DNA of 63,535 bases, filler included, from Perkinsus chesapeaki ATCC PRA-425 (Eukaryota > Protista > Perkinsozoa), in the NCBI GenBank assembly GCA_013115145.1. It is 15 parts of 15 records of this genome, joined end to end, with 100 filler letters (N's around TTAATTAATTAA, not from the genome) between each part and the next. Parts side by side here need not be neighbours in the genome. Positions count along the whole stretch, not along the records: positions 1 to 24,318 come from JAAPAO010000546.1; 14 more parts are not named here. The stretch is one strand, 5' to 3'. Positions 1-63,535 of this stretch are shown piece after piece. Every line of letters begins with the position of its first letter. The stretch's first letter is position 1. The translations under genes and the position numbers were made by a program. Under the pieces are notes generated by a model, which had not been told where the DNA came from, did no database searches, and was given only the letters and a program-made list of their open reading frames with translations.

Positions 1-3000
1 AATGTCGATGATCCTTCAGCCGTCCGTGTACGGTCGAGTGCAGGTCAAGAACTTGCACTACAGGTGGGGCAACAATGCTTTCACTATGACCCGCGAGATT
101 ACTCCTCTCCGTCAGATCCCCTTCGAGAATGCGTCCCGTCTCCCTGCCATTTTCGAGTGTCTGGATGGCTATAAGAGCCGTTCAGAGATATCTTCGTATG
201 GCATATCAGTGACCACCATGGAAGACGTTTTCCTCAATGTAAGTCAACTTTTTTGTGCCTTTAACAGACTCTCTCCGTTCAGGTAGCACGGCGCTCTCAT
301 GGCGATGATGAGAGCTTGTCTCGGCTCAAGAGCCGAACTTACACCAGCGATGAGAGAGAGGGTATGTACGACTTGTCGTTGAAGCCAAGTCCTTGGCAGC
401 AGTTTGTCGGTCTGTTGGTGCGACGTGCCACCTATGCCTGGCGAAACTGGTCCGGCACCATAGCTGCCCTGCTCATACCTACTCTTGTCATCCTCGTCCT
501 CATGGGTCTGCAGTATCTCGGTGTGACCGTATTTGATGCTCGAAGGCTGATGTTAGGGTGGGGTAAGGACACTCCGTATGAGTTGTATCCCTCCTATCAC
601 GTCATTGGTCGTTGGGACATTAGCCAGCCGGAGGTGGTGAAGGTGGAGAACGGCTGGGAGACACTATCGGACATAAGCGCGGCTCTTCCGCTGACGGAGA
701 AGGAAAGCAGCATCTGTTCAGAGTGGGAGCCTTATCTCATGCTGCCGTCTCAAGAGGTCAGTCAGAACCTCAATTTGTGTGCGGCGATTCTGAGGTTCTC
801 GGCATCCCTTATGTACGAGAGCACAGCATGGTTTGAGGTGACGGCCTCTGGTATCACTTCCCGGTCTGTCTTTGCCGACATGACCGCCCTCCATATGACA
901 CCGTTTGCCCTTGTTGGCAATGAGTTTATATCAGTTGTGAACTACCCCTTCCCACACACTGCCTATCAGGACAGCAAGTCCCTTGGAAATCTGGTATTGA
1001 CTCTAGCTGTTGGAGGCTACTACGCTATCGCCCTCACAGTAGTTGCTGGTAGTCTCCTCTCCTACGTGATGATGGAGAAGACCAGGGGGATTAAGGAGCA
1101 GCTTTTCGTGAGCGGCTGCGGGCCGTTGACCTACTGGGTGTCCTGCTGGTTCTTCGATTTCCTCCTCACCTTCATTGCAGTCTGCCCGACTTGGATACCT
1201 CTGGCGATCTTCGACATCGAGGCTTATCTGGACCCCGATAACATGGGTGTCATTTGGGTGCTTCTGATAGGCTTCTGTTTTGCCATGCCTTGCTTTAACT
1301 ATTTGGTGTCCATTCTAGCTCGGACCAACACCATTGCAACCTACATCCAAGTAGGCTCTGGTGTCGGAGCTGGTCTCATCGGTTCCTTCGTCGTCTCTAT
1401 CCTCTATCTGGGTGTTGTTGCCCCGGATATCGGTTTGGCTTTAATGTGGATTCTGCGAGTGGTTCCGGCCTTCCCAGTCGCCCAAGGACTGACGAGCATC
1501 TTCTACACCTATTTAGGCTTCTTGAACAGCCCCTCTGGTGAAGGTGTGCAGACGCATCCTTTTGACGCCCAGATTCTGAATACGTGCAGCGAGGTGCGAT
1601 TGAAGGGGATGGACAACAAGACGTATGATACCTGCCTGGGAGTGGCTGGTGATGATGTCATCGTGCTGTTCCTCTGTGGGGTGGTGTACTTTGGTCTTAC
1701 TATATTCATCGACTTTAGAATGAACGACAATAGGTGGAATACTAACCGTGATTTACCGGTACCACCTGAGAAGCGTGGTGTAGAGGATGAGAGGGTTATT
1801 GAAGAAAAGGAGAGAGTATCTAAGCTTGATGCTTCAACACAAATGATTTATTTTAAAGATCTTAAAAAAGTATATTATGAAGGGAAAAAGAATGAAGTGA
1901 TAATTATAATGGAAAACTATTATTAATATTAATTTTAGGTATGGGCAGTAAGAGGTATTAATTATGCATTAGCTGACGGTGGTGTATTTGGTCTACTTGG
2001 TGTTAATGGTGCTGGTAAAACAACTACCTTTAGGATGTTATGTGGTTTAATTAACCCTTCTGCCGGCAATATATCTCTTATTGGCAGACCTCTCCTCGGG
2101 AATGTCTATGAAGTAGGGAACTTCTCCATTGTGTTTCAGCAAGAAACGATCGGTCTGTTAGGTTCGGAAAAACATAGGGTACTGCCCACAGAACAGCCCC
2201 TTGCTGGAAGGCCTCACCACAGAGGAGCATCTAATATTGTAAATTTCCTCTGTAACTTGGTTTTTCAGAGGAGCCCTGCTCTAGGTACGCCCGAATCCGT
2301 GGGGTATCTTCGTCTGTGATCAAGGAGCACACTGCTGACCTCTTGCGTATCTTGCAGCTCGAGTAAGCCCTCGTGGTGGCTTGCTGTGGTATGTGCATTC
2401 GTCGTCTCAGGCGATATCGTCAAAAAATGGCGACTAGACTTTCCGGTGGTAACCAGCGAAAGCTCTGTGTAGGAATCGCCCTAGTCGGGCATCCCTCCTT
2501 GGTGTTCTTGGATGAGCCCACTACGGGTGTTGACCCTGATGCTCGGAGGTAGGGTTAATCTGAACAGCAGGCAGTTTGAACACAGTTGTTGTTTCAGACG
2601 CATTTGGGACGTGATACATAAGATAGCGCACGGGCGGTCGAAGTCGTCTGCCGTCGTTCTCACCACTCACAGCATGGAGGAAGCCGACGCCCTCTGCGAG
2701 ACGATGGTCATTCAGGTCAGTTCGCGCTCTCCACGGTTTCCTGCGATTTGTTTTTGCAGGTCGACGGACAGTTCCGGTGCATAGGGTCCTCGCAAGAGAT
2801 CAAGTCCGACTACGGCCAAGGATTCAAGCTCTGGATATCATTCACCGACAAGCCTCTCGATTCGACCACTGAACTCCTCCAGAATTTCTTAGCTCTCGAG
2901 GAGGCCATCAGAAGTGACCCGAGCATGAAGTTGTCGTTCAGTGATGAGAGGCTGGAAGTTTCCCTTGCCGGAATAGGTGAGTGGCTAGATGTGCTTCCTT

Positions 3001-3574
3001 GGTGGACTTCTCGCTCTCCGAGCGGACTCATTCTTCGTATTCCTGAAATGCTCCTCTCTTCTCCGACGAGGCCAATAGGTGCGTTTGCTCGGAGAAAGCG
3101 TTAGCGAATCGGTGAGCGTGGCTCTAGTGACAGCTATCACTTCCGCTTGCAATCTGAGTGGGCTTCTGATTCGGTTTTCGGGAGGCTGCTCGTTTGGGCT
3201 CGCCATATTAACGAGTGCCTTCAGGTATCACAGAGCCCCGTGTCGTTCATAGCATCATCAACACCGGTACACTGGACGAAGCTGCCCAATGCCGCTATTA
3301 CACTGCTTCGGCGCTGGCCACATCGGTGACTGGCGGGATGCTCCACACCCGGGCCCTCGAGTGGTTGAAGAAGACGATTTCAGAGGAATGCCGAAGCCTT
3401 GGGGAAGTCGGCGAATTCAGTCTGCCTCGGAGCATCAACCTCGGAGACGTTTTCTCCAAGCTGTCTAATCCCACGGTGAAGGAAGATCTGTCCTTTACCG
3501 ATTTTCAACTCTCGCAGACGACCCTTGAGCAGATTTTCAACAGGTTCGCTCAAGGCGAGTCATCTATACTATAA
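1..3574 (+). CDS. ABCA: ABCA-family transporter, copy 1 (5'-truncated by window; linker, TMD2, NBD2; multi-exon)
   Basis: TTMEDVFL motif after NBD1; TMD2 ORF 316-1926; 42-nt intron 1897-1938; Walker [10 protein letters not shown]; LSGGNQRKL; [10 protein letters not shown]; [13 protein letters not shown]; C-terminal SQTTLEQIF. Confidence 0.93.
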
Positions 3575-4569
3575 TAACCTTTGCATCTCTACAAGTTAAG
3601 TTAGCAGTATCTCCGGCTATCACTAAAGTGTTGTCATCGTGCCACTGTTTTTAACAACGTCGCCATTGGTGCTGCTGTAAGTTGCTTTTTTATTGTTTTT
3701 CGTCCATTGTTGTAACGATATAATCTAACGATTTCATAAGTGCCATCATCTGAGATTATCCTATTGTGTTGGGTTTGAAGTTGATGCTCGGCTGTGAGTG
3801 GTGTGGAGGCCGGCACTGCACTGTAGTAGTTGTTATCTGGTGCCACTAGGAGTGAGCTTTGGTCACTGGCTCGAACCACGCTAAGGAAATCGATTCCACG
3901 ATGGAATCAAGCTTGGTACTCGGCAGTAAGTTGCTGCCAAATGCCAGTGGTGCGACGCCAGTGGTGTCTCTTCTGGGGATAGGTCACGGCGATAACCGCG
4001 CGCCCGAAGAGGGTATGGTGCCCGTCTCGTTGTATTCGATGGACTCGGCGTCCCAAGCATATACCTACAGATAGGGGTTCGAGCTGATTCTGGCGACTAC
4101 GTAGCTTCGTTAGTGGAATGCTGCTTGATCATCCGGCGTCCTGGCGGAGCGGATTTTGTTAGATAGCTAAGCTTTGTCTCTGCGCCCCAGGCGTAGTTCG
4201 CATTTAGGGAGGTGCTTACTCGAGCTGGCTCCATCTAACCTTGTTGGGCGGCGTCACAGTGTCCGATACTTGTTCGGCTCTGTGCTGGGTGAAGATCGGC
4301 CGTGAAGGCTCGGCGGGCCTTCCGTATTTACTACCTACTTGTGGGTGATAACTTCGGCTGTCCACATTCTTCTGCCGTCTGTATCCGGTCGATGCCTCCT
4401 TCGTCATGGGTTGTCTGAATTTATAAATCGAAGAAATACGAATTATCCTATTTTGCTGCATCGGGCTGTACTATATGTTCTGCTGTATCACTTGAGCGCA
4501 CCGATGTTAGTGGTCTCTGAGGTTCCTTATTATGGATGGTCGTGCTCAGCTTTTACAGAGTACGTTTCA

Positions 4570-7500
4570 ATGGGTAGCGAAGATGCTGCTGCTTCGACGG
4601 TGGCGGCCACCAGACGCAAGCATCATAGTTTAATGTACACTCAGGTAGGAGTATGCCTCTGTTGGCCGCCGCATCTAACGCGTGTTAGGTTCGAGCTTTG
4701 TGTAAAAAAAACTTCATACTATCACGAAGGTCTAAGCTCACAGTGTGTTGTGAGATTCTTCTACCACTAATAGTAGCATTGGCTGCCTTCCTGATACCAC
4801 CCTTCGCCAATACTCAAGATAACCAGCTGCAAACGATCGTAAGTCTTGCCCGCTCTCCTTGCCATGTGTACCATTGCCTCTGTTGCTCAGCCCGCAGCCT
4901 CCTATCCTGTCACCGACGCTCACGGTGCATTCCTTAGGAGGCCCGGCTCTTTCTCATATGCTGCCGAGTTGAGGCGCTTTTATGACAGGTCTGGGCTGTC
5001 CCCTGTTATATCGTACTCCGACTTTTTCCGCCAGTCCAACCTTGCCGCTGTGCTCACGAGATGCTTCTGCAGTACTCTAGCCATCGGGCCATCAGGCTCC
5101 GATAGGGCTAAACAGTTCGCAGCCTACCTAACTGGTAGACTAGGCCGACTTACTGCTGGGGTGTCAGTGCCGGCCTGTGGAAGAAGTCCTATCCTTGATG
5201 TCGTTACGAACATAGTCAACCCTGCGGCTTACGTCACATCCTCCTCCTACGGTTCTGTTAACCAGCCTGAGTTGTGCGCTTTTATAAACCTCGATGAGGC
5301 CGACACGGTAACAGTGATGACGAACGCTACAGCGGGTCGTAATAGTCTCAGCGTCGACCTGAGCAGCTACACAAGTTTCTGGTATGCTGAGAATGGTGAT
5401 GTGCAGCACGGTGATCCCAACGACAACGGTTTAACCTTCTATACCGCCCTCAACTTCCCACCGCTTATGTCCCTCTGGCAGGAATATCGTACTGGAACGG
5501 AGCTGCCAATTGCTGCACTCTACCCTATGCCTTATACCGGCTATGAGCAGAGGAATTCTGGTAGCACACTGAAGCTCCTTGGTGGCACTATAGGCGCCCT
5601 CTTATTCACGTTCATGGCCTTCTCTGTCACAAGAAAGCTCATATCAGAACGCCGCGGCCGGCTCCGTGAAGGTAGTGAACTTGTGGTCCTTGTCCACTTG
5701 CCCATTTATTGTTTCGTAGGTATGCGTATTATGGGTCTTCATGACCTTCCCTATAACTTATCATGGTACTTATGGTACTTAGCCTTCTACCTCCTATTCG
5801 CCATCGTAGTGGCGTTACTATCATTAGCCATTCTTCAGCCTTTGAGCTCCCTTTGGCTTTTACTACTCACCTTTTTATACTTCTACGCTTCAATGGCGTT
5901 CGTCTTTTCTCTTTCCACTCTGTTCGAGTACCCCAATTCTGGTTCGGCCCTATCTGCTGTGATCTACTACATCCTCGCATTCGTCCTCATCGCCCTCAAT
6001 AGGGAGGCCGAGAAGTGGGCAGTTTGCCTGCTGCCACAGTGTGCCTTCACCCTCGTTGTGCAGAACCTTGGCCAGCAGGTTTTTCTCGGTTTATCGACCC
6101 CATCGGCAACGCTGCGCTACAGCAACTTCAGTCTGATTCAAGGCTTGATAATGCTGGTGGTTGATATCGTACTGTGGACGATGGTTTATCTCTATTTGGA
6201 CCAAGTGGTGCCTCATGAATATCGTGCAAATAGAAAGCTGCATTTTCTATTCACTCGATCCTTCTGGCGGGAAATGGGAGGGACACAAGTTGATAAACGG
6301 CCGAACGAAGAGGAGCAGGCCTTGACGGCTGGACGATCCGAGGAGGAAGAGAGCGCGCATACTGAACAATTTGGTATTCAGGAAGTCACCGGCGAACGCC
6401 AGAAGGAGCTCCAGCGGGAGCAGGAGACCGTCGACATTCATGGGCTCAAAGTAGCCTTGTGATCTCGAGCTTTTTGGTGATGCGGTTTCCAGGTGCACTT
6501 CAAAAACGTGCGCGCCGTTGATGGTTTAGATTTGACCATGTACAGAGATGAGCTATTCGTATTATTAGGACATAATGGTGCTGGTAAATCTACAACTATT
6601 AATGTACTCAGTGGAATGATAAAACCAACTAGTGGGGTAAGACACAACAGCTGCACTCAATCCCATGGCAACTCCCTTTTCAGAAAGTGTTTGTATTCGG
6701 AAATGAGGTCCCCACTGAGATGCCGGTAATCAGAAGGAGTATGGGAATCTGCCCGCAGCATGACGTCCTTTGGGATGACTTGACTGTTTCGGAGCACTTT
6801 GACATATTCGCGAGTCTTCGAGGATTGAAAAGAGACGCCAAAGCTCTGGAGTTCGCCACAGAGATTGAACTCGGGCATAAGTTTGAATCTCGTGTTAAGA
6901 CTCTATCAGGTATTAATTATAATATATTAAATGTTGAGTGTTTTATTATTAGGTGGAATGAAAAGGAAATTATCAGTTGGTTTGGCATTCGTTGGTGATT
7001 CTAAATTGGTTATATTAGATGAACCAAGTAGCGGTATGGATCCGAGTGCTCGTCGACGAATGTGGGATTTTTTGAGATCAAAACGTGAAGGAAGAATCCT
7101 TTGCATTACAACACATTATATGGATGAAGCTGATGTTTTAGCAGATAGAGTTGGTATAATGGAAAATGGTAAACTTATGGCATATGGAACAACAAACTTC
7201 CTAAAACATCAATTTGGTGAGATAATGATTTATTGATCAATTAATATATTTTATTAAACAGGTTCTGGTTACACACTCAGCATCGCTAAAAGAGATTCCA
7301 CTGTTCCCGATGAACCACTTGTTGATGTTATCAGGAATAATGTCGATGATCCTTCAGCCGTCCGTGTACGGTCGAGTGCAGGTCAAGAACTTGCACTACA
7401 GGTGGGGCAACGCATCTTCTTCTCGCCTCTCGGAACTTGCTGCTCAGCTTCCCTACGACTGCGTCTCGAAGTTCCCAAGAATATTCGATTGCCTTGACGA

Positions 7501-10500
7501 GCGCAAAGCATCGAATGAGATAACTGCCTATGGCATAGCAGTGACCAGCATGGAAGATGTCTTCCTGAATGTGAGCTCAGCAGGGGCGTCTGTCAAGTAG
7601 CCTGGAATCCGAATACAGGGGAAGCATCCCGACGTGTAGCTATAGTCTTCTTCCACTGCGTATATAGAGTATCATGGCCTAGTTTCGTGGCGCTGGAGTG
7701 GTATGAGATATAAGTTGTTTCCGGTTTGATTGGATCCTTCTATCATCGTTTTAACTTCAGGTGGCTCATAGAGTTACTGGTGGAGCCGAGCCTGACCTCG
7801 GTGCCCGTGCAGCCATCGAGTCCATGGATGAAGCCGCCACCTACGATATCGACCTCAAGCCGACCTTCTCACAACAGTTACACGGTCTTATGAAGAGAAG
7901 GCTTATCTATGCAATTCGGAACTGGGTGGGGACTCTGACGACACTTCTGATACCGATGATTGTCCTCCTGGTCCTCATGGGCTTTCAGACAGCTGCAGTG
8001 AACATTTCCGATGCGGTGCCCATTACTCTCAACGCCTTGTCTAACCCTTACTCAGCGGGGCCCAGCTCCCACATAATAGGTCAATGGAACATGGCAAGCC
8101 CCTTGTCTGTTAGGGTCACCAAAGGAGGTCGGGTGTTGCCCAGTATTGACGCCTCAGCGCCGTTGACTCAGACGGAGGCTGCTGCGTGTGGTGATTGGGA
8201 CCCAGTCACTATGCTACCTTTCCGATCGGACGTTAGGCCAAATGCGACCATCTCCAACGCCTTCTGCGCGGCGATTCTCAGATTTTCGGCGTCCCTTCTC
8301 GATGAGAAGACGGCATGGTTCGACGTCACAGCGCTCGATATCACTTCTAGGGTCCTCTTTGCCGACATGACCGCCCTCCACACGGTGCCACTTGCCCTTC
8401 TTGGTGATCAAAGCCTATCAGTGGTGAACCACCCTTTCCCACATACTGCTTATCAGAAGTCATCATCCCTGGTTAACTTCGCCATCTCATTTGCTGTCGG
8501 TGGCTACTACGCCATCGCTCTCGCTGTTGTTGCATCTACCCTTCTGTCTTACATTATGATGGAGAAGACAACGCGCATTAAAGAGCAGCTGTACGTCAGT
8601 GGATGCGGCATTCTGCCTTACTGGATAGCGTGCTGGTTATTTGACTTCTTCATTATACTCGTTGCCGTCTGCCTTACATTCGTTCCACTTCAAGTATACA
8701 ACATTCAGACCTATCTTGAGAATCCGAGACAACAGGCCACTTGGGCGTTGCTCATCGGCTTCTGTTTCGCCGTCCCCCCATTTAACTACTTGATAAGTCT
8801 GTTTGCCCGTACAAATACCATCGCCAATTACGTACGGATCGGTTCGTCTATTCTTGGAGGCCTCATCGGTTCGTTCGCCGTATCCATTCTGTACTACGCT
8901 GTGGTGTCCCCTGTGGCGGGACTGGTCCTGATGTGGATACTAAGAGTCTTCCCAACCTACTCGGTGGCCCAGGGATTGACCAGTATCTTCTTCACAAACA
9001 TAGGCTTCTTTTCAACTCCGGCGGGAGAGGATGTAACTCCAGCGCCGTTCGACTCGCAGATTCTCAGCACCTGTACTACGGTTCGTTTGTACGGGCTGAA
9101 CGAGGAGATCTACGACACATGCCTGGCAGTGGCGGGTGACGACGTGATTATGCTGTTTGTGTACGGAGTTGTTTACTTTGGTCTTACCCTCTTCATCGAT
9201 CTAAAGTTGTGCAGTAGCAAGTGGAATACTAACCGTGATTTACCGGTACCACCTGAGAAGCGTGGTGTAGAGGATGAGAGGGTTATTGAAGAAAAGGAGA
9301 GAGTATCTAAGCTTGATGCTTCAACACAAATGATTTATTTTAAAGATCTTAAAAAAGTATATTATGAAGGGAAAAAGAATGAAGTGATAATTATAATGGA
9401 AAACTATTATTAATATTAATTTTAGGTATGGGCAGTGAGAGGTATTAATTATGCATTAGCTGACGGTGGTGTATTTGGTCTACTTGGTGTTAATGGTGCT
9501 GGTAAAACAACTACCTTTAGAATGTTATGTGGTTTAATTAACCCTTCTGCCGGCAATATATCTCTTATTGGCAGACCTTTAGCCGGCAACGTATACGAGG
9601 TGATCCCCCCCTCTCCCGTCCTTGTCATGACACACTTCTGCATTCCCTCTCAGATTCGGAAATCGGTGGGATATTGCCCACAAGACAATCCTCTTTTACA
9701 GGGTTTAACCACTAAAGATCATCTTTACCTGTAACGCATCTCTGTCCTCTCCCGTTCGATTTGCCAGCGCAGGTATGCGAGAATTCGCGGAGTGCCGCCG
9801 AATGAAATTCCGCAGCACGTTGATGATCTGGTGAGAATTCTAAGGCTCGAGTAAGTGACGGTGTTATGGTTGGAGGTATCACCCTTGCAGGCGTTATGTT
9901 GACAAGGAAGCCGTGAAGTTGTCGGGAGGAAACCAGAGAAAGCTATGCGTTGGTATGGCTCTAGTTGGGCATCCTCCGGTGGTGTTCCTGGACGAGCCGA
10001 CTACTGGTGTGGATCCAGAAGCTAGAAGGTACGTTGAGCTGCAAAAACAGCTCTCCTTGGTCACCTGGTTAAGCTCTAATCTCACTAAACTTGAAGGCGC
10101 CCGTGACCTTCTGTTCGATAGTATTTTCGTTTTTACCGCCGAGTTGTTTCGGGTACTTCTATTGTTAGGCGCATTTGGGATGTTATCCATAAGATAGCTC
10201 ATGACCGATGTAAAACATCGGCAGTTATTCTCACCACTCACAGCATGGAGGAGGCCGATGCTCTATGCGAAACGATGGTGATTCAGGTGAGATTTGGTCA
10301 GTCCTCTCGGCGCACACCGCCTTCCCCAGGTCGACGGACAGTTCCGTTGTATCGGAACCTCCCAACAAATCAAGTCGGACTACGGTCGAGGTTATCATCT
10401 CTGGATGCACTTCCGCTCTCCCTCTACTCTGGAGACGAATAGGATCACCGCCGAGCTTCTTGGCTCTGACAAGGCGTCGACCATCGGAGGTTATGCGATG

Positions 10501-10929
10501 TTCGCCGACGGTGAGCTTGTTGCGAGGCTCAGTAGACTAGGTAAGCCGCTCGAGAGTATATGCTTCATCATACTATCAGGTATCACTAACTCTCGTTTGG
10601 TTGACAGCGTTCTATCGGCTGGAACTCTGGACGATAACTCGGTTCGTACCTTCAACCAGGGTGCGTTGACCTCTGCTGTAAGCTGTGCCTTGCAGCACCT
10701 CAAGGCTCTTCAATGGCTTAAACTGAACATCTCCGAGCACGCCCAATCCTTGGAAGAAATCGGCGAATTTGCCCTACCTCGCGATGTCGATTTGGGCGAT
10801 ATCTTTGGGAAGCTGACTAGTGACCAAGCTAAAGAGGAGCTGGAGATGGAAGACTTCCAGCTCTCACAGACAACACTTGAACAAATATTTAATATGTTCG
10901 CCCACGGAGGGGAACAATCTTCTCAGTGA
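4570..10929 (+). CDS. ABCA: ABCA-family full transporter, copy 2 (TMD1-NBD1-TMD2-NBD2; many short introns)
   Basis: N-terminal [11 protein letters not shown]...EILLP typical of ABCA; [10 protein letters not shown]; [10 protein letters not shown]; [10 protein letters not shown]; TTHYMDEAD; second [19 protein letters not shown]; SQTTLEQIF end. Exon boundaries read by eye. Confidence 0.93.
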
Positions 10930-11079
10930 TACTTATCTTCAATTCTTCTATGGATTTATTCACCCTTCCCTACTCTGAACCACCTTCACTTCGTCACTCA
11001 CTGGTTGTGTTCTGTTAGTAGGAAATATAAAGGAGTATCACAGTGGGAAATCGTCAGCTTGCCTGCCGATGTTTCATGA

Positions 11080-11555
11080 ATGTTGCATCAGCACTCGGTC
11101 AGAGCCTTTCGAAATTTCTGCACCGTCAGCGCCTTTGACGCAGTTAGGCAAGGTGGCGCCTTCCAGCCTAATTGTACTGCATTACGTGGCGCAACATTTC
11201 CCGTATATGACAGGGAAGCGATGCTCGCCTTTGTGCCCCATCATGTAGGGTGCGAGTTCTCTGACGTGTGATGGTATGACTCGTAGGCTCTGGTGCATCG
11301 AGAAGGGGACGAGCTGCGAGTACTCACCCCTGGTAAACTGAGTATCCTATTTATGCTGAAACAACGATCGACCTCGGGGATGCTGCTAAGTGCGTTTATA
11401 GTAGCGAAACGCTCTACCTTGACGATATACCAGATACCTACGACCGGGATACTAAGTACCTGTTCCATCTAAGTGCAGGGCAGATTGGTGACATCGTAGA
11501 CCTTAAACGGCCGAGGCTAATTCTTAAAGGCGACTACAACCAACAAGAAGTATGA
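11080..11555 (+). CDS. Possible small spliced hypothetical gene
   Basis: ORF 11080-11271 with GT donor after VPHH and an open frame (TEYPIYAETTIDLG...DYNQQEV*) ending 11555; exon joins unresolved. Confidence 0.3.
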
Positions 11556-11699
11556 ATCCTCTACACTTGGTAGCTCGACGTGCTCCTGTTATGCAGGCTC
11601 GCGTGCATTTTCGGTTACACGAACGATATTATCGCGAGATTACATTAGAGCGAGTACCCCTTCGAGATTGTTGAATTCGCGCATGCGTGCAAACTTTCT

Positions 11700-12555
11700 C
11701 AGTCTGGTAGCAAGGAGCTCATCACTGTCATGATGCCCGAGCCCCAATTCCACATGGTTCGCGTTATGTTGGAGGTAATTGAACCGATTCTAGACTCTTT
11801 CGCAAACGGCTCTCCCTCAGAGTGCCCTGCCCACTTTTTACGGATGGGACCTTTTGCTCCAGGACGGTGAGTCTGAAGCAATAAAGCGCCTAATCAATGC
11901 CTGCGCTCAGTTGCAGTAAAGCCAGATGTATTCTTGGAGAGACTCGAGACCGCCGATGATGCAAGCGAGGAACATCCGATAGAGCCAGCAGAAGATTCAA
12001 CGTACCAGTCGCATTTGAGGCAGCAGCATGAATCTTAACTGTACAGTTCATCTTTTTGTTACTTCCACAGTTTGTTGTTGTTGTTTTTCATCCTACCAGA
12101 GTTGAGCATCGATTCCGGTGAATTTCGCACTGTCTACTCCCCAACGGCTTCTCTGAAAACCTCATACTACAGATGGATGCCCCGGTATAGTAGATGATAT
12201 GTCACGTGACAGATATCGCCGACGTGCGTGACATGATTCTTTTGAGCTGGGTGCTCATTGAGACGATTTTCTTGGCAGCCCTCATAAGGCGCATGTGTTG
12301 TCATCGTGCTAGCACGACCTTGATTGGTCGGCCTCATTTGATTTCACCTGTACGGTCCTGGTCTCGTCATTTCACCTTAGGATTGTGAGTATGCGTGCGA
12401 CAATAACTAAAGGGACGGACCGCCTCTTTATGACTGGCCACTGTTGTATTCTTCGCACTCTCTAGCGTAAGCAAACGATCGTTCGTTTTCCCAAATATTG
12501 TTTTTATCCCTCTGCGCTGGTATTTCTCAATAAACTTCGTCGTATCCGAGCCCAT
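11700..12555 (-). CDS. Possible spliced hypothetical gene, head-to-head with the glyoxalase
   Basis: ATG ORF 12555-12367 followed by GT..AG-like segments and short open frames; structure unresolved. Confidence 0.25.
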
Positions 12556-12618
12556 GTTCTATTGGTGGCCAGAATGCCAGAGATGTATTTTTGTAGCGTA
12601 GTGGTTCTAGAACTCCGC

Positions 12619-13497
12619 ATGTCAGTTCTGTTCGTCACTCTCCAAGGTACTCGTTACGAGTATGAGAAAATCCGTTTTTGGTACCCGGAGCATCTCGGTA
12701 TGAAGGTGATACGAGTGGCTCCGTACATGGTCACTGTGGGGTACCCGTCCAAGCCCAACTCTTGCTGTATTGAGTTCAGGGTCCACCATAAGCCTACTGC
12801 GAGATACGTTGCCTCTGACACCGACCTTTACTGGAAGGTATCTCTTTGCATGCCCGATGTCAACTTAGCACGGGAAAGGCTCATCAAGTTGGGGCTTCAT
12901 GTTTCAGCACCTGTACAATTCCGTGATATCGGCTACCTTTGCCACACTAAAGACTTCATCGGTTATAATATGGAACTGCTGCAGCACCGCTTCGAGAGCA
13001 ACTTCACAAAGAAATATGCGGAAGCCTTCAAGGACGAAACAAGCCCCATTCGTCAAATCGCAACCGTTGGCCTCCTTACCATACGCGTGACGAATGCTGA
13101 TCGCAGTAAAAAGTTCTACAGTGAAGTGATGGGTATGAAGCTCCTCTCCAGCCAGCACGTCTGTGATGCTTTCGATTTACATTTTTTTGCTGACACAACC
13201 GAAGAGCCCCCCAACAAGGACCCCTGGTCTGTGGACAACCGCGAGTGGCTGTACTCTCGAGATTTCACTTCTCTAGAACTGCAAGTGAAACATGGTGTGG
13301 ACCACTTTGATGCGACGCCCAGCGATATGCTTGGCTATCGCGGATTTGGGCTCGGGGTAAAAGCGGACATATTCCACAGCTTGAAGAAAACGTACTCTTC
13401 AACTGTTGACAGCGACTATGGTGAGGAAGTGATCCATGTTACTGATCCCGATGGCCACGCCATCACTGTCTTTTGCCGTGGTGGCGCGGGTAAGTAG
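12619..13497 (+). CDS. Two-domain glyoxalase/VOC-superfamily protein, intronless
   Basis: Continuous ORF; VOC-like motifs DVNLARERL...VQFRDIGYLCHTKDFIGYNMELLQH and IRVTNADRSKKFYSEVMGMKLL...DPDGH; ATG at 12619 chosen over TTG at 12562. Confidence 0.8.
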   Translation: MSVLFVTLQGTRYEYEKIRFWYPEHLGMKVIRVAPYMVTVGYPSKPNSCCIEFRVHHKPTARYVASDTDLYWKVSLCMPDVNLARERLIKLGLHVSAPVQFRDIGYLCHTKDFIGYNMELLQHRFESNFTKKYAEAFKDETSPIRQIATVGLLTIRVTNADRSKKFYSEVMGMKLLSSQHVCDAFDLHFFADTTEEPPNKDPWSVDNREWLYSRDFTSLELQVKHGVDHFDATPSDMLGYRGFGLGVKADIFHSLKKTYSSTVDSDYGEEVIHVTDPDGHAITVFCRGGAGK

Positions 13498-14272
13498 TCA
13501 ACAGACTGTCTTCGTTAAAGTATGTTGCTGTTATTTCCAATCTTAATGGTCTGATGTGATCGCCGCAAGGCGCTCTTCCGTAAGTGTGCCGAATATCAAG
13601 TTCCGTGCGGCGTCGCTCCATGGATTATCATGTTGGTCCGAGGGTTTTTGTCCTTCGTACTATCTGCTCTATTTTCATGGTTCTGTTGTAAGGAACCCCA
13701 CCTGTTTCAAGGCAGCCTCCCTAGTTTTGCGTTGTAGCCAGTATCGTGTCAAGTCCTCGATTCCCCAAGGGACTCGTTCGGCTGAATCCGTACTGAATTC
13801 GTACTGGGACGTGAAGTGCAAGAATTATCATCTTTCGACTCGAACGTTTCGAGGCGAACGTTACTGAAGCTACGCTCAGCGTAGCCAGACTGACAGGAAA
13901 CATTTTTCCGTTGAACTCTATCGCTTGACGCACGCCTCAGTGAAGCCCCCGAGGGAGCTGGGTACTTTCCAATGGAAAGTTTCCATTGAGCACTGTCCTG
14001 TTGGCTAGGGCAGGGCGATCTTCACTTGCATCTCAAAATATACTTATGTATATATTGAAGTGTTATCGGAGATCGAGGCAGCATGAATTACAGTAGCCTA
14101 CTGTCAGTAGGCCGGGTTGCGCTTTCTTATGTTAGACTTGGCACATAATCTGGGATCCGGAATCTCAGATATCCTGCCGGCTTGTTTTTCCCATCAAGAG
14201 CCAATCAAGTCGAGTTGGGATCGTAGTCTTTCTGTCACCCTCTCACCTCATAGCCAGTCGTTGGCTCTTCCC

Positions 14273-15765
14273 ATGGCTCTCTTTGCCCTCCTCACTATCA
14301 TATCAGTCACCTTGGCCTGGAGGGCTCCGGTAGTAGATCTGGCCTGCTTCGGTGACAAGCCTCATGATGACTGTGATGGAGCTGAGGGCGCCTTACTCCT
14401 GGCTGCTTCCAAGACTGGAGGAGGTGCTTTCATCCTTCAAGGGCACGGCGTAGACGATAGCTTGATCGACAACGTATTCCCAAGTGCCCGTCGATTGTTC
14501 ACCGCAGTCGACCAGCTCGAGAAAGAACGTTTGGCTATCACCGGCGGTGGCCTCACGCGTGGTTACGTTCTCCTTGGTGGGGAGAGCGGATCAGACCGCC
14601 AGGAGATGAAAGAGGCCTTCTCGTACGGCTATGATTGGCACGCTGAGCAGAGCCATTTCGAGAACAAACTGCAAGGGCCCAACGTATGGCCGAGTGGTAT
14701 CAATACTGAAGACAAACGCATCCTGAACGAGTGGTTCGAGCACGCAACACGCATCGGTTTGGCACTGTCAGCGGCCTTCGCGAGGGCAACAGGTGCGGAC
14801 ATCACCGTTCTGCTGCTGTGGCGTAGGCTTGCTCCTTTACAGGCCAGGAGGCTCTGGCAAGCAGTTGCGGACCAGATGGTGCTTCGATAAGCCTACAACG
14901 AGTTTTTCGATACTTCGCCGTTGAAGGGAACGACAGATCTGGTAAGATCTAACCGCGAGATCTAATCTATCGTAGTAGGTGTGCTAGCAGCTTATGGTCA
15001 ACAATCCTTTGTTGCAAGAGCAAGTCTTTATGGAACAGATTTCTTCGGATATTCTACGAGTATCCGAGGCAAGAGTACTACTCTTGCCGAAGCCTGTGCC
15101 TGTATCGAAAGTTTTGGTTCAAAACGGACCGTGCTAGCCGAGAATTACGCTCGAAGAGTAGCGATTCGTAGTTCAGAAATTGCTTGGGGGGTTACTAGCC
15201 AATCTTCTCATGATCGTGCGCGGTCATATCGCCGCAAACGGAGTATCTTGCGGGCTTAGGTGAGAAAAGAATTGGCAGTTCCCCTCACACAGATTGGGGA
15301 TTCATAACAATCGTTCTCCAGCAAGAAGGTATTGACGGTCTCGAGGTAGCCCGAGACCGATAAAGTTCGGTTATCTTCATTCTCCCACAGGTTCAGGATC
15401 CAGAAACCGGATACTATTATCCTCTACCGAACGATAGGCCGTCTCGGATAGTGGTGAATGTCGGAGACTTCGCATCCATCATGACTGGGGGAAAGCTATA
15501 CTCGCCAGTACATCGGGTAAAAAGTGTTCCGAGTTACCAACTGCTCACATTGACCGCTTCGTAGGTGATGCCGCCACTGAACGCAGCAGAGAGGCTATCT
15601 CTTGTTCACTTCTACTACCCAAACTATAACACAACTCTTGAAGGCTTTCTTAATACCGATGCAGCCAAGAGGTATCCGCTCGACGTAATGGGGTTGCCCG
15701 TATGCCAGCTTTCAGGACAAGTCTTTTGTCTGACCAAAAGGAAGGCGGTGCCGCTGAGTGGATGA
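14273..15765 (+). CDS. 2-oxoglutarate/Fe(II) oxygenase, IPNS/DIOX type, multi-exon
   Basis: APVVDL, GHGV, RGY, KEAF, GPNVWP in exon 1; HTDWG (HxD) about 15285; VNVGD..SPVHRV (distal His); ERLSLVHF. Confidence 0.88.
15045..15088. other. Paired single-base-centred hairpins in a long intron (old excision-footprint type)
   Basis: Degenerate 11-1-11 (9/11) centred A15056 abutting perfect GGCAAGAGTA-c-TACTCTTGCC. Confidence 0.6.
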
Positions 15766-17185
15766 ACGACGAAGATGCCGAAACAATGACTTTTGGAGAC
15801 TTCATCTCTGCCAAATGGGGGCAAGTTTATCGTCCGGTCTCTTCACCTGCTGGCGTCGATGATGATGAGGAGCTATGATTTCATGTTTCGTATGATCGAA
15901 TGTATTGAGTCATTCCATGTGTAGAATGTTCTCGCGACTCCACGAGCGTTTCCCCATTCTCAAGGGAAAATAAATGTTCTGGGCGGCATTAGTGGGTAAT
16001 CCTGACACCAACCCAAGTTTGCCACAATTACGACTTCTACAGTAACTTGTCACACAGGTTATCACTCATTCTGCACGAGTGGCATAGTATCGTACACATG
16101 CACGAGTCGTTCATCCGTTTTCCGTTCACGAGGTTTCTGTCATCACGCCAATTGTTACCATGGATGGCTGGTCGGTGGAGGTGGTGATGTCAGTGGCCGC
16201 AGCTGAGCATTGAGTACCTGAGATAGAAAGGGATGGCAGCAACACAGTGACGCGGCTCTGCCTCGAGGAACGTATGAAAAGACTTCCGCCCATAATAGCA
16301 TATTCTCCCATACGCTGCGTATTAATCCGAGCCAATTCCAGGCTAGGGCTCCTAGCATAATTCATATGTTTCACACCAATTCTCCGAGACTGGAACCATA
16401 TACACTCGGCAAGGTAATAGTTTGAGATCCAAATGATACACGAAGAGTTTTGCAACGAACTATTAGGTTGTAATTAGTAAAGGAATACAATACCTTTATA
16501 TACCAAATACGACATCTGCCTTTTAGCACGATATGACCTACACCAGCACCAAGCGTCTCCGAAACACAGTGACCCCTTCGCAATGGCCCCGGTTGGAGAA
16601 TGTACACGCCAGCCCATCAGGTGCCGGCGTTTCGAGTTACCAGCTGCGTGCATTCATCACTTCATAAATGGTAAAGATATTCCTTCCTTGATTATACTAT
16701 TCCACTAACTCAACTCTACGATACCTCCTCGACAACCAAACATTCAACATTGTTGAGGGAAGACTCACGCGGCAGTTCACTGTAATTGAACCAGATAGAC
16801 CACCCACCTAAGGATGTTATCTTTCGTAGCTTTATCCACGAGTTGGCTCTATGGGCAATAATCACGTATACTATACGCCACGATATAACATGGAACTGGA
16901 TTTCCACACCAACCCCAATCGGGCCTTGTGGTGCAAGTAGATGGAGTCGTCTATCATACTATGATCATAGATGTTCGATGCATCCCTAATTATGCCTTGC
17001 TTTTTGAAGCAGATAATGGGTCGAGGGGATCTAGTCATCCGTGTTAGCTTAGAGACGCGAACGGGCAACTTGAACGCGCGAACATGGCAAATTGTGCGGC
17101 CTTTGTAGATGCTTCATAGGTGATAATATCGCTAGAAACTCAGTAGTAGGGTACTAATAGCGCTCCAGACCAAGTTCTGTGAAAA

Positions 17186-17810
17186 ATGGTTCCCACCTTC
17201 AACGCGTTCATCATATGCCTTATCGGGAGTTATGGGCTGATGGAAAGAGTAACTGGGCAGGCGAGCGGGTACGATGCTGCTTGCACGAGAATAGCCTCAA
17301 CTGTTTCAGGAAAAGGACAGCACAACTAGGAATGCATGGCCGCGTGACCGACATTGAAGAGAGCAGTATGATGGGTGCCGTCGCTCCCCCGATTTATGTG
17401 TTTCGCAGCTTCCTATACGAAACCCGACGGGATTTGCGTGAAGACCTCGTTCTTTGGTGGCCCTACCAACTGCACTTGCCCTGCTGGGAAAGTACTCTAT
17501 TGTAAGGAGTTACTGGTATGCTCGATCTGCAATGCAATGATTTTCAGATTCCAGTTCCTTGTTATCCGCGCTGTGTCTGTGGAATACCATGTCCAGAGAC
17601 GACTTGTCCAACTCCGTTGGAGGGAACGGCCAAGCCATACTGTCACCACAATAAGCTCTGTATGCTCGCTTGCGCAGAGGTATCAGCTTACTTCAATTCT
17701 GTAGAATGAGTGTCATTCCGGCTTATTCTTGTCAGGGTATGAATATATGCCCCGGGATTATGAAATGCACTGACGACTGGACTACAGACTGTTTGTATGA
17801 CAACGTATAG
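17186..17810 (+). CDS. Cys-rich secreted-type protein, copy A (5 exons, about 150 aa, intact)
   Basis: Exons 17186-17268, 17310-17365, 17409-17515, 17548-17679, 17736-17810 all join in frame at GT-AG; hydrophobic N-terminus; CVCGIPCPETTCP..PYC..LCMLAC..ICP..KC..DC. Confidence 0.75.
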
Positions 17811-18145
17811 CATGGGATACTCTGCTATCCCATCAAGTCATTCCAATATGACCCATCAGTTCCTTCTTGACGAGGGACTTCCGCTCGTATGGAGCCTGCC
17901 CCATAGATATCGATTCAACTTTATACGCACGCACTAGTAGTGCTCTTTCATTCGCTCTTTAAAGCCTCGTGTTGTTTGCGAGCTCGACGGTTGCTTTTAA
18001 GTTTTGCTCTCCACACCGGAGAAACGATAATGTCAAGTTTCGATATTCGTATCAACGATTCGAGATTTATCAAAAAGCTTTTAATAAAAACGATCACCTT
18101 TTAGACTGTCTTGAACGCTTAGAGATCATTGATGCTCGAGTTTAT

Positions 18146-18167
18146 ATTAGAAGTTCTAAGTTAGAAC
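18146..18167. other. Near-perfect 22-bp excision-footprint motif (target CTTAGAAC)
   Basis: aTTAGAA GTTCTAAG TTAGAAC; one mismatch at t1. Confidence 0.6.
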
Positions 18168-19166
18168 CTTGTGCTTGTGACGACAGAGACTAGGTTCGGC
18201 GGCTATTCCCGTTTGAGACCGTGGCCGGAATACGAAGTAGTCGGTCACCGAGCAGGCCATACTCTACCGTCGTACCCACCAAATTCGACATCAGTGACAT
18301 AGAGAGGAAGGCTCTTAATGGTGATGATATACGCTCTGATATAGCTTGTATCGTTGTAACATGGGCAATGGTGAGGAGCCCATATAACAGATATGAATGA
18401 CAGATTAGAACTACAGTACAGTCTAATTCAACTTCACCAAAGTGTCACAAGCGACCGACTCCTGACGAACGAAACTTGCCATTTGGCAAGGGACCGACCA
18501 CTACAAGTTCACTGTTATTATCGTTACCCTTTCTACACTCATTGACTGAACGTGTTATCTGTCGAACCGATCACAAGGATGATTCTTGCAAATATCCCTG
18601 GGATATTACCCAGGCTCTGGGTTCGAGGAATGTGAAGTGAAAAGGAAGAATGTATTGGAATGAATCTACCTCCAGGAGGTAACTTCCTTACTTTCGAAGG
18701 CGATGAGGAAACTAACCGCGTGGCGAAAGTTTTACTAGTCAGTGGTCAGGTCGAAACACAAGGCGGCGGAAGACTCTGGTTCCATTTATTCAGTTCGAAA
18801 GTTGCTCAATAACGCAATACTTCTTACTGCTTTGCTTCAATAGCTCGGTTCCGAGTGGTTCCACGAAAGTTGTGTTACACTCAGTAAAAGACAACACGAG
18901 AGAATGTTCCCGGAGGAGTTATTCCTCTCCCTATTTCTAAGTCATTCTCCGGGCTCATCTGTCTCCCCACAACTATGTGCTGAGATTCCTATTATCCAGC
19001 TGGTGGAATCGATCTATGACTCATCAGTAGTATAAGTTCTCCAAGCTTTTTACGTTATCGAATCCATTACCTACGAGCCACTTCTATCTTTAGAAGGAGA
19101 CGAGTCTTAAGTTATATTGTGATAATCCGCTATATCAATTTACTATCAAAATTCATCCGATTCGAT

Positions 19167-21790
19167 ACCAGGCTGAGGCTCCTAGCATAATCTATAGGTA
19201 TCGACTCTCTAGATGACACAGATCACCGGATGAAAGCTTTTCATCCAGTGATTTGTCATTTTATTGAAAAGTCAAATCCACACCGTTCAACATGTGGGGT
19301 TAATGGTTCCGGTTCAGAGAAGACTAGAATCACGTACAATCCTAACGGTAAGGTAATAGTTTGAGATCCAAATGATACACGAAGAGTTTTGCACGCAGTA
19401 ACGAACTATTAGGTTGTAATTAGTAAAGGAATACAACAACTTTATATACCAGATACGGCATCTGCCTTTTAGCACGATATGACCTAAACCAGCACCAAGC
19501 GTCTCCGAAACACAGTGAATCCTCCGCATTGGCCCTGGTTGGAGAATGTACACGCCAGCCCATCAGGTGCCGGGGTTTTGAGTTACCGGCTGCGTGCATT
19601 CATCGCTTCATAGATGATAAATATATTTCTTCCTTGATTATACTATTCCACTAACTCAACTCTACGCTACCTTCTCGACAGAAGAAACATTCAAGTTTGT
19701 TGAGGGAAGACTCACGCGGCAGTTCACTGTGATCAAACCAGACAGACCATCCACCCAAGGATGTTATCTTTCGTAGTTTCATCCACACGTTAGCTCTATG
19801 GGCAATAATCACGTATACTATACGCCACGATATGACATGGAACTGGATTTCCACACCAACCCCAATCGGGTCTTGTGGTGCAAGCCTTCGAATCTACCGC
19901 CAGTGCTTGAGTATATTCAGCAATGCAATCATGTCTAGTCTGAGGTTAGGTGAGGCAGAGAAGGCCGCAGACGGCCTACCCCAGAAAGACGAAAACTTAC
20001 AGAAACGAATATCACGCGAAAGGTTAGTGATAGTGGATGGCAGTGGATGACTGGATGGGGTCGTCTATCAAAAGATTATCATAGATGCTCGACGCATGCC
20101 GAATTATGCCGTGATTTTTGAAGCAGATAATGGGTCGAACTTCGACACAATTATCTTGGACCCTTCGACCGTCGATCTACTTATGCATTTTAGCTTGGAG
20201 ACGCGAACGGAGTATTTGAACACGTATTCATGGTGGGATTTGCAGCCTTTGCAGCGTAGATGCTTCTCAGGTGATAATATCGCGGCAAACTCAGTAGTAG
20301 GGCACTAGTAGCACTCCGAACCAAGTTTTGTGAACAAATGGTTCCCACCTTCAACGCGTTCATCATATGCCTTATCGGGAGTTATGGGCTGGAGGAGAGA
20401 GTATCTGGGCAGGCGAGCGGGTACGATGCTGCTCGCATGATAGAATGGCCGAAACTGTTTCAGGAAAAGTACAGCACAAGTGGGAATGCATGGCCGCGTG
20501 GCCAACATTAAAGAAAGCAGGTTGTTTGTCGCTCCTCAAGTTCATGTGCTACGCAGGTTCCTTTTCCAAGCCCGACGGGATTTGCAGGAAGAAGTCATTA
20601 TTTGGCGGCCCTACCAACTGCACTTGCCCTGCTGGGGAAATACTCTATTGTACGAGGCCTGAGGTATGCTCAATTTGATACGCAATGACTAGTACATAAC
20701 GCGGTTATTTTCAGTTGCTCCGTTATATTTATCCGCGCTGTGTCTGTGGAATACCATGTTCGGAAAAGACGACCTGTCCGCTCCCGTCCGGGGGAATCGG
20801 AAAGCCTTACTGTCACCGCCATAAGCTCTGTATGCTCGGTTGCGGAAAGGTATCAGGCTACTTTAGCTCCGTAGAGCGAGTGTCATCCAGGTTTCTTTCT
20901 GTCAGGGGTATGTATGTCCAGGAAATATGAAATGCTTCAGAGATTGGACTGCAGACTGCTTGTATGACAACAAATAGCATGGGATACTCTGCGATCGGGA
21001 TTCCCGATCAAGTCATTCTAATATGACACATCAGCTCCCTCTCGGAGACTGGCTCGTATGCGGTATGCCTCAAAGACATCCATCCACAGTGAATCGATAT
21101 CATAGTGAATCATTCACTATTACACGCACGCACTAGTTGTGCTTTTCCAATCGCTCATTCAAGCCTCGTGTTGTTCGTGAGCCCAACGGGGGATAAAAAT
21201 ATTACGTTCGATATCCACACCAAAGAATCGATAGTATCGAGTTTCGATATTGTTCCGAGTTATATCAGTAGGATTTGACATGCCGCATGTCACATGCGTA
21301 AAACCGAGGTGCGAGTGACCTGGTGCATCCCGACGCTGTTGTTGTGCGTTTGCACAGATTTACCCCACCGTCAACGGATGGCGGCTCCGCGACCTGCGTG
21401 AGCTTCAGCCTCCGCCGGCCTGTCAGTTCCTATGTTTCTCTATGGCCGCCTTAGCACGCCAACTCGCCGGTCCTGCCATCATGCGTGGGCCGACTCAACC
21501 CCCCTCCCCCCACTGACCGAGGCTTTGGTAGAGTGCGATCCGTTTCGAATCATCGTAGTAGGTCGCGCTGGACAAGCAGCAGAACGCGTCGGTCGTGTAG
21601 GCGCCTACGTTGCGCCTACATCGCGCCTCTGATGCAGCTTGTATCGCATTTGTAACATTGGTAATGTTGTGAAGGGCCAACACAACAGATAGAAATATCA
21701 GATTAGAATTACAGTACAGTCAAATTTAACCCCCCAAAGGTGTCACAGGCGACTGACTGAGCGGCGTCCCACCTGACGAGCAAGACTTAT
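19167..21790 (+). repeat. Segmental duplication unit B
   Basis: Colinear with 16340-18480, with extra insertions. Confidence 0.85.
20338..20977 (+). CDS. Cys-rich secreted-type protein, copy B (intron-2 GT donor lost; GC donor or pseudogene)
   Basis: Same 5-exon layout as copy A; AGCA|GTATG in A is AGCAGGTTG in B. Confidence 0.6.
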
Positions 21791-23089
21791 TATATTACAG
21801 AAAAACACGAGGGACCAACCAGGAGATTTGGCCATGTGCGATCTCATTCGTCGGAGATCCACCAAATCGCCGAGCAATGTCTGTGCCATTTCCGTGGACT
21901 CCTGAAGGATACCTGTAAACATTCGGAATTCGGGACCGAAAACTCCCCAGTGGGGTCCCCGCAGTGAGATGAGCTTGTAGTCACCCACATCGGTCGATAG
22001 AGTGAATGGATTCCGTGCGCCCTGATGCGTTGCTTGGGCGACGTTCTGGGAATCCTTAATAGCTGATTCATGCTACACAGCTCGTAACATTAGCTTACCG
22101 ATATCCTTTGTGGTTGAAGTAACGGACGTCAGGGGCTGCAGAGCTGCTCGATGAACTCTGAAGAAGAACTGAGTTGACCAAACGATGTATCGCTGTCACA
22201 TCCTCCGGCAAGAGTCAATCTCTGTCAACAGTTCAGCGAATCCAACACCAGCACTGCTGAAGGACACCACTATGCCTTCTCAACCGCATATCTTCCTACC
22301 TGTCTATATTGGCAAGAGCGATCTCCAATGCTTCTGAGCCCGATCGACGCCGCTTCACACACGACTTGTCTCTGCGTATCCATTTCGTTGCGGAGCTGAG
22401 GATTGGTGTGCATGAGATAATACGGTAAGGTTCACTTCTAATATTTGTTTTCTCAGCCGCATGTTTGCCGTGTGATAAGCTCTGATTTCACCATTCTGTC
22501 TTAATGGCTCAGTGAGGCTCTGTGTAGTGCCTGAATCACCAGCGAGCTGCCGGCTTCCTAGCGGTTGTGTGCGGACTTTGCATTTCAGCCAGTTTCCGCT
22601 GCCGGGAGAGATCAGCCGGCAGCCTGGCGACGTCTTCGTATAGCCTCTCACGCTGCTCTACCAATGAGGTTATCTGCAAAGTTGTAATGCTTCAGTAAAA
22701 GAATAAAGATGAAAAACAAAGACCAACTGGAGACCAACTGACGACGAGTCAGTGAGGCTTCGGTTGGCCAATGATGAAGTTCTATTTGTTACATGATTCC
22801 CGTAACCTAGTGCGACTCCGGAACTATAAGAGCAGCTACAGTACAGTAGACCTTAAGCCAAACACACATTATATAATATATACATATAATATTGCCTATG
22901 GCTCGTCGGGGCAGCCTCGGTGATGCAAACGAAGAGGGGGAAGCTAATTCATAACAGACCTCAGAGGAGAGGGCTTCCCTCTGCTCCATCATGAGTGCCT
23001 GGTGACCATCATGAGATATGAGGGAGGTAGGCTGCACACAATCGGTCTGTACTTCTAAGGGCAACACATGTGACACAAGAGACACTTCC

Positions 23090-23270
23090 ACCGTAAGTTA
23101 CCAGTTGACACTCGTGCTTCTGCTAAGGCTTCTGCCATCACACCGATTGTCACCATGTACGGCTGGTCAGTGGAGGTGGCGGTGTTAGTGACTAACGCTG
23201 AGCATTGAACATCTGAGATAGAAACGGATGGAAGCAACTTCCAGTGAAACGACCCCACTCCCGACGAACG
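23090..23270 (-). repeat. Third, more diverged copy of sequence at about 16130-16290
   Basis: LPSVSISDVQCSALVTNTATSTDQPYMVTIGVM vs LPSLSISGTQCSAAATDITTSTDQPSMVTIGVM. Confidence 0.7.
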
Positions 23271-24197
23271 TATACACCGACCTCAACTCACTGTAATATA
23301 TTTAAAGTGACTTACCAAGAGCGTCTGAACCATTATACAAATTGCGGTCCTGTTGCGTGCTGGGCGATTGGAATGGAACACACGGTATTCATACGTCCCC
23401 CTTATTCCCCAATCTTAAAAATGTCACAATGCTCAATAGCTTACAGGCATCTTCAGGTTCGTCCGTAGGAGACTGCTCGTCGCCGAAAAGAAAGACTCTT
23501 TGGTTGAGGATGAGAGCCTCTTAAAGAAGCTACAAGCCTCCAGTGTTCTTGAGGAACCAAGAAAGATGAAGTTACTGCTTTCCACCTGTGCTCTTAAGGA
23601 CTCATCTCTTCAGCCAGGAGGTTCATCCTGGACTCCGTTAACTCCTCGACCTTCACACTGTCACTTGTGAGAGTTCTCGTGGAGTATAGGAAGTTGTGGC
23701 AGACGGAAGGGTAGGAAAATCGGCTAAGAGGAGAACGTAATTCAGTGTACAGTGATCCAAGATGAGCGCTAGGATGGGAGAGACTCGATACATGCCAGAG
23801 TCGAAAGTTGAGGAAGGATGACTAATCATGCTATGAGAACCGCCCGGAGCTGAGTTGTAATAGTCAAGCTTGGCTTGCTTCAAACCGAAAGGCGCAAACG
23901 TCGCGCAACGGGGTTGAAGCGAGGCTGGCAAGCGCTCATAGATTTCACCGCAACGATCACTGACAACCGTTTCATACCCAAGCATTCTTTATCCACAACA
24001 GTGCTTTATCGGACCTCGGCTCATTTCTTATACACGGACTAACAGACACGTACTTCCTTGCACTTGTGATGAGCGACAGTAGCACTATCTTTTCAAGGGC
24101 GAGCCCTTCTGCTAATTTAGACTCTCTTTGTAGAGATTGTCCCAGATATGGTATCTCATCCCACAATAATTGTCCCATTCTCTGTGTTGTGCATAGC

Positions 24198-24269
24198 GTG
24201 ACGCTAGTCACTAGCGTCACAAAATTGCATTACAAGGCACTAGCGGCTAGTGCCTTGTAATGCAATTTT
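24198..24269. other. Abutting perfect hairpins 11-1-11 and 24-1-24 sharing the 8-mer CGCTAGTG
   Basis: GTGACGCTAGT-c-ACTAGCGTCAC then AAAATTGCATTACAAGGCACTAGC-g-GCTAGTGCCTTGTAATGCAATTTT. Confidence 0.9.
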
Positions 24270-24318
24270 ATGAACGTAATAAGTTAAGTTCTCCTCTCAA
24301 GATTGTATTTTATTGGGT

Positions 24319-24418
24319 NNNNNNNNNNNNNNNNNNNNNNNNNNNNNNNNNNNNNNNNNNNNTTAATTAATTAANNNNNNNNNNNNNNNNNNNNNNNNNN
24401 NNNNNNNNNNNNNNNNNN
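24319..24418. other. Assembly linker N-TTAATTAATTAA-N (first of 14 such linkers)
   Basis: Identical 12-mer centred in about 100-nt N runs throughout. Confidence 0.97.
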
Positions 24419-24490
<72 letters not shown>

Positions 24491-24537
24491 CACAAGTACA
24501 GTATTGCCCCCGCCCCCGCCCCCGCCCCCGCCCCCGC

Positions 24538-24571
<34 letters not shown>
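24419..24571. repeat. Microsatellite block (AAT)n, (GCCCCC)n, (CAT)n
   Basis: Read directly at the contig start. Confidence 0.95.
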
Positions 24572-24699
24572 TAAAGAGTGTCTTTTTCGACATCGCTCAT
24601 GTCATCGCTGGCAGGACTGTCATCGCTGTGCAATATGAGCATATTAGTCGACCCTGAATACCCTTCGACAGTTGTAGGTGTGTCTGCTACTGTCGGGGG

Positions 24700-25310
24700 G
24701 GGGGGCGGGGGTCGTTAGGTTGTTAGCAATACTGTATTATCCCCGAATATTATTAATTACCCAGAGTGTGCGGGTAAGAACCAGAATGTCCTTTTCTCAA
24801 ATGTTGTTATTGCAATACCATTATTATTATTTGATAATTCAATCAACGAGTATCTACAAATAATAATTATATTATTATTAAACCATCTTTTATTAATACT
24901 ACCCCCTATTATTTCTTCTTTGTCTTTTGCCTCCTCGTAATGTTCTTTCAGCATGACTATATATTGAATATCTTCTGCCTCTGTCTGCTCCAGCCTCCTC
25001 CGGTCTTCTTCCTCCTCCTTCTTGTTTCATATTGATATTATTAATCCATTTATCTGGTATATATCCAGTATATGTTGGCATTAATGCATTTGTTAACTAT
25101 TATTATTATCAGAAATCATATTATTATTATTAATATAAGATTATTATTACTACCAGTTTAGAAGAACTAGCTGCTTGAGGTAATATATAATAATACAATT
25201 CATCGGCATATAATACATTATATAATTCACTTCTTGCCATATGTACTAATGGCTGATATAAAGGTACAGTTATAGAACCTATTACAACAACAACAACAAG
25301 AGCGTATAGC

Positions 25311-25345
<35 letters not shown>

Positions 25346-26306
25346 CGTCAGTGAACATTATTACTACTTATAATAAATGATATAATAAGAAGTATTTTAT
25401 CCCACCCAATTGTATATTTATATATACACCTTATAGGTGATAATAATGAATGTAATATTATTATTAATAATGATAATGATGTTAATATCATTGATAAAAA
25501 TGATGATATCTGATAATAATAATAATGAAATTATTAGCACGTATTATTATTAGTAGTATTATTATTAGTACTTCAATAATAAAGGACAGGTATGTTAAAA
25601 ATAATAATTTATCACAATCCACAAATATGTTACAATGTAGCCCTTTTGTAGTCCCTAACGGGATTATTAAATCATTATTATCATTTATTAAACATTCTCT
25701 ATTATGAAATATTCGCCATGAAGTCGTGGATATTACCGCTACCGATGATCTAATAATCATATTATTAAGTATCAGCATATTATTATTACTATTACCGTGT
25801 ATTCAGAACTGTATGATGATATCCTCCTCCTGTTCCACCTTCTCCTTTCCTAGCCATATTGTTACAATATTCTTTTAATCTATTTTTACAAATATGTTCG
25901 ATATTATTTTTATCCCAATATCTAATTATTACGACTAGTAGTAGTAGTAGTAGTAGTATATTATTATTATTATTACTCTTGCATTGCACCGCTACCCAAT
26001 CCAGTAGGTTTCTTACACATATCTCGCACATATATATTTTCCAAATCAACTTCCAAACTATAATAGTATTAATAGTAATAAATATGTTATATTATTATTA
26101 CACTGCTGCTGAAGTACCCATTGATATACTACTCCTTATTGGTGATGATGATGCAGGAATCTGATTATGATAATAATGATGGTCATCATTGACATTATTA
26201 CCATATATTCGTGTGCTACATTGAATGCTTGTGTAGCTGCCCACATATCTGCTGGTGATAATTTAACACCTCTTTTCATCCAACTAATAATAATTATAAT
26301 AATACA

Positions 26307-26342
<36 letters not shown>

Positions 26343-26542
26343 CTGCAATAATATAATGCAAATATCCAAAACATAATACTTAATGAAATAATATATCCTT
26401 TAATAAATTGTATAAGTAATAAATTATTATAACTACTACCATCACCATTATTACTATTTGATAATGATGATGATGGATTAATACTCTTTCCTAGTGATAA
26501 TGCATTTGATGATGATGATGATGATGATGGTGATGTACTCAT
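24700..26542 (-). CDS. Hypothetical multi-exon, probably membrane, protein in AT-rich contig
   Basis: In-frame exons across AT-rich GT-AG introns: SWMKRGVKLSPADMWAATQAFNVAHEYM / LEVDLENIYVRDMC / YWDKNNIEHIC / STTSWRIFHNRECL / hydrophobic stretches / MARSELYNVLYADELYYYILP; 3' part unresolved. Confidence 0.55.
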
Positions 26543-26737
26543 ATTTTAAAACTACAGAATCAATCTGCTAATATCAACACTAGTAGTATGACAACACCAG
26601 AAGGAGGAGGAGGAGGAAACGTGATAATATTATTGTTAATATTATTATAGATATTATAATTTCTATTAATCATTATTGTTATTATCATGATATTAGTTTA
26701 TTATCCCTATTATCAAATACTACCCTTACTCTTTATA

Positions 26738-27284
26738 TTATGCTAAATGATGATGTAAATTAATATACCTGCGATGATAATAATAGTTAGTATTATGATT
26801 GTCAACAACAACAACAACAACAACAAGTTAATGATATATATTATTAATATATACTATCCTATTAATTATTATTACACATCAGTACCATAACCATACATTG
26901 ATTGTATATGCAGATCACCTCCAAAATATCTAATAATAATATCATCTACTAATAGCATCTAGTAGTAGTATATCATTATTACTTTGCATATAATCTTGAT
27001 AACGGTAAACCAAAACCATATCCACCTATTTCACTTTCAATTGTCAGTGAATTAGTTAAACTATGTTCTACTGCTAATGTTGTTCTTGTTGAACAGCAAC
27101 CTATCTTATAGTTATTATTATTATCATCATTCACTGATGATGATGCTGTAGTAAATCCATAATTAAATATCTATTTAATAACTATATTAACAACAGTAAT
27201 ATATAAACTCTATTACTCTTCTTTTAATATCATCTCTCATACCACCCCCTTTATCACTTATTTTTATTATTATACAATGTTCAC
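26738..27284 (-). CDS. Pyruvate dehydrogenase kinase / branched-chain ketoacid dehydrogenase kinase family, 3' exons
   Basis: Spliced translation IKISDKGGGM..IFNYGFTTA..GGYGFGLPLSRLYAK|YFGGDLHIQSMYGYGTDV|YINLHHHLA*; classic PDK/BCKDK G1/G2/G3 motifs; 5' part lost in gap. Confidence 0.9.
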
Positions 27285-27290
27285 CTATAA

Positions 27291-27456
27291 TAATAATAAT
27301 AATACTATACTGTATAATAATAATACTATACTGTATAATAATAATACTATACTGTATAATAATAATACTATACTGTATAATAATAATACTATACTGTATA
27401 ATAATAATACTATACTGTATAATAATAATACTATACTGTATAATAATAATACTATA
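27291..27456. repeat. 21-bp minisatellite (AATAATAATACTATACTGTAT, about 8 copies), intronic to the kinase
   Basis: Direct reading; explains the NNNTILY ORF. Confidence 0.95.
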
Positions 27457-27556
27457 NNNNNNNNNNNNNNNNNNNNNNNNNNNNNNNNNNNNNNNNNNNN
27501 TTAATTAATTAANNNNNNNNNNNNNNNNNNNNNNNNNNNNNNNNNNNNNNNNNNNN

Positions 27557-28956
27557 TAGGGCGTTCGCCTAACAGCCCGCGAGCGCCTGAAGTTGTTTTA
27601 TACCCCTTCGGAAAGGACAATGGTTTGTTTCTTTTCGCTGATCTTATTTCTAATCACCGTCGTCTTGGTCCTTTGCGCTGTTTGGTAGATACTGGCTGTT
27701 GTTCTACTATGATAGCGGAACGAGTTGTTCCTCTTGATACAGAAGTTCGGCCCGTTACTGGTCCTTCCCTTATGACTATCGATCGTTCTCTATGTACTAT
27801 ACTGGGAGTGGTGTCCCTCACGGTTGGAATTTATAATGATATGCAGTTTTCTTCGAGTCGACCTCCCTCTAAGGATGATTCGCAAGTTCTCTTTAAGGTG
27901 TCTGCTTTGGTGGTTGAATCACTGGCTTATGACCTTATTCTGGGACATGATTTTATGAAACATTTTGGGCTGGATATTCGGTATTCAGATAGTCCTATGC
28001 GGATTATTGGTAACTACCCTAAGAATGAGGCCCCTCGTACTGCATGGTTTGTCGAACATCCTCTTCATCCTGATAATCTGAGCATCAAGGCCAAGTCCTA
28101 CGCTGGTTCCGCTGGTACTTTGGCCCGATTCTCTATTCCTGGTATGATGGCTGGTTTGGTTGAGTTCGACTTTCCGTTTGATGCTTGGGAACTTGTTCGT
28201 CCTAAGAGTGTTTTGCTAGTTAGTGCCGCGTCTTCAAGCGTGATTGCTTGTGAAGCTGCTTACACTAACGAGAGAGCAGAGCCACTTCACGGAGATGGAC
28301 TTTCCGTACCCCCTTATGCTCATCGATGTTCTCAAGAAGTTCAACTTGGTGGAAATGTTATCCCGGTTGTTGGCAATGAGCTTGAGTATATGTGGTTGTG
28401 TCCTTCTACCCGGTGCGCTGTTGTACCGCCGACACCGTCAAGTGGTTCCACTTTAGTTTCGCCGTTATTTGCAAGGCTTGAGGAGTCCCCTGTCTTGGAT
28501 GACTCATGTGAGGAAGGTGATGGTGTATTGGTTACACCCGGTCATTCTTTCGTCTCTTCCTTGAGGAGCCCTCCTTCTGTTAGTGGAGCTTCTTCGGTTG
28601 CGATTTCGGCCCGGTCAAGGAATACTACGGCCCCTGTTGTTCAAGAACCTAATGGGAGTGTGGACTCCGCTACTAATCCTAGGTCTGAAGGTTCTGTTCA
28701 AGCTACTAATGAGCCCTTGAAAGTTTCAAGGACTGGCTGTTTTATTCGACCCCCTCGGAAGTTTCTGTCTGCTTTTGTTTAAGCCCCGAGGTTTCTGAGT
28801 CATCGTTATGAAAATCCTTACCCTAACCTGCGTCATGATTTTGTGGGGAGGGGAGACGTATGTTTTTGTTTTACATGTTTGCATTTACATGTAGGCTTAT
28901 TATCTTTGAGGGTTTTCATAGAGCCTAAACGTCGGATTGTTCGGCCTGTTGCCGTC
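27557..28956 (+). mobile_element. LTR retroelement fragment: retropepsin ORF, polypurine tract, probable 3' LTR start
   Basis: CLVDTGCCSTMI and LILGHDFM protease motifs; stop 28782; GGGGAGGGGAGA at 28845-28856 followed by TG at 28861. Confidence 0.75.
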
Positions 28957-29056
28957 NNNNNNNNNNNNNNNNNNNNNNNNNNNNNNNNNNNNNNNNNNNN
29001 TTAATTAATTAANNNNNNNNNNNNNNNNNNNNNNNNNNNNNNNNNNNNNNNNNNNN

Positions 29057-31430
29057 CATGCTCGAGACACTGCGCTGACTCTTTAGTCATGATCACTATA
29101 CCGATAGGCTGCGCAGTTGAGGTAGCCGGCAACGAGCAGATGATTCCCATGGTTAGATCGGCATGCGTCAAATTGTAGGTCCCGTCTATTCCCATGGTCC
29201 GGCAAGATCGAAGGCTCCTCAACATGCGTGGTGACGACACAACCGCTGAGTAAGCCTTCAAGTCGTTGGAGCCGGTGCCAGCTTTTTCAGGTTCCGTTCT
29301 GCACAGAATGTTCTCCATCACGAGGCAGCAATCCGCCCTGCGAGCAAGCTCCAAGTCTCTGGCTGAGTGAGTACCGGCCTCTAGAGCATCCAAGCCCTTT
29401 ATTATATCAGAAACCTCACCCATGAGGCGGTCCGGCCCACAAGATAATTCTGTCAAGCTTCTTGTGAAGGCTGTGACGCTAAGCCCGCTGTTCCGCGACT
29501 CCTTTATAGAGCGCAAAGCAGCCTTGACCGCCTCGTAATTGCTAAGGCCCTTCTGCGTGAGAAACTCGGTTGTTTGGGCGGAGTACTGGCCGCTCATGTT
29601 CTTCTGATGGGCCATCGTCTTCAGCTCAGACTTGGATGTGCAAGGCCTTGCTGACAAGGTGATGATCCAGTCATCGATAACGTCGGGTGGTATCGTGCCG
29701 CTCCTGCACTTTTCTGTCCCGGGAAAGTGATCATGGCAACGCCAGTCATCGGCAGAAGCATTCGCCGATCGGAGAGGGTAGAAACTGCAGCGACCATCGC
29801 GGAAGATGATCTTCACCCTAGCCAAGGGGCACGTAAATGTGGGCCACAATCTCCAGTCAGGCCTGGAACCCCTCTTTGGCTCGCGTCCTTCCATCCGGGG
29901 TGATACTGCTCGCCGGCATTCAAGGTAACACGTTTTGCGTTGATGCTTGAGCTCCTCCAGATTGTTAACTAGGCGATAGTGAGGCTTCTCCTTTATATAA
30001 TCTGACACCACGTCGTATAGATTACCCTCGTATACAGTGAAGGGCTGGTCGGCGAACTCCGGCTCATCCGAAGGTGGGTCGTTCTGATGCGGCGGAATCT
30101 CAAAGGGGGCATCATCGGAGTCGGAATCTTCGCCCTCCTCGGATGACTCGCTGTCACTTTGGCTTGACCGAGTTCCACTTCCGTCACTCAAGTCCCCGCC
30201 CGCGGACATCCTATCTGAAGGCTCTTCTATATGACTCAGATCAGACCCTTCACGCTCTCCTATCAACTCCTGATCACCTTCCTCAACGCCAGCCGTGTCT
30301 CTTGCTAGCGTAGGATTTGTTTGCGACTGCCGTAGTTCACTAGGATCTCCGGCTTCGTTGGCCAAATCATTGACTATTCTTTGCAGATGCTCGTCGTTTG
30401 GCCTGGGAAGCGTGAGATTGAGCTTTTCGTCGAGTAAGTCGTAGAACTTCTTTTGGCCTTCGACTGACAACATGTCAATTTTATTAGCAAGCGCTGGATT
30501 TTGAGCACAATAGAAGACCGGATTGATGGGCTCGCCAGAGACTGCGCTTCGGCGGCTGGTTGTGTAGTGGTGTAGGAGAAGCATCTTCTGCTTGGAATTC
30601 TCTATCTCCCTTCTCAGATTAGTAATATGATCGACGACACTTGCCAACAATTCCGAGTCACAAGACCGCTCCTTGTCACGGACGTCCGGAGGGGGGCCTA
30701 CTGGCTGTCGGGCAGTGAGCAACCAGTCTCTCTCAGCACATAGCGCATCGAAAGCCGATGCCGCTGGGTTCATCGAGAAAATAGGAAACATCAGTTGTGG
30801 GTCCATCGTGTTGCGGAGTGGGAAGACACGAATCTTCTCGCGGCTTCCTACTCGGCTAAGAGCCGTATAGATAACTCCTTGAAGCCAAGGTGAGTCCCAG
30901 TATTGTCGTATCATTTCCGTCTGTCGTCCATGACTATTGGGTAAATACAGCCATACTCCGGTGAGTGTAGCACCAACCAGTTTATGAGCCGTTGCAGCGT
31001 AGCTAACGGTCAAAGGTATTTGTTGACGCTCAAACCGTATGGATCCATCCCTCCCATAAACCGTTAGCTTCTGTCGCTTAACATGCACGTTCTTTTCTAG
31101 CCCATCGAAACTCGTAATCACCACGGGCTGCTCTTCTCCATCCCAGTATATTTTGACGACTTTCCCCATAAGGCCGTTCACAATCCGGTCTCGTTGGCCA
31201 GGTGTGTTCACGGTTGCCATCACCCTACATCCTTCCTTCAGGATAACCTTATCCCTGTATCCAAGCTTCTGGAGCGACCTGTAGTCGAAGCCGTCGGTAG
31301 CAGTCCTTGAGCCAGTATCAACGGCGTCGAACACGTATTCTTCCCCAGGTAGCTGTTTCAGGTACTCCCTATTACGCTGTTCAACTTCGGCGTTGGTGAG
31401 ACAGATAACAGTGTGATCGAACCTGAGATG
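29057..31430 (-). mobile_element. PIF1-like helicase C-terminal half fused in frame to a MULE-type transposase N-terminal half
   Basis: CLTNAEVEQRN (motif IV-like), RQQIPLTVSYAATAHK.VG.TL (V), YTALSRV (VI); acidic linker; region colinear with 34888-36471 up to GIDGTYN (first catalytic D); truncated by gaps. Confidence 0.8.
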
Positions 31431-33432
31431 AAGGACTTGAAACGTAAAACGATATCAGGAACTGCATAACCATCAATCCATTCCACAAATGTCCGGGCGT
31501 GTTAGGGCCAGATAGGATCGCAAATTTTACGCCAGCTAAGAAGGTATTATTACACGTAGCTCCTTTGACTTTCTANNNNNNNNNNNNNNNNNNNNNNNNN
31601 NNNNNNNNNNNNNNNNNNNTTAATTAATTAANNNNNNNNNNNNNNNNNNNNNNNNNNNNNNNNNNNNNNNNNNNNAGTTTATTCTCAGAAATAACATTAA
31701 TATCAGATGTACCGCCAGAAGGTAAGCGGATATATGAAATGTTGGAACTAGGTGCCTAGGGCTGTTTGTCTTGTGGCGAGTTGAGTGTGGATGCTGTATA
31801 GATTGATATATATACTGGAGCCACTCCACTGGAGCGGACGGGGAATGTCTCTAAGGCGTTGGAAGCATGGAAACGGACGGTTGGGCTACCCATTGAGTGT
31901 CGTGATTTGCTGGGACGTAAATGATACAGCGAAGGTAGCTGAACAGCCGGAATTCGGTAGCGTGTGATTGTGAATGGTCAGGAATCGCGGAACTTCGTGG
32001 GTATGGTATGGTGTGACGTAGAATTGCAATTGCAACATTGCAAGTTGTTGTTCGCATATCGGCTCCACCTTGCAGGTTGCGAATATAGAGGGTTTGTGGT
32101 TGGCTGCAGCTTTTGCACGACAAAGAAGGCGGGAGCCTCATTCGCAGTTTGTGGGCGCTGCAGGGCGTGCGTTACTTGTGGGGATTGGTGGTCTGTTATG
32201 TCCTTGTTTTGATCTTTGTCGATCGACTGCTGGGGATCCATGGCAAGGATGCATAGTTTGGAGCTGATGAGGGTTGAACGCTGGTCAGGTTTGCATACAC
32301 ACTACATTAAGTCCTGTGGAATTTGTCTGCGAAGGACCACAACAGGTTTCTGTGTAGATGAGGAAGCTATCGCTGTTATGTTCTGCGTGTATGCGTCGCA
32401 CAGTATGCGAGGCAACAGGTCGGTGGGAGGAGTAAGTCGCTCGTCTCCACTGATTACTGGTAGAGTTCATCCCGTGAATACGAGCAGTTGCACGTGCTTT
32501 TGGGTGATTGTTTCTGATGAACTGGGGACCTGTAATCGCGGTACTTGCTTAACAGTTCTCCGTTGTCGTCAATACATTGTGTTAATTGGCACTCTTTGGC
32601 AAAGAGACCTACCGGTTGCAATTGCCGTTCATAAGGTAGAACTTTGTTTTACGAGTCCAAATGAGCGATGGAACGTCTACGCATGATAAACGCTATACGT
32701 ATAACTTTTTTTGGTAGCGGCCATTTGGACATAGGTTGACATGAATATAAGAACAACCTGCGATAGTAGTAATAGCAGTGCGGACAGCCGAGGTGGAGAT
32801 GAGCTTCGTATGAATAACACTTGTGGCTTTTGTGCGCGGCGAACATACAGAGCAGGACCGATGGAATTTTGGATCGTGTTACAAATGCAGGTTCCACGGA
32901 TATCGGATAAGCACGCGAGTATGGGACAGTGAGTATAAGTTGAAGTGGCGGTTTCGCTTGAAACTCATTTGTAGTATAGCGGTTTGTAGTTAGCAGGACT
33001 GTGACCAAGGTAGAAGGCGCTTGAACATCAAGCGTTGATCGAACTGCTGTATTTTGTGCGAATAAAGAGAAAGCATAAGGGCTGCATATGAAGGCAATAT
33101 TTGGCTTAAAAGCAGAATTATTCACCTGCGTACAAGGCCGCTTGCATCTGCTGAAGCCTGAAGGCCTTATCTTGTCAACATGAGTAGTGATATGCCAGAA
33201 GGGCTGATACCAATCAAGAACACGGGGTTTGACAGTAGCGGAGAACACACGTTCTCACTAGTAGTACTAAGTAAGTCTTGTGCCATGGTAGAAGATAAGG
33301 GGCATTCGCCGAAAGTTTAATGGTGAAACCTGNNNNNNNNNNNNNNNNNNNNNNNNNNNNNNNNNNNNNNNNNNNNTTAATTAATTAANNNNNNNNNNNN
33401 NNNNNNNNNNNNNNNNNNNNNNNNNNNNNNNN

Positions 33433-34593
33433 AAACCCTCTGAGTTTATGTATGTAACCATTGTCTCCGACAATGGAGGTACATCTTTTCAGGTCTAGGA
33501 AGACCCTGAGGCGGGCAAAGATGGATTCAGCCAAATTGCTAGTCGAGCATGTTGTCGATATTTTCCGTTGGTTCAGTAGAATTTCGAAAGGACATTGTCC
33601 GGCATGGAGCTCACCCAAGTCGCCCAGCATTGTGGACCACGATAGTTCCCAGTGACGCATAGCATCTACTCCGAAGTTTTGTCGAAGCTCGAATAAAACC
33701 AGTGAGATGTAAAGAGAGAACATATTGATACCAGCACACTTTAGCATGAAGTCGAGGCGTTCCTTGCAGAAGAGCTTGTAGGCCTTCTTGTTTCCTTCCG
33801 ATGGTGCAGGAGCTTTGTCAACCCTTTGCTTAGCGTGGAAGTGACACCGTTGAGCAATTATGTGAGGTATGACGCTTCTGGTACCATTAACTATAGCTGG
33901 GGCTGAGTCACTGATAAGCCGAATCGGCAAATTGGGTGATTGATGGAAAGTAGAGCCCAGATTCAGGAATGCAGTGAGTAAGTGAGCCACTGCCTCTTTG
34001 TTCTCACTGAGTGACAAACCCACCAGTACAGGGCACGCCGCGTTACGTATACAGGGGGCACTCTGGTTACCAATCCTCACAATGCTTAGCACCAATACGC
34101 ATATTTTGCCACTACGAAAACTTCTAAAGTGGCCATCGATGCATATCGTGATGCCGGCCGGACTCCAGGGTTTCCAGGCGGCATCAGCAGACCCCTTACG
34201 AAGTAAAGGAGAAGCGGGATCTGTCGCGTTGAAAAGACTTGCTATAGCCCCTCTCGAAGATATAATAATCGAGCTTTTGCGGGGTTCGTCAGGAAGCGAC
34301 TGAGTACTGATGTGATACCAATGTCCAATGAGGTCAGAGGAATGGCGTTGGTTATACGGTAAGGCTCGTAGTTGGTCTCCCATATTGACAATGTCTAACT
34401 GGGAGACCTTGTGGAACTGCTGAACTCGCACTTCTTCAAGGAGGTCATCGAAAGTCATTGAACTTGGAGACTGTCTTCTGAGAATGTGCTTACGATGGTT
34501 CTCAAGGTATTGCTGTACTTTGCTGGTTGTGTAATACTTTACCAAGTCATCCCACGTAGTTCCGAAAGCATCGCGCATCTGAGGAAACGACAA
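33433..34593 (-). mobile_element. MULE-type DDE transposase catalytic core (distinct subfamily)
   Basis: CIDG, LISDSAPAI, RCHFH (CxxH), TSNLAESIF; runs into gap. Confidence 0.85.
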
Positions 34594-34823
34594 TCAAAGG
34601 CAAACGTAAGTGAATCACTTCTGTCACTTGAAGTAATAGATGACGTCTTGTGAAAATCGGGTACATCATAAGAGCCTCGTCAACAGTAAGAGCAGAATGA
34701 AATCCTTTTTTTGTGGAGGACTTNNNNNNNNNNNNNNNNNNNNNNNNNNNNNNNNNNNNNNNNNNNNTTAATTAATTAANNNNNNNNNNNNNNNNNNNNN
34801 NNNNNNNNNNNNNNNNNNNNNNN

Positions 34824-37800
34824 ACAATATAATCCACCGGAAACAGATGAGCCAGCCTTCGAGTTTGGTGACGCTGCTGATGACGGCATGTCTCATTGCA
34901 CGAGAGATGTAGGCGACTTCGAAGATGGCCCTCCCGAAGCCTCAAATACAACCGAGGACGAAGTGTCGGACGTGGTAATGGAGGATGTGGATGACGATTC
35001 GGAAGTTGCATCTGAGGCCAACGACGACGATGTCGAAGATATTCATCATTACCTTCCTGTAAACCTGGGCCAGAAAAGAGACCGCTTTGACGAACGACCC
35101 TTCATAGTCTGTAGGGGACCTTTGTGGAGCGTAGTGCAGGACTTTCTCGTGGAGCACCCCCACTACCGGCTGACCTCGACTACGATCAACAGGCTAAAGG
35201 AGAGAGGGAGCAGCTGCGTGTTAGAGTGTATGCGCACTATCTCCTACAGAAACCGAGGGAAGCCTTGGAAAAGCGGCAGTAAACCGGATTGGCGATGCTG
35301 GCCTGATGATACGTGCCCACTGGCGGAGGTTTGTGTCTACGCGAAGAATGGTATCATCAGCTTCCACGGCCTGAAGTCAGCGAACGCCACAGCTGAAGAA
35401 TGGCGGGGACATTGCCACCTACCTGGCAGCACAAGCTGTAGATCCTCATTTGTCCCTCCACCAATCGTGGACGACTGGCTCCGTCTCACGGCCGAGGATG
35501 GGTCCAAGACGCAGAACCAACTCATTGACTGGACGTTGGCCAAATGTATGCAGGGTGGTTACAGCCGCAGTCGACATACGGTGGAGTTCATCGCTTCAAA
35601 GAAGCTCCGGAGCGACAGCGAGAAAGTCAGGGATCTATGGAGGTCGATAAGGCCTAATGGAAGGGCTGGCCTGAAGGTCGAGGGCTTCATCGAGCAGCTC
35701 GCAGCACTCAGATGCCCCTTGGACCAGCTTGAGAGCAAGGTTGGCCCGACAGTCCGTCAATTGTTGGCTTTATCCAGTGGAACTGGCAGCTTTGCCGAGC
35801 TCGACATCGCCGCCGCGGATCGTTGCATCATCTTGGGAGAGACCTTGTGCACTCGTGGAGAAGCTGACCGTGGAAGGTACCCTGTGAAGGAATTCTGCGT
35901 GGTGGCTAGTAGCCCCCGGATGCTGACAAATATGGCCAACTGTCCGACCCTAGGCGTGGACTGCAGCTTTAATATTGTGATGGCCAATCTGGCTATAGCT
36001 GTAGTCTGCGCCTTGCCACGAGGCCAAACAGCATCATTGGTGGGCATAGCATTAATACACGCAGAGTCGGCCTCCTCTGTGGAGCATTGTCTCTCCCAGC
36101 TACGCGATGCAAGCCGGATTCTTGGGGTGCCCAATTCTGAACCGAAAGAAGTAGTTCTCGATGGATCATCAAGTATCCACAGCGCATGTACCTCTGTATT
36201 TGGAGACTTTGTCGCGATAAGCTGCTTCTTCCATGTGATGAAGCGGGCACGCGAAGCCAAGTCAAAGAGCCACTTGCCGAAGGACCTTTGGTATGAAATG
36301 AAGAAGGATCTAGATCTCCTCGGGGACGCAACTTCTCGATCTGAATGGGAAAGATTGGCTCAGCTTTTTAACAAGAAGTGGAAAGAAGGTAGGCAGCTGG
36401 GGAGAGTGCACGTAGGAAATTGGCAACAATCACCCAGCTATATCGTATCTATTGAATGTGGAAGATACTAGGTATAGATGCGTGTAGATAAATGGAGTTC
36501 ATGTGTCTAGTGGATTGAACGACATGGTAACCGTGCCACGGTTCGGCAATCTATCGGATGAATCATTTAGATTCTTTTAGAAAATTTTATTATTAAATCC
36601 CTATACAGTACCGTACTATATGCTGTAGTATATACAGCATAATCTGCACTATAAAGGGTGATACAAAACCTCGTGAATGTTTTCAAATTTCGCATTTCTC
36701 GCAAACAACTCAACATGACAAACTTAAAGTTTCTGATAATTTTGATCACATCATCGAGAATACACCATTTAATAATTTATCACCCTTTGAATAATTCCAA
36801 TATAGACATTATGCCTAAGACATACCCACACAATATCAATTTCAACACATAACAGCGATCAGGAACCTAATAATATACCGCACGATCTAATATATCGAAT
36901 ATTATTCGTGATTTCTCACCGAGAACAGCGACACAGTTTCTGAGCGCCAGGCCCTTCACTCCACGCTTCTCATCGGACGATTTAGACTTGCTCGAAGAAC
37001 GACAGTGTCTTATTGGTAGAACGATTGTCATCGCTAACTCCCATCGGCCGAACTGCTGTTAAGGGCTTCATGGACGACTTCGGCTCTTATCTAGACGCCT
37101 CAAACTGGAGGAGTTTCTGGGGTCAGTATGCGGCCGATCGGAGTGGCCCCCGTACCAATAATGCAGTGGAGAAAGCCAATAGAATGATCAAGGAAGAGGT
37201 GGGTTGGCTGAGCCAACTTGGCTCTGTATTACAGAATCTGTAAGGCTCCTTTTTCCTCGCTACATATTGTTATATTGGTATATAATATATTATATATTGA
37301 TCTGATCAATTTGAACACTCTTGCAGGTAACGGATAATAGAAGGAGGAGAACTCTGATTGAATTTGCCGCATATCTAAACAACAGCGCAGCCTGGGCAAA
37401 AATATCGCAGTATGGCCATACCACTAATAAAGGAGAAATCCAAAAGAACCATCGACGGGGCGGAGCGTCCTTCATTGCCACCAAACGGCTATGCCAGATT
37501 CCTCGAGACTGGGTTACCGTACCGGGGATGTTCGCTGATCAGAGAGCCGGATGGATATTCCTTAGAGGTGTCAAAGCAACAAGATGCAGTGTGCCCCTTT
37601 CTTGTCATATAGAGGAACCTGATGAGATTGGGGAAAGTGCCAAGCGCTTCTGTGAGTCAAAGTACTCGACGCTGGACGAGGCTCGTCAATTGACCAGTAC
37701 ATTCTGCGTTGTGAGCTACTCAAAGTCTAGCGGAGTACTCGGATCTTTCTGCAGCTGCTCGACCTGGAGAAAGAGTCTAGTGTGTGAACATATGGCCGCT

Positions 37801-38079
37801 GTTGCCCACCTTTCAGGGAATGATCAATCGCCTGAGGCATTGGAGCAATGGAAGTATATGCTAGTTTACTTCCGACGAGCTAAACAGAACCGCAGTAAAA
37901 GTGGCAGATTTGACGAAAATATCCTTCCATCGGATGCGAGGTATGGTTTAGGCAGGGGTCGGTCTACTTCGTCTCGAAGACCTCGAAAGCGTGATAGAGC
38001 TACAGCAGCCAGCCCCGACTGTGAAGCTTCTCCGGCAGCTAAACGGCCGAAGATTGTCATAAAGGGAGCGAGGAGTTAA
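34824..38079 (+). mobile_element. MULE/MuDR-type transposase gene with introns and C-terminal SWIM finger
   Basis: GVDCSF, VLDG, CFFH, RTNNAVEKAN (E), CSCSTWRKSLVCEH (SWIM), basic tail; frame open from the gap at 34824. Confidence 0.88.
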
Positions 38080-38152
38080 TATTACTCATTAAGTTTCTTC
38101 ACCCCCAATATGGAATTCTGGTGTCTATGTATGGTCGGTTCAGTGATCGGCT

Positions 38153-63535: not shown

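Follow-up and report, generated by a model that had tools for sequence, protein, structure and literature searches.

Paired odd-centred palindromes in a Perkinsus chesapeaki LTR: a probable hAT excision footprint and a related class of 8-bp scars

The LTR copy and its paired palindromes

The window analysed here is the whole of contig C3000, which makes up the first 24,318 positions of the 63,535-nucleotide stretch presented above; it comes from the 41.7-Mb assembly of Perkinsus chesapeaki ATCC PRA-425, which has 3544 contigs. Between positions 316 and 10929 the window carries three tandem open reading frames of ~540 aa with ABC2_membrane_3 domains, which have the look of tandem genes for ABCA-type transporters. 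Their best matches are Perkinsus proteins with 56-66% identity, the 550-aa frame being closest to proteins of Perkinsus olseni and P. marinus (66%). Searches for the fungal and oomycete markers Zn_clus and elicitin returned no match, a blank of little weight since the control searches were blank as well. At the other end of the window, positions 24130-24318 (plus strand) align with other copies of a dispersed repeat of ~165 nt, and this copy is cut by the contig end. The repeat is an LTR, present in about 12 copies in the assembly. It starts with TGTAG and ends, in the other copies, with CTACA; three copies run on into a common internal region with a weak gag-like ORF, and one copy follows a purine run. 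Another copy of the same family (L025:1662-1692, on C2821) has a perfect 15-1-15 palindrome in place of its initial bases. Upstream of the window's LTR, the segment 21627-23844 is paralogous to, or the second haplotype of, C1709:13187-16061, with 96% identity that falls to 84% and with indels of 17 and 74 nt; C1709 also has a copy of this LTR family. The comparison of the window with the 96% identical part of C1709 revealed no palindromic indels and was uninformative.

The window's LTR copy differs from ten other copies (83-100% identical in the alignments) in 43 extra bases that it alone carries. In the ten, a single CGCTAGTG lies between ...GCGTGA and CCTTGTAATG..., and the empty site, GAC-GCTAGTG-CC, joins ...GTGA to CCTTG.... 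A preliminary description of this DNA had proposed looking for an allele or paralogue in which a single octamer follows ...GTGA, and all ten read ...GTGA-CGCTAGTG-CCTTGTAATG...; they are paralogues, not alleles. In the window the same place is occupied by two perfect palindromes. The first, at 24198-24220, is GTGACGCTAGT-C-ACTAGCGTCAC, an 11-1-11 structure that is 100% complementary and centred on C 24209. The second, at 24221-24269, directly abuts it and is a 24-1-24 palindrome centred on G 24245, whose arms lengthen to 28 nt at 96%. The two hairpins and their complementing centres, as described earlier, were recovered both by reading the sequence and with a repeat finder: each centre is the complement of the eighth base that is absent from the adjoining TSD copy.

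Seen in this way, the 8-bp TSD is kept on both sides of the joint. The left copy, at 24202-24208 (plus strand), consists of bases 1-7, CGCTAGT, base 8 being absent, and the right copy, at 24246-24252 (plus strand), consists of bases 2-8, GCTAGTG; both assignments agree with the paralogues that have a single CGCTAGTG and with the model described below. Between the copies lie two P tracts on the plus strand. The left one, 24209-24220, comprises 12 nt that are the reverse complement of GTGACGCTAGTG and opens with C 24209, which complements the target base that would have adjoined the element. The right one, 24221-24245, comprises the leading 25 nt of the right flank in reverse complement and closes with G 24245, which complements target base 1. 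At the junction 24220|24221 there is neither microhomology nor any untemplated base.

Chance cannot account for these paired palindromes. A perfect arm of at least 11 nt is expected ~0.006 times in 24 kb, and shuffles of the window produced no palindrome with a 1-nt centre and arms of at least 10 nt. The 72-mer at 24198-24269 occurs once in the 41.7-Mb assembly and is thus not itself a dispersed repeat family, an alternative that the preliminary description had raised, although its setting is repetitive: the site lies inside a dispersed LTR, whose other copies share the sequence of the right arm and of the flanks on both sides, and what sets this copy apart is the 43-nt palindromic insert alone. 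A terminator, a REP-like sequence or another functional hairpin was discarded, since of 11 LTR copies only one has the insert, whose template lies wholly in its own flanks. The location in an LTR also suggested self-priming of strong-stop DNA by reverse transcriptase. A minus-strand fold-back derived by hand gives C at the right-hand centre, where G is observed, and this route would leave the identical scar type outside LTRs unexplained.

The scar lies 49 nt from the contig end and in repeated sequence, the kind of place where an assembly or library artefact (for instance, chimeric inverted reads) has to be considered. The end of the contig, however, is explained by the repeated LTR: the last 55 nt of the window are also the first of contig C3339, a k-mer overlap at a repeat that is the mark of de Bruijn graph branching, and the break is not due to the palindrome. 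As neither palindrome is as long as this 55-nt overlap, all their k-mers have to be present in reads. Members of the same scar class are found mid-contig in many contigs and also in an independent P. olseni assembly, and the class has a decay spectrum and a target preference (see below), all of which speaks against an artefact and makes this explanation hardly credible.

The hairpin model and its alternatives

We consider it very probable that the paired palindromes are the excision footprint of a cut-and-paste transposon of the hAT superfamily, cut out of the retrotransposon LTR. The element would have inserted in the LTR at CGCTAGTG, with duplication of 8 bp. On excision, the transposase would leave a covalently closed hairpin on each flank, and a hairpin join offset by 1 nt would give each tip the complement of the target base adjoining the element. 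Host enzymes would then nick the hairpins far from their tips, 12 nt away on the left and 25 nt away on the right, and the unfolded self-complementary tails would be joined end to end, with no trimming, no microhomology and no added bases. If the offset has the polarity of Hermes, both nicks would be on the 5'-ended strand. We found no allele or copy with an element still at this exact position, and we therefore infer, rather than observe, the insertion at the CGCTAGTG site.

To put this in explicit form, the model takes the empty site, duplicates the octamer, forms flank hairpins with a 1-nt offset, nicks the 5'-ended strand 12 and 25 nt from the joins and abuts the products. Its output is identical to 24130-24318 at 189/189 positions. 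The earlier proposal that the flank hairpins were opened 12 and 25 nt from the tip and joined untrimmed thus regenerates the sequence base for base. A model in which the other strand is nicked swaps the two centres and fails, and so does a model in which the hairpins have no offset. In Hermes, the strand that carries the 5' end of the element is reportedly nicked 1 nt into the flank; an offset of this kind is what the model needs, and it explains the odd palindrome centres. A route with the offset in the opposite polarity and the nicks on the 3'-ended strand, the 5' tails being filled in and ligated blunt, could also have operated here. Both combinations yield the same sequence, so the strand assignment rests on published hAT chemistry and not on this sequence. 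Mre11-Rad50 with Sae2/CtIP cleaves the 5'-ended strand at blocked or hairpin ends. Nicks on that strand 8-33 nt from the closed end are of the kind that this complex makes, and it is a candidate for the hairpin opener. Counting against the hAT-footprint reading, we know of no simple route by which two long 3' tails are joined end to end without microhomology.

A minimal cover of the window's LTR copy by empty-site sequence, computed with a script, has four segments, and its breaks fall exactly at the points that the hairpin model predicts: forward to 24208, inverted over 24209-24220, inverted over 24221-24245 and forward from 24246. All inserted bases are therefore locally templated, as they would be if no transposon had been involved and a double-strand break or replication error had been repaired by fold-back priming or serial template switching, with inverted copying of nearby sequence. 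Short-range switches are described as a source of inverted local copies in other genomes (PMC7954356). Here, however, the cover takes two inverted segments that are separate and in swapped order; an exhaustive search for a cover of the window's LTR copy with a single inverted segment found no solution, so one template-switch event cannot make the sequence. Moreover, the switch points are without microhomology, and fold-back priming, which depends on a loop, leaves a spacer where here there is a 1-nt centre. Nor would template switching fit a class of scars that is exclusively 8 bp, with a fixed polarity of the 1-nt offset and a hAT-like target preference. In view of these points, a transposon-free origin appears very unlikely.

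Scars of the same class in the sampled genome

We scanned ~116 kb of non-redundant assembly sequence, a sample biased towards repeats, for related structures. Among perfect palindromes with arms of at least 9 nt, 28 had a 1-nt centre and one had no centre base. In the window, 31 palindromes with a 1-nt centre and arms of at least 6 nt were observed against a shuffle mean of 6.7, and 11 with arms of at least 8 nt against a mean of 0.45, which corresponds to an enrichment of ~5- to 25-fold; palindromes with no centre base or a 2-nt centre were at chance level there. Many of the centres are exactly 7 nt apart and form a 22-mer that can be written t1-7 + rc(t1-8) + t2-8 (TSD, inverted TSD, TSD). 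At k=8 this pattern has 44 perfect matches in the ~116 kb. The analogous pattern has no match in the same sequence at k=7 or at k=9-13 and one at k=6, in a GC repeat, and control patterns of equal information content, with mirror polarity or without the offset, have no match each in the sampled sequence. The 22-mer is the product predicted by the hairpin model when both nicks are at least 8 nt from the tips and the tails anneal over the duplicated target.

When mismatches were allowed, the k=8 pattern was found in the ~116 kb 32 times with one mismatch (0.02 expected by chance), 21 times with two (0.36 expected) and 48 times with three (4.3 expected). About 100 decayed scars thus lie beside the 44 perfect ones, and the mismatch distribution is an age spectrum. 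From these mismatch counts the sampled sequence carries more than one scar per kb; as a range, the density in the sampled parts is about one 8-bp scar per 1-2.5 kb.

A general scan of the sample returned 48 annealed scars and seven long unannealed ones. The arm pairs of the latter run from 5+8 through 9+6, 7+9, 16+6, 14+9 and 11+24 (24198-24269) to 9+32 (C1709). The scar at 24198-24269 is the second-longest example in the sample. The longest one, at L045:2000-2043 (C1709 ~6555-6598), has the TSD CCTCAACC, a left arm of 9 nt, a right arm of 32 nt and one base that is unexplained. Classical short footprints are near chance level in the sampled sequence, so opening far from the tip is the rule in this genome. 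The earlier suggestion of such opening is reinforced by the dominant scar class, which needs nicks at least 8 nt from both tips. Under the hAT-footprint reading, the usual outcome would differ from that at 24198-24269: the two tails, complementary over the 8-bp duplication, would anneal to give the stereotyped 22-bp scar, and the scar at 24198-24269 would represent the rarer, unannealed outcome.

The window contains several further members of the class. The pattern scan located canonical scars at 13965-13986 (a 22-mer with TSD CTTTCCAT), 14090-14111 (TSD ACAGTAGG) and 21277-21298 (TSD GACATGCG), and the mismatch scan added scars with one mismatch at 18146-18167, probably an older one, and at 18667-18688. 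A perfect 10-1-10 palindrome at 15068-15088, from the palindrome scan, may be a one-sided long P tract whose other flank was trimmed. Scars are few in the coding part, 316-10929, compared with the 12-24 kb part of the window. An identical 6-1-6 palindrome with identical flanks occurs at 16871 and 19818, 2.9 kb apart, and indicates an internal duplication.

Elsewhere in the sample, a suspected '4-bp overlap' class (L010, L019) turned out to consist of canonical 8-bp scars. Two abutting pairs of odd palindromes, at L033:410-466 (C2857) and L034:1386-1444 (C2941), have arms of 9+20 and 9+22, with overlaps of 3 and 5 nt. The flanks deduced for them have 4 bp in common (TCAT and TAGT), not 8, and the simple 8-bp model fails for them; nested or successive events, or a different element, may lie behind them.

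Scars of the canonical type are also present in P. olseni. A 4166-nt contig from this species (JABANM010022815.1, assembly GCA_013115895.1; L056) has four of them, with 1-2 mismatches. All four lie at 2644-3206, in a 0.9-kb intergenic part where ~0.013 are expected by chance and which is flanked by the genes for an ABC transporter and an anoctamin. Of the palindromes on this contig, eight are odd-centred and none is even. An artefact confined to one assembly is therefore not the source of the scars, which, judged from these sequences, appear to be a trait of the genus.

hAT elements, target preference and known hairpin systems

A profile search of the assembly gave at least 11 matches to the hAT dimerisation domain (PF05699) over the Pfam cut-off, with open frames of up to 532 aa, among them ORFs of 521-530 aa, and several hAT lineages are probably present. 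A 612-bp non-autonomous hAT at C2941:11931-12542 (L034:1259-1870), with the TIR CAGGGGCGGCT (CAGGGG) and the 8-bp TSD CATATATG, is a deletion derivative of the hAT on C616. This 612-bp element is interrupted by the 9+22 palindrome pair mentioned above. It is the only intact-looking hAT insertion in the ~116 kb, which has more than 100 scars, a scarcity that counts against the hAT-footprint reading.

The target logo obtained from 55 TSDs is symmetric, with G/T/T at positions 1-3 and A/A/C at positions 6-8; T2 and A7 reach 43% each, and G1 and C8 44% each. Ac-family hAT elements prefer nTnnnnAn targets (bioRxiv 10.1101/2022.09.16.508221), and the logo of the class would match this preference, in a weak form. 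The best-characterised hAT ORF, on C616, looks Buster/ZMYM1-like, whereas the logo is Ac-like. The CGCTAGTG target itself has neither T2 nor A7 and fits the Buster-family preference nnnTAnnn, although this is a single site only. Buster-type targeting was rejected for the class as a whole: it would suit the CGCTAGTG site and the type of the C616 element, but TA is found at positions 4-5 in only 5 of the 55 TSDs.

The shortage of resident hAT insertions relative to the number of scars leaves room for another superfamily that combines 8-bp TSDs with flank hairpins, such as a Mutator-like element (MULE), or for an undescribed or domesticated hairpin-forming transposase. MULEs do form flank hairpins and can make 8-bp TSDs (PMC5499845). 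Their TSDs, however, are 8-10 bp long and typically 9-10, while the class described here is limited to 8 bp, 9- and 10-bp cases being absent, and in yeast Muta1 mostly excises precisely (PMC5499845). The logo of the target sites is in keeping with hAT, and the domain search, which covered hAT domains, recovered hAT transposase genes. Taken together, an origin from a superfamily other than hAT seems improbable, and we keep to the hAT-footprint reading in what follows.

Palindromic additions at opened hairpins are familiar from V(D)J coding joints, made by RAG and Artemis:DNA-PKcs, where flank hairpins are likewise opened off-centre. RAG hairpins have no 1-nt offset and give even palindromes, and Artemis opens them 1-2 nt from the tip; the no-offset model fails at our site, and opening in this genome is usually at least 8 nt from the tip. 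Footprints of a natural element have been studied in the fungus Ascobolus immersus, in work that to our knowledge included no genome-wide census. This element, Ascot-1, is like the present case in being natural, Ds-like and resident in a microbe, and its diverse footprints were read as hairpins plus P nucleotides (Colot et al. 1998, as cited in PMC5499845). Hermes/hobo-type hAT chemistry, as relayed in bioRxiv 10.1101/2022.09.16.508221 from Zhou et al. 2004, shares the 8-bp TSD, the flanking-DNA hairpins and the nTnnnnAn preference, while the polarity of the offset is assumed here by analogy.

The closest likeness is to the footprints of Ac/Ds in S. cerevisiae, Arabidopsis and Candida albicans, in which both TSD copies are kept and the P tracts have as their centre the complement of the base adjoining the element (PMC5873905). 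In S. cerevisiae, arms of at least 3 nt were found in 47% of footprints, with a maximum of 20 nt, and microhomology in 88-89% of joins (PMC5873905); the account of Ac/Ds footprints in that paper refers to Lazarow 2012, Yu 2004 and Huefner 2011. In comparison, arms here reach 24 nt (24198-24269) and 32 nt (C1709), the dominant product anneals on the whole 8-bp TSD, the events are natural and fixed in the genome instead of induced, and the host is a perkinsozoan alveolate. The mechanism is thus already known in kind, and the earlier reading of long P tracts from hairpins opened far from the tip is supported with this qualification. New here are arms as long as 24 and 32 nt, the predominance of a single TSD-annealed product, the lineage of the host and the density of fixed scars. 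We found no report of such scars in the literature on Perkinsus transposons, palindromes or footprints that we covered, which was incomplete and leaves a prior description possible; the density in the sampled sequence looks unreported.

On its own, the scar at 24198-24269 is an extreme case of modest novelty and a clear instance, from nature, of hairpins opened 12 and 25 nt from the tip. Its main value lies in exposing a possible genome-wide scar class, since it led to more than 100 sister scars in ~116 kb. On balance we lean towards the view that Perkinsus-type genomes are saturated with fixed hAT scars, about one per 1-2.5 kb of non-coding DNA and nearly all of one stereotyped form with a 14-bp addition (TSD, inverted TSD, TSD). 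If so, there would be tens of thousands of scars per genome, and the scar type would be a sizeable source of small insertions. Hairpin ends would almost never be opened at the tip; the nicks would lie 8 nt or more from it, as far as 33 nt or beyond, and joining would follow by annealing on the duplicated target. The genome would be a natural archive of hairpin-opening positions and would have had an unusually high cut-and-paste turnover.

Genome sequence rarely allows transposon scars to be recognised; here they are unmistakable and can be counted. A genome-wide density of this order would point to intense past hAT mobility in a lineage of shellfish parasites whose transposons are little studied, and would give annotators and population geneticists a specific 14-bp insertion signature. 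It would also supply thousands of natural data points, from a non-model eukaryote, on how hairpin-capped breaks are opened and joined, a question usually approached only by engineered assays in yeast, plants or lymphocytes.

Finally, the repair genes proposed for survey in the preliminary description were recovered in part. The Ku match, on C189, is weak (28 bits, with in-frame stops that may be introns), and the several family-A polymerase loci are ambiguous, as they could encode Pol theta or organellar enzymes. On C245 there is a DRMBL domain of the SNM1/Artemis family, and an absence of Artemis is accordingly not supported.
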